A stretch of 64,000 nucleotides of DNA, from NCBI GenBank assembly GCA_038231135.1, contig JBBRLX010000002.1, positions 1 to 64,000 of the forward strand. Reading direction: 5' to 3'. The position numbers were made by a program, and so were the translations under genes. Below the pieces are notes generated by a model. The model saw only the letters and a list, made by a program, of their open reading frames with translations, was not told the origin of the DNA and did not search any database. Position 1 is the first letter of the stretch. Each line of letters opens with the position of its first letter. Source of the stretch: Candidatus Eiseniibacteriota bacterium (GTDB lineage Bacteria; Eisenbacteria; RBG-16-71-46). Positions 1 through 64,000 of this stretch are shown here, in pieces.

Positions 1-84
1 GAATTCACCAGTTCCATGCGATGCGCCCTGGTCAACGCATCCAAGGAGAACGGGACGCGTGCGCAGCACCCGTGGCGCTCGACT

Positions 85-137
85 CCGCATAACGATGCGC
101 CCGGCATAATTGCGATTATGCGGTGCACCGCATAACC
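85..137. mobile_element. Tyrosine-recombinase-type terminal site (RIT-like inverted repeat cluster)
   Basis: CCGCATAAC (85-93), CGGCATAA-ttgcga-TTATGCGG (102-123) and the perfect palindrome TTATGCGGTGCACCGCATAA (116-135), directly abutting the truncated IS66 tnpB. Confidence 0.55.
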
Positions 138-472
138 GTAAAGCGCATGACGGGCTCTCCGCCATCATCCGCGATCAGTTTCACGACGATGCGTTCTCCG
201 GCGATGTGTTCGTGTTCCATAACCTCGCGAAGGACCGGATCAAGCTGCTGATGTGGGATCGCAACGGGTTCTGGTTGCTGTACAAACGCCTCGAGCAGGG
301 GACGTTCCCGTTCGCGGTGCGAGGCGATGGCGCACGCGTCGAGATCGAGCGCGCGCAGCTCGCGATGCTGCTCGAAGGCTTGGAGTGGAAGAACGCAAAG
401 AAGTCATCGCATTTCACGAACACGTTTGATATAAGAGGACGTGATGGAACGCGCCCTCGAACTTCCGCATGA
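137..472 (+). pseudogene. tnpB: IS66 accessory protein TnpB, 5'-truncated
   Basis: RKAHDGL...GDVFVFHN..KDRIKLLMWDRNGFWLLYKRLEQGTF is the IS66 Orf2 signature; the normal N-terminus is missing. Confidence 0.88.
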
Positions 473-858
473 CGTGGATGCGCTGCACGCGCTGGTGCTC
501 GCGCACCGCGAGCTGATCGTCGCTCGCGAGACGACGATCGCCGAACGCGACGCTAAGATCGCCGAGCTCGCCCACCAGTGCCAGGAGTTGAGGAAGCTGG
601 TGTTCGGCAAGTCGAGCGAGAAGCGAACGTCGACGCCATTCGAGCCGGGGCTGCAGGGCAGCCTGTTCCTGGCCGACATCGCGGCGGAAGCCGAACGCCT
701 CGCCGAGCAGCACCGGGTCGTCGCCACGGTCGAAGTGCCGGCGCACCCGCGACCCAGGCCCAAGCGCCGCGGCGAGTTCCCGGACCACCTGCCCCTCGTG
801 CGGACGGTGTGTGAGCTCCGTGATGCAGACCGCGTCTGCGCCTGTGGCGGTGAGCTGA
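444..858 (+). pseudogene. tnpC: IS66 transposase TnpC, N-terminal fragment
   Basis: Coiled coil followed by LVFGKSSEK, FPDHLP and CACGGEL, then an abrupt switch to unrelated sequence; no DDE domain. Confidence 0.88.
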
Positions 859-959
859 GCGGCCAGCACCCTGACCACCTTCGAGCCCGCGCCCATCAAG
901 ATCTCGAACATGCGCGTGAGAACGTAGGCCGCCACTATCAGGCCGATGTCGCCGATCAC
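859..959 (-). pseudogene. Small membrane protein, truncated at the IS66 junction
   Basis: MIGDIGLIVAAYVLTRMFEILM is hydrophobic; its GTG start overlaps the stop of the upstream lipoprotein (956-959). Confidence 0.4.
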
Positions 960-2068
960 TCCGCCGCCACCTGGATGCCGTGCCCGTGATGCTGGTCGCC
1001 GATTGCATCACCCGGCACGATCCCATCGTAGATGTTCCGCGTGTAGTGAAAGGGTTCCGTGATTCCATCCGATTTGGCCATTAAGTAGATGGCGTAGCCC
1101 CACCCAGGGGCGCTCCTGTTCCGCAGGATTTCCATCGGGACGGTTACGCGCAAGTGGTTGGTCGAGAGATTCAATCCTGCACGGCCAACTTCGGGGCTAC
1201 CGCCACCAGCATATGGGACGAGCGTCACGATCCCATCTGTACTGGTGAATTGAGCCACCCGATAGAGCGGCCCGTCAGGGGGGACGACTTCGATCCCCAA
1301 TACCCATCGCGCTTCGCCATCGTACAAAGGAACGCTCGGATCGCCAGGGGCAAATTGATTCACGCTAAACCCATCAAGAGCTAGCTTCGCATCGAATACT
1401 AGATTATTGCCCTCGGCCTTGATCTTGAGGTCAGACAACTCCGGGGCCCCGAAAGGGGGCGAGGGAAGCTGGACCGGAGTGCCCTGACCGTTCAGCTGCA
1501 CCGTTCCTGAGACGACGGCAAAATCGGGGTAGCAGAAACGATCGCCGCCTCCTGCTCTGCCAGTGTAGCGCGCATCGTAGGTCACGGTTTTTGAACCCCC
1601 AAAGAACTGCTTCGGAACGTCGATTAGAAGGTGTCCATTGACTGCGTCCATGATGATCGCGAACGTTTTCTGGCCCGCGTAGCCGATCTGCTGATAGCTA
1701 TTGTTGTTGCTCTCAACGTGGCCAATCGAATTCTCATGCTCATCTCGAAACTCCACGCTTACGGACCACGAAGCGGAAGAACTGCTTACGAATGGCGAGA
1801 AGAATGCCTCGATTGGCCCGGTACCGCCAAATGAATTCGGGCGTGCGGCGATCGAGGCCGCAAGTTGATACCTGTCCCGAGTTTCGACCGAACTGAACGG
1901 TGATGCGATTGGCACCACCCATGCCTGCCCAACACATTCGTGCTCCGGCTCGACAATGCGGGTGGCAAGGGTTGAGGGCGTGTCATGCGCCTTGGGGGCG
2001 GTGACAAGCTGTTTGCTGCAGCCGCAGACTAGGGCGAGGGCGAGAACGGCGAGGGTATAGCGGATCAT
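956..2068 (-). CDS. Hypothetical lipoprotein
   Basis: GGAGG RBS then MIRYTLAVLALALVCGC (lipobox-like); about 370 aa, beta-rich, no family recognised. Confidence 0.7.
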   Translation of the reverse strand: MIRYTLAVLALALVCGCSKQLVTAPKAHDTPSTLATRIVEPEHECVGQAWVVPIASPFSSVETRDRYQLAASIAARPNSFGGTGPIEAFFSPFVSSSSASWSVSVEFRDEHENSIGHVESNNNSYQQIGYAGQKTFAIIMDAVNGHLLIDVPKQFFGGSKTVTYDARYTGRAGGGDRFCYPDFAVVSGTVQLNGQGTPVQLPSPPFGAPELSDLKIKAEGNNLVFDAKLALDGFSVNQFAPGDPSVPLYDGEARWVLGIEVVPPDGPLYRVAQFTSTDGIVTLVPYAGGGSPEVGRAGLNLSTNHLRVTVPMEILRNRSAPGWGYAIYLMAKSDGITEPFHYTRNIYDGIVPGDAIGDQHHGHGIQVAAE

Positions 2069-2289
2069 CGTGAAACCTCCGGGAAGACCGAAGACCGGGA
2101 TTAGGGTGTCGGCGGAACCGACGATTCGTCGGGGGATGTCAGCCGCGTGGCTAATGGTACAGCATGTAACGTGCCGATTCATTCCTTGTCGTGAATCATG
2201 TCCCCCGCGAGAGTTCGGAACGCATGCGCCGCGACTAGCGGCACCACGCCGTTACCGCAGGCCCGAACAGATCTCCAACGTCTCCGCGC

Positions 2290-2503
2290 CCAGCCTCGCA
2301 ACGTGGCGCGCTCTGCCTGGTAGCGTGCCGTGCGGCCCGCATTGCGTCGCGCGATCACCAACTCGAGGAACGGGGCGTATGCTGCACGATCCGCAAAATC
2401 GCGATTCCCACGCAGCAGCAACGCTTGATCCACAGCACGCTTGAACCGTTGGTGGCCCTGCTCCACGTCGCCGTTCTCATTCGGCTGCCCGGTCTGGATC
2501 TTC
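2290..2503 (-). pseudogene. IS21-family transposase (IstA) internal fragment
   Basis: IQTGQPNENGDVEQGHQRFKRAVDQALLLRGNRDF is typical of an IS21 subgroup; no start or end present. Confidence 0.75.
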
Positions 2504-2599
2504 TAGAACCCGGGGCGGTTCAGTCGTCGTCCGGAAAAAATAGTTGTCGCCCATCAGACGCGCGTGCGTGGGGACGATCCGGGTGCGGAGCGCCGCCGA

Positions 2600-3131
2600 C
2601 CGGGGCACTAATGGCACGCGTACACAACAAGACGCTGGCCACAGGAACTTCGGGGCCCGAGCTGTCGCCGTATTGACGCCTCGGCAATCGGCCGCTTCTC
2701 GTGATTTGGAGCCGCAACCCCGCAACAGACCAATGTCTGCGGGTTCTTCTTTCACCCTGTCACCCGAAACAGGCCGCGTAGTTGCACCTCTCGAAGAACC
2801 AGTTCAGCCCCGCCAGCTGCGCTCTGTTGCGGGTGTTGCACTTCGAAGAGGGCCCCTCGAGGTCTGAGCCACATTGAGCTGCCGATCCGCGATGTTCACC
2901 TGCACGACCGGGATCTCGAGCCGGCGAACAACCGCCAGGGCGCGTATGGCCGCCAGGTATCGGCGCTGCTCCCCGTCGAGCCGCCGACGCAGGCAATCGC
3001 TCTGGCTGAGAGTCGCCGAGCCGCTGGTGCCCGCGTACAGGGCATCGGCGTGATGCACCTCGAGCCATCCGACGATGATCCGGCCCACCAGAAGCCGCTC
3101 CAGCGGCGTGGGCGAGGCGCCCAAGAGCTCC
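2600..3131 (-). repeat. Diverged partial copy of the 8459-9207 module (3' half of a conserved hypothetical gene plus its downstream non-coding element)
   Basis: 2871-3131 aligns with 8947-9207 (LLGASPTPLERL.VGRIIVGWL...QVNIADRQ); 2600-2845 aligns with 8459-8704. Confidence 0.85.
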
Positions 3132-3164
3132 TGACGAAGTTCGTGGACACGCCGGAATAGCGCT

Positions 3165-3240
3165 TCCTGATCAGGTGGACGATGCAGGTCTGGACGATCG
3201 CCTTCGGGAACACCGCCTCGATCGCCTCGGGAAAGCCATG
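3165..3240 (-). pseudogene. IS256-family transposase short fragment
   Basis: GFPEAIEAVFPKAIVQTCIVHLIR matches the IS256/Mutator CxxH region. Confidence 0.8.
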
Positions 3241-3250
3241 GCGAGCGCGC

Positions 3251-6200
3251 TCAGTGAAGCAGTAGCGCCTTCTCCGTCGCTCGTTTCTCTCCATTCAAGC
3301 GCATCCGCCACAGGTACATCCCCGGATGCATGAGCGCGCCTGATATCGACCGGCCGTCCCAGACGACGCGATGCGGGCCGGGTTCGAACGACTGTGCCGC
3401 TAGTGAGCGCACGCGCCGCCCCTGCATGTCGTAGACCTCAAGATCGACCTTCGCCCGCTCGGGCAATTGGAACTCGATCGTCAGCTCGCGAGAGAAGGGA
3501 TTCCGTCCATTGCGCGCGAAGAAGGGAATGCGTGATGGCCCGACACCCACGTTTGGGTTCAGGTAGCACGTGTCCGCGGGTTGGGTGAGCAGGTAAGCGT
3601 ACACGTAGTCCGCCGCCATGTTGTCCTTCCAGCCGGTGAGCCGGTTGTACGTGCGGTGCCATCTCCACACCTTGCAGGGCTTGTTCTTCCGCTTCGGGAA
3701 GCACTTGCCCTTGCTCGTGACCTCCACGGTGAGACCACTGCTCACCGCGGCGCTCGTCTTGTCGATGAGCGGCGCCGGATCGCCCGAGCCACCGTAAGGC
3801 TGGTGGATCCCGTCGTCCGTGATGACGCGCACCTCTTCGGCGTTGTGCTGGTCGCCGAAGATCGTCGAGCTGAGCGCATACTCCTGGTTCGCCGGGAACA
3901 CATCCCCGACCACATTGGGCGTCATCCCGTAGTGCTCGGCGGCGGATTCGATAAAGCTGTAGTGATGAATGTAGCGATTGTTCGGATCCAAGGGTCCGCC
4001 GAGCGACGGGATATGCCACGGCTGGACCATGCCGGTCGGTGAGAGACCGTCCGTGCATCCGGTCGCGACACGAGTGAGGTACGGCTCCAGTTCCGGCGGG
4101 AAGATCGGATCGAGCGACCGCGGACGGAGCAGCGGGTCCTTCAGCTGATCCTTCGCGTACCCTCGTGACCGCCGCTTCAGGATCCCCTCGTTGATCCCGA
4201 TGTCCTTGACGCGCTTGCCGGCGAACTTCTCGGGCCCGAGCCGCAGGTAGCCACTCGGCCACATGATCATCGGATTCGGATTCGCGACCGCCGAATTCGT
4301 GTTCACCACACCGTCGTCGAGTCCGCGCAGCAGCAGGCGCTTGATGGGCCAGTGGAAGCTGGGATGCCCGCCGGTTACCGTCACCGTCCGCCCCGGAACG
4401 CCATCGAACTTGGGTCCCCACTTCCATTGCATGACCAGCGGCATGAGATCCCACGTCACTCCGCGAACGGGCGTGTCCCAGTTGACGACGTGGTCGCACA
4501 GGCCGCCATTGCTGCCGAGGCAATACTGCAAGAGCTTGCACACCCAGTATATGGACGTCGACTGCAGAACCACGGAAGCTCCCACGGCGGCCGTCGCGAG
4601 CTTCGAACCTCCGAACGCTCCCTGGATCGCGATGTGGGCTTTCGCGTGCGCGGCGATGTAGCCCGCGTTCCAGCCGGGATCATGCTCAGCGACCGAGAGC
4701 GCGGCGTCGACGACGGGCGCGCCCGTGGAATGCGACACCACGACGAAACTCGGAGAGCCGAATCCCTGGATGTCGTTGTGCCCGGACAGATCCACCACGC
4801 CCGTGCCGTCATGCATGGCATCGGCGACCTGGCTGAGGAATGCGCTCATCCCATACTTCATGCGCTGGGTCGCGGGCCAAGCGACGATGATGTAGCGGTT
4901 AGCGTAGCCCTTGTCCTTGAGGAAATGATCGATGTGTTGCTTCCAATAGTTGACCGCGCCACCCTTCCAGTAGGTGTTGTGCCCGTCACCGTAGAATGTG
5001 GGATTCGTCGAGAGTCCCGACGCACCTTGAGGTGGGACCCAATCGACGAGTGAGGAATCGTTCAGTCCGAACATGCGGTCCTTGAGCGGTATCAACCGCA
5101 ACCCATGAACGAACACGATATCGCGGCCGCCGAACGCATACTTCTTCGTCCGATCGAGGCAGTGGCGATGCGCCGGCGGCGTATAGGGGATGACGGCGCC
5201 CAGGCTGTCCGGGAACGGATCGCTCTCCTTCTTCGCCATCGCGGAGAACTGGTCCTCCCACGAGTTCAGCGAATCGGTGACCTCCGCCTCGGTTAGATCC
5301 GGAGTCCCGAGCGAGTCGGCTTCCTCACCCCAGGGGTCAATGAGATCCGTGGAATCCTGCTCCGCGCCGAACGACGGATCGCAGGGGATGTTCCCGTACC
5401 AATTATCGAGACTGGTATCGAACTGAGGATAGAGGCTTCCGGTCGAAACGGGATCGGTCTCGACATCCGTCTCGCTGTTCCACGCGCTGGTATCGGCGTC
5501 ATCGGGCACGATGACATTGTCCAACGTATCGAGCAGCGCGGCTACCATCGAGCAGGGTGAACACCACTCCCAGGTGTCCGACTTGCCATCGATCGCGCCG
5601 GGGAGCCGGCCACCGAACAGCATCAGGTGATCGTTGAAATGGTCATAGGCCATGGCGTGGTCTTCGAGCGACCCGACTCCCGGAACCGAGATCGCCCAGG
5701 TGCCACCATTCCAGCGCCACGTCGATGCGTCCGTGCCCGGACCGTTGCCACCATAGAGCACGAGCGAGTTGCCCTCGGCGCTGAACGCCATCGCCGATTG
5801 CTGCCGAAGGCCCGGCGTGGCTCCCGTCGGTGAGAGTTGCAGCCAGCCCGTACCGCTGTAGACCCATGTGTCCCCGACAGGGCCGCTCGCGTCGCTGCCG
5901 CCGTAAAGAAGCGTCAACCCGCTGGCGTAGTCGTAGGCCATCGAGAACGCCTGGCGCGGCGTGGGCGCGGTCGTCGTGGGAGTCTGGGTCCACGTCGTGC
6001 CATCCCATTCCCACGTGTCGGCGAGAAACCCGCCGTTGTACCCACCGAACAGGACGATGCGGCCACGGTTCTCGTCATATGTGAGGCCGTGCCCGTAGCG
6101 GGCGGGCGGGCCGGTCACCGAGACGAGGAGCCAATTGGTGCCATCAAACTCCCACGTATCACCCTTGATGCCGCCGACACCGAGGCCGCCGAACATCACG

Positions 6201-8278
6201 ACGCGCTTGCGCGCACGATCGTAGGCCATGGCGTGCGACGCTCTCGGCGAAGGCGGGGTGGAGATCGACACGAGGTGCCACCCGAGCCCGTCCCACTTCC
6301 ACGTATCCGCGAGGTAGTTGGCGGACGACTCACCACCGAACAGGATGATGGATTCCTGATCGTAGTTCGACGCCATCGCCATGCCGAACCGCGCGCTGGG
6401 TGCGTTGTTCCCGAGGTTCTTCCAAACCCCAGGGGTGCAGGCACTGTCGGACGGACAGCTACTCGCCACGAGCCCGGTGCAGAGTGTAACGCCGTCGGCC
6501 GAGATCGACGTAGTGCACGACGCGATCTGCGTCGAGACGCAGATGCACATGTGCGCGGTGCCCGTGGCGTCGGTGAACACGCGCGCGGTGCTCGCGGGCA
6601 CGTTTACCACCACCCCGGCAGGCTGGGTGGGGCAGAACGTGATCGGACAGCTGCCGAACGACACGACGACCGAGGAACCGGCAATGGGATTGTTCAGGAC
6701 ATCCCGCACGATCACATCGAAGCAGCAGTTGCCATCCGGCGCGGCAGTCACCTTCGCGGGACAGGTGGAGTTCGCAGCGCTGGGAACTCCGACGGCCCCG
6801 AGCAGGATGATATCCGCGTTGTTCCGTGGCTGGAGCTGAAATCGGCCGGAGCGGAACGTGAGGACTCCCGTCACCCTGAGGAGCTGACCGGGGCTCGGGT
6901 CGAACGTGTAGGAACTGGCACCATTCGCAACCAGGATGGTGTCCGCGAACACGCCATAGCGGCCCGCAACGTGGAAGCTCCCACCGGCGGGTGCATCCTC
7001 GGCCACGCGCACACTGTCCGCACGCACGAGGACACCCTCAAGGTCCTCGCCCGTGAGCAGCGATTGTGCGTCATCGCAGGTCGTGTCACGCAGCACACTC
7101 ACGGGATCTAGGATCGCGGACGGAACCGAACCGACTCCGTCATCACGCAGGAAGACCTCGTTCGCCACCTCGGTCTCGCCGACGAACTCCTGCACGGCCC
7201 CGGCGACCAGGTAACGGTGACCTGTCACCAGCGGCACGGTGGGTGCGAACAAGGCGATGCCGCTCCTCGGGCCGCCTGTCTCGTCCTGCAGGTAATTCAG
7301 GTTGCCGAAGCCCGCGGTCGCGACACCGTGGAATGTCATCCGCGTGCCGAGCGTGGATCCTGCTCCCGCGAACGATGAGCGATCCACGCATGGAGCGCCC
7401 GCCAGCGCGCCAGGATCGGGGGCCTGGATCTCAGCGATCGTCAGCACGCCGAAGAAGAATGTCACGCTGGCGGGTGTGGTCATGGCAACGCCATCCACCA
7501 GCCCGACGACGCCGTTGACCGTCACCGTCTCGGGATCGCCGTGGGACAGGCCGGTCCCCGAAACGGTGAGGATCACCGCGCTGCTGCCGTCCATCACCGC
7601 CGCGTTCACAATGCCCAACGACGCCAGCGAGTAGTTCGCTGAGTTCGTCGCCGAGGCCGTCGTGACGCTTCGGTCGAACACGATCCGGTACTGGTTGTCC
7701 GCGATGGCATACCCATCCGTCACCGCCGGCGGCTGCGCGTCGACGATGTCGGCGGCGTTCCGCGGCATGATGCGGAAGCCGCGGCTGGCCTTGTTGCCGA
7801 TGCCCGTGACGGACGACAGCACCGTCCCGACCGCGGGGGGCAGAATGGTGGTGAGCTTGCCGCAATCGATGAACACGGAGTCGCCCGGAGCCGCATTGGA
7901 CACGACCAGCGCGCCGTGAGTCCCGAGCACGGTGTCGCCGTTGGGCGACCCGATGCGCGCCACTCGGACCGGGCCGGTCAGTTTGACGAGCGCGCTCACG
8001 TAGGGCGCGAACGTCGGGTTGGCGGACGACTCCTTGAGATCGGTCGAGTTGCCGACGAAGATCGGTGGCAGCGGATTCCCGACGCTCGCCCGGCGCAGCA
8101 CGATGTTCGGGCTCGCGAAGTTGTTGTTGAGAGCTTCGAGCTCCAACAGCGTCTTGAGCCGGATGATGGACAGTGTATCCGGACACGCCGGCTTCGGATA
8201 CGACGTGAGCGCGAACGAGGCACCGGCCATTACCAGTATCAAGGCGGCACCGATTGGAAGGATGAGCAACTTATTCAT
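3251..8278 (-). CDS. Large secreted multidomain protein (OB/Ig-like domains, Kelch propeller, alpha/beta-hydrolase-like domain, FlgD-Ig/T9SS-like C-terminal domain)
   Basis: Signal peptide; about 6 Kelch repeats (MAYD...LFGG...DTWEWDG); IVFVHGL, SHSTG and DDGVV hydrolase motifs; C-terminus NPF...VYDMQGRRVR...WDGRS..G. Confidence 0.88.
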   Translation of the reverse strand: MNKLLILPIGAALILVMAGASFALTSYPKPACPDTLSIIRLKTLLELEALNNNFASPNIVLRRASVGNPLPPIFVGNSTDLKESSANPTFAPYVSALVKLTGPVRVARIGSPNGDTVLGTHGALVVSNAAPGDSVFIDCGKLTTILPPAVGTVLSSVTGIGNKASRGFRIMPRNAADIVDAQPPAVTDGYAIADNQYRIVFDRSVTTASATNSANYSLASLGIVNAAVMDGSSAVILTVSGTGLSHGDPETVTVNGVVGLVDGVAMTTPASVTFFFGVLTIAEIQAPDPGALAGAPCVDRSSFAGAGSTLGTRMTFHGVATAGFGNLNYLQDETGGPRSGIALFAPTVPLVTGHRYLVAGAVQEFVGETEVANEVFLRDDGVGSVPSAILDPVSVLRDTTCDDAQSLLTGEDLEGVLVRADSVRVAEDAPAGGSFHVAGRYGVFADTILVANGASSYTFDPSPGQLLRVTGVLTFRSGRFQLQPRNNADIILLGAVGVPSAANSTCPAKVTAAPDGNCCFDVIVRDVLNNPIAGSSVVVSFGSCPITFCPTQPAGVVVNVPASTARVFTDATGTAHMCICVSTQIASCTTSISADGVTLCTGLVASSCPSDSACTPGVWKNLGNNAPSARFGMAMASNYDQESIILFGGESSANYLADTWKWDGLGWHLVSISTPPSPRASHAMAYDRARKRVVMFGGLGVGGIKGDTWEFDGTNWLLVSVTGPPARYGHGLTYDENRGRIVLFGGYNGGFLADTWEWDGTTWTQTPTTTAPTPRQAFSMAYDYASGLTLLYGGSDASGPVGDTWVYSGTGWLQLSPTGATPGLRQQSAMAFSAEGNSLVLYGGNGPGTDASTWRWNGGTWAISVPGVGSLEDHAMAYDHFNDHLMLFGGRLPGAIDGKSDTWEWCSPCSMVAALLDTLDNVIVPDDADTSAWNSETDVETDPVSTGSLYPQFDTSLDNWYGNIPCDPSFGAEQDSTDLIDPWGEEADSLGTPDLTEAEVTDSLNSWEDQFSAMAKKESDPFPDSLGAVIPYTPPAHRHCLDRTKKYAFGGRDIVFVHGLRLIPLKDRMFGLNDSSLVDWVPPQGASGLSTNPTFYGDGHNTYWKGGAVNYWKQHIDHFLKDKGYANRYIIVAWPATQRMKYGMSAFLSQVADAMHDGTGVVDLSGHNDIQGFGSPSFVVVSHSTGAPVVDAALSVAEHDPGWNAGYIAAHAKAHIAIQGAFGGSKLATAAVGASVVLQSTSIYWVCKLLQYCLGSNGGLCDHVVNWDTPVRGVTWDLMPLVMQWKWGPKFDGVPGRTVTVTGGHPSFHWPIKRLLLRGLDDGVVNTNSAVANPNPMIMWPSGYLRLGPEKFAGKRVKDIGINEGILKRRSRGYAKDQLKDPLLRPRSLDPIFPPELEPYLTRVATGCTDGLSPTGMVQPWHIPSLGGPLDPNNRYIHHYSFIESAAEHYGMTPNVVGDVFPANQEYALSSTIFGDQHNAEEVRVITDDGIHQPYGGSGDPAPLIDKTSAAVSSGLTVEVTSKGKCFPKRKNKPCKVWRWHRTYNRLTGWKDNMAADYVYAYLLTQPADTCYLNPNVGVGPSRIPFFARNGRNPFSRELTIEFQLPERAKVDLEVYDMQGRRVRSLAAQSFEPGPHRVVWDGRSISGALMHPGMYLWRMRLNGEKRATEKALLLH

Positions 8279-8516
8279 AAATGCTCCCTTCTCTGAACAT
8301 CTTGATACGGAGCGAAGCTCGAACGATCGACGCTGAGACTTCGCACCCTGCGCCAGTCATGTCGGAGAGTCAAGAATTTGTTACGCTCGACGATCGGGGC
8401 ATGCTGGAGATTTGCCGCCCGAAGGGACCCGGCGGCACAGCGGCACCCCCTCGTAGACCGGGGCACTACTGACAAGAGTACACAACAGACGCTCGCTGTT
8501 GGAACTCGGCAGCCCT

Positions 8517-8890
8517 CGGGCGGTCGCCCACGTTGTAGTCGTGCGGAGGACGGCGACTTCCTGGTGGATCTCGAACCGCAACGCCGCAACAAGCCTGTGT
8601 TTGCGCGTGATTTCTTGCTGTCGTCACCCGAAACAGACTGATCCTCGTTGCACCTCAAGAAACGCCGTTAAGCCGCGCCAGGCGCGGTCTGTTGCGCTGT
8701 TGCGGGCGGTCGCCCACGTTGTAGTCGTGCGGAGGACGGCGACTTCCTGGTGGATCTCGAACCGCAACGCCGCAACAAGCCTGTGTTTGCGCGTGCGTTC
8801 TTGCTGTCGTCACCCGAAACGGACTGATCCTCGTTGCACCTCAAGAAACGCCGTTAAGCCGCGCCAGGTGCGGGCTGTTGCACTGTTGCG
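8517..8890. repeat. Tandem duplication, 186-bp unit x2
   Basis: CGGGCGGTCGCCCACGTTGTAG starts at 8517 and again at 8703; near-identical to about 8890. Confidence 0.95.
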
Positions 8891-9452
8891 CTTCGAGACG
8901 GGGTGTAGCGTGTCGACCGTGCGTGTCGGCCATCGAGGTCTGTGCGACGTTCACCTGCCGATCCGCGATGTTCACCTGCACGATCGGGATCTGGAGCCGC
9001 CGGACGACCGCCAGGGCGCGTATGGCCGCCAGGTATCGGCGCTGCGCCCCTTCGAGCCGCCGACGCAGGCAATCACTCTGGCTCAGCGTCGCAGAGCCGC
9101 TGGTGCGCGCGTACAGGGCATCCGCATGATGCACCTGCAGCCAGCCGACGATAATCCGGCCGACCACGAGTCGCTCGAGCGGGGTGGGCGAGGCACCCAA
9201 TAGCTCCCGCCGAAGCTCACGCGCGCGACGAAAGACGGCTTCCTGCACAATTTCGCTCTTCCCGGCGGCCATCTCCACGAGTGCAGCCTGGCTTTGAAAC
9301 GCAAGATTGCCGAGTTGCCGCCACAGCTCCGGGTGGGAGTCGAGGTAGGTCCGAAGCGCGGGCAGCACGGAGCGGTCACCCTGCTGGGCACGCACGAGAA
9401 GGGCGTTCATGTCCTCCAGCTTGGGTTCGGCCGATAGCTTCTTCCTAGCCAC
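8841..9452 (-). CDS. Conserved hypothetical protein of island or integrative-element type
   Basis: GTG start overlaps the upstream stop; helical protein; a second partial copy at 2871-3131 keeps the amino-acid sequence despite many nucleotide changes. Confidence 0.72.
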   Translation of the reverse strand: MARKKLSAEPKLEDMNALLVRAQQGDRSVLPALRTYLDSHPELWRQLGNLAFQSQAALVEMAAGKSEIVQEAVFRRARELRRELLGASPTPLERLVVGRIIVGWLQVHHADALYARTSGSATLSQSDCLRRRLEGAQRRYLAAIRALAVVRRLQIPIVQVNIADRQVNVAQTSMADTHGRHATPRLEAQQCNSPHLARLNGVS

Positions 9453-9753
9453 GTCGCTGCCTCCATTCCCCCCGCTTATGGAGGTGGTAGCCGGCCGCAT
9501 ACAACACGGCCCGAAGAACTTCGTCTGCCGCTGCGTTGAACGTGCTCACGGTGTCGTCCGTCGCGGCCAGTTGTTCCAGTTCCCCGCGCCAAGCCGCTCG
9601 CTGCCTCTCTTGGGTCTCCCGCCGTGCCAGGTCTTCGTTGAATGCTTTTCGCGCGGCATGTCCAGCCCCGAAGTATTCCCGAATGGTCCGCCCACCGACC
9701 CTCTGCGTACGCGTGTAATAAAGGCCGCCGCGTTTTCGCCGTTCCCAAGCCAT
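9445..9753 (-). CDS. Small basic hypothetical protein, possibly DNA-binding
   Basis: MAWERRKRGGLYYTRTQRVGGRTIREYFG, then a coiled coil and GYHLHKRGEWR; coupled to the downstream gene. Confidence 0.72.
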   Translation of the reverse strand: MAWERRKRGGLYYTRTQRVGGRTIREYFGAGHAARKAFNEDLARRETQERQRAAWRGELEQLAATDDTVSTFNAAADEVLRAVLYAAGYHLHKRGEWRQRRG

Positions 9754-9780
9754 CTCAGAAGCTCCTGTTTCGTGACATGC

Positions 9781-9806
9781 AACTGTGCCCGAATTGTGCC
9801 CGAACC
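9781..9806. repeat. Putative integrase arm-type direct repeats
   Basis: aacTGTGCCCGAAtTGTGCCCGAAcc, starting 140 bp before the att core at 9921. Confidence 0.6.
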
Positions 9807-9920
9807 ATCGATTACCCAGCGGGACTATCGGTATCCATCGGCTTCTTGACGGAGCCGGAAACGGCCGATTCGGCGGGATTGGTGCCATGAGTGGTCGGTG
9901 GTTCTACCTGCCGTCCAGAA

Positions 9921-9943
9921 TTCGAATCCCGTTGGGGACGCCA
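9921..9943 (+). mobile_element. att site: duplicated 3' end of a tRNA (Glu-like)
   Basis: TTCGAATCCCGTTGGGGACGCCA is T-loop, T-stem 3' strand, acceptor 3' strand and CCA; resembles the tRNA-Glu end; no 5' half upstream. Confidence 0.85.
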
Positions 9944-10019
9944 ATCTTTTGTTGCAGTGCAATGGGTTGCGAGCGCTGCATGTGCTTCTGGCGCCGGAAT
10001 TGTCCCTCTTCTCCGCGGA

Positions 10020-10033
10020 GAATCCCGTTGGGG
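10020..10033 (+). mobile_element. Partial att core copy
   Basis: GAATCCCGTTGGGG, 14 bp identical to the core at 9924-9937. Confidence 0.6.
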
Positions 10034-10271
10034 GTATTCCAATGAGGGCGTTACGCAGGCGCCTCTCCAGAATCCCGACCACTCGTTTCGGCGACGCCCT
10101 GCGTCTGGAGACTCGACGCTATCAGGATGAAGAGTGCCAAGGTGTGTGCCGAAAACGGAAGAGCGGAGCAGCGCCATAGTTGCGTGCTGCGGCGCGCCGA
10201 TGCGTCGGGCCCGCCCCGCTTGTCGTCTACTCGACGCCGTGCTTCACCACTTCGAACCTGCTGGGTGACCT

Positions 10272-10793
10272 GTGCTCCGTACAAGCGCGCTGATCGTCGC
10301 CTGCCTGGGCCTCGCCGTGCCTTTCGCGTCCTCGGCCTTCACCGGGAATCAGCCTGGCCATCTTGCCGTCCACATCGCCGTATCTGACTCGCCCGCCTAC
10401 ATAGAGCAATGGGTGTCGACTCCGTTCAGATCTGCCGTCACGATCCATCGGATCCACGAGGTCGAGCGTGGCAAGACGGCGTACATCGCCTTTCTGGTGA
10501 CAGGCCAATCCGCAGGGTCGTCGCACAGGTACCATGTTGATGTCGGCGTCCGGGTGCTTCGACCAGACCGCGTGGTGGCATACTCGGATTCCTCTCACGC
10601 GCATATCTCCTGCCCCAATGACGGCCGAGTCGGATTCACGATGGCCGACCCAGCACTCGACTTCGGCGTGGATGATGACGACCCGCTCGGCCAGTGGCTC
10701 ATCGAGGTGACGGCGCACGATCGAGTCACCGGTGCCGTGGCATCCGCCGCGTATCCGCTGATCGTTAGGCAGCCGGCTCTTCAGACGCACTGA
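10272..10793 (+). CDS. Secreted hypothetical protein
   Basis: Signal peptide MLRTSALIVACLGLAVPFASSA; beta-sandwich-like; ends 2 bp before the GMC gene. Confidence 0.7.
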   Translation: MLRTSALIVACLGLAVPFASSAFTGNQPGHLAVHIAVSDSPAYIEQWVSTPFRSAVTIHRIHEVERGKTAYIAFLVTGQSAGSSHRYHVDVGVRVLRPDRVVAYSDSSHAHISCPNDGRVGFTMADPALDFGVDDDDPLGQWLIEVTAHDRVTGAVASAAYPLIVRQPALQTH

Positions 10794-10795
10794 CG

Positions 10796-12937
10796 GTGCG
10801 CAACGCGACCCAGATACTCCCCGTCGTTCTTCTCATCACCCTCGCAGAGTTGTTTGGGCCGACGCGGCTGGCGGCCGCCGACTCCCTCGCCCTTTCGGAT
10901 TCCACGCTTCACCGGGTCCACAACGCCTTGTTCGAGACGTGGCTTCCCGCGGACTCGTTGCCCCTCCCCGACAGCCTGCGAGCCTCCTGCGTCCAGCTCC
11001 GCGATGGCCTTTGGGCGGCATTCTCGAAATCGCCAGCGATCCGCTCAGCACTTTCGAGCCTCGAGACCCAGGCAAGGTCTAGTTGTGCGTCTCCGCGAGG
11101 CGCTGTCAGTCGGTTTTCTGACCTCTCGCTCGCGGCTTGCGAGGACGTGCTGTTGAGTCTGCTGCGATGCGGAAACAACAACGAGCGGCGGACTGTTATG
11201 CAGCTCCGCCTTGTCTATCTTAAGGCGATCTACTCATCCCCCTTGGGCCAGGCCATCGCCGGCTTGGCTCAGACTTCATCACCGCCTTCGACGGACAACG
11301 TGGATCCGCCGCACTTTCCACCGACCTGGCTGGAGTATGACTCAACTGGACATGAGATCCGTGCTCGTGATGGCTCCATAGACGACATCATCGTCGGGAG
11401 CGGGCCCGCGGGGTCAGTCCTGGCCTACGAGTTGCGGCGATCGGGTCGAAGGGTGCTGTTACTCGATCAAGGGCCCTTCGTGCTTCCGGGAACTATCGCG
11501 ACGCGAGCGAACCCCAAGCTGCTCGAGAGCGGCGGCAATCGCGCCTCGGTGAGCGGCAGCGTTCTGTTCAACAACGCGGAGTCAGTGGGCGGTGGCACGG
11601 CCGTCAACATCGATCTAGTGTTCTCGCCGACGCACCCGAGCGTTCAGAACCAGCTCCGGAAGTGGCGAGCGGAGGGGCGCCTCGCGCCCGGACAGTTCTC
11701 GCTGTCTGCCCTCGACTCGGCGGACCGCTGGGTCAAAGCCATGTTGGGCACGCGGACGCCGGCAGATTCCGAGATCAACCGCAACAATCGCGTACTCTGG
11801 AACGGCGCGCAGCGCAGCGGCCTTCACCCGAAGCTGTACGAGCTGAACACGTACGCGCCGGGGCAATGGCTTACCGCTGTCACAGACAAGCGGTCATCCG
11901 TCTCCGCACTACTCTTACCGGCCATGCTCGAAGAGGATGACCCGCTCGAGCTGATTCCCGATGCCCAGGTAACTCGCGTGATAGTGGAGCCGGGCTCTGG
12001 CGGCGATGTGGCTCGCGGCGTTCAGTTCGTCGTGCGCTCACCGTGGATCGCCGAAGGTGTGCTCCGAGATCCCCTGCAGCTTCGCTTGCGCCCAGGCGAC
12101 ACGCTCACTGTTAGGGCGCAGCGGGTCATTCTGTGCGCGGGGACGCTCGGCTCGTCGACACTTCTGCTTCAGTCCCACATCACCAATCCGGCCATCGGCC
12201 GCGGAATCGTCGCTCACATCGCAGTGCCGGTGATCGGTGTGTTCGACAAGCCGATCGATGCAACCTCTGGGACCCCTGCCACGGTGTTTGTCGACGACTA
12301 CGCCATTTCAAGGGGCTTCATGTTGGAGGCGATGTCCGCCGGCCCCGAGTACGCAGCGGTGATGGTCCCGGGAACGGGACGACACGTCTTCGACGTCGTG
12401 AGCCGCTACCGGTATTTGGCAGGATTCGGCGTCATGCTGATCGACTCGCCCTCCCAGGACAACCGCATTGAGCTTGGCGCTTCGGGTAGGCCCGAGATTC
12501 ACTACGAGATCTCTCCCGGAGACCGGCGGCGCCTTCGAGTGGCAATCGCAGATGGCGTCCGGATCATGTTCAAGGCTGGAGCGCGCCGCGTGATTGTGCC
12601 CTCACACGAGGATATCTATCGCGGGTCCACGACGCCGTTTGAGTTCACGAGCGCGCAGCAGGCGGATGATCTCGCACGCAAGCTCGAGCTCCTACCCAAC
12701 GCGACGCTCGTTACCTCAGCCCACCTGCAGGGAAGCGACAAGATGGGACCCAGGAGAATGCGCGCTGTCGTGGGAACTGACTTCCATGTCTGGGGTGTGA
12801 CGGGGCTCTACGTCATGGACTCGAGCGTTTTCCCAAGCTCGATCGGTGCAAATCCGATGCAGAGCATTTACGTCATGGCAAAGCTCTTCGCGAACGACCT
12901 GATCAGAGAGTCGCGTCGCCGAGCGACGGGGCGCTGA
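10796..12937 (+). CDS. GMC-family FAD oxidoreductase with signal peptide (long-chain alcohol oxidase-like)
   Basis: IIVGSGPAGS FAD motif, VGGGTAVN, SAHLQGSDKMG, GLYVMDSSVFPSSIGANP. Confidence 0.9.
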   Translation: MRNATQILPVVLLITLAELFGPTRLAAADSLALSDSTLHRVHNALFETWLPADSLPLPDSLRASCVQLRDGLWAAFSKSPAIRSALSSLETQARSSCASPRGAVSRFSDLSLAACEDVLLSLLRCGNNNERRTVMQLRLVYLKAIYSSPLGQAIAGLAQTSSPPSTDNVDPPHFPPTWLEYDSTGHEIRARDGSIDDIIVGSGPAGSVLAYELRRSGRRVLLLDQGPFVLPGTIATRANPKLLESGGNRASVSGSVLFNNAESVGGGTAVNIDLVFSPTHPSVQNQLRKWRAEGRLAPGQFSLSALDSADRWVKAMLGTRTPADSEINRNNRVLWNGAQRSGLHPKLYELNTYAPGQWLTAVTDKRSSVSALLLPAMLEEDDPLELIPDAQVTRVIVEPGSGGDVARGVQFVVRSPWIAEGVLRDPLQLRLRPGDTLTVRAQRVILCAGTLGSSTLLLQSHITNPAIGRGIVAHIAVPVIGVFDKPIDATSGTPATVFVDDYAISRGFMLEAMSAGPEYAAVMVPGTGRHVFDVVSRYRYLAGFGVMLIDSPSQDNRIELGASGRPEIHYEISPGDRRRLRVAIADGVRIMFKAGARRVIVPSHEDIYRGSTTPFEFTSAQQADDLARKLELLPNATLVTSAHLQGSDKMGPRRMRAVVGTDFHVWGVTGLYVMDSSVFPSSIGANPMQSIYVMAKLFANDLIRESRRRATGR

Positions 12938-12980
12938 TGCTCCGCCGCCGATCGGATCTGAACGGCTAGACAGAGCACCC

Positions 12981-13012
12981 AACTGTCCCTCGATTGTCCC
13001 CGAACTGTCCCC
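12981..13012. repeat. Putative integrase arm-type direct repeats
   Basis: aacTGTCCCtcgatTGTCCCcgaacTGTCCCc, three copies at 11-bp period, starting 140 bp before the att core at 13121. Confidence 0.6.
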
Positions 13013-13120
13013 GTCCAGCGTCTACTCCTGTCGGTTCCCGTCGTCTGACTCTTCGCGTAAGCCCTTATCTTTCCTCGCTTGGCCGACAGGTTGCGACCTT
13101 GGTTTGCCCTGCTTGCCCGC

Positions 13121-13142
13121 TTCGAATCCCGTTGGGGACGCC
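13121..13142 (+). mobile_element. att site: outermost tRNA-Glu-like 3' end copy, right border of the island
   Basis: TTCGAATCCCGTTGGGGACGCC, identical to 9921-9942; core-like high-GC genes follow. Confidence 0.85.
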
Positions 13143-13283
13143 GAGCTTCTGCCTCGTGGAGCCGAGCCCAGCTCGAAGGGATCGATCCGGGAGCGAGGTC
13201 ACGCCCCGGCGTCTCCAACTCCTCCTCGCGGGATTCGGACGGAAGAGGCGTTGACCCGCACGGATGCCCGCGGAAGAAGCCCC

Positions 13284-13316
13284 TTGACATTATTTCGATG
13301 ATTAGCTAATCATCGA
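13284..13316 (+). promoter_or_regulatory. Promoter -35 plus palindromic operator
   Basis: TTGACA at 13284-13289; perfect 22-bp palindrome TCGATGATTAGCTAATCATCGA at 13295-13316, 3 bp before the ATG. Confidence 0.85.
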
Positions 13317-13319
13317 TTC

Positions 13320-13652
13320 ATGAACGGCGTCTTCAAGGCACTTTCCGACCTCACCCGCCGACGAGTCCTCCAGCTCCTGCGCGGCGGCCCGATGTCCGCG
13401 GGCCAACTCGCCGACCAATTCGACGTCTCGAAGCCAACCATGTCTGCGCACTTCGCGGTGCTCCAGGAGGCCGGTTTGATCGAAGCGGAGAAGCGCGGCC
13501 GCACGATCCTCTACCGGCTGAAACTCTCGGTGCTCGAGGACGCGCTGTTGAGCTTCGCCCACACCGTCGGGCTGGGCTTCCCCGCACCGGCCCGCGCGCG
13601 TCGCGCACGGGCGGGCCGGCCGGTCCGGCGCTTCCTCCGAGGTGCGACGTGA
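13320..13652 (+). CDS. ArsR/SmtB family repressor, SdpR-like
   Basis: VFKALSDLTRRRVLQLL..GPMSAGQLADQFDVSKPTMSAHFAVLQEAGLI. Confidence 0.9.
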   Translation: MNGVFKALSDLTRRRVLQLLRGGPMSAGQLADQFDVSKPTMSAHFAVLQEAGLIEAEKRGRTILYRLKLSVLEDALLSFAHTVGLGFPAPARARRARAGRPVRRFLRGAT

Positions 13653-14083
13653 ACGCAGCAAATCGCCCGAAGCCGAAGCATTGGATAGTCGAATTGCGCG
13701 TCGCGCTCGTCTGTGCCGCACTGATGCCGGCAATCCCGTTCGGCGTGAAACTGGGGGCGCGATACGGCTGGGGGGGCGCGAACGACCTTTCGGAGCGCGC
13801 ACTCATGGTGATCCTTGCCGCGTTCATCGTGCTCACCGGCAATACCATCCCCAAGAGGGTCACGTCCCGGACGTGCGCCGGCGTTGATCCGGCCCGGCTA
13901 CAGGTGTTCCACCGATTCGCGGGCTGGACCTGGGTGCTCACCGGATTGGCGTTCGGCCTCGCCTCGATCCTGCTGCCAACCCAGACTTCCCGCACGGCGA
14001 CGCTGGTCATCGTCCCGGCCGGCATGGCGCTCATCGCGTATCGGTGGCTCAATCTGCTCGCAACTCGCCGGCCAGCGGCGTAA
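13649..14083 (+). CDS. SdpI-like membrane protein
   Basis: Four hydrophobic segments, GNTIPK and HRFAGW motifs; GTGA overlap with the SdpR-like gene. Confidence 0.65.
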   Translation: MNAANRPKPKHWIVELRVALVCAALMPAIPFGVKLGARYGWGGANDLSERALMVILAAFIVLTGNTIPKRVTSRTCAGVDPARLQVFHRFAGWTWVLTGLAFGLASILLPTQTSRTATLVIVPAGMALIAYRWLNLLATRRPAA

Positions 14084-14205
14084 CGCCGCGCGCGTTACAT
14101 GAGGCAGAGCCTCGGACGGGCAACAGCCATCTCTCATGACGTGTGGCCACGCTGGGGAGCGTCTTGCCGCCGGGATTCGTCCGGTTCGGGAGAACGTCCG
14201 GTCGC

Positions 14206-14907
14206 TCAGCGGCGCCGCAGCCGATTCATCAGCGACAGCAGGTTCCAGAACAGCACGACGATTCCGAGCGTCAGTTCGAATCCGGCTTCGAGCGGCATGT
14301 CGACGGGCATGTTGTGGACCACGTAGTTGAGCTTCCACAGCATCGCCGCCACCGAGACCACCACGAACACCGCGGCGATGACGAGGCCGAACGTGCCTCC
14401 GATCGGGAACACGATCTGGAGTCCCATGAGCAGCAGCATCGGGATGAACAGCATCGACAGCCCGGCCCGGATCATCGAGAACTCGCGCTTCTCGATCGAG
14501 ACGTAGGCCAGCATGGCGAGCGACGCGAGCAGCGTCATGAGCAACGCGTAGCCGATCACCGTCAGCCCGTCCTGGACCTGTCCCATGGCGAGCGTGATCG
14601 CGAGCAGGAAGCCCAGCGAGATGCCCTGCGTCGAGGTGCCGAGGAAGAACCCGCCGACCTTCGCGTCGCCATACACCATCCGGCGCGCCAGGGTCTGGCC
14701 CAGCAGGAAGCAGCCGTAAACGACCGCCAGCACCGCCCAGGTGCCGCCCCGGAACACGTACGGGACCACGAACTGCATCGACAGCAGCGCGAACACCGCC
14801 GTGATGCTCAGTCCGCCGAGCGTCCACACGGCCGCGCGACGGAGGAACACCGAGCGCTCTGCGACAGGTGCGTCGTATGCGGGGACGAGAACGACGTCTT
14901 CGGCCAT
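14206..14907 (-). CDS. Bax inhibitor-1/YccA family membrane protein
   Basis: ERSVFLRR N-terminus, 7 TM segments, C-terminal LTLGIVVLFWNLLSL. Confidence 0.75.
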   Translation of the reverse strand: MAEDVVLVPAYDAPVAERSVFLRRAAVWTLGGLSITAVFALLSMQFVVPYVFRGGTWAVLAVVYGCFLLGQTLARRMVYGDAKVGGFFLGTSTQGISLGFLLAITLAMGQVQDGLTVIGYALLMTLLASLAMLAYVSIEKREFSMIRAGLSMLFIPMLLLMGLQIVFPIGGTFGLVIAAVFVVVSVAAMLWKLNYVVHNMPVDMPLEAGFELTLGIVVLFWNLLSLMNRLRRR

Positions 14908-15030
14908 GGCGGACCTTCGTCGACGCGCCGGCAAGGCAGAGAGGATTCTCCGGGACCGCGGCGCATCACGGTCCGCCCACAATACCCAAGTTGGCGTCCG
15001 GGCGAAATATCGATCCGGGTCACGGACCTA

Positions 15031-16845
15031 TTATGAATCCGCGCGGATCCCCAGCTCCTTCAGCGTCTCCGGCTCGACGGCGCCGGGCGAGCCGTCCATC
15101 AGGCACGCGGCGCTCGCGCTCTTCGGGAACGCGATGGTGTCGCGGATGCTGTCGCGGCCGGCGAGCAGCATGACGATGCGGTCGAGCCCGAGCCCGATGC
15201 CGCCATGCGGCGGCGACGCGTACTTGTAGGCGTCGATCAGGAACCCGAACTTCTCGTGCGCCTGCTCCTTCGTGAAGCCGCACACCTGCAGCACGCGCTC
15301 CTGGATGTCGGGGCGGTGGATGCGAATCGAGCCCGAGCCGAGCTCGTTGCCGTTCAGCACCAGGTCGTAGAGCTGGGCGTAGACCTTGCCGGGATCGCTC
15401 TCGAGGATGTCGAGATGCTCGGGGTTCGGCATCGTGAACATGTGATGCCGCGCGACCCAGCCCTTGTGATGCGGGTCGTACTCGAACAGCGGGAATTCCC
15501 GCACCCACAGAAACGCCCAGTCCCTGGTATTCGGCTTCACGAGGTCGCGGCCGAGCTGGCTGCGCAGCACGCCCAACGCCTTGAGCGTCTGCTCCCACGG
15601 ACCGTTCGTGAACACCACCGCGTCGCCGGTACGGGCGTTGACGCGCTCGAGGAATTCGTCGAGCAGCCCCCCCGGGAAGATCACCTGCTGCTTGTCGCGC
15701 TCGGCGTCGAGCACCTTGAAGAACGTGAGCCCGCCCGCGCCGGCGGCCTTCACCACGTCCTCGAACTTGCGCAGCTGGGTGCCCGAGATCTCGGCGCCAT
15801 TGGGAATCACCATCGCGGCCGCGGTGCCGCCCGGCGCGTTGGCGCCGTTCGCGATCACGTTGCGCGGCGAGCGCGCGCTGATCGACGTCACGTCGACGAA
15901 CTCGAGCCCGAACCGCACGTCGGGCTTGTCGGAGCCGTAGCGGCTCATCGATTCGTTGAACGTCAGCCGCGGGAACGGGGTCTTGAGGTCCACGCCGAGG
16001 CACTCGCGCCAGATCGCGGTGAACAGTCCTTCGATGACGCGGAACACGTCCTCCTCGCCCGCGAAGCTCATCTCGACGTCGATCTGGGTGTGCTCCGGCT
16101 GGCGGTCGGCGCGCAGGTCCTCGTCGCGCAGGCAGCGCGCGAGCTGGAAGTAGCGGTCGCAGCCCGAGATCATCAGCGTCTGCTTGTAGAGCTGCGGGCT
16201 CTGCGGCAGCGCGTAGAACGAGCCGTGGTGAATGCGGCTCGGCACGATGTAGTCGCGCGCGCCCTCGGGCGTCGGCTTCACCAGCAGCGGCGTCTCGATC
16301 TCGAGGAAGCTCTGGCTCGACAGGTAGGAGCGCGCCGCCATCGCGGCCTTGTGCCGCAGCGCCAGCACCGCGGCCAGCTCGGGCCGGCGCAGGTCGAGGA
16401 ACCGGTAGCGCAGCCGCAGATCCTCGTTCGCCAGGTTCTGCTCCTCGTTCACCTGGAACGGCAGCGGCGCCGACTCCGACAGCACCTTCAGCTCGCGCGC
16501 GTCGAGCTCGACGTCGCCGGTCGGCAGCTCGGCATTGAGCGATTCCGCGGGCCGCATCGCGACCGGGCCGCGCACCGCGATCACCCACTCGTTGCCCAGT
16601 TGCTCGCCGCGCCGCAGCAGCTCCTTGCCGCCGGTCTCGGGGCGCATCACGACCTGCGTGATGCCGTAGCGGTCGCGCAGGTCGATGAACAGCACGCCGC
16701 CGTGGTCGCGCGTGCGGTGCACCCAGCCCATCAGCGTGGCCGCTGCGCCCGCGTGCGCCGGGCGCAGCTCGCCGCAGGTGTGGCTGCGCCGCCAGTCGTC
16801 GAGTCCTTCGAGCTTGAGGTCCGTCGCAACGATCGGTTCCGTCAT
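15031..16845 (-). CDS. aspS: Aspartate--tRNA ligase
   Basis: RSHTCGELR, RDHGG, EGARDY, LPQSPQ, RDEDLRADRQPE, PPHGGIGLGLDR. Confidence 0.98.
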   Translation of the reverse strand: MTEPIVATDLKLEGLDDWRRSHTCGELRPAHAGAAATLMGWVHRTRDHGGVLFIDLRDRYGITQVVMRPETGGKELLRRGEQLGNEWVIAVRGPVAMRPAESLNAELPTGDVELDARELKVLSESAPLPFQVNEEQNLANEDLRLRYRFLDLRRPELAAVLALRHKAAMAARSYLSSQSFLEIETPLLVKPTPEGARDYIVPSRIHHGSFYALPQSPQLYKQTLMISGCDRYFQLARCLRDEDLRADRQPEHTQIDVEMSFAGEEDVFRVIEGLFTAIWRECLGVDLKTPFPRLTFNESMSRYGSDKPDVRFGLEFVDVTSISARSPRNVIANGANAPGGTAAAMVIPNGAEISGTQLRKFEDVVKAAGAGGLTFFKVLDAERDKQQVIFPGGLLDEFLERVNARTGDAVVFTNGPWEQTLKALGVLRSQLGRDLVKPNTRDWAFLWVREFPLFEYDPHHKGWVARHHMFTMPNPEHLDILESDPGKVYAQLYDLVLNGNELGSGSIRIHRPDIQERVLQVCGFTKEQAHEKFGFLIDAYKYASPPHGGIGLGLDRIVMLLAGRDSIRDTIAFPKSASAACLMDGSPGAVEPETLKELGIRADS

Positions 16846-16870
16846 GGCGTCTTTCCGGGATTCGAACCCA

Positions 16871-18187
16871 TCACGTCGTGTGCCGGGGCGCGGCGTCCGC
16901 CGGGCTCCCGATGAGCCGCTCGCGCAGCGCGTGTTCGAGACTCGCGAGCGGCACCGTCTGCTGGGTGCCGTCGGTGAGATTCTTCACCACCACCTCGTCG
17001 CGCCGCCACTCGTCCTCGCCCGCGATCACGAGGAACCGGGCGCCGCTCTTGCCGGCAGCCTTCATCTGGGCGTTGAAGCCGCGCCCGTCGAGATCCATCG
17101 TCACCGCGAACTCGCGGCGCAGCCGGCGCACCAGCGCGAGCGCGCCGGCGCGCGTGGCGTCCATGGCCACGACGACGATCTCGGCAGCCGGCTCGGCCAT
17201 CGGGCCCAGGCGCTGCTCGATCGCCAGGATCGCGCGGTCGAGGCCGATCGAGAACCCGACACCCGGAGTCGGCGGGCCGCCCAGGGCCTCGATCAATCCA
17301 TCGTAACGGCCGCCGCCGCCGAGCGCGCTCTGGGCGCCGAGCGTGGTGTCGTGCACCTCGAACGCCGTGCGCGTGTAGTAGTCGAGCCCGCGCACCAGGG
17401 CGTGGTCGATTTCGTACCGGATGCCGACCGCGTCGAGCCCCACGCGCACCGCGTCGAAGTGCGCGCGCGACTCGGCATCGAGCACGTCGAGCATCCGCGG
17501 CATCGTGGCCGGATCGAGCCCACCCTGTTCGCCCTTCAGAATGGCCTGATCGACCGGCGCCTTGGAATCGAGCACGCGCAGCGGATTGCGCACCAGCCGC
17601 TCCTGCGAATCGGCGCTCAGCAGGCTGTGCGCCGGCTCGAGCCAGGCGCGCAGTGCATCGCCGTAGGCGCGGCGTGTCTCGGGCGTGCCCACGCTGTTGA
17701 GCGCGACCGTGAGATTCTCGAAACCCCACGCCTCGAACAGATCGACGAACAGCGCGATGATCTCGACGTCCGCGTCCGGCGCCGGCGTGCCGATGATCTC
17801 GGCGCCGATCTGGCGGAACTGCCGGTAGCGTCCCTTCTGCGGCCGCCCGTAGCGATACATCGGGCCCATGTACCAGAGCCGGTGCACGCGACCCCGGCCA
17901 CCCAGGCCGTGCTCGAGATACGCGCGGCACACGCCGGCCGTGCCCTCGGGGCGCAGCGCCAGGTCCCGGTCGCCGAGATCCTTGAAGCGGTACATCTCCT
18001 TCTGCACCACGTCGCTCGATTCGCCGCTGGTGCGCGCGAACAACTCGTAGTCCTCGAACGTCGGCGTGCGGATCTCGTGGTAGCCGTAGCGGCGCACCAC
18101 TTCGCGCGCGCGTTCCTCGACCCACTGCCAGCGCTCGATCTCGCCCGGCAGCAGATCACGCGTCCCGCGCGGCGCCTGGTGCTTCAT
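16871..18187 (-). CDS. hisS: Histidine--tRNA ligase
   Basis: PRGTRD, LRPEGTAG, RPQKGRYRQF, LVRGLDYY, GGGRYDGL. Confidence 0.98.
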   Translation of the reverse strand: MKHQAPRGTRDLLPGEIERWQWVEERAREVVRRYGYHEIRTPTFEDYELFARTSGESSDVVQKEMYRFKDLGDRDLALRPEGTAGVCRAYLEHGLGGRGRVHRLWYMGPMYRYGRPQKGRYRQFRQIGAEIIGTPAPDADVEIIALFVDLFEAWGFENLTVALNSVGTPETRRAYGDALRAWLEPAHSLLSADSQERLVRNPLRVLDSKAPVDQAILKGEQGGLDPATMPRMLDVLDAESRAHFDAVRVGLDAVGIRYEIDHALVRGLDYYTRTAFEVHDTTLGAQSALGGGGRYDGLIEALGGPPTPGVGFSIGLDRAILAIEQRLGPMAEPAAEIVVVAMDATRAGALALVRRLRREFAVTMDLDGRGFNAQMKAAGKSGARFLVIAGEDEWRRDEVVVKNLTDGTQQTVPLASLEHALRERLIGSPADAAPRHTT

Positions 18188-18588
18188 CGCGCCCCGGCGC
18201 GGCGCGCGATCCAGCGCGCGTAGAGCCACTGCGCCAGCGACACGCCGATCACGTCCGCCATCGCGTCGTAGCCGCTCGACTCGCGGCCGGGCACGTGCAT
18301 CTGCCAGAGTTCGTCGCACGTCGCGATGACTGCGCCCAGCGCGATCGCGATCCAGACCCGGTTCGCCAGCGGCCGCCCCGGCAGAAACGCGCGCAGCGTG
18401 CGCGCCAGCAGCAGGCCCAGGCCGCCGTATTCGCTCATGTGATAGAGCTTGTCCGAGTTCGTGAACTCGATCGGTGCGTGGAGGTGCGGCTGGGAACTGA
18501 GCGTGAAGATCACGGCCAGGTAGAGCGCCAGCGGCAGCCCATAGAGGAAGAACGCGTGGGATGGCGACTTCGTGACCTGCCCGGTCAT
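18184..18588 (-). CDS. VanZ family membrane protein
   Basis: IFTLSSQ, DKLYH..EY, DELWQ.HVPGR..S..D...D; GAGGAG RBS. Confidence 0.9.
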   Translation of the reverse strand: MTGQVTKSPSHAFFLYGLPLALYLAVIFTLSSQPHLHAPIEFTNSDKLYHMSEYGGLGLLLARTLRAFLPGRPLANRVWIAIALGAVIATCDELWQMHVPGRESSGYDAMADVIGVSLAQWLYARWIARRAGAR

Positions 18589-18843
18589 GGAACTCCTCGG
18601 AAAACACGTGCGTTCGGACGGCGCGCGGCGGCGCCTGCTCGAGGGGCATCGAAAGACGGGCGAACATAGCACGGATCATTTACTTCCGGCTTCGGCCGGC
18701 CGGCCGGCCGGGCCTGGTTGCCGGAATCCGGTCTGCGGGAAAATGCGCCGGCACCTTGCGCCGGGACCGCTCGTGCGGGTAGCTTGTCGGGCGATCTTCG
18801 CTTGGACCGTCACTCCCGTGACGAGCCCCCCCAACGCATTGGC

Positions 18844-18919
18844 GCGCCGCTAGCTCAATTGGCAGAGCAAGTGACTCTTAATCACTAGGTTCTTGGTTCG
18901 ATTCCAAGGCGGCGCACCA
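18844..18919 (+). tRNA. tRNA-Lys(CTT)
   Basis: Acceptor GCGCCGC/GCGGCGC, D arm GCTC/GAGC, anticodon stem AGTGA/TCACT with loop CTCTTAA, T-loop TTCGATT, ACCA end; 76 nt. Confidence 0.97.
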
Positions 18920-19034
18920 TCTTACCCGGACACTGCACGGCGGTCTTGAGCCTGCCTCCACGGCACAGCGCGATTCCGCTATCCTCCCCGAATTCCCAGG
19001 CGGTTCGCGCCGACCCATCGAATTCGGAGTCACC

Positions 19035-21226
19035 ATGCGCCGTTGGATCCTGCTGGCTCTCGCTTGCATCACGGTCATGTCCGCCACCGCGCCGCGCCTG
19101 CCCCACACCGCGAAGAAACCGGTCGAGGACAAGTACTACGGCGAAACGATCAAGGACGACTATCGCTGGCTCGAGGATTGGAAGGATCCGGCGGTCAAAG
19201 CGTGGAGCGACTCGGAGAACGCGGTCGCGCGCGCGTATTTCGACAGCCTGCCCACGCGCAAGGCGGTGCTCCAGAACATCGAGGCGCTGACAAAGAGCCC
19301 GTACCCGTCGTGGCCCCAAGTCCGCCACGCGGGTCACTACTGGTTCGCGCTCGAGAACCGGCCGCCCAAGCAGCAGCCGCGACTGGTGCGGCTCACGTCG
19401 CTCGATGCCCTGGGCAGCGAAAAAGTGCTCGTCGATCCCAACGCGATCGACCCGTCCGGCGCGACGACGATCGACTACTTCGAGCCGTCGCTCGACGGCT
19501 CGATGGTGGCGGTGTCGATGTCGAAGGGCGGCACCGAGTCGGGCACCGCCTATGTCTACGAAACGGCCACCGGTAAGAAGCTGTCCGACGAAGTGCCCGG
19601 CGTGAACGGCGGCACCGCCGGCGGCAGCCTGTCGTGGAATGCGGACTGCACGGGCTTCTGGCGCACGCGCTATCCCGTCACAGGCGAGCGACCCGCGGCG
19701 GACCTCGACTTCTACCTGCAGGTCTACTTCCACAAGCTCGGCACGCCGGCGTCGAAGGACGTGCTGGTGGCGGGGCGCGACTTCCCGAAGATCGCGGAGG
19801 TGAACCTCAGCTCCTCGGACGACGGCAAGTGGGTGCTGGCGGACGTGCTCAATGGCGACGGCGGCGACCACGCGATGTACCTGGCCGACGCGTCGAAGGC
19901 GATGGGCGGCTACGGCGCGTTCCAGAAGATCTCGAGCTTCGAGGATCGCATCGTCGACGCGAAGTTCGGCTCCGGCGACCTGTTCCTGCTGTCGCGCAAG
20001 GGGGCGCCCAAGGGCAAGGTAATCCGACTGCCGCTCGGCATGACGGACCTGTCGAAGGCCTCGGTGGTGGTGCCCGAGGGTGACGGCGGCATCGAGTGGT
20101 TCACGCCGGCCGGCGACCTGCTCTACGTCGAGGAGATCGCGGGCGGCCCGTCGCGCGTGCAGATCTTCGACAGCCACGGGGCCGATCGCGGCGTCATGCC
20201 GATCCCCCCGGCGAGCACGATCGGCGCGATCGAGAAGGGCGGCGGCGGCGATGTCGCGGTGCAGATCGGCACCTACACCCATCCCGGGCGCTGGTCGCGA
20301 TTCACGCCCGCGAAGAAGACCCTCACACCCACGGCGCTGGTCGCCAGGTCGCCGCCCACTACGACGACATCGAAGTGCGCACGGTGGAGGCGATCTCCAA
20401 GGACGGCACCAAGGTGCCGCTCACGATCCTCATGCCGAAGGGTCTCGTGACGGGTTCCCACACGCCGGCGATCCTGACTGGCTACGGCGGCTACGGCATC
20501 AGCCAGCGGCCCGGGTTCAGCCCGACGCGCCGCGTGTGGTTCGACCAGGGCGGCATCCTCGCGATCGCGCACACCCGCGGCGGCGACGAGTTCGGCGACG
20601 CGTGGCACCTGGCCGGCAATCTCACGCGCAAGCAGAACGTGTTCGACGACTTCGCCGCCTGCGCCCAGTACCTGATCGACCATCACTACACGTCCGCGAA
20701 GGCGCTCGCCTGCCAGGGCGGGAGCAACGGCGGATTGCTGATGGGCGCGATGATCACCCAGCATCCCGAGCTGTTCCGCGCGGTGGTCACGAGCGTCGGC
20801 ATCTACGACATGCTGCGCGTCGAGCTGTCGCCGAACGGACTGTTCAACATCACCGAGTTCGGCACCGTGAAGGACAAGGCGCAGTACGCCGCGCTGCGCG
20901 CGTATTCGCCGTACCAGCACGTCGTCGACGGGCGGAAGTACCCGGCGGTGCTGTTCACCACCGGCGGCAACGATCCCCGTGTCGATCCGATGAACTCGCG
21001 CAAGATGGCGGCGCGGCTCCAGGCGGCGGACGCGTCGAACCACCCGATCCTGCTGCGCACCGACGCCCGCGTCGGTCATGGCATCGACAGCCCGCTGTCG
21101 GCGCGCAACGAGCTGTCCGCCGACATGTACTCGTTCATGATGAGCCAGCTCGGCGTGAAGTATCGCGAGAAGCAACCACTCAAGCCGACCATGAAGCCGC
21201 AGCCGGAGAAGATTTCGGCGAAGTAG
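19035..21226 (+). pseudogene. Prolyl oligopeptidase (S9A) with signal peptide, split by one frameshift near 20354
   Basis: DDYRWLED and the propeller in frame 1; SKDGTKVP, GYGG, GGSNGG, DPRV and GHG in the second frame; real lesion or sequencing error. Confidence 0.88.
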
Positions 21227-21293
21227 GGTTGGAAGTAACGCAATTCGGCGGGGCTTGCGGGGGCGATGTCTCCGCCGGCCCGCCGTGCTGCTG

Positions 21294-22496
21294 CTACCGC
21301 GCCAGCTGAATCACCAGCCCCGCCGCGCACGCTCCCAGCGCGACCCGCGCCTCCCACGGCACCGCGTTCCCGGGCTCGGGCCGGCGTGACACCACGCCGA
21401 CGGCCTCGCGCATCTGGCGCATGGCCACGGTGAGGCTCGCGATCCACGCGAACGCCAGCGCCAGCATCACCCACGGCCGGCCGCTGCGGCTCACGTCGCG
21501 TGCAGCCTCGAGCCACACGAATGCGCCGGGGGTGCCGGGCACGCCGGCGAGCGAGAACAACGCGTAGAGCCCCGCGACTCCGGCCACGGCGTGGCGGCGG
21601 AACAGTACGGGCGGTGTGCCGGGGCGCGCGTCGGCAACCGGCAGGAACCGCGCGAGGATCGCGGCGCCCGACAGCGCGAGCACGAGATGCGCCGACCAGC
21701 GCGGGACGACGCCCGCAATCACGCCGGCGCCGCCCACTCCGGCGCGCGCGAACGCCAGCATCGCGAGCAGCAGCCCGCCGTTGAGGCTCGCGAGCGTGCC
21801 CACGCGGCGCTCGGGGCGGCGTTGCACGAGGAGCGTGAGGCCGCCGATCGCGAACGCCAGCGCGGCGACGATCGCGAGCAGCTCGGTGACGGCACGCGCG
21901 CCGTCGTGGAACCCCTCGATGCCGGCGATGCGTGCGGCGAGCCACTCGGCGCCGCACACCTGCAGCGCCACGACCGCGAGCGGCGCGAGCCACGCCGGCG
22001 CGCCCTGCAGCAGATCGGCAGCCCAGAAGTGGAACGGCGCGCCGCCGAGCAGTACGACGCCGAGCAGCAGCGACAGCGGCAGCGCGGTGCGCCACAGGAA
22101 GTCGGGGTCGATCCCCATCTCGAGCACGGCCCATTGCTCAGTCGTGTACGGCGTGCCCGTCGAGATCTGCAGCAGCATCACGCCGGCCCACGACAGCGCG
22201 AGTGCCGCGCCCAACACCCACAGCAGCTTGATCGCGCATTCGCTCTGCAGCAGGTTGTCGCGGTCGCGCGCGAGCAGCGCGATGACGAGGCCGAGCACCA
22301 GCATCAGCCCGCCGGGCCCCGCCGCGGCTGCGAGCCCCGCGGCGCCGGCAAGCGGCACCAGCACGATCGCGGTGCTCAACTCGAACAGGTCCACGCGGCC
22401 GCGCCGGTCGAGCGCCAGCATCAGCACACCGGTGGCGAGCGCGATCAGCGGCGCGATCAGCGGCGCCTGGGCGGCGAGCACGGCCATCGCGTTCAT
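21294..22496 (-). CDS. NuoN/MrpD-like antiporter-fold membrane protein, degenerate
   Basis: ECAIK, APFHFWAADLLQGAP and FSLAGVPGTPG correspond to NuoN EAxIKY, PFHxWxPDVYxGAP and SLAGIPxxxGF. Confidence 0.8.
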   Translation of the reverse strand: MNAMAVLAAQAPLIAPLIALATGVLMLALDRRGRVDLFELSTAIVLVPLAGAAGLAAAAGPGGLMLVLGLVIALLARDRDNLLQSECAIKLLWVLGAALALSWAGVMLLQISTGTPYTTEQWAVLEMGIDPDFLWRTALPLSLLLGVVLLGGAPFHFWAADLLQGAPAWLAPLAVVALQVCGAEWLAARIAGIEGFHDGARAVTELLAIVAALAFAIGGLTLLVQRRPERRVGTLASLNGGLLLAMLAFARAGVGGAGVIAGVVPRWSAHLVLALSGAAILARFLPVADARPGTPPVLFRRHAVAGVAGLYALFSLAGVPGTPGAFVWLEAARDVSRSGRPWVMLALAFAWIASLTVAMRQMREAVGVVSRRPEPGNAVPWEARVALGACAAGLVIQLAR

Positions 22497-23890
22497 CGCA
22501 GCAGCGGCAGCACCATGGCCAGCACTCCGAGCCCGACGAGGAACAGCAGGTACTCCTGCGCGTCGCCGGTGTGCAGGTCGTGAATCGCGCCGGTGACGCC
22601 GCCGGTGACCTGGCGCAGCGCCGCGAGCACGCGACGCTCGACGTGTACGACCAGCTCGAAGATCCGCTGCGCCAGCGCGCGCGGCGCATCACCCTGCGTG
22701 CCGAGCCGTTCCCACACGGCGCGCGTGCGCGTCTGGCGCGCCAGCACCGCGAGCCACCCGCCCACCGCGGCAGGCGCGAGTGCCAGCAGCGAACTGCGCC
22801 ACGGCGGCTCGAAGCCTCCCCACCACGCGACGGCGAGCGCCAGCGGGCCGAGCATCAGCACGGCGATCGCGGCCGCATGGCTGGACGTGAGCGCGGGATC
22901 GGGGCGCATCACCTTGCGGCGCTCCTCGGCGCTGTGCATGCGTGCCACCGACAGCCACGCCGCGATTGCGGTGGCGATCGCGATGCCGGGCACGATCAGC
23001 GCGTTCACGCGGCTGGGGCGCACGCCGTGGGCGATCATCGCCGGCCACGCGAGCGACGCGAGCGCGGTCCAGCTCGCGGCGCGCCACAGCCGCGTGAGCT
23101 GGACGCCCCGGCGCGGCGCCGAGCCGCGCAGCTCGCCCACCAGCAGGAACACGTGGGTGCCGCACGCCGCGAACCACAGCAGCAACGACGCCAGCGGCGT
23201 CACGCGATTGCCGGCCACGAGCAGCGCCGCGAGCGCGCAGTCCGTGACGACGAGCCAGCGCAGGCTCGCGGTCCAGGAGCGCCGCGCATAGGCGCGCAGC
23301 ACCGCGAGCACCGCGGTGACGGTCAGCAGCACCATCGCCGTAAGCCGCACGAACGGCACGTCGATCCAGTGCTCGGACTGCCGCCACAACACCGCGAACC
23401 CCGCCGCCGGCAGCAGCGCGGGCAGCCAGATGCGCGTGCCGAGGAACGGCCCCGGCAGGTCCGAGAACGCGCGCGCCATCGGCAGCGCGGCGAGCAGCTC
23501 GAGCCCGGCCCACACCACCGCACCCGCTTCGATCACGCGGAACAGCGCCACCCATGCCACCGTGGCGCCGCCGTGCATCGCCTGCAGCACGCCGCGCGCG
23601 GGCAGCGGCGGGCCGTGGCCATGCGCCAGCACCGGGAACGCGGCGTGGATCGCGAACGCGAGCCATAGCGCCGTCGCCGGCCGCCGCACCCAGCTCCAGC
23701 GCATCACCTGCTCGGGCGCATCGTCCGCCGCGCGCGCCCAGCACCAGAACGCGGCACCGATCAACTCGATGCCGATGGCGCCCGCGAGCAACGACCGCAC
23801 CCACAGCAGTGCCGCGCCCACGATGCACAGCGCGATCCCCAGCCGGCGGGGATCGGTGCTCCAGCTCCAGACCTCGCGCGCGCGCCGCAT
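22493..23890 (-). CDS. Multi-pass membrane protein, NuoL/HyfB/MrpA-like, highly diverged
   Basis: Many TM segments; C-terminal amphipathic stretch then LHTGDAQEYLL, like NuoL/HyfB ends; start and stop overlap both neighbours. Confidence 0.6.
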   Translation of the reverse strand: MRRAREVWSWSTDPRRLGIALCIVGAALLWVRSLLAGAIGIELIGAAFWCWARAADDAPEQVMRWSWVRRPATALWLAFAIHAAFPVLAHGHGPPLPARGVLQAMHGGATVAWVALFRVIEAGAVVWAGLELLAALPMARAFSDLPGPFLGTRIWLPALLPAAGFAVLWRQSEHWIDVPFVRLTAMVLLTVTAVLAVLRAYARRSWTASLRWLVVTDCALAALLVAGNRVTPLASLLLWFAACGTHVFLLVGELRGSAPRRGVQLTRLWRAASWTALASLAWPAMIAHGVRPSRVNALIVPGIAIATAIAAWLSVARMHSAEERRKVMRPDPALTSSHAAAIAVLMLGPLALAVAWWGGFEPPWRSSLLALAPAAVGGWLAVLARQTRTRAVWERLGTQGDAPRALAQRIFELVVHVERRVLAALRQVTGGVTGAIHDLHTGDAQEYLLFLVGLGVLAMVLPLLR

Positions 23891-24549
23891 CAGTCGTGCA
23901 GATCGTGCGCGTCGGCGACCCACGGGCTCGCGGCCACCCGCACGCGCGTGCGGCCGGCGCGCACGGCGAGCGAGCAGCCGAGGGTGGTGGCGAGCAGGAT
24001 CGAGTAGCCCGGCCCCACCGGTTCCTCGAGCAGCCCGCCCGCGGCCACGCGTTCGATGATCTGGAGGCCGAGGCCCAGCATTGCGATGCCGATCGCGAGC
24101 CGAACGGTGTGACGCCGCAGCATCAGGTGGAGCAGCCCGAGGCACAGCACGAGGATGCCGTAGGTCGCGCGGCGTCCCGGATCCGCCGGCAGGTTCTGAC
24201 GCGCCACCGCCACCACCAGCAGGACCAGCACCGAAATGCCGAGCAGCAGCCCGACCATGCTCGTCTCGAGCAGACCCGTGCGGCGTCCCCGGCTCGGCGT
24301 CTGCCGCGGCACGCGCTCGCTGTACACCGCCCACGCGAGCAGCGCCCACAGCACGATCCAGCCGAGCCTGAGCAGCGGCGGATCGACGAGCGTGGACGTC
24401 ATCGCGAGCGCCGCGGCGACCCCGAGGGTGCCCACGCGGGCGACCACCCGGCCGGGCAGGAACACCAGGAGGATCATGAGCCCGACCGGCAGGAACCACG
24501 CGAGCACGTCGGTGGGGGGCAACTGGGTCCACGAATCGAGGAACCGCAC
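23890..24549 (-). CDS. HyfE/NuoK-like membrane protein
   Basis: 219 aa; GLLHLMLRRHTVRLAIGI and the C-terminus WVADAHDLHD resemble NuoK/MnhC/HyfE. Confidence 0.6.
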   Translation of the reverse strand: MRFLDSWTQLPPTDVLAWFLPVGLMILLVFLPGRVVARVGTLGVAAALAMTSTLVDPPLLRLGWIVLWALLAWAVYSERVPRQTPSRGRRTGLLETSMVGLLLGISVLVLLVVAVARQNLPADPGRRATYGILVLCLGLLHLMLRRHTVRLAIGIAMLGLGLQIIERVAAGGLLEEPVGPGYSILLATTLGCSLAVRAGRTRVRVAASPWVADAHDLHD

Positions 24550-24634
24550 GGATCATCCCTCCATCCATGGATCGGCCGGGTACGGGCCGCCGCAGTCACT
24601 CCGCGGGGTTCAAGGCCCCGGGGGCGAACTCGAA

Positions 24635-25102
24635 TCAGGGAATGAAAACGCTTTCGGCCGAGAGCAACGTGGACAGGAACCCCTCGGGGCTCTTCGCCTC
24701 GCGCAGGCTCGTGCGGACGGTTTCTTCCTTGAGCAGCCGCGACAGGTTCGCGAGCGCGCGCACGTGCAACGTGGTGGCCTGCTCGGGCGAGACGAACAGC
24801 ACGATGAGGTAGACCGGCTGACCGTCCTCGGACTCGAAATCGATGCCCTCGGGGATCACCGCGACGGCGGCCGCCATCCGGTCGACCGAGCGCGCCTTGC
24901 CGTGGGGAATGGCCAGGCCGTTGCCGATCCCGGTGCTCATCATGGCTTCCCGGCGCATCACCCGGTCGAGGATCTCGCCCTGGCTGTTGAACTGGTGAGC
25001 CGACTCCAGCACGTCGACCAGTTCGACCAGCGCTTCGCGCTTGGTCCGGGCCTTGAGCTTCAGCGTGACCGCATTGGAATTCAACAGCTCTGACAGCCTC
25101 AT
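24635..25102 (-). CDS. PTS EIIA protein (Ntr/fructose type)
   Basis: RREAMMSTGIGNGLAIPHGK with the phospho-His, GIDFESEDGQPV, HVRALA. Confidence 0.92.
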   Translation of the reverse strand: MRLSELLNSNAVTLKLKARTKREALVELVDVLESAHQFNSQGEILDRVMRREAMMSTGIGNGLAIPHGKARSVDRMAAAVAVIPEGIDFESEDGQPVYLIVLFVSPEQATTLHVRALANLSRLLKEETVRTSLREAKSPEGFLSTLLSAESVFIP

Positions 25103-25148
25103 GGCGGTCCGCCCCTCGCGAGCAATTCAAAGACAGACAATGAGTTCC

Positions 25149-25178
25149 AACCTAATGACCATGCCTCCGGGGTGTCAA
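25149..25178 (-). promoter_or_regulatory. sigma70-type promoter for the EIIA operon
   Basis: Minus strand TTGACA-N18-TAGGTT, about 46 bp before the ATG. Confidence 0.5.
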
Positions 25179-25457
25179 GGCGAAAACCCCGAAACGAGCC
25201 ATTTTCGCGACGCGGCGGGTGAGCTTGGAACCGGGATCTCGACGGGCTGAATTCGTCGGAGCCGGGAGGCAACCCCCGCGTTCGCCGCGGGGCTTCATCG
25301 GAGCTCTCGAGGGGCTCAGCTGTCGCCGATCCCGTGGTTCGATCGGCTGCTCCGGTCCGAGTCCGCGCGGCCTCTTCATGGTGGGTCGTTGGTTCACTGG
25401 GTCGGCGGGTACTCAAAAACGCAATGCGTACGTCCACCATTCGGCAACGCCGTAGGT

Positions 25458-25531
25458 GCTCCGAACCCGCTCCGAACGCGGCTCGAAACGCCGTCGAACC
25501 CGCGCCAAACGCGCGCTCGCTGTGGTAAGAT
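25458..25531 (+). promoter_or_regulatory. Phased 11-bp repeats followed by an extended -10 upstream of the GGDEF gene
   Basis: Five units such as GCTCCGAACCC and GCTCCGAACGC with AA at 25464, 25475, 25486, 25497 and 25508; TGgTAAGAT at 25523-25531. Confidence 0.45.
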
Positions 25532-25639
25532 ATTGCAACATCAGGGGCGCTGTGCCCCGTTGCCCGACACATCATTGCGGAACTCCCCGAGGTTCAAGGA
25601 ACGAACTGGGGCCGCCTCGGCAGGGAGGCAGTTCGATCC

Positions 25640-26974
25640 ATGAAGCGTAAGGCCATCGGTTTTCGCGAGCTTCTCGAGCGCTTGCTGCCCGTGGAGCAGC
25701 TTTCGCCTGCCGAGCGCACACGAGTCCGGCGCGCGCTTACCCATGGTTCCAATAATCAGATCGAGCAGGCCGCGTTCGTGGCGCTCGACCGGCTCGAACA
25801 ACTCGGGGCGATCCGACGCCTGCCGGTGACCGACGGCAACTCCGACCGGATGCGGTTCCAGTCGGCGCATGCGCTCGATGTGATCACGATCGAGCTGCCG
25901 CCGACGATCCACCAGGACGGCATCGACCTGCATCCCCGCGTGGCGCTGCTGTCGCGGGCACTCACCGGCAGCGAGCAGGTGCGCCGACTCATGCGGCTCG
26001 ACGATCCGCTGGTATTCTCCGATCCCCGCCGCGGCAACGCGCGGGCGGGGTTGATCGAGCTGCTGGACCAGACCGGCAGCGAGCTGATGGGCGGGACCTC
26101 GGTGCGGTTCCTGCCGCGGCTCACCGATGACGGCCTCGCGGAGGAGGCGCCGTTCGACGCCGTGCTGGCACTCAAGGCCCGTTCGGACCCGCGCTTCATC
26201 ATCGCGTGCGATGACACCGCCCAGTCGCGGCAGTTGCAGGACGCCGGCCTCCAGCGTCAGGCTCGCTCGGTGGCGCTCGCGGGCGTGTTCTCGGAGGACG
26301 GTGAATCGCTGGGGCACCTGGAGGCGCTCGCGCCCGAGGCCCAGGCGTTCGGCGCGCAGGAGCGGGCGATGCTGGCGTTGCTCGCCGATTCCTGCGCGTT
26401 CTCGTGGGAGCGCTCGACGCGCATCGAGAAGCTGGTGTTCATCGATCCCATGACGGGCGCGTTCAACCGCTCGTACTTCGACCGGCAGATGCTGAACGAG
26501 ATGGCGCGCGCCGAGCGGGAGCGCACGTCGTTCGCGCTGTGCATCGTCGACATCGACAACTTCAAGAACGTGAACACCACCTACGGCTACGAGGCCGGCA
26601 ACCGCGTGCTCGAGCACGTGGCGCGCACGCTGCAGACCGGCGTGCGGCCGTTCGACACGGTGGCGCGCTGGGGCGGCGAGGAATTCGCGGTGCTGCTGAC
26701 CGGGCCCGTGCAGGGCGATGGCGTCGTCACGATCTGCGAGCGACTGCGTGGCCTCGTCGAGCGGCAGAAGGTCACGGTCGAAGCGCTCGACCGCAGGTCG
26801 CACGAGATCTCGGTGACGGTGAGCATGGGCGTGGCGGTGTTCCCCGACGATCAGAGCGAGCCCCAGGACCTGTTCAACGCCGCGAATACCGCGCTGCTGC
26901 GCGCCAAGCTCCCGCCCAAGAACCGCGTGGCGTACTATCGACCTCCGGAACAGTGGAAGGCCCGCTCGCGCTGA
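25640..26974 (+). CDS. GAF + GGDEF domain protein
   Basis: DPMTGAFNR, DIDNFKNVN, RPFD I-site, RWGGEEF; GAF-like region upstream. Confidence 0.93.
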   Translation: MKRKAIGFRELLERLLPVEQLSPAERTRVRRALTHGSNNQIEQAAFVALDRLEQLGAIRRLPVTDGNSDRMRFQSAHALDVITIELPPTIHQDGIDLHPRVALLSRALTGSEQVRRLMRLDDPLVFSDPRRGNARAGLIELLDQTGSELMGGTSVRFLPRLTDDGLAEEAPFDAVLALKARSDPRFIIACDDTAQSRQLQDAGLQRQARSVALAGVFSEDGESLGHLEALAPEAQAFGAQERAMLALLADSCAFSWERSTRIEKLVFIDPMTGAFNRSYFDRQMLNEMARAERERTSFALCIVDIDNFKNVNTTYGYEAGNRVLEHVARTLQTGVRPFDTVARWGGEEFAVLLTGPVQGDGVVTICERLRGLVERQKVTVEALDRRSHEISVTVSMGVAVFPDDQSEPQDLFNAANTALLRAKLPPKNRVAYYRPPEQWKARSR

Positions 26975-27131
26975 CCGTTCCCCCGCCCCGTCTCGCGGCC
27001 AGACTGGGGCGAAAGCCGCCACGGCCGCGCCCGCTCGCGGCGCGACATCGAAGCCCGCGCCGATTCCCACCGCCGTACCTGGCGAAGTCGACGCCACGGC
27101 GCTCTCGGGCAGCTATAAGTCGGGCTCCACG

Positions 27132-27434
27132 GTGATCGTCATCACCGCCAGCCCGAGCGGCAAGACCGAGATCGAAGCCGGCAAGTGGGACGCGATGGGG
27201 TTCTTCGACGGCGTGCGATTTGTCGGGCTGCTGCGCGTCCTCGACGCGCAGGGCACTGTGCTCACCCCAGGCGGATACGACCCGCTGCGGTTCGAGGTCC
27301 AGAGCGACCTCTCGATCAACGCGGTCCTGGGCACGAGCGGGGCGGGCAAGGCGATGCGCATGGAGCACTGGACGCGACGGAACGTCGAGAAGGCGCCGGC
27401 GCCGCCCACCGAGTCCTGCCCCGGGACTTGCTGC
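27132..27434 (+). pseudogene. Fragment of an unknown gene joined to the IS66 remnant
   Basis: Coding-like frame of about 100 aa ending at the IS66 junction; no clear start. Confidence 0.3.
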
Positions 27435-28495
27435 GGCTGCAGGGCAGCCTGTTCCTGGCCGACATCGCGGCGGAAGCCGAACGACTCGCCGAGCAGCACC
27501 GGGTCGTCGCCACGGTCGAAGTGCCGGCGCATACGCGACCGAAGGGCAAGCACCGCGGCGAGTTCCCCGACCATCTGCCCCTCGTGTGCACGGTGTGCGA
27601 GCTCAGGGACGAAGACCGCGTCTGCGCCTGCGGCGGTGAGCTGAAGCCCTTCGGCGAAGAGACCTCGCGCGAGCTGGAGCGTATCGAGACCTCGATCGTG
27701 CACGAGATCGCGCGCACGAAGTACGCATGCGCGAAGTGCCACGAAGGCGTCGTCACCGCACCCTGGCGCGGCAAGGTGATCGACAAGGGCCTGCTGGGTC
27801 CCGGGTTTCTGGCGCACGTGATCACCGAGCGCTTCGCGAACACCTGCCGTACTACCGGCTCGAGGGCAAATACAAGGCGGAAGGTCTCGACCTGTCGCGC
27901 TCGGTGCTGTGCGAGTCGATGGCGCGCTGCGCCGAACTGCTGGAGCCGATCGCCGAAGTGCTGCGCAACGAGGTGCTCGCCTCCGGAGTGGTCCACACCG
28001 ACGACAAGCCGGTGACGCGGCCAAGTCGGCCGAAGACGGAGCACGGCAGGCTCGCGTGTGGATGTACCTCAATCGCGAAGGCCGGCACTGGTAGGAGTTC
28101 ACCGCAGCCGCAAACGTGATGGACCGGCGCGCGCTCAAGGACTTCACCGGCTACCTGCAGGCCGATGCCTATGGCGGCTACGACCACCTGTTCTTCCCCG
28201 GTGGAGCGACGGAGGTGGCGTGCTGGGCGCACGTCCGTCGCAGGTTCGTCGACGCCGAGGCGACCGACCCGGGGTTGGCGAAGGAGGCCATCGACCGGAT
28301 CCGGATGCTGTTTCAGATCGAGGAGGCAGCGAAAGATCTCGACGACGCGGAGCGCGCCGAACTGCGACGGGCGCGTGCGCGACCACTGCTCGACGAGTTC
28401 CACGCCTGGCTCGAGCTCGCGGAAACGCAGGCATTGCCGAAGTCACCACTCGGCAGGGCGATCACCTATGCGCGCAACCAGTGGCCCGCGTTGCA
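27435..28495 (+). pseudogene. tnpC: IS66 transposase TnpC, internal fragment with frameshifts and a stop
   Basis: CACGGEL..FGEE, KYACAKC, LPYYRL, HTDD, LQADAY, EVACWAHVRR, PKSPLGRAITY spread over several frames; 27435-27644 homologous to 649-858. Confidence 0.92.
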
Positions 28496-28615
28496 GATTC
28501 ATTTGCCTCGTGCCGGTTGTCGGAGACTCCCCCTAATTCCTTGCGATATTTGACCGTTGCCGAACTACACTTGCATTGGGAGCATCCCTGCCACTCCAGC
28601 CCTTGAGGTCAAAAC

Positions 28616-30454
28616 ATGTCCCCGGTCGCCATCCGATTGATCTGGACACTCGCGATCTGCGGGATCCTTGTTCCCACGGTGGTCTACGCCAATTCGGCCT
28701 TCGTCCCGGACGACTTCCCGACTATCCAGCAGGCGATCGATTCTGGCGCGGATACGGTTCAGGTTCGAGGCGGCACGTATTCAGAACGCCCATTGGTTGA
28801 TCATTCACTTACCCTTCTTGGCTTCGGGGGTAGCGGACGCCCTCGAATCGAGGGGCTCGACGTCATCAATCGCAATTTTCTCTTCAACTCGCGGACCCTG
28901 CTCGTCTCTGAGTGTTCATTCTCGCAAAGCGTAAACCTCACGACTGTCACTGTGACCCCGCGCAACCTCGATCTACGCTTCTCCAACTGTGTTCTCGATT
29001 CCGGTGTTAGTCAGCTGGTGAAACTCGATACAGAGGACATCGCTACGCTTACCATCGATAGATGTCACTTGGGTGGACGCAGTGCCGCCCAAGCATTCGA
29101 AGTATTCATGGAGGCGGATACGGTTGATGGCGGCGTTTTCTGGGCCACTCACGGAGCATCAATAGATCACTGTTGGTTTACAGGTGGTACTAATACCGCC
29201 ATCACACTGACCGATACGCCGCGTCGCTCGCTCACCAATAGCCATATTGAACACTATGACACTGGCATTTACGCGGAAGCTATGGACGCATACGAAATTT
29301 CCAACAACATTATCAACGATTGCGCAACGGGCATTATATTGCATGCTGGCACCGACGCAGTGGTAGCGCAAAATACCATTTTGACATGCAATATCGCGAT
29401 CGATGTGGGTGGGGGAGATAATCTCTCCGTGACGAATAATACGATTGTGCATAATCGTCGAGCCGGTATTCGTCTTCGTTTGGCGAGATTCGTGGCACAG
29501 CACAACGTGATTGGCTTCACAAATGGCCCGGGTATTATTATTGATAACCCAACAGATGCGCATGTGAGTGCCAACACAATCTTTGCTGGCGATTCTTCCG
29601 GCATCGTTGTGTCGCGAAACTTCGGATATCCAGTCACTGTAATGAACAATATATTAGCGGCCAACAAGGCATACGGAATATGGACTCAGCTTTCGCCGGT
29701 GCAGCTCGGGTGCAACGATTACTTCGCGAATGGCCTTGGCCCAACAGACGGCATTGCAGTCGATGCAACAGATGTGGCCCTTGATCCGATGTTCTGCGAC
29801 ATGGACAGTGTGGACGTGAGGCTTACCTCACACTCTCCGCTAGCCAGCGTGCCCGGCTGTGGGACGATCGGTGCGTTGGCGATTGGCTGCGGTATGACTG
29901 CGACGCTGCTGGAGATGTTCACGGCAACGCCCCAGGGGCACAGTATCGCGGTGCGCTGGCAATTCAGCCCCACAATCAATCCAGCATGCTGGCTCGAGCG
30001 GGCTATGGGAGAACATAGCCGGTGGTCAAGGATAGGGGCGGCGACGCCGACGGATCACGACGGCTATGTCGTGATAGATAGCGACGTCCAAGATGGCCGA
30101 ACCTACTCCTATCGCATCGGGTGGTTAGATGCCGGACGCATTGGTTATTCTAGCGCTGTAGTTGCTGCACTTGGTACACAGGCGCCGGCGGGCAGGGTGT
30201 TTCCTAACCCAAGCCGCGGCCCTGTGCGTATCGAGTGGACACTCGCGAGACCCGATCAAGTTAATGTACGGGTATATGATCTCACCGGACGCGTGGCGTC
30301 CACCGTTGGAAGTGCGTTCTTCCCTGCGGGTAACAACAGCGTCCAGTGGGACGGCAGGCGTGCTGACGGCACCCTGGCTCCGCCCGGGTGGTACGTTGTA
30401 CGTTTTCGACTCGGCACCGCCGAAGCGAGCCAGATGCTACTGCTCCTCAGATAG
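28616..30454 (+). CDS. Secreted parallel beta-helix protein with FlgD-Ig/T9SS-like C-terminal domain
   Basis: VPDDFPTIQQAID, repeated I.NN.I/GI motifs, DPMFC, FPNPSRG...VYDLTGR...WDGR; visibly lower GC. Confidence 0.88.
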   Translation: MSPVAIRLIWTLAICGILVPTVVYANSAFVPDDFPTIQQAIDSGADTVQVRGGTYSERPLVDHSLTLLGFGGSGRPRIEGLDVINRNFLFNSRTLLVSECSFSQSVNLTTVTVTPRNLDLRFSNCVLDSGVSQLVKLDTEDIATLTIDRCHLGGRSAAQAFEVFMEADTVDGGVFWATHGASIDHCWFTGGTNTAITLTDTPRRSLTNSHIEHYDTGIYAEAMDAYEISNNIINDCATGIILHAGTDAVVAQNTILTCNIAIDVGGGDNLSVTNNTIVHNRRAGIRLRLARFVAQHNVIGFTNGPGIIIDNPTDAHVSANTIFAGDSSGIVVSRNFGYPVTVMNNILAANKAYGIWTQLSPVQLGCNDYFANGLGPTDGIAVDATDVALDPMFCDMDSVDVRLTSHSPLASVPGCGTIGALAIGCGMTATLLEMFTATPQGHSIAVRWQFSPTINPACWLERAMGEHSRWSRIGAATPTDHDGYVVIDSDVQDGRTYSYRIGWLDAGRIGYSSAVVAALGTQAPAGRVFPNPSRGPVRIEWTLARPDQVNVRVYDLTGRVASTVGSAFFPAGNNSVQWDGRRADGTLAPPGWYVVRFRLGTAEASQMLLLLR

Positions 30455-30501
30455 TTACACTCGAAATCTCCGTAATTCTCCGATCTGGCTCGTGGATCTC
30501 A

Positions 30502-30593
30502 CCCACGAGACGCCAACCTCATGAGGCGCTTCTGATTTCGTTGCCGCGCAATGTCTTCGAGGGGCTTGAGCGAACTCCATCGTTTGTGCCACG
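30502..30593. repeat. 92-bp dispersed direct repeat, copy 1
   Basis: Aligns without gaps to 33152-33243; shared core TTCGTTGCCGCGCAATGTCTTCGAG.GGCTTGAGCGAACTC. Confidence 0.9.
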
Positions 30594-30789
30594 AATCGGT
30601 TTTCGAGACCGCCCGATTCAGCCGCTCTCGCACCTCTCCGCTGTTGCTTCTTCTATGGGACCCATACGGCACAGCCCAAGAACCTCGTGTGGCGGAAGGG
30701 ATTGCGGCAGTTCGCCAAGCCGGCCGGGCGGGAATGACGTTCGGCGACTGTCGAGCATGCTATGCTCGATGATTGAGGGGGAGGCGCTG

Positions 30790-33045
30790 ATGCGTAACAG
30801 ACGCTTCGGGATTGTTCTCGCGGTTGCCATGATCATTGCGGCCTGTGCCGCCACCCCGGCGGCAGCGCTGACCTGGCAGGAAGCGCCACCGCCGCCGCTC
30901 ACGTTTGGACACCTCGCTTTCCTCGATACCACCGCCCACCATTTGATCGTGGTTAGCAACACGATCGTATGGACCTACGATCTCGTGAGCCACGCCTGGG
31001 TCGACATCGCGGCAACGCAAGGCGGCGCCACACTCGACCTCCAGGAGGTGTCGGGGATTCTCGATCCAGTGCGAAATCGCGTCATTTGCCTTGTCAATGT
31101 CTATGGCCTGCCCAACTATTTTGAGCTCTGGACGCTCGACCTCTCCAGTCATGTCTGGCAATCGGTCGCCCGTTCCAATCCCGGCTACCGGACCGGGTAC
31201 GGTTTTGTCTATGACCGCAAGCGCGATCGCGCACTCCTTTACGGAGGTTACTTGCGGGACAACACTGGAGCCTATTCCTTCGTGAATGACCTGAACGCGC
31301 TCGATCTCGCCACACTGACGTGGAGCCAGCCGACGATTGCGGGCACGTCTCCGCTCGGCCGGGGGAATTTCGTCTGGGGATACGATCCAGTCTACGACCG
31401 CATGGTTATGTTCGGAGGCACGTCACACACGGCGCTAGATTCCCATACTCCAATCGTTGTAGACGAGACCTGGGAGCTGTTGTTGTCCGGTACGCCGCGT
31501 TGGAAGTTCCTGACGCCCGCAACGCCTCATCCTTCCGCCAGGACAGGGACCGTGGGCGGCGTGGTGGGCAACCACCGTCTGCTCGCGATGTGTGGTTCGA
31601 CGACGGTCAATGGCAATCCGGTGAATGAAGCGTGGACGCTGGCGCTCGACGACACCTCGATGGCGCATTGGACACAGGTTTCTGCAGGCGGCTCGCTGGT
31701 TCCCCGTGAATTTGCCGCCATCACGTGCGACTCGATCGGCAATCGGATGTTGTTGCAGGGAGGCCAGACCCAGAATGGTCACTATGTACACGCGGACGTG
31801 TGGTCGCTCACCATCGACTCCGTCGCCTCGTGGGGCTCGCTCGGAGACGATGCGCCGCCCGCACTGTGGGCAACCACGGCGGTCAGCGGCGAGGCGTTCT
31901 ATGATTCCCTCGGGAAGCGTGTGATCGTAGCGTATAGCACGGGGACATTGCTCGAGGTGTGGGCGAAGTCGATGGATGCGGTCGGGCTGTGGTCCTTGCT
32001 CAGCGAAGACGCGAGTGGCATCGGAAACCGGCATGAGTTTTCGTTGATCTGGGACGCACCACGCCGACGGATTCTCCTGTTTGGCGGTTACGATTATCAG
32101 ACGAACGCTCGATTCAACGATGTCTGGGCCAACGCCGGGTCCGGTTGGTCTCCATTGAGCACCGCGGGAACGCCGCCGTCACCGCGCAGCAATCACAGCG
32201 CGATCTTCGATGCTGCCGGGCAGCGCATGATCGTGTTTGGCGGCCAGACGGCCCCGAGCCCGGGAAGCGTGGTCTCCGACACATGGGCGCTCTCGCTCGC
32301 AAGCACTCCTACCTGGACACGGCTATCCACCACCAACGACCCGTCGGCGCAATATCGGCACGCCGCGCTCTACGACGCTCAGCGCGGGAGCCTCGTCGTG
32401 TTCGCGGGCCGGGACTCATTCGGCGCAGCCCAGGGACCGAGCGAGTTGCCCTTGAATGGCAGCCTCGCATGGCATTCTCTCGCGAGTAATCGGCCGAAGC
32501 TCGTTCCATCGAACTTCGGGCCCGTGTTCGATGCGCTCCGGACCCGCTTCCTGGTTGCGGCCTCGGACACACTGTGGGTGACTTCACTGGGTGGGAAGCT
32601 CGACTGGACGCCACTTCTCAGCGGTGACGCGAAGCTCAGTTTGCTGTACGCATTGGCTGCCGATGATCCGGTTCACGACCGTCTTGTCATCTTTGGCGGC
32701 TATTATCCCGGCAACGCGGCGCGCTATTTGTATTTCGGTGCGGTGGCCGGAGTAGGGGATCCGGCACCCAGTGTGCAGGTTTCGCGTGCGCGTATCTCGG
32801 TAATGCCGCAGCCATCACACGGAGCATTCTCGCTGTGGCTCTCGATGCCACGCCGTGATCGTGCGAGCTTCGAACTTCTGGACCTCGCCGGTCGGCGCAT
32901 CGCGTCCGAGAAGCTCGGGACGCTGGAGGCCGGCGCGCATGTTGTGCACCTGGATCGCGGGATCGTTCAGAGAGCGGGGCTGTATTTCGTCAACGCACAC
33001 CTGGGTAGCGAGACCGTCACGGCACGCGTGGTGATCATTCAGTAG
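30790..33045 (+). CDS. Secreted Kelch-repeat protein with T9SS-like C-terminal domain
   Basis: Signal peptide; repeated YD...R...FGG...D.W.L; C-terminus VAGVG...PQPS...DLAGRRI...AGLYFV. Confidence 0.88.
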   Translation: MRNRRFGIVLAVAMIIAACAATPAAALTWQEAPPPPLTFGHLAFLDTTAHHLIVVSNTIVWTYDLVSHAWVDIAATQGGATLDLQEVSGILDPVRNRVICLVNVYGLPNYFELWTLDLSSHVWQSVARSNPGYRTGYGFVYDRKRDRALLYGGYLRDNTGAYSFVNDLNALDLATLTWSQPTIAGTSPLGRGNFVWGYDPVYDRMVMFGGTSHTALDSHTPIVVDETWELLLSGTPRWKFLTPATPHPSARTGTVGGVVGNHRLLAMCGSTTVNGNPVNEAWTLALDDTSMAHWTQVSAGGSLVPREFAAITCDSIGNRMLLQGGQTQNGHYVHADVWSLTIDSVASWGSLGDDAPPALWATTAVSGEAFYDSLGKRVIVAYSTGTLLEVWAKSMDAVGLWSLLSEDASGIGNRHEFSLIWDAPRRRILLFGGYDYQTNARFNDVWANAGSGWSPLSTAGTPPSPRSNHSAIFDAAGQRMIVFGGQTAPSPGSVVSDTWALSLASTPTWTRLSTTNDPSAQYRHAALYDAQRGSLVVFAGRDSFGAAQGPSELPLNGSLAWHSLASNRPKLVPSNFGPVFDALRTRFLVAASDTLWVTSLGGKLDWTPLLSGDAKLSLLYALAADDPVHDRLVIFGGYYPGNAARYLYFGAVAGVGDPAPSVQVSRARISVMPQPSHGAFSLWLSMPRRDRASFELLDLAGRRIASEKLGTLEAGAHVVHLDRGIVQRAGLYFVNAHLGSETVTARVVIIQ

Positions 33046-33151
33046 CGCATCGGCGTCAGACGGGATAGGTCTTCACCCCAAGGTACCGGGCCAGCCTCGC
33101 GTTCCCCCGCGCCGCAAACAGATCCGTCCGTGTCCACGGACATGAATGAGC

Positions 33152-33243
33152 CCCACGAGGCGTCAACCTCATGGGGCTCTTCTGACTTCGTTGCCGCGCA
33201 ATGTCTTCGAGAGGCTTGAGCGAACTCAATCGTTCATGCCACG
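33152..33243. repeat. 92-bp dispersed direct repeat, copy 2
   Basis: Aligns with 30502-30593. Confidence 0.9.
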
Positions 33244-33314
33244 GCCGCCCAAGCCTATCGGCAGCTATGAAAAGGCAAAGCCGTCGCGGAGGCAGAACTC
33301 TAGTAACCAGGGGG

Positions 33315-33905
33315 CTACGGCTTCGCAAAGCGTGTCCAGAAGCTCAGCCCCACCGTCCCTACGTTCACCGCGACCGGGTTGGATTCGATCGCGTGGAACA
33401 TGCCTTCCAGGCGAAGACCGGCCGATGCGCCGAGCGGTACCGAGACGCCGACCGCGCCCAAGAACCCGGGCCAGAAGCGTGGGTCGGTGATGTAAACGGA
33501 CTCGTTGGTGGTGTCAAGGACCAGCTTCGGATCGACGAACTCCAGCGCGACGCCGAGCTTGAGATACGGCGAGATCGGCACGCGCAGCGGCGTAAGCATG
33601 GCTCGGATGCCGACCGCGGTCTCGGTGATGCGGACACCCTGACGTACGGCGAGATACCCAGGAAGCAGAACGGTCGTCTTGTCGCGCAGCACGTGATAGT
33701 TGACGTCCAGGAACAGCAGGTTCTGGTGTCCGACGGGCTGGTTCGCCGAGACGCCGACGTAAGTGCCGTCGCGCACCTCATGGGCGAGATCGCCGAGCGG
33801 CTTACTCCAGCCACTCTGGACGCTGATGGAGCGCGGCTCTGCGGACGCGAGCAGTGCCCCGGACAAGGACACGATCGCAGCGACGAGCACGATTCGAAAT
33901 TTCAT
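33315..33905 (-). CDS. Small outer-membrane beta-barrel protein
   Basis: Signal peptide; alternating beta strands; ISPYLKLGVA; terminal strand VGLSFW. Confidence 0.7.
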   Translation of the reverse strand: MKFRIVLVAAIVSLSGALLASAEPRSISVQSGWSKPLGDLAHEVRDGTYVGVSANQPVGHQNLLFLDVNYHVLRDKTTVLLPGYLAVRQGVRITETAVGIRAMLTPLRVPISPYLKLGVALEFVDPKLVLDTTNESVYITDPRFWPGFLGAVGVSVPLGASAGLRLEGMFHAIESNPVAVNVGTVGLSFWTRFAKP

Positions 33906-33974
33906 GCGGCCTCCCGTGCTGCGGCAGCCGTAATACGAGGCAACGATTCCGCCGCATCAGTGTGCGTGGTCCGT

Positions 33975-34946
33975 CTACTCCCGCGGCGCGAATTCCTGGA
34001 TCCGTCCATTGCTCCGGACGGCGACGTAGAACGCGCCGTCCGGCCGGACGGCGATGCCTGTGGGGAGCGCTCCATAACCCTCGCGCTCGCGCAGCGGGAG
34101 ACAAGTCGTGAGGTACGCGCCGGTGCGTGTGAACGTCTGCACCCGCTCGTTCATGCTGTCGCCGACGTACACGGTGCCATGCGAGTCCACCGCCACGTCC
34201 ATCGGGTCGTAGAACTGCCCCGGTCCGTGACCATATCTGCCCCACGTCGAGACGAACGCGCCGTCTGATGTGAACTTCTGGACCCGGTCGACGATCTCAC
34301 CGAACAACCCTTCGCCGTCGACTACGTAAACGTACCCGCTGTCGTCCACCGCGACGCTGCACGGCCACTCGAACGATCCGTCTCCGCGACCGAGGCCCCC
34401 CCACTGCGAGAGGTACGCGCCGTCCGGACCGAACTTCTGCAGCCGCCGGTTCTGCGTGTCTGCGACATAGACGTTGCCGGATGCGTCGACAGCGATGCCA
34501 TCCGGCTCGCGGAATTGACCGTCGCCGGAGCCGAAGCTGCCCCATTGCGTCAGGTAGGTACCGTCGCTCGCGAACTTCTCGACGCGCTGGTTGTCAGCAT
34601 CGGCCACGTAAACCTTCCCGTCCGAGTCGATCGCGAGCTGCACCGGGGACCGGAACTGGCCGGACGCACTGCCGCTATCGCCCCACTGGAAGAGATAGCG
34701 ACCAGCCTCGTCGAACACCTGGATGCGGTGATTCCATGTGTCCGCCACGTACAGGCGGCCGCTCGGGCCGATCGCCACATCGGTCGGCCCCTGGAACTGT
34801 CCGTCGCCGGTACCGATTGCTCCCCAGGACCGTACGAGCGTGTAAGGCCCGAACTTCGGTACGACGATGAAGCTCTTCTTCGCGCAGGCGGAGAGAGCGG
34901 CGATGAGAGCGAAGCAGAAGGCAAGGAGCAGGAAGATGCGGCGCAT
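33975..34946 (-). CDS. NHL-repeat lipoprotein (6-bladed propeller)
   Basis: LSAC lipobox; repeated GQF..P..IAVD..G.VYVAD..N.RVQKF. Confidence 0.92.
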   Translation of the reverse strand: MRRIFLLLAFCFALIAALSACAKKSFIVVPKFGPYTLVRSWGAIGTGDGQFQGPTDVAIGPSGRLYVADTWNHRIQVFDEAGRYLFQWGDSGSASGQFRSPVQLAIDSDGKVYVADADNQRVEKFASDGTYLTQWGSFGSGDGQFREPDGIAVDASGNVYVADTQNRRLQKFGPDGAYLSQWGGLGRGDGSFEWPCSVAVDDSGYVYVVDGEGLFGEIVDRVQKFTSDGAFVSTWGRYGHGPGQFYDPMDVAVDSHGTVYVGDSMNERVQTFTRTGAYLTTCLPLREREGYGALPTGIAVRPDGAFYVAVRSNGRIQEFAPRE

Positions 34947-35260
34947 GCAGCCTCCGACGGGTCGAATCGAGCCGGGGCGACTCCGGCTCCAGAACGCTAC
35001 CGCCGCGCCGCTACGGTGTCGAGCGGCGTCCTGACCTGTTCCTCCGACATTCGTCGTTCCCCTGTAGTGTGGTCGTCGCGCCTGATGGCCCTAAACCGCA
35101 TGACCGGCGAGTTCAGCGGATGACCACTGGGAGCGACAGCACCAGGTGCAATCGTGCATTCCAGGTTCTATGCTGTGAGCATCGTTGCCACGCATTCCCG
35201 AGAGCAAGCTGATATGACTTGTTCCACCGGCAATGATCGCCCCACCTTGGGAGTGGTTGC

Positions 35261-36424
35261 ATGAACCTGCAGGGCCGCCTCATCGCGATCTTCCTCGCCT
35301 CACTTCTGCCGTGCGTGCAGCGTCAGGCGTGGGCCGCGTCCATCTTCCCGGAGCCCCGGACCTCCGCGGCGGTCCTCGAGGTTGATCCCTCGGTTCGTTG
35401 TGCGGGTATGGGCGGTGCCGGCACGGCGGTGTTCTGGGGTGTTTCGCTGAATCCATGGGCCAATCCTGCACTGCTCGGGTACGCAGAGGGCGTGCGTTAC
35501 GAGCAAAGCGATGCGGAGTTCGGCCCCGGCGTGAAGTTGCGAGCGCGGGGTACGACGATCGGCTATGGCGGCCTGGGCTTAGGCACGACCGGCCGGCCCA
35601 TCGAAGGTCTGGGTAGGATCGACCTCGAGGCCACTGCGAGCCTTGACCAAGCATCACTCGGACTGATCGACCAGGCCAGATCGTGGAGCGCTGGGGCGAG
35701 CATCTCGCGGCTGCTCGAGACGCTCGCGCGCGGTTCTGGGCGGACGGCGCCTGCATTCACGCGGTTTGCCGACGTTGCGTTCGGCTACAGCGATAAGCGG
35801 GTCGAGGACGTGCTGTGGGTCAGCAGCCCCGGCGACAACAGCCGGATCGCCGAGCACACATTCGCTCGCGACCGCGGCGTGATGATACACGGGGGCGCCC
35901 CGCTACGCGTGCGGTGGCTTGGCCCGGCATGGATCGACGCTGCCTATGGCTATTCCGAGGTCAACTTCAACCAGCCGGCATTCGACGCCTTTGGCGTTAC
36001 GAGCCCGACCGCGAGAGATTGGCGCAACGGCGTGGCGCTGCACGCAACATTCGACGGCACGGCGCCGCTGCGGCGCCTGCCCCGATGGTTCGCGAGCGGC
36101 CTGGCGCCGTTCGTCTCGGCGGGCTGGGCCATGGACTTCATCCGGACCACGCAGGGTGAGGTCGGCCGCTCGCACGATGTGGACGGCTGGGGCGCGGAGC
36201 TCGGGATGGTGAACATCCTGGCCGTTCGCATGGGGCGGAGCGGGTCTTCGGCCAGCGGCTACGTCTCCCACACGTGGGGCGTGTCGTTCGGTCTACCGCT
36301 CGGGCGCTATGGCGGCGGCCGTTGGGACCACGCAAACGTGACGCGCGACGGACTCCCGGATTTGAAGCGCGACGGCTGGACCCTCTGGCTCGACCCGCTG
36401 GTCGTCTACCACGCCGTGCACTGA
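35261..36424 (+). CDS. PorV/PorQ(FadL)-like outer-membrane protein
   Basis: Signal peptide then PSVRCAGMGGAGTA...NPALLG, followed by amphipathic beta strands. Confidence 0.65.
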   Translation: MNLQGRLIAIFLASLLPCVQRQAWAASIFPEPRTSAAVLEVDPSVRCAGMGGAGTAVFWGVSLNPWANPALLGYAEGVRYEQSDAEFGPGVKLRARGTTIGYGGLGLGTTGRPIEGLGRIDLEATASLDQASLGLIDQARSWSAGASISRLLETLARGSGRTAPAFTRFADVAFGYSDKRVEDVLWVSSPGDNSRIAEHTFARDRGVMIHGGAPLRVRWLGPAWIDAAYGYSEVNFNQPAFDAFGVTSPTARDWRNGVALHATFDGTAPLRRLPRWFASGLAPFVSAGWAMDFIRTTQGEVGRSHDVDGWGAELGMVNILAVRMGRSGSSASGYVSHTWGVSFGLPLGRYGGGRWDHANVTRDGLPDLKRDGWTLWLDPLVVYHAVH

Positions 36425-36488
36425 GCCGTTGTGGGTTCGCGCCGCGAGGTTCACCCGCGCTCCGTCCGCAGGTCTCAACAGGAAATAC

Positions 36489-37079
36489 TCAGGGGGCAGT
36501 GTTGGGCACGAGGAGCATGTCCGGGACGGTTGTGGTATCGCCAGCCCCTGGCATCGTGAACGTCGTAGAGGTGTCACGGTAGGCCGTATGGAAGAAGAAG
36601 GCGCGCCACCGCCCCGGCGCGATGCCCCCGATCACAAAAGCGCCCGTGATGTCGCTTTCGCCTGCGGCCTCGGGAAAGGGTGTGCTGACGATAATGTTGG
36701 CATTCAAATTCGCGCCCAGCAGTCGTGCGTGCCCGCGAATGGCACCGGCGTTCAGAAGCCGCACGCCGGAGGTCGTGGATGGAGCGAACAAGGTCTCCGC
36801 CGCCGCCCAGGCGATACCGTGATTGACGGTAAGAACCCAGTCACCGGCCGTGACCTCGCCGAAATCGAAATGCCCGTTCGCGTCGGTCTCCATGAGCAGC
36901 CCAAGCGCGTAGGGGTTGGCGGGGTATTCAGCGCTGATGAGCGCTCCATGCGCAGGCAGTCCATCGGCGTCCAGAATGCTGCCGGCGAGCCGGCCCAAGC
37001 GAGGCCCCGTCGAGGGGCGATCAGGCGCACATGAAGCAAGCGTCACGAGCATCAGGCAAAGCGACAAAGCGCGAAGCAT
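36489..37079 (-). CDS. Lipoprotein with two carboxypeptidase-regulatory-like domains
   Basis: LASC lipobox; G.I.D..G.P..GA and TDANGHF.F..V..G.W, repeated. Confidence 0.75.
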   Translation of the reverse strand: MLRALSLCLMLVTLASCAPDRPSTGPRLGRLAGSILDADGLPAHGALISAEYPANPYALGLLMETDANGHFDFGEVTAGDWVLTVNHGIAWAAAETLFAPSTTSGVRLLNAGAIRGHARLLGANLNANIIVSTPFPEAAGESDITGAFVIGGIAPGRWRAFFFHTAYRDTSTTFTMPGAGDTTTVPDMLLVPNTAP

Positions 37080-37422
37080 CGAGGCGGTTCTCCAATTCCC
37101 GCGTCTCAGGTCGCGGGACCGCATGGCCGACCCCGCGGGACGCTCTCCCAGTCTAGATCCAGATCACTCCAAGGTCTAAGCGTCGCGCATTCGTAAGAGT
37201 CGTTGGGGCCCGGTCCCGGGACCCCGTCTGGCCCTGCTTGGAACGAGGTCCTGGCGGGACGACGAAGAGGCTTTCGCAACTCTGCTGCTTTCAACGAACC
37301 CAATTCGCGGGATTTCTCGCCCCCGTCCGGGATCAAGGAGTCAAACCGTTGGGCCGATGACTCTAGGAGGCTCTGCGCACGAGCCATTCTCATTGGCATG
37401 ACGAAGCCCGGAGAACAGCGAG

Positions 37423-37890
37423 ATGACAGCGGATGAATTGATCGCCAGGCTCGATAGTGCAAAGGGTGGTGACTTCGAGGTATTGCTGGAAATGGCGGTC
37501 CAGGGCCTCCACGACCTCGATCCGCGGTTTCACTGGACCGGCATCTACGAGCTTCATACCGACGACATGCTCCAGCTCGGTCCATTCGTGGGTGCGCCTA
37601 CGGACCATGTCTTCATCGGCGTTGGCGAGGGTGTGTGCGGAACGGCCGTGGCCGAACGATGCAACATGAATGTTCCGGACGTGAGCAAGGCCATCAACTA
37701 CCTGGCTTGCAGCAGCAACACGCGCTCCGAACTCGTCGTTCTCATCCGTTCTGGTGACACCATCTGGGCCCAGATCGATATCGACAGCCATGATCTCGCA
37801 GCGTTCGACCCTACGACCGAAGTGGTCGTGCAGCGGATAGCGGACTGGCTCGCGAATCGCTACGCGGCACGAGCGGCGCGGGCCGCGTAG
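37423..37890 (+). CDS. GAF domain protein, free methionine-R-sulfoxide reductase-like
   Basis: WTGIY, LGPFVG, GVCGTAV, VPDV, YLACS..TRSELVV, IDIDS. Confidence 0.85.
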   Translation: MTADELIARLDSAKGGDFEVLLEMAVQGLHDLDPRFHWTGIYELHTDDMLQLGPFVGAPTDHVFIGVGEGVCGTAVAERCNMNVPDVSKAINYLACSSNTRSELVVLIRSGDTIWAQIDIDSHDLAAFDPTTEVVVQRIADWLANRYAARAARAA

Positions 37891-37894
37891 AAAT

Positions 37895-38821
37895 ATGCTC
37901 GGCTCGGGAGAAGGACGCCTTGGGGCAGACCGGGTGTTTGCCGCGATCGAGCCCGTCATGGCGGCTCAGTCCTTCGAGACGGCCGTGATCGAGGCGGCGC
38001 GCCGGCTGAGCGAACTTGCCGGCCCGACCGTTCCCCTGGGACTCGTGATCATGCTCAAGGACGAGATCTTCCTCGAGTCCTGGTTCCCCGAAGAAACGGG
38101 CGTGCGTAGCGCGCTGCGCACCCACCTCCGCAGGTTTGCCATCGAGTCGGCTCGGCGGGGCGAGGGGGCGGTCGCATCGTTCCCGGCAAATGTCGGCAAC
38201 CCGCTTGAACCCAGAGTCCTCCTCCTTCCGCTCGGGGAGAGATTGACCGGCGTCCTCTGCTTCGCTCGTTCGCCGGCAGTGTCTGGAGATTGCGATGATG
38301 CCCTGCTCACGCAGGCGGCGAGCCTCATGGGCCAGAGACTCGCCACAATCCAGGACATCGAGGCGGAGCGCCGGAGAAGTGGGCAGTACGAGCGCTGGTT
38401 TCAGGCGAGCGTTCTACAGATCCGCACGCTCGACTGCGAGCGGCAGAAATTCGCAGCTCTGGCAAACACCATCGACGCTTCTGTGTTCGTCGCGGATCGA
38501 ACTGGAATTGTCCGGTGGTGTAGTCGTTCCGTGGTTGAGCGATCTTCTGGATCCAGCTCGAATGACTCATTCGTCGCACACCCCTGCCAGGAGCTGTGCC
38601 GCCAGATCGGCGGAGGCCATCTCCTTGCTTGCGGGCGGTGCCTCGTGGCTCGGGTGGTTGAAAGAGAGCCGGGAAGCCAACCGATCGTCTCGACCGCTGA
38701 CGTCGGCGGCCACATGGTTCGCATCACAGCCCGTCCCATCCGCAACGCCAAGGGTCGAGCCGAGGAAGTGATCGTCGTCCTCCAGGATCTGCTCTCCGCG
38801 AATGAGCAGCGGGTGGCCTGA
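37895..38821 (+). CDS. GAF-like + PAS domain protein without an output domain
   Basis: FAALANTIDASVFVADRTG...ITARPIRNAKG...IVVLQD; Cys cluster within the PAS. Confidence 0.65.
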   Translation: MLGSGEGRLGADRVFAAIEPVMAAQSFETAVIEAARRLSELAGPTVPLGLVIMLKDEIFLESWFPEETGVRSALRTHLRRFAIESARRGEGAVASFPANVGNPLEPRVLLLPLGERLTGVLCFARSPAVSGDCDDALLTQAASLMGQRLATIQDIEAERRRSGQYERWFQASVLQIRTLDCERQKFAALANTIDASVFVADRTGIVRWCSRSVVERSSGSSSNDSFVAHPCQELCRQIGGGHLLACGRCLVARVVEREPGSQPIVSTADVGGHMVRITARPIRNAKGRAEEVIVVLQDLLSANEQRVA

Positions 38822-38858
38822 CCCTCGTCTCGCCACGGGACGCCGCCGGCCGCCGACG

Positions 38859-39875
38859 TCACCCCAGCGCTGCCGCATACCCCCACGCCCTGAACTGCTC
38901 CGGCAGCACGAACACCGTCAGGTCCGAGATGCGCCCGTCCACGCCGAGCGTCAGCACCGTCAGGCACACGGCGGTGTAGACGCCGTCGTGGCCGCGCACG
39001 TATGCCAGCGCCGCCGGCTGACCGTTCATGGGAGTCGACACGAGCCGGTAGCGACCCGGTCCAGGCTCGCCCTCCCACGTCGCCGGATGCCGAAACGCCG
39101 CCGCGAGCGCGTCGCGGCCCTTCAGCCAGAACATCCATGGCGGCATACTCATGATGGCGTCTTCGGCGAGCATCGAGACGAACGCGTCGAAGTCACCGGT
39201 CTCCCACGCGCGCACCAGACGCGCGAGCGCCTCGGCCTTGTCCTGGTCGAGGCTGGCGCTGCGGGGCGCCGGAGCATCGACGCTTGCGATGCCGGCACGT
39301 GCGCGCTGCAGCACGCTGTGGAACCCGGCGACGGTGGTATCCAGCACCGCCGCCACTTCCTTGGCGTGCCAGTCGAGCACATCGTGGAGAATGAGCGCCG
39401 CGCGTTGCCGGGGCGGCAACACCTGCAACGCCCGCATCAAGGCGAGCCGGACGCTCTCACGCAGCAGCAGCGCGGCCTCGGGATCGGCAGCGTCCGGTAG
39501 CAGCGCGTCCGGATAAGGCTCGAGCCATGCAATGTCGTGACGCGGTCCCATCGATGGCGGGCCGGGCTCAACCTGCGGACCTACGTCCTGAGGCAGCATG
39601 CGCCGCTTGCGCGTCCGCAGCATGTCGAGGCACGTGTTCGTCACGATCCGATACATCCAGGCGCGGAACGCGCCGCGCGGATCGTAGGACGCGAGGCCAC
39701 GCCACGCCTTGATCCGCGCCTCCTCCAGCGCGTCCTCCGCATCCTGGAAGCTGCCCAGCATACGGTAGGAATACACGTGCAATTCGCGGTTCAGCGGCTC
39801 GAGGAGCTCACCGAAGGCCGCCCCGTCGCCCATCCTGGCGGCGTCGATCCGCGATATTGGATTGATTTCGCTCAT
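38859..39875 (-). CDS. ECF sigma factor with C-terminal SnoaL-like domain (SigG-like)
   Basis: YRMLGSFQDAED, RAWMYRIVTNTCLD, WLEPYPD, LPPRQRA, ETGDFDAFVSMLAEDA. Confidence 0.92.
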   Translation of the reverse strand: MSEINPISRIDAARMGDGAAFGELLEPLNRELHVYSYRMLGSFQDAEDALEEARIKAWRGLASYDPRGAFRAWMYRIVTNTCLDMLRTRKRRMLPQDVGPQVEPGPPSMGPRHDIAWLEPYPDALLPDAADPEAALLLRESVRLALMRALQVLPPRQRAALILHDVLDWHAKEVAAVLDTTVAGFHSVLQRARAGIASVDAPAPRSASLDQDKAEALARLVRAWETGDFDAFVSMLAEDAIMSMPPWMFWLKGRDALAAAFRHPATWEGEPGPGRYRLVSTPMNGQPAALAYVRGHDGVYTAVCLTVLTLGVDGRISDLTVFVLPEQFRAWGYAAALG

Positions 39876-40030
39876 GACCGATGAAATTTCCCTCCGGTGA
39901 CATTCATTGAGTAGACCGGATGGCACGCGGCGCCGCAAGCAGCGGCCGTCGTCGAACCTACGCGGGGGGCACGACGTTCCACTTCGTCAACGACGGCATT
40001 ATCGGGTCAGGAACCGGAATCTGTGACCGT

Positions 40031-40852
40031 TTAGAACTTCACGTTCATTCCCAGCATCGGTCCCGCGTCACCCGGCGTCACGGTCACACCGAACGGCGTG
40101 GAGTTGCCCCAGCGGGCGCGCAGGAAATCCTCGGTGCGGTCGGTGACCCAGTAGCCGACGGCGAAGCCGCCGATGACGTCGCTCAGCCAGTGCTCGTTGT
40201 CGCGCAGGCGCGACCAGCCGACGAGTGCCGCGGCGGGATAGGCTACGAACGGCACCCACGCGGCCTTCGTTTCACGGCTGAGCGCGGTGGCGGCGGCCAT
40301 CGAGATCGTGGCGTGCCCCGACGGGAACGACGCGTTGCCCGAGAACGGCTGGAAGCGGCTGGGATCGTTGGGCTCGTCGCGCGGCCGCGAACGGCCGACG
40401 ATCACCTTGGCTCCCAAGGCCACGACACCGGCGGCGACGAGCGAGATTCCCGAGCGCACGGCGGCGTGTCCGAGTTGCTCGTTGTGGAACAGCTTGCAGG
40501 CGCCCCATCCCAGCAACAGGGTGCCGCCCACGACCGTCGTGCTGCCGAGCGGACGCACGGCATCGGCGAGCCGCTTGCCTTTGCCGCTCGTGTTCGGAAA
40601 CGCGTCCTTGATCCGCTCGTCGAACGGAGCCGCGATCGCAACTCCGGCGAGCGTGCCGATGCCGAACCACAAGTCGCGGCGGGTGAGACCGGTCGGGCCG
40701 GGCGATTCCGAGCGGGCGTGTGCGGGGGTCTGGGCGAGGATGGTCTCTGCGGGGGGCAGTTGCAGTTCATCGGCGCGCGCCCGCTCCGCAGCCGCGGTCG
40801 CCGCCAGCGCGAGCACGACCGCCAGCGCCGCCACCCGCAGGGAGCGGATCAC
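40031..40852 (-). CDS. PAP2 family phosphatase with signal peptide
   Basis: K...GRSRP, SFPSGHA, SRL...EHWLSDV. Confidence 0.9.
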   Translation of the reverse strand: MIRSLRVAALAVVLALAATAAAERARADELQLPPAETILAQTPAHARSESPGPTGLTRRDLWFGIGTLAGVAIAAPFDERIKDAFPNTSGKGKRLADAVRPLGSTTVVGGTLLLGWGACKLFHNEQLGHAAVRSGISLVAAGVVALGAKVIVGRSRPRDEPNDPSRFQPFSGNASFPSGHATISMAAATALSRETKAAWVPFVAYPAAALVGWSRLRDNEHWLSDVIGGFAVGYWVTDRTEDFLRARWGNSTPFGVTVTPGDAGPMLGMNVKF

Positions 40853-40893
40853 CTCGCCACCGGCGAACCCCCACAGGCCGCGGCGGATCGCAG

Positions 40894-41229
40894 TCAGCTC
40901 GAGCGGGAACCCTCGCTGGCCTCGCGCAGATTGCGCACGTCGATTTCCCAATCCACCCCGCGACGATCGTCGTGGGCGACGATGTGCCTCGGATCCGAGA
41001 TGTCCTCTTCGGTCAGCAGCAGATGCAGCTGCGAATTGCCGCGCAGAAACACCGTCACGTTGGGTCCCCAGAATTTCACCTCGACGTTGGGAATGGCACC
41101 GAAGTCGTCGTTGACGATGCTGGCGCTGAACCGAGGGCCGTCGATCGAACGACCGTGAAGCGAGGCGGCGGATGCCGCCACAGGCAGGATACAGACAACC
41201 AGCAGGGCGGCGGTAGCGGGTCGGAGCAT
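40894..41229 (-). CDS. Small secreted hypothetical protein
   Basis: GGGAG RBS; signal peptide; 111 aa. Confidence 0.6.
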   Translation of the reverse strand: MLRPATAALLVVCILPVAASAASLHGRSIDGPRFSASIVNDDFGAIPNVEVKFWGPNVTVFLRGNSQLHLLLTEEDISDPRHIVAHDDRRGVDWEIDVRNLREASEGSRSS

Positions 41230-41465
41230 GACAGCTCCCTTTCATGCGCAGAGGTCCAGCCCGGTGCCCGACCACTTTATCACGCAGGGAACCGGCCCGG
41301 GGCGGCCATTCCCGTGACTGAAACCCGCATTCCCGGCCCAAATCCCACGGATGAAACCCGGACGACCCGGCCTGACATAGTAATAACATTGCACGCATGT
41401 GCCGATACAGGGTAGGAGACCCACCCCCCACATGTTTCTCCCTGGGCCGACCTCCGCGGAGCCAA

Positions 41466-42235
41466 TTGACGATCATTCGCTGGCAATTCCTCCATGCGCT
41501 GCTGGCTGCGGGCTGTGTCCTTGGGCTGGCGGCGCCCTGCCTGGCGCTTGCGACCCCGGGAACGGGACCTGCCGTCACGTTGGCCCGCCCAGCCCCGGGT
41601 ACCCCTGCGGTCCAGGTTTCGCCGGCGTTCGACGGCCGCGTTGTGGCCCTCCAGCCGTTCGGGGTCGTCGATGCCGCCCTGCTCCTCGCCACGGCCCGGG
41701 TGCTCCACCATGCCTGTCAGGTCGACGTCCAGTTGCTACCAGCCCGGGCGCTGCCCCGGCGCGCGTTCTACGCGGCGCGCCACCGCTACCGCGGCGACCG
41801 CCTGATCGACGACCTCGAGGCGCACACGCCGGCCACGTTCGCGAAGGTGCTCGGCATCACCGCCTCGGACCTGTCGGTGACGAACGGCCGCATCTTCGAT
41901 TGGGGTGTGCTCGGCGTGGCCGGACTCGCGGGCCGCGCGGCGGTGGTGTCCACGTGGCGGATGCGCCGCGGCGCGTCGCCGGACCTCGTGCGCCGGCGCC
42001 TGGAGCAGGTGGCGACCCACGAGCTGGGCCATACGTACGGCCTGCCGCACTGCGACACCCCGGGCTGCATCATGAACGACGCGAAGGGCACCATCCGGGT
42101 CGTCGACGGCTCGAGCGGCAGCTTCTGCCCGCGCTGCCGCCGCCGACTGGAGCTGGCGATGCGCAACGCCAGCGCGACACCCGGCAGCGTGGTCGCGCCG
42201 AAGCCCGTCCGGACTGACCCCGCAGCCGCTGGCCG

Positions 42236-42239
<4 letters not shown>
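41466..42239 (+). CDS. Archaemetzincin-family Zn metalloprotease with signal peptide (start uncertain)
   Basis: [12 protein letters not shown]...CIM...FCPRC; AVVSTWR. Confidence 0.85.
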
Positions 42240-44854
<2,615 letters not shown>

Positions 44855-44983
44855 GCGACGGTCACCTCCGTGGGGGCTCGAGACGCGAGATTAGCACACG
44901 GGAATCGCCCGATACCGTGCCGCCGGACGCGCTTCGGGGACGCCGTTTCGCCATTTCAGGGCCCGTCACGTTAGGATTATGGG

Positions 44984-45403
44984 ATGCACATTCCCCCGTT
45001 CAGCATCTTCTCCGCGATCAGCGAACTGCTGGTCACCGCCGGCGTGCTGTACGTGATCCTCCGCAACCGCTCCGCCCGGCGGTTCTCGTTCCCGATCTTC
45101 CTCACGGTCGTGCTGTTCGAGGGACTCGTGAACGTGCTGTACATGAGCCAGCGCGCGTCGCAGGCGTCGTCGGGCGCGGCGCCCATGGCGCCCGGGCTCC
45201 GGTTGTTCTTCGCGCTCCACGGCGTCGTCTCGCTGCTCGCGTTCATCGTGTTCGTGATCCTCGGCGTGTTCGCCCATCAGGATCAGAAACGCGGCGTGTA
45301 CTTCTTCCGCGACCGGCCCGGAGTCACCTGGACGTTCCTCGTGGTGTGGATCGTGAGCATCGTCTCGGGCGAGGCGATCTTCGCCGTCCGATACCTGCTG
45401 TGA
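44984..45403 (+). CDS. Four-TM membrane protein, DUF420-like
   Basis: Four hydrophobic segments, FFALHG. Confidence 0.65.
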   Translation: MHIPPFSIFSAISELLVTAGVLYVILRNRSARRFSFPIFLTVVLFEGLVNVLYMSQRASQASSGAAPMAPGLRLFFALHGVVSLLAFIVFVILGVFAHQDQKRGVYFFRDRPGVTWTFLVVWIVSIVSGEAIFAVRYLL

Positions 45404-45404
45404 C

Positions 45405-45860
45405 GTGACGCGGGGCACGCAGGGCTCGCCGCGCTCCCGGCGCCTGCGCGCGCCGCTGGTGCTCGCCCTGGGGGCGCTGCTGGCGTTCGAGGCGGCGGGC
45501 GGGGTCGTGCTGTTCTTCGCGCGCACCGCGTTCGGAACGTTTCCCGGCGTGAGCCCGCACGTGTGGGCGGGGTTCGCGCTGCTGGCCGCCTACGGGGTCT
45601 ATCAGTGGCAGCATCTGGCGCGCGTGCTGCCGCTGCGGCGGCGGCTCGACTACGCGCTCGGCCTGCTCGCCGCGGCGTGGTTCCTGCTGACGCTCACGAC
45701 CGGAGTCGTGCTCACGCTGCCCTGGTGGCGGGCGCGCGGCAGCGGCGGCACGGCGCCCTATCCCGAGACCGCGATGGCGCTCCACATCATCGGCTGCATG
45801 CTGGTGCTGACGTTCCTGGGCGCCCACCTGGGCGCGGTCCTGCAGCGCGATCGCAGGTGA
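45405..45860 (+). CDS. Membrane protein with His-containing TM helices
   Basis: PHVWAG...WQHL and ALHII...GAHL suggest cytochrome-b-like His pairs; starts 1 bp after the previous gene. Confidence 0.6.
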   Translation: MTRGTQGSPRSRRLRAPLVLALGALLAFEAAGGVVLFFARTAFGTFPGVSPHVWAGFALLAAYGVYQWQHLARVLPLRRRLDYALGLLAAAWFLLTLTTGVVLTLPWWRARGSGGTAPYPETAMALHIIGCMLVLTFLGAHLGAVLQRDRR

Positions 45861-45896
45861 TGGCGCTGCCCGGTCCGGCTGCCGCGTAAGGCGGGT

Positions 45897-47360
45897 CTAC
45901 GCCGCCCGCTCGATGTAGGGCATGAGCGACGGCAGCACACGGCGTCCGAGCGCGGGGAACGGCATCACCGCCGCCACCACCGCGTTGAGGTGGTCCCACG
46001 TGACCTCGCCGCTCTCGATCGTCAGCGACAGCTCGAGCAGCATGCGGTAGATGCGCTCGCGGTGCGCGGCGGGCACGTCGAGCGTGTCGATCTCGGTGGC
46101 GATGCCGGCGATCTCGGACGCCGCCGTGACATCGACCATCGCGTCCCGCTCGTGCGGGGACGTTTCGGCCGGGGCGAAATCCTGCTCCGGGTCGTCGCGT
46201 CCCGCGGACTTCGCGGCCAGGTCGGCCTCGCGATCCAGCAACTCGTCGGCCTCGCCCTGGTACTTCGAGAACTCGGCGGCAAACTCGGCCACCGGATTCG
46301 TCCGGTTCTCCCGATCGGCGGCGGCGGCGGGTGCCTCGACCGGGGGCAGGCGATGCTCGGTCTCGTACTCCGAGCCGATCACATCGAACGAGGGCGTGCG
46401 GCCGGCGGCATCGATCTCGGCACCGATCGTCGCCAGGGGATTCGACCACTCCGGGGTCTGTCGGCCGGAGGGCATGATCACCTCGACTTCCAGTTCCGGC
46501 GCATCGGGCAGATTCACAGGTGGTGCCGGCGGCGCCGCGGGGACCGGTGACTCGTCCGCGGCGTAAGACGCCGACGGCCGCTGACTCACGTGGAGCTCAT
46601 CGGGCTCGACGCCGCGCTCAACCCGGAACGAATCATCTCCTCCCTGCTGGGGCGGGCTCGAGGGTGCGGCCTCCAGCCCGGACGAGTCGACCACCGGAAC
46701 GCCGGGATCTTCGACCGGCGCGGTGAGATTCCCCAGGCCCAGCATGTCCTTCAGACGCGGACGGATCGGTTTCTTCACGGGCTTTGCGGGTTTGGCGTTC
46801 TTGCTCTTCTTCTGGACGCCCCGCGCCTTCTCGGCGGGTGCCGGCGCAGGCGCGGGCGGAGTGGCGTGACTTCCGGGAGTGGCGCTCGCGGGGGTCGCGG
46901 CGTCGCCGCCGGGCAGATCGATGGTGCGCACGCCCGCGGCCGGAGCGACCCACGACGATCCGTCGTCAGACGTGCCATCGAGGGTCAGCGTCGGCGAGCC
47001 GTCCATCGGCAGCTCCGATGCGGGACTCAGCGCTTCGGATTCCTCGAGCACGATCCCGATCTGCTCGATCTCGGTCACCCACGAGCGCAGCAATTGCGCC
47101 GCCTCGGCGCAGCCGCGCTCGAACGCCTCGCGGGACTGCCGTACGTCGGCGAGCGTGGAGGGCGGGCTGAACGGCACGCGCCGGAACCGGCGCGACTTGG
47201 AGGTGACGCCCGGCCAGATCCGCTGAATGCAGGTGAGCGCGTTCTGGCGCCACTGTTTGAATTGCGGATCGCGGGGGCTCGCGTTGCGAAACTGACCGAG
47301 CTCGCCGATCTGCTCTTCGAGCCAGCCGCATGCGGTCGCGGGGGTGACGTGCGACTTCAT
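45897..47360 (-). CDS. Hypothetical protein: two helical domains joined by a long Pro/Ala/acidic linker
   Basis: GGGAG RBS before MKSHVTP; helical-looking ends with a low-complexity middle. Confidence 0.7.
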   Translation of the reverse strand: MKSHVTPATACGWLEEQIGELGQFRNASPRDPQFKQWRQNALTCIQRIWPGVTSKSRRFRRVPFSPPSTLADVRQSREAFERGCAEAAQLLRSWVTEIEQIGIVLEESEALSPASELPMDGSPTLTLDGTSDDGSSWVAPAAGVRTIDLPGGDAATPASATPGSHATPPAPAPAPAEKARGVQKKSKNAKPAKPVKKPIRPRLKDMLGLGNLTAPVEDPGVPVVDSSGLEAAPSSPPQQGGDDSFRVERGVEPDELHVSQRPSASYAADESPVPAAPPAPPVNLPDAPELEVEVIMPSGRQTPEWSNPLATIGAEIDAAGRTPSFDVIGSEYETEHRLPPVEAPAAAADRENRTNPVAEFAAEFSKYQGEADELLDREADLAAKSAGRDDPEQDFAPAETSPHERDAMVDVTAASEIAGIATEIDTLDVPAAHRERIYRMLLELSLTIESGEVTWDHLNAVVAAVMPFPALGRRVLPSLMPYIERAA

Positions 47361-47603
47361 CGCGACGCTCCCGGCTTTGCCGCGGCCCGGCGTGGCGCGG
47401 CCGCAGCGGTTCGCGGCCTGCGGGTCGCCCGGGACCGCCGGGCTCCGCGGGAGGCACGCGGGACGCCGATGACGATCAGCGGCAGGCGGGTTTCCCGATA
47501 GCTCCAGAACCACTGCGCGCGTCGCGGGGGCTTTGCGGCATCGGCCGGCGCGGGCCACAGCCGCAGCGCGCCGCCGCCGCACAGCACACAGGTCGAGACC
47601 GGC

Positions 47604-48212
47604 TCACCACTCCGAGAAGCGCTCTTCCTTCCACGGATCGGCGTCGTTGTGATAACCGTTCTGCTCCCAGAAACCGGGATGATCGCGATCCACCAGTTCG
47701 ATGGCCCGGATCCACTTCGCGCTTTTCCAGAAGTAGCGGCGCGGTACGACAAGCCGGAGCGGCCACCCGTGTTCGGGCGTGAGCGCGACCCCATCGTGTC
47801 GGTCGGCAAGGAGCACATCGTCTTGCAGCAGCTCCGATCGTGGCAGATTCGTCGTGTAGTTCGGCTCCGCGTGGAGGATCACGAACTTCGCTTCCGGCCG
47901 GACCTGAACGTGGCGGAACAATTCCATGACCGCCACGCCTTCCCACACGTTGTCGTAGCGGCTCCAGCGCGTGACGCAGTGAATGTCGCTGCGCAACTGG
48001 GTGCGCGGAAGCTGCTGAAACTCCTCCCAGCTCCACCGGGCCGGCGTTTCCACCAGCCCGAAGATCCTGAGATCCCATGTCGCCAGATCCACCTTCGGAA
48101 CGGACCCGTAGTGCAGCACGGGCCATTTCTCGGTCAGGATCTGGCCGGGCGGAAGCCGTGGCTCCTGCCGCGGGCTTTCGGGTATATCGGCAGGTTCGCG
48201 TGCGGATTTCAT
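47604..48212 (-). CDS. Sulfite oxidase-like molybdopterin oxidoreductase
   Basis: RLPPGQ, DIHCVTRWS, EHGWPLRL, WKSAKW, GFWEQNGYH. Confidence 0.93.
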   Translation of the reverse strand: MKSAREPADIPESPRQEPRLPPGQILTEKWPVLHYGSVPKVDLATWDLRIFGLVETPARWSWEEFQQLPRTQLRSDIHCVTRWSRYDNVWEGVAVMELFRHVQVRPEAKFVILHAEPNYTTNLPRSELLQDDVLLADRHDGVALTPEHGWPLRLVVPRRYFWKSAKWIRAIELVDRDHPGFWEQNGYHNDADPWKEERFSEW

Positions 48213-48435
48213 GGTGATTTCCTCCGGGTCCTGGACGCCGCTTAGTCCATCCTGGGTCCGAGCCGGCGTTCGGGAGCGAGTTACAACTTCGCAATCTAAC
48301 GCAAACCCCCGGGCTCGCGGAAAATCGCGGACGCGTGCACGGAATCCTCGCATTGTGCGGCGCGTGTCTGTAACCTTGCGCCACTTGCTCCGCCGCCGAG
48401 CCACAGGACCCCCGCGACCGTGTCTGCCCTGGAGG

Positions 48436-50496
48436 ATGAACGCGTTGAAAGAGATCCGCGCCTGGACCACGAAGGATTCATCCTCGCTGTACAACGTCGC
48501 GGGGTGGTCCAGCGGTTACTTCCGCATCAACAGCGCCGGGCACGTCGAAGTGACTCCGTCGGGACCCGGTGGCCCGAGCGTGGATCTGCACGACCTGGTG
48601 CTCGACCTGCAGCGCCGGGGCCTCGGCCTGCCGCTGCTCATGCGGTTCCCGGACATCCTCGACAGCCGGATCAAGGCGCTGTTTGGCAGCTTCGACAACG
48701 CCATCAAGGAATACGGCTTCCGCGGCCGGTACCGGGGCGTCTACCCGATCAAGGTGAATCAGCAGCACCAGGTGGTCGAGGAGCTGGTGCGCTTCGGGGC
48801 GCCGTTCGGCCTCGGGCTCGAAGCCGGCTCCAAGCCCGAGCTGCTGGCCGGTCTCGTGCTGCTCGACAGCCCGGACGCGCTGATGATCCTGAACGGCTAC
48901 AAGGACGCCGAGTACATGGAGACGGCACTGCTGGCGCAGAAGCTGGGGCGCTATCCGATCGTCGTGATCGATCGCTATCGCGAGCTGGACCTGCTGCTCC
49001 AGGTGTCGCGCCGGCTCGGCATCCGGCCGCACATCGGCGTGCGCGCCAAGCTCACCACCAAAGGCGCCGGCAAGTGGATGGAGTCGACCGGCGACCGCTC
49101 GAAGTTCGGCCTGACGGCGACCGAGATCGTGCAGCTCATGGACAAGCTGCGCGAAGCGGACATGCTCGACTGCCTCGAGCTGCTGCACTTCCACATCGGC
49201 TCCCAGATCTCGTCGGTGCGGGCGATCAAGGACGCGATGCGCGAGGCCTGCCGCATCTACGTCGAGCTGGCCCGGTCCGGCGCGGGACTCAAGTTCATCG
49301 ACGCCGGCGGCGGGCTGGGGGTCGACTACGACGGCTCGTCCACCAACTGGTCGTCGTCGACGAACTACACGCTGCAGGAATACGCCAACGACATCGTGGG
49401 CCCGATCCAGGAGGCGTGCGAGGCCGCGGGACTCGAACACCCCGACATCGTCACCGAGTCGGGCCGCGCGCTGGTCGCGCACCACTCGGTGCTGGTGTTC
49501 AACATCCTCGACGTGAACGAAGTGCTGTCCGGCCACTCGGCGCCGGCCGTCGACGCCGGGGACCCGCCCGTGATCCAGCAGCTCATCGAGACCTGGCGCT
49601 CGGTGTCGCGCAAGAATTTCCAGGAGGCGTACCACGACGCGCTGCAGCTCAAGGAGGAGGCGACGAACCTGTTCAACGTCGGCCTGCTCGACCTGCGCGG
49701 TCGCGCCCGGGTGGAACAGCTGTTCTGGGGCTGCTGCGAGGCGATCCTCAAGATCATCCGCGAGCTCGACTACGTGCCCGACGATCTCGAAGGCCTCGAG
49801 AAGGGCCTCGCCGACACCTACTACGGCAACTTCTCGGTGTTCCAGTCGGCGCCCGACCATTGGGCGGTCAAGCAGTTGTTCCCGACGATGCCGCTCCACC
49901 GGCTCACCGAGCGCCCGTCGCGCCGCGGCATCATCGCCGACCTGACGTGCGATTCCGACGGCAAGATGGACCAGTTCATCGACCTGCGCGACGTGAAGAA
50001 CTCGCTCGAGCTGCACCCGTTCGACGGTACTCCGTACTTCCTCGGCGTGTTCCTCGTCGGCGCGTACCAGGAGATCCTGGGCGACCTGCACAACCTGTTC
50101 GGCGACACCAACGCCGTGCACATCGCACTCGACGACCAGGGCTATCGCATCGATCACGTCGTCGAGGGCGATTCGGTCACGGAGGTGCTCGGCTACGTCC
50201 AGTACGCCAAGCAATACCTGATGCAGCGGGTGCGCCAGGCCAACGAAGACGCGTTGCGCCGCGGGCTGCTCACGTTCGAGGAGTCGGCGCTGCTGATGCG
50301 CCGCTACGAAGACGGCCTCGCGGGCTACACGTATCTCGAGGAAGAGGAGCCGCGGATCGCGAACGGCGCCCACGGGCTCGAGAAGATGGAGGTGCGGACG
50401 GTGACTCCGGCGCCGGTCACTCCTGCTCCGCCCCCCGCAACCGTCACTCCCGCGCCACTGCCGCCCGCACCGGCGCCGGCGGGCAAGGGCCGGTAG
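48436..50496 (+). CDS. speA: Biosynthetic arginine decarboxylase
   Basis: YPIKVNQ (PLP lysine), GLEAGSKPEL, HFHIGSQI, DLTCDSDG, GAYQEILG. Confidence 0.97.
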   Translation: MNALKEIRAWTTKDSSSLYNVAGWSSGYFRINSAGHVEVTPSGPGGPSVDLHDLVLDLQRRGLGLPLLMRFPDILDSRIKALFGSFDNAIKEYGFRGRYRGVYPIKVNQQHQVVEELVRFGAPFGLGLEAGSKPELLAGLVLLDSPDALMILNGYKDAEYMETALLAQKLGRYPIVVIDRYRELDLLLQVSRRLGIRPHIGVRAKLTTKGAGKWMESTGDRSKFGLTATEIVQLMDKLREADMLDCLELLHFHIGSQISSVRAIKDAMREACRIYVELARSGAGLKFIDAGGGLGVDYDGSSTNWSSSTNYTLQEYANDIVGPIQEACEAAGLEHPDIVTESGRALVAHHSVLVFNILDVNEVLSGHSAPAVDAGDPPVIQQLIETWRSVSRKNFQEAYHDALQLKEEATNLFNVGLLDLRGRARVEQLFWGCCEAILKIIRELDYVPDDLEGLEKGLADTYYGNFSVFQSAPDHWAVKQLFPTMPLHRLTERPSRRGIIADLTCDSDGKMDQFIDLRDVKNSLELHPFDGTPYFLGVFLVGAYQEILGDLHNLFGDTNAVHIALDDQGYRIDHVVEGDSVTEVLGYVQYAKQYLMQRVRQANEDALRRGLLTFEESALLMRRYEDGLAGYTYLEEEEPRIANGAHGLEKMEVRTVTPAPVTPAPPPATVTPAPLPPAPAPAGKGR

Positions 50497-50550
50497 GCGG
50501 GTTCGTAATTCGGCGGCGCGGCCCGGCCTCGGGCGCGCTGCCAACGGTCG

Positions 50551-52629
50551 CTACGGCAGCAACGCGATCCGCTGCGTCCGCCGCTCGCCGCCCGCCGCGA
50601 TGCGCGCGAGATAGATTCCCGCCTGGACCCTGCGGCCCGCATCGTTGCGGGCATCCCAGGCGATCGAGTTCCAGCCACCGGCGAGCCGGGAGCGGTCGAT
50701 CCGGCGCACCCGGGCACCGGTGACGTCGTAGAGCTCGATCGACACGGCGCCCGGCCGCGGCAGCCACAGCGAGAACGTCGCCGCGTCGCGGGCCGGATTG
50801 GGATGCGGCGGCGCCAGCCGCAGGCTGCCCACCGCGTTCGGCCCGACCCCCACCTCGCCGGCGGCGGCGGTGCACAGGATCCACTCGTCGGGATCCAGCG
50901 CCACCGAGGTCGGTGGCGAAGGAACGTGGAGCGTGAAGTCCTGCGCGGCGAGCGAGTCTTGAAGCACGAACGCGTACGCCGAGCTCTGCCCGTGAACCAC
51001 CACGTCGATCGGCATCGTGAACGTCTGCGCCGACTGCAGCTGATCCACGTGCAGCGCGAGATCGTACCCACCGCCCGCCGGCTGGACCGTGTACAGGCAG
51101 CGATAGTTCGGGGCGTACTCGCCGTAGATCCATTCCTGGAAGAACTTGTGGAGGTCGCGGCCGGACACCGATTCGCACGCCGCCTCGAAGTCCTCGGTGG
51201 TCGCGTTGCCGAAGGCGTGGCGGCTGCGGTACTCGCGAAGTGACGCGTAGAACGCGCTGTCCCCCACCACGTGGCGGAGCATGCTGAGCACCCAGGCGCC
51301 TTTGGTATACGACAGGTCGTAGTCGAAGATCCGGCCCGAGCTGGTGTCGGCCGGCACGTACACCGTGCCCGCCCCGAGGTAGCGGCGCGAATGGAGATAG
51401 TTGTGATAGGCGGTGGGGCCGCCCGTGATCTCGGCCCACATCGCCTCGCAGTAGGTCGCGAACCCCTCGTTGAGCCAGATGTGGTGGAAGCTCTGGCAGG
51501 TGACGAGGTCCCCCCACCACGAGTGCCCCAGCTCGTGCGCCGTCAGGTATTCGGCGAACGCCCCCACGCTCGTGCAGGTCTGGTTCTCCATTCCGCCGCC
51601 ACGCGGTGTCTCGGCCTCACCGTACTTCTCGTTAAGGAACGGGTATTCGCCGAATTTCACCGCATAGGCCGCGATGATGTTCTTGACCAGCGCGTTCGCG
51701 GGCGCCGACGCCACCGCCTCCTCGGGATAGGCGTAGAACTGGATCTCCATCGAGTCGGCCGGCGAGTAGCGGTACCAGTCGGAGTGCGCGGCGTAGGGGT
51801 AGCTCGCGATCGACACCAGGTAGGTGGCGATCGGGTAGCGCTCGTGCCACTGCGCCACCGCCACCACGCCGTTGTCCGTGGCGAGGACGCGCGTGCCGTT
51901 GGACGCGGTTATGTACCCGGTGGGCACGGTGAGGCGCACGTCGACGGAGTCGGCCTTGTCGTCGGGGTAGTCCTTGCACGGCCACCACTGCCGGGCCCCG
52001 AACGGCTCGCTCAGCGTCCATACCGCGATCCGGTTGTACCACGACATGAAGCCGAACACCGGTCCGAACGCTCCGCGCAGCGGCGTGCCGTGGTACATGA
52101 CCCGCACCACGATCGTCTGGCCCGTCGCGTAGGAATGGTCGAGCGTCACGGTGAGCAGGTCCGCCGCGTGCTGAAACGCCGCCGGCAGTCCGCCCGCGGT
52201 GACCGAGTCCACCACCATGTTGTCGTAGAAATCGAGATCCATCGTGGTGAGGGGTCCGCTCGAGACCGTGGCCCGGATCAGGACGCTGGCGGTGAGCACC
52301 TGGCTCGGAATGTCGGGGTGCAGATCGAGCGAGTAGTACCGCGCATCGTACGCCGCCTGATTCGGCGTCTCATCCACCCGCGCGCCGGACGTCATGGCGC
52401 CTGTGGAACTCTTGTAGAACGCGAGGTAGCGCGTGAGGTCGGTCTCGTCGACCACGCCCCCTGGCCATCCCGCGAGCGAGGGCGGCAGGTAGATGGGCCG
52501 GGCGGCCGCCGGCGCGGCCAGCCACAGGGAGCCCAGGACTCCCCCGATCAGCAGCGCGAGCCAGAGCCTGCGCCCGGCGGGCCCGGATACCTCACGAGAC
52601 CGCGATTTCAGCAGTTGCAGAGCCACCAT
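50551..52629 (-). CDS. M1 family aminopeptidase with FlgD-Ig/T9SS-like C-terminal domain
   Basis: GGMEN, HELGHSWWG...WLNEGFA, YTKGA; C-terminus PNP...YDVTG...WDARNDAG. Confidence 0.94.
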   Translation of the reverse strand: MVALQLLKSRSREVSGPAGRRLWLALLIGGVLGSLWLAAPAAARPIYLPPSLAGWPGGVVDETDLTRYLAFYKSSTGAMTSGARVDETPNQAAYDARYYSLDLHPDIPSQVLTASVLIRATVSSGPLTTMDLDFYDNMVVDSVTAGGLPAAFQHAADLLTVTLDHSYATGQTIVVRVMYHGTPLRGAFGPVFGFMSWYNRIAVWTLSEPFGARQWWPCKDYPDDKADSVDVRLTVPTGYITASNGTRVLATDNGVVAVAQWHERYPIATYLVSIASYPYAAHSDWYRYSPADSMEIQFYAYPEEAVASAPANALVKNIIAAYAVKFGEYPFLNEKYGEAETPRGGGMENQTCTSVGAFAEYLTAHELGHSWWGDLVTCQSFHHIWLNEGFATYCEAMWAEITGGPTAYHNYLHSRRYLGAGTVYVPADTSSGRIFDYDLSYTKGAWVLSMLRHVVGDSAFYASLREYRSRHAFGNATTEDFEAACESVSGRDLHKFFQEWIYGEYAPNYRCLYTVQPAGGGYDLALHVDQLQSAQTFTMPIDVVVHGQSSAYAFVLQDSLAAQDFTLHVPSPPTSVALDPDEWILCTAAAGEVGVGPNAVGSLRLAPPHPNPARDAATFSLWLPRPGAVSIELYDVTGARVRRIDRSRLAGGWNSIAWDARNDAGRRVQAGIYLARIAAGGERRTQRIALLP

Positions 52630-52709
52630 GCATCAAGTGTAGGCCCTGGCGCCGCAAGCCGGCCAGCGGCATCTGGCCGGGGCCCTCCGCGCCATCGGAA
52701 CCCGGGGTT

Positions 52710-53579
52710 TCACCGCGACTTCAGGCTCCCCGCCGCCAGGGTGACGAAGAACAGCGCGCTCAACGTGAGCACGACGGCACCGCCGGTCGGAACGTTCCAC
52801 AGGGTCGACAGCACGAGCCCGCCGATGCAGCTCGCGAGCGCGAGCGCGATGCTCCAGGCGATGTAGCCGCGCGTGCTGCGCGCGACGCTCCGGGCCGCGG
52901 CCGCGGGCACGACGACCAGCGCCTCGACCAGCAGCGCCCCGATGATCTTGAGGCTCACGACGATCGCCAGCGTCAGCAGCACGACGAACAGGTATTCGGT
53001 GTGGGTCGTGTCGGAACCGTTGGCGCCCGCGAGCGGCGGGCTCAGGCTGTCGAGCAGCAGCACGTTGTAGTGGCGCGCGAGCACGATCGCGACGCCGATG
53101 CCCACGACGAGCAGCAGCAGCAGGTCGCCGTCGGTCACGGTGAGCAGGCTGCCGAACATGACCGCCTCGATCTGGTGGATGTTGAATCGCCGGGTGGCCA
53201 CCACCAGCAGGCAGATGCCGAGACCCAGCGTCAGCGCCATGAACACGCCGATCAGCGTATCCGGCGGCAGCGTGGCCCGGCGCTTCACGTAGACCATGCC
53301 GACGGCGGACAGCAGACAGAACCCGAAGATCCCGGCGTAGGGGGAGTTGATCGGCTCACCGAGCAGCAGGCCGATCGTCAGGCCGGTCAGCGCGGCCTGT
53401 CCGATCGCGGTGCTGAAGAACGCCAGCCGCCGCGCCACGACCAGGTGGCTCATGCCGCCGAGCAGCGGCGCCACGATCAGCGCGGCGAGGAAGCCGCGCG
53501 CCATGAACGCGTAGGTGAACGCATCGGGAAGATGCGCGGCTCGCGCCAGTCCGGACAATGCCGCATAGAACGCGTTCAC
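52710..53579 (-). CDS. Metal ABC transporter permease (FpvE/ZnuB-like)
   Basis: VVARRLAFFS, FGSLLTV, KIIGALLVEAL. Confidence 0.92.
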   Translation of the reverse strand: MNAFYAALSGLARAAHLPDAFTYAFMARGFLAALIVAPLLGGMSHLVVARRLAFFSTAIGQAALTGLTIGLLLGEPINSPYAGIFGFCLLSAVGMVYVKRRATLPPDTLIGVFMALTLGLGICLLVVATRRFNIHQIEAVMFGSLLTVTDGDLLLLLVVGIGVAIVLARHYNVLLLDSLSPPLAGANGSDTTHTEYLFVVLLTLAIVVSLKIIGALLVEALVVVPAAAARSVARSTRGYIAWSIALALASCIGGLVLSTLWNVPTGGAVVLTLSALFFVTLAAGSLKSR

Positions 53580-54310
53580 GGCAGCTCCATCCCCGCCTGC
53601 AGCAGCCCGGCGGCCGGCTCGGCGCCGAACACCTCCGCGACGCTCCCGGTGCGGCGCACCGTGCGGTCGAGCACCGTCACCTGATCCGCGAGCCGCCGCA
53701 CCTGCGCCGGGTCGTGGGACACGATCAGGATCGTCGTACCGTGGCGGGCGCGCAGCTCCAGCAGCGTCGCGTCGAGCGCGGTCACCGCGGCCGGGTCCAT
53801 GCCGCTCGCCGGCTCGTCCGCCAGCAGCAGCTCGGGTGGCGGATCGATGGCGTTCGCCACCAGCAGCCGGCGCAGCTCCCCGCCCGACAGCACCCCGATG
53901 CGCCGCGACCCCATGCCGCCGAGCCCGACCCGGCCGAGCAGCGTGTCCACGACCTGTCGCGTGTGCGTTCGCAGACCCAGGCACACGGGGGCACGCTGGC
54001 GCTGGAACGCGAGGAACTCCGCGACTGTCACCGGCAGCGTCCGGTCGGCGAGGAAGCTCTGGGGCACGTAGCCGATGCGGCCGTCGCCGCTCCAGTTCAT
54101 GCGGATCGAGCCGCGGAACGCCTGCTGGCCGAGGAGTGCCGCGATCAGCGTGCTCTTGCCGGCGCCGTTGGGCCCGACGACGACGTGAATCGATCCGGCC
54201 GCCACGGCTATCGAGACGTCGTCGAGCAGGACGGTTTCGCCGGCACGGACGCCGAGGCCCGAGACCTCGACGAGCGGCGGGGCGAGGCTGCCGGACCCGG
54301 GGTCGCTCAC
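53576..54310 (-). CDS. Metal ABC transporter ATPase
   Basis: GPNGAGKS, IGYVPQ, LSGGE, DEP, SHD. Confidence 0.95.
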   Translation of the reverse strand: MSDPGSGSLAPPLVEVSGLGVRAGETVLLDDVSIAVAAGSIHVVVGPNGAGKSTLIAALLGQQAFRGSIRMNWSGDGRIGYVPQSFLADRTLPVTVAEFLAFQRQRAPVCLGLRTHTRQVVDTLLGRVGLGGMGSRRIGVLSGGELRRLLVANAIDPPPELLLADEPASGMDPAAVTALDATLLELRARHGTTILIVSHDPAQVRRLADQVTVLDRTVRRTGSVAEVFGAEPAAGLLQAGMELP

Positions 54311-55203
54311 TTCCCGGGATCGGTGACGAGCGCCTGAACCAGCGTATTCACGTTGGTCTGCATTTCCCTCTCGAACTTGTCGGGGGCGTACTGGCCCGTC
54401 GCGATGTGGCTGATGATATAGACCCGGACCTTGCCCTCGTCTCTCAGCACCTTGAGCAGCTTGTCCGGAAACGTCGCCTCGCTCAGCACGACCTGGATGT
54501 GCTCCCGCTTGATCAGGGCCACCAGCTCCGCCATCTCCCGCGCCGACGGGATGAGCCCGTGCGACGGCTCGACGACGCCGGCCAAGTCGATGCCGAACTC
54601 CTGCAGGAAATACGCGTAGCCGTCGTGGACCGTGACGACGCGGCTGAGCTTCGCGTTCGCGAGCTGGGTGGCCGCCGCCGCCTTGATGGCGCGCAGCCGC
54701 CGCGCGTAGACCGCCGCGTTGCTCTGGAACGCGGCGGCGTATTCCGGGCGCAGCCGGCCCAGCTCCTTCGCGATGTAATAGGTCTGCTGGATGGCGTTGC
54801 CGAACGAGATGAACGTGTGCGAGTTGATGGCGTTGCCGTTCTTGAACTTCATCAGCGGCGTCACGTCGTTCGGCCGCAGCACGGCCAGGTGCTTGTTGCC
54901 CGAGGCCTTGATCATGTCAAGGATGAAGTCGTCGTGGCCGATGCCGTTGATCACGATGGCGTCGAGGTCGGCGAGCTTCTTCACGTCCTGCGGGTTTGGC
55001 TGGTAGTTACCGGCGTCGATTTCGCCCGGGAGGATGCCGCGGACTTCCACGCCGGGGATGTTCCCGACGATGTTGCGCGTCCACGAATAGTAGGGATGCA
55101 GCGTCACGCCGATCTTCAGCGTGCGTGCGGCCGAGGGGACCGCGGCCTGGGCGACGCCTGCGAGCAGCAGGCAGGCGAGCGCTGTGAATCGGAACCGGCG
55201 CAT
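54307..55203 (-). CDS. Metal ABC substrate-binding protein (FpvC/TroA-like)
   Basis: Signal peptide; IGVTLHPYYSW, NGIGHDDF, NSHTF, HDGY. Confidence 0.9.
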   Translation of the reverse strand: MRRFRFTALACLLLAGVAQAAVPSAARTLKIGVTLHPYYSWTRNIVGNIPGVEVRGILPGEIDAGNYQPNPQDVKKLADLDAIVINGIGHDDFILDMIKASGNKHLAVLRPNDVTPLMKFKNGNAINSHTFISFGNAIQQTYYIAKELGRLRPEYAAAFQSNAAVYARRLRAIKAAAATQLANAKLSRVVTVHDGYAYFLQEFGIDLAGVVEPSHGLIPSAREMAELVALIKREHIQVVLSEATFPDKLLKVLRDEGKVRVYIISHIATGQYAPDKFEREMQTNVNTLVQALVTDPGK

Positions 55204-55226
55204 GGGTGGGCCTCGGTGGGAGCGGG

Positions 55227-55843
55227 TCACTGGGTGCCGGCGATGATCTGGCGCCAGCCCTGTTCGCGGTTGAAGAACGTGATCGGATGCACGACCGTGC
55301 CGGACACGGGGCCCATCCAGATCATGACGTGCAGCAGCGTGCCGTCGGACAGCCGATGATGCACCTCATCGGGCTGGATCCGCGGGTCGACGGGGATCCC
55401 GGGGTCGGGCTCCACGATATGGACTACGAAGCCCGGGCCCTGGGTGGATTTGGCGACGCCGACGTAGTTGATCTCGGTGGCCTCCTGGACCAACGCCCAC
55501 GAATGTCCGGCGCGATCGAGCGGGTCCGGCGCGAACGGCGGGATGCCGTCGGCCGCGAGCGCCGCCGGCTGCGGCCAGCGTCCGGTTGTGGACCGCACCC
55601 GTTCGGCCTCGGCAATGCCTTCCTGGATCTGACGAAACATCCGCTGCTCCGGCGCCGGCAGGTCGGCGAACGCGCGCTGGTCCAGGTCCAGCCGCCCGGC
55701 CCCCGGGGTCCGCGGCACCGCCGCCCGATCGAGGATCAGCAGTCCCGCGGCACAGCACAGGATGCGGGCGGTGAAGCGCAGCACCAGACCCAGCTCGTGA
55801 CGCACCGACGGCGGGCGCACGTCGACGGTGCGCAGGGTCGGCA

Positions 55844-55847
<4 letters not shown>
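55227..55847 (-). CDS. DUF6162/FpvK-like membrane-anchored protein
   Basis: VRPPSVRHE, one TM, DL...EQ, LAADGIPPF, GWRQI; ATGA overlap with the kinase stop. Confidence 0.6.
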
Positions 55848-58451
<2,604 letters not shown>

Positions 58452-58459
<8 letters not shown>

Positions 58460-60464
58460 GCGCGGGGGTTCCGAACCACCTCGCGAGCCACGCCTCCACC
58501 TCGCGGTTCCACAGGATCGAGTTCCGTGGCTTGAGCACCCAGTGGTTCTCGTCGGGGAAGTACACGAGCCGCGCCGGCACGCCCTTGGCCTTGAGCATGC
58601 CGTAGCACTGCAGGCCGTGGTTGATGGGCACGCGATAGTCGCGCTCGCCGTGCAACACCAGCATCGGCGTCGACATGTTCTGCGAGAACCGCGCGGGATT
58701 GCAGGCGTCGATCGCCTCGAGGCCGTTCCACGCCTCGCCGCCCCACGCCGCACCGCGGCCCATCGTCCAGTCGCTCGCGTACTGCCCGAGCGCGTCGAAC
58801 ACGCCGGCGTGATTCACGATGCAGCGGAACCGGTCGGTGTGGCCGGCAATCCATGCCGCCATGTAGCCGCCATAGGAGCCGCCGGCCGCCGCCATCCGCC
58901 GCTCGTCCACCAGCCCCATCGCGATGAGCGTGTCGGTCGCGCGCATCACGTCGTCGAACGGACGCTCCGCCCACTCGCCCTGGATCACCTTCGCGAACTG
59001 CTGCCCCCACGACGTCGAGCCCTGGAAGTTGACGAGCGCCGCCACGTAACCGGGCGCGGCGAACAGTTGCGGGTTCCAGCGCATGTGGAACACGTCGCCG
59101 CTGATGCCGTGCGGGCCACCGTGGATCACCTGCACCAGCGGGAGCCGCTCGCCGTCCCTGTGGCCGGGCGGCAGCACCACGAACATCTGGACGGTGACGC
59201 CGTGCGAGCCCTCGAAGTGCAACTCGCGCACCTCGCCCAACGCGACGCCGGACATCGCGGCGTCGGTGAAGCGCGTGAGCCGCGCGGGCGACCGGCCGTC
59301 GAGCCCGCACGAGAACACCTCGGAGGGTTCGACCAGGCTCTGCTGCACGAAGAACAGCCGCGTGCCCGCGATCGCGAGCCCGCCCGCCGATCCTCCCGGA
59401 ACCACCCGCTGCGGGGCGCCGTCGCCCCGGCTCGTGAACACCGACACGCGGCCGCGATCCTCGGTCACCAGGCACAGCGTGCCGTCGGACGCGAACTCCC
59501 AGCTGCCCGGTGACCGGTCCCAGCCGGTGACGATCTCGACGTGCGCGCCGCTGTTGCGGTCGAAGCGCATCAGCTGCACGCGGTCGGCGTAGAAATCGGG
59601 ATCGTGCGTCATGCCATAGACGATCGCCGCGCCGTCGGGCGAGTAGCGCGGTCGCAGATCGGAGGCCGGATGATCGCCCGTGAGGCAGGTGACCGTCCCG
59701 CCCGTCACGGGCACGGTGTAGATCGCGGAGCGCACGTAGTCGTGCTCGCCGTCCCAGCTCAGGCCCGCGAACGCGAGCTCGCGGCCGTCGGGTGCGATGT
59801 CGTACTGGCCCGACAACTCCATCCAGTCGAACCACAGCGTCGAGTCGGGGGTGAGGTCGCGCAGCGCATCGTTCGCGAGGTCGTACCGGAACAGGTGCGG
59901 CGTCTCACCGGTGGTGAGCCACTGGTCCCAGAACCGGAAGAACCGGTCCTCGGTGAGGTGCGCCTTGACCGGGTCCGCGTCGCGCCGATCGAGCTCGGCC
60001 GCGGTGGCCGCGGGCGTGAAGTGACCCTTGATCAGCAGCGCACCGAACACGATGCCAGAGCCGTCGGGCAGCCAGCGTGGATCGAACACCCCGAGCGGCA
60101 GGTCGGTGAGCCGCCGCGATTCGCCGCCGTCGAGCGGCATCACGTGCAGCTGCCCCTTACCCTTGTCGTTCCGGCGCACGAACGCGAGCTGCCGGCCGTC
60201 GGGCGACACCCGGGGCTCGGTGCTCGTGGAATCGGGGGACGTGAGCGGCCGGGGCTCGCCGGCCCCCACCGTCACCTGCCACAGCCGGGTGCGGGTCGAG
60301 TTCTTCTCGATGTCGGGCGTGGTGACGGGCACCACGCACCAGGTGCCGTCGGGCGCGGGCGCCGGCGCGCCGACGCGAGGAATCGTCCACAAGTCCTCGG
60401 GCGCGAGCGGGCGCCCCTGGCGGGCCGGGTACAGCGTGGCAACGGGGTTGGTGGCGACGGTCAT
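58452..60464 (-). CDS. S9 family peptidase (dipeptidyl/acylaminoacyl peptidase)
   Basis: PD40-like propeller, IHGGP, GGSYGG, HGERDYRV, DENH. Confidence 0.95.
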
Positions 60465-60749
60465 GGAACGCTCCTCGGCAGGTACTCAGGCGGCACGGCG
60501 AGGGAGACGACTGAGAAAAGATACCAAACCGGCGTCCCGTTCGTGGCCGCCGACGCTGCCGCGGCTTGCGGCGCACACCCGCCGGTGACCATCCGTGCAG
60601 CGGATTCGCCGCCCGGCGACGGAGGCGGTATGCTCCGGTGTTGAAATTCGGGTGACCGGACCCTCGCAGCCCGCGGGCCGCATCCAAACCGTTACCGACT
60701 CGCCGCGCTGGGCCGCCCCACCACCATCCTCCAGGGAACGAACCTCGAA

Positions 60750-63491
<2,742 letters not shown>

Positions 63492-63498
63492 GCGAGGC

Positions 63499-63849
63499 AT
63501 GGCGATGCGAATTCACAGGCACCTGGTTCTCACGCTGGCCGTTGCCGTATTGACCGGTTGCTCGGCGAAGGCTGTGCCCACCGGCGGACAGCGGGTCGCG
63601 ATCCACGTCACGGAGAACGGCTTCGAGCCGGCGGTGGTGAACGTGAAAGCGGGATCGCCCGTGACGCTACTGGTGACGCGCCTCACCGATCAGACCTGCG
63701 CCACCGAGCTGGTGATCAAGGCCGAGAACGTCCATCAGAGCCTGCCGCTCAATCACCAGGTCGCGATCACGTTCACGCCCGAGCACAAGGGCGACGTGAC
63801 GTACGTGTGCGGCATGGACATGCTGAAGGGCACGATCCGGGTGGAGTGA
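63499..63849 (+). CDS. Cupredoxin-domain lipoprotein
   Basis: LTGC lipobox; GFEPAVV.VKAG.PV, CATE, YVCGMDM. Confidence 0.85.
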   Translation: MAMRIHRHLVLTLAVAVLTGCSAKAVPTGGQRVAIHVTENGFEPAVVNVKAGSPVTLLVTRLTDQTCATELVIKAENVHQSLPLNHQVAITFTPEHKGDVTYVCGMDMLKGTIRVE

Positions 63850-63865
63850 GCGCGGCGCCAACGGG

Positions 63866-64000
63866 TCAGCCGACGGGCCTCTTGGCCACGGCATAGATCA
63901 CGTTCGCCTCCACCTCGCGCACGCCGTAGTGGTGGTGGTACTCGTCGCACGCGACCCGCACCCGCTGCCGCTGTTCGGCCGTCAGCTGATCGATCGTGCC
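63866..64000 (-). CDS. 3' end of a gene running off the window, possibly a class I methyltransferase
   Basis: Open frame GTIDQLTAEQRQRVR...ANVIYAVAKRPVG-stop. Confidence 0.45.
   Translation of the reverse strand, partial: GTIDQLTAEQRQRVRVACDEYHHHYGVREVEANVIYAVAKRPVG

Follow-up and report, generated by a model that had tools for sequence, protein, structure and literature searches.

Three complex I-like membrane proteins lacking pumping lysines beside an EIIA gene in Candidatus Eiseniibacteriota: likely non-pumping descendants of a second complex I operon

What might a complex I-like membrane arm do behind a PTS gene if the residues that drive pumping appear to be missing from it? The window analysed here (the whole 64,000-nucleotide stretch of contig JBBRLX010000002.1 from a Candidatus Eiseniibacteriota bacterium) raises this question with an EIIA gene and three overlapping membrane genes, designated A, B and C, in the following setting.

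24635-25102, minus strand: EIIA, PTS Fru/Mtl/Ntr-type domain, 155 aa (PF00359, E 2e-34); first gene of the ancestral string EIIA-[insert]-vanZ-hisS-aspS
23890-24549, minus strand: subunit A, 219 aa, seven predicted helices (from fold and residue counts)
22493-23890, minus strand: subunit B, 465 aa, predicted fold of NuoL type from TM4 on
21294-22496, minus strand: subunit C, 400 aa, NuoN paralog by sequence profiles
25640-26974, plus strand: divergent GAF-GGDEF diguanylate cyclase gene (PF00990, E 1e-38), a flank marker of the locus
18844-18919, plus strand: tRNA-Lys(CTT), a flank marker
15031-18672, minus strand: vanZ-hisS-aspS (VanZ, PF04892; hisS and aspS presumed from their translations), downstream end of the ancestral string, context outside the complex

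A and B overlap as TGATG and B and C as ATGA, 85 nt separate EIIA from A, and the three membrane proteins together comprise about 1,080 residues. The first-pass annotation had described an EIIA gene followed by three overlapping, intact and coupled membrane genes, and the open frames and overlaps agree with it. A promoter scan returned nothing above chance. Thirty-three loci of the family were fetched, of which six are cut by contig ends; EIIA-A-B-C is intact in all 27 of sufficient length, with gaps of 1-144 nt, and the GAF-GGDEF gene is present at each of these and also adjoins EIIA in genomes without A-B-C. The unit contains only EIIA-A-B-C at the 27 complete loci: no NuoB/C/D/I, NuoH or NuoA was found there, nor HyfC (NuoH-like) or a hydrogenase-like large or small subunit, and the operon has no MrpB/E/F/G.

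Judged by sequence profiles, C is a NuoN paralog without roughly the first 75 residues. TIGR01770 (NuoN) matches all 29 members, and C itself at 41.4 bits (E 9e-11), under the curated cut-off of 332.6, which makes it a homolog and not a member. Profile-profile comparison (hhalign) matched C to NuoN at 97.6%, to NuoL and NuoM at <1%, to two HyfF sets at 33% and 2% and to MrpD at 3.7%, hydrogenase- and Mrp-type ORFs having been removed from the canonical L/M/N sets; NuoN chains also head its PDB profile matches. In the numbering of the genome's own NuoN (the axial chain of NuoN being otherwise numbered E133, K217, K247 and K395), Glu143 of TM5 is Val in 98 of 120 C homologs (Val71 in C) with no Glu in that column, Lys228 is Leu, Met, Phe or Ala in 120/120 (Leu149), Lys258 is Gln in 119/120 (Gln179) and Lys402 is Trp in 120/120 (Trp328). 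Canonical NuoN controls keep these residues in 40, 40, 39 and 40 of 40 respectively. In E. coli, pumping depends on K247 and K395 (PMC13073174). An alignment-free check counted one lysine in C. The four substitutions, originally read by eye, were thus correct and hold family-wide, and alignment restored the Lys and Glu residues in neither C nor A (120 homologs each). C homologs are often annotated as NADH-quinone oxidoreductase subunit N, a label that the present analysis corrects.

The structure model of A (pLDDT 89) describes a NuoJ/K-type fusion, in which the C-terminal half has the NuoK fold minus its two glutamates and the N-terminal half is likely to be NuoJ TM1-4 in a HyfE-like architecture. 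PDB sequence profiles do not detect A, and since global hhalign gave no usable mapping of A to NuoK or of B to NuoL, MAFFT, motif anchors and structure ranges were used instead, with contig-cut genes left out of all alignments. Residues 121-219 of A superposed on the three-helix fold of NuoK with rmsd 2.3-2.4 over 97-98 residues and a middling Z of 7.3-7.4, and Foldseek returned NdhE with probability 1.0 (E 0.57). Across 120 homologs of A, NuoK Glu36 is replaced by Gly, Ala, Thr or Val and Glu72 by a non-acid, as the first reading had claimed for the NuoK-like Glu; the control, 37 of 37 NuoK sequences, has Glu at both positions. A holds no lysine at all by the alignment-free count. Its homologs are mostly annotated 'hypothetical'.

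B is, on its model (pLDDT 85), a NuoL-fold protein without TM1-3. PDB sequence profiles do not detect it but fold comparison does: the top 16 Foldseek matches are all NuoL/ND5/NdhF (E to 1e-4), and superposition on E. coli NuoL 109-572 gave Z 24.0 and rmsd 5.7 over 389 aligned residues, with the antiporter-like fold and its lateral helix both present. Pfam PF00361 detects neither B nor C. A profile search with B against 1.84 billion representatives gave 97 matches, apparently family members or fragments on the 11 inspected, and no intermediate to NuoL was seen among them; in an Atlas search the first match was an Eisenbacteria cluster, and PF00361 clusters appeared only at 0.89-0.90. The lateral helix of B is about 23 residues shorter than the canonical one (TM15-to-TM16 spacing 64 against 87; across 36 B proteins the median is 64, whereas 32 of 37 NuoL have 84-88). 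With 26 residues reported per extra subunit (PMC9040806), the shortening amounts to roughly one subunit's worth.

The charges of B tell a different story from those of A and C. All 36 proteins retain the TM5 Glu (E42) and an acid (E/D131) next to the TM7 Lys position, which is itself Leu in 35 and Met in one; further on, where the mapping to NuoL becomes unsure at about 12% identity, TM10 carries an acid (D/E217, 34/36) and TM11 a basic side chain (R/H/K246, 31/36). Of the NuoL triad E144-K229-D178 and the distal K399/D400 only the Glu is retained; the Asp site (D178) is variable, the TM12 half, which should hold the distal Lys/Asp exit, is short and differs between proteins, and TM12 is unbroken in the model. 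The alignment has no conserved Lys anywhere in B, which itself contains a single lysine in the alignment-free check. The frameshifted B of locus L033 was left out of the alignment and counts, and that of L037, with an internal stop, out of alignment A3. Because B keeps the TM5 Glu and two further acids it counts as rewired, not stripped, and the statement that the whole trio lacks the pumping residues stands for A and C and fails for B. The conserved buried charges of B would suit a transporter no less than a sensor.

A, B and C are under purifying selection. Among 88 mostly incomplete genomes of one Ca. Eisenbacteria family, A was found in 83 and B in 81; in 117 genomes outside the family there were only two (B) and one (A) marginal matches (E > 0.002), none convincing. 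For seven within-genus pairs, NG86 dN/dS was 0.21-0.49 for A, B and C, while the canonical K, L and N of these pairs scored somewhat lower, at 0.10-0.40; YN00 gave 0.06-0.14 (5 of 21 A/B/C comparisons). All of these values lie below 0.5. In B and C, with loop boundaries placed by hand, columns conserved to at least 90% make up 26% and 28% of inferred cytoplasmic loops and 3% and 7% of outer loops; Arg accounts for 17 of 98 conserved columns in B against 16 of 382 in NuoL. Invariant arginines of the inner face lie at 64/69/70, 260/261 and 324/325 in B and at 230/231 in C. Inner loops of the canonical subunits likewise carry conserved structural residues.

The EIIA-vanZ locus suggests a likely origin for the trio. 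Throughout the class, EIIA comes ahead of vanZ and the hisS/aspS cluster, and of 20 outgroup loci selected on the GGDEF gene, ten, from distant genomes, have no membrane genes between EIIA and vanZ and two more have only a TPR gene. At the same locus (GGDEF, EIIA, insert, vanZ) one family has a complete nuoA-N operon: genome G059 carries an intact nuoABCDHIJK-TPR-LMN. G110 has the same string through nuoM. A sister family, f3, has a degraded A'H'-J'K'-TPR-L tail-M'-N', in which the NuoL body is lost save for its tail and A' and H' persist without a quinone module; tRNA-Lys(CTT) occupies the same position there as in the window, immediately before vanZ and on the other strand. In family f2 the TPR gene stands alone, the arm genes are gone and EIIA is kept at 57-60% identity. 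An intact operon, a differently degraded arm and insert-free loci at one site most likely mean that the trio is what is left of a second complex I operon. In a quick (not full-model) NuoN tree C sits on a very long branch, and C and the f3 N' are joined by long branches; neither C with the EIIA-linked NuoN type (AU p 0.24) nor C with the family's own NuoN (p 0.08) was rejected. The tree cannot place C, and it is therefore synteny that carries the descent. A and the f3 J'K' fusion are colinear without a significant match (hhalign 0.9%).

The trio had been called complex-I/Hyf/Mrp-like in the first-pass annotation; its pseudo-antiporter character survives, and descent from Hyf or Mrp gives way to the second nuo operon that synteny favours. 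Since A is the size of HyfE, descent from Hyf/Ehr was weighed; A and HyfE are colinear at the same length (~219 aa), but the alignment is not significant, NCBIfam gives no HyfE match among 28 members of A, the HyfE-type MEN Glu is Gly, and C is far nearer NuoN than HyfF. Mrp membership was rejected on the missing MrpB/E/F/G, the MrpD comparison of C and a failure to find MnhE (PF01899) in the 93%-complete genome, and DAB membership on a failure to find DabA (PF10070) in that same genome; the earlier reading had seen no other Mrp or DabA partner in the window. A separate canonical complex I, for which a check had been suggested, is present; its nuoAHJKLMN genes and those of the soluble arm form separate clusters (C10, C40). 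The genome also has an HPr gene (PF00381) and, as we take them by eye from their translations, EI-like and HprK-like genes.

We propose that A, B and C are retained, lysine-less relatives of NuoJ/K, NuoL and NuoN, likely from the second operon, that form a small non-pumping complex docking a cytoplasmic partner or ligand on its Arg/Trp-rich inner face, a proposal to which we give about an even chance. After loss of the quinone module the arm genes would have been kept as a trio, assembling in the order JK-N-L, with the lateral helix of B clamping one neighbour. Trp328 of C would then face Glu42 of B and break the charged axis. Neither redox-driven nor antiport-type pumping is expected, given that NuoA/H/M are absent, the operon encodes no quinone module and the charged axis would not be continuous. 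The role may be that of a scaffold or sensor, the buried acids of B providing a local ion or proton site and the conserved inner face a dock for which EIIA is one candidate. There is precedent for an antiporter-like subunit as a dock in NdhF3 with CupA (PMC6981117). The idea of a repurposed pseudo-antiporter complex finds support in substitutions fixed family-wide, purifying selection and a separate canonical nuo.

Another possibility is a rewired ion transporter or channel, in which E42, E/D131, D/E217 and R/H246 of B bind and pass a cation or proton alone and A and C are structural; we rate this as unlikely without being far-fetched. Those residues are conserved in 31-36 of 36 proteins, a search of the 93%-complete genome found no Mrp with MnhE, and HycC, for which a proton path is proposed, also keeps the TM5 Glu with Leu at the TM7 Lys site (bioRxiv 2022.03.21.484881). 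The short, variable exit half of TM12 and its unbroken helix argue against it, and the loss of the NuoL body in f3 suggests that the core role of the remnants needs none. Direct regulation of a pseudo-antiporter complex by the phosphorylation state of the adjacent EIIA, as originally proposed, we regard as improbable. The phospho-acceptor His67 is intact and invariant (28/28 members), HPr, EI-like and HprK-like genes are at hand, the acidic EIIA (pI 6) contrasts with a basic inner face, and EIIA-Ntr is an established regulator of K+ transport. EIIA reaches 103.7 bits against TIGR00848 (cut-off 103.5) but only 89 against PtsN TIGR01419 (cut-off 138.7). The linkage, kept in 27/27 complete loci, was confirmed as such; however, the same EIIA position is found where arm genes are missing, directly before vanZ in 10/20 outgroup loci and in f2. 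The adjacency is inherited gene order and therefore lends PTS control no support, although EIIA may possibly bind the trio.

Very improbable, in our view, is an exchangeable distal arm, with A-C-B replacing NuoJ/K/N/M/L on NuoH/NuoA to give an uncoupled or throttled complex I isoform. The separate clusters of canonical genes and a NuoK fold kept up to the C-terminus of A would suit it, but K247A and K395A reduce electron transfer to ~10-17% (PMC13073174) and such a hybrid would therefore be nearly dead; moreover, A appears to lack NuoJ TM5, and f3 carries degraded A' and H' of its own but no quinone module. That the genes are a neutral relic decaying after loss of function is scarcely credible and already largely refuted by the retention counts. 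An in-frame TGA in B of genome G019, a frameshift in B of G025 and dN/dS above canonical K and L are what such decay would leave, but the genes are kept in >90% of the family's genomes, identity is 35-60% for A, lengths hardly vary, the replacement residues are invariant (Trp328, Gln179) and dN/dS is below 0.5.

If the docking proposal is right, an energy pump has likely been recycled for another job, as a non-pumping membrane scaffold. More broadly, and tentatively, an order of Eisenbacteria may have made its second complex I into 'pseudo-pumps', the arm being kept lysine-less in two lineages as signalling or assembly platforms after loss of the quinone module, conceivably in two forms: JK-L-N here and AH-JK-TPR-L tail-M-N in f3. 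A whole complex I arm would then have been exapted to a non-energetic role, and a single locus would document the ancestor still intact, both repurposed forms and an end state reduced to TPR. As a natural minimal uncharged arm, the trio could reveal what the scaffold does once the lysine relay is gone, whether ions can pass a single NuoL half-channel in which acids stand in for lysine, and whether the lateral helix shortens with fewer subunits just as it lengthens with more.

No earlier description of the trio was found in the literature searched, whose coverage omits most subscription journals. With the 11-subunit complex I arm of G059 it shares the K, L and N folds, the JK-L-N gene order, overlapping stops and starts, the EIIA-linked position, and NuoL's lateral helix and final TM; unlike it, the trio has no NuoA/B/C/D/H/I/M or TPR, J and K are fused, B and C are truncated at their N-termini, the lateral helix is shortened, and the axial Lys/Glu chain is missing. 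The length and seven-helix J+K layout of A recall HyfE, and B shares with HycC of formate hydrogenlyase the TM5 Glu, the TM7 Lys-to-Leu change and a short lateral helix, but there is no NuoH-like anchor or hydrogenase module. Mrp (MrpA-G) is likewise redox-free and combines two antiporter-like subunits with one of NuoK type, whereas the trio lacks MrpB/E/F/G and the conserved Lys of MrpA/MrpD. NdhF3/NdhD3 with CupA and, in the DAB system, DabB with DabA remain tied to a charged axis, and their soluble partners are known; the trio's operon encodes none except EIIA. NdhF3 with CupA nevertheless resembles the trio as an antiporter-like subunit with lost channel charges that docks a cytoplasmic protein (PMC6981117). 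Like EIIA-Ntr (PtsN), which regulates TrkA/KdpD/Kef, the EIIA here is stand-alone, of Fru/Ntr type and encoded in a genome that also has HPr and EI-like genes, but it lies outside an rpoN cluster and its position is conserved whatever comes after. To our knowledge, the complex I/Mrp/hydrogenase superfamily members described so far retain either a charged axis or a partner of redox or carbonic-anhydrase type; this unit, under selection across a family, has neither, which suggests that the fold serves some purpose besides pumping.

The three membrane genes behind EIIA (A, B and C) are very probably lysine-less paralogs of complex I arm subunits, kept as a set by selection. All four reading frames are open:

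24635-25102, minus strand: EIIA (PF00359), His67 intact
23890-24549, minus strand: A, 219 aa
22493-23890, minus strand: B, 465 aa
21294-22496, minus strand: C, 400 aa

EIIA ends 85 nt before A, and the A/B and B/C junctions are TGATG and ATGA overlaps. A GAF-GGDEF gene diverges upstream of EIIA; C is followed by a peptidase, tRNA-Lys and vanZ-hisS-aspS, and homologs are labelled Candidatus Eisenbacteria. Between C and tRNA-Lys (19035-21226, plus strand), a prolyl-oligopeptidase-like gene, recognized by eye, is split between two frames, and the related loci showed no copy of it. IS66 transposase-like fragments, also seen by eye, lie in several frames just past the GGDEF gene (27132-28553).

C is, on sequence comparison, a NuoN paralog that lacks the N-terminal ~75 residues. 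TIGR01770 matches 29/29 members of its family, with the window's own copy far under the cut-off, and the top PDB profile matches are NuoN/NdhB chains; profile-profile comparison gave 97.6% against NuoN, 33% and 2% against two HyfF sets, 3.7% against an Mrp set and 0.7% against NuoL and NuoM. A family search with B returned no match. Its structure model (pLDDT 85) matches NuoL/ND5 chains and, against E. coli NuoL (Z 24.0, rmsd 5.7, 389 residues), spans NuoL 109-572, so that B is predicted to begin at TM4 and finish with the lateral helix and last TM. The model of A (pLDDT 89) has seven helices, and residues 121-219 overlay NuoK (97-98 residues, rmsd 2.3-2.4, middling Z of 7.3-7.4). Gene order, topology, weak NuoJ/NdhG structure rows (Z 5.8-6.0) and a J'K' fusion in the sister family, f3, suggest that helices 1-4 are NuoJ TM1-4.

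The first-pass annotation held that all three subunits had been stripped of pumping residues, which stands for C and A but not for B. Among the best 120 of 334 matches to C, the TM5 Glu column holds Val 98, Ala 12, Thr 6 and no Glu; the TM7 Lys site Leu 105, Met 11, Phe 2 and Ala 2; the TM8 Lys site Gln 119; the TM12 Lys site Trp 120; and the TM10 His site Asn 73, Gln 32 and His 15, whereas 40 canonical NuoN from the phylum keep these residues in 40, 40, 39, 40 and 40 cases respectively. The E. coli equivalents, K247 and K395, are described as required for pumping and electron transfer (PMC13073174). In A, the NuoK TM2 window carries an acid in 0/120 homologs and the TM3 window in only 4/120; NuoK controls have Glu36 and Glu72 in 37/37. 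B contains a single lysine in 465 residues and no conserved one. It keeps E42 (36/36; 3/3 MAFFT modes place it on the TM5 Glu of NuoL) and E/D131 beside a Lys site that is itself Leu or Met, together with D/E217 (TM10, 34/36) and R/H/K246 (TM11, 31/36), the exact NuoL equivalents of these last two being unsure; roles of the NuoL K229/D178 pair and K399/D400 follow PMC9271201.

A survey of 206 genomes from the phylum matched B in 81 and A in 83 of the 88 others of the window's family; matches in the 117 outside it are marginal (two for B, one for A). Of 33 family loci, six are cut by contig ends, and in all 27 that are long enough the linkage to EIIA is conserved and GGDEF diverges from EIIA-A-B-C. 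B is interrupted in two genomes. All three genes are under purifying selection (NG86 dN/dS in seven within-genus pairs: A, 0.35-0.46; B, 0.29-0.48; C, 0.21-0.49), somewhat looser than canonical J, K, L, M and N (0.10-0.40, five pairs with data), and a neutral relic is highly improbable. Separate canonical nuo genes, sought in the window's genome, are present (nuoAHJKLMN on contig C10, NuoD and NuoF on C40); MnhE and DabA were not found in this 93% complete genome. Many genomes of the family carry an Ehr-like cluster of HyfE/HyfF type (L120-L139; 53/88 with a HyfE-like match), and the HyfE-like query did not find it in the window's genome.

Comparison of loci was extended to 20 outgroup genomes selected on the GGDEF ortholog and to another 20 stretches, of which many are truncated. 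EIIA immediately precedes vanZ in 10 of the 20 outgroup genomes; a further one of the 20 is unresolved. Genome G059 (family f13) reads EIIA-nuoABCDHIJK-zinc-ribbon/TPR-LMN-vanZ-hisS-aspS, with every axial residue checked intact, and G110 (f13) shows that gene order over the part retrieved. Family f3 has EIIA-A'H'-J'K'-TPR-NuoL tail-M'-N'-ccsA-hemA-tRNA-Lys-vanZ (ccsA and hemA by eye), with a NuoL tail of 77-83 residues and most axial charges also lost from K' and N'; f2 has EIIA-TPR-vanZ only (3/3). The placement of tRNA-Lys before vanZ is identical in the window and f3. Given this series, A-B-C is most simply read as what is left of a second complex I operon at the EIIA-vanZ locus, an origin that the protein tree of C neither supports nor rejects (AU p 0.24 with the EIIA-linked type, 0.08 with the family's own NuoN).

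The f3 arm (L140:6461-12329, L141, L142, L154, L164-L167) is degraded differently from A-B-C at the same locus: its genes overlap from A' (H' fused) to N', ccsA-/hemA-like genes come next, the NuoL tail comprises the lateral helix and last TM only, and Arg replaces the TM7 Lys of M' (4/4). The zinc-ribbon/TPR gene, which may encode a complex I accessory or assembly factor, lies between nuoK and nuoL of the intact operon (L179:7174-8157, G059), is the sole gene left after EIIA in f2 (G037, G039, G041), and occurs in 18/206 genomes and in 0/88 of the window's family (E 1e-25). G059 also has an A-H-J-K-N cluster with nuoN directly after nuoK, without L or M (L107, G059:C20:21700-32700), which might have subunits in common with that genome's long-helix operon.

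EIIA keeps its place whether it is followed by a complete complex I, by a degraded arm, by the TPR gene alone or by no insert at all, and the linkage is therefore inherited and gives no evidence for PTS control, contrary to the earlier proposal that adjacency signals it. PTS regulation by EIIA is possible, since His67 and an HPr are present; direct control of A-B-C by EIIA is unlikely. A second EIIA-domain protein (G000:C7:86615-87160) has Asn for the phospho-acceptor His.

Complex I-type or Mrp-type pumping by A-B-C appears unlikely because there is no redox module and the axis is broken at both interfaces. We propose, at about even chances, that A-B-C is a non-pumping scaffold or sensor that would dock a cytoplasmic partner, the acids of B perhaps forming a local ion site within it. 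This is favoured because conservation outside the helices falls in the inferred cytoplasmic loops of B and C, where 26-28% of columns are at least 90% conserved vs 3-7% in the outer loops (boundaries set by hand, the split made on B and C alone), the conserved positions being Arg- and Trp-rich. A rewired transporter is a weaker candidate, with which the acids kept by B may be set, and an exchangeable arm for the canonical complex I is decidedly improbable. In B, TM15 and the last TM are separated by a median of 64 residues (range 54-89, vs 84-88 in 32/37 NuoL), which would fit a JK-N-L unit that lacks NuoM; where a complex has an extra pump, a change of 26 residues per subunit is described (PMC9040806), and lateral helix length is said to track subunit number (bioRxiv 2022.03.21.484881). 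In five second-type NuoL proteins (L094, L096, L099, L101, L106) the lateral helix is lengthened by 25 residues (112 vs 87), like that of 2M complexes, although the stretches fetched showed only one nuoM.

The function of A-B-C is possibly new, and no earlier description was found in the literature searched, mainly the main text of open-access papers. A-B-C shares folds with complex I, Mrp, Hyf/Ehr and DAB, but falls outside each of them by the tests of membership. The docking of CupA by NdhF3 (PMC6981117) offers a likeness to the cytoplasmic partner that we propose A-B-C would dock.
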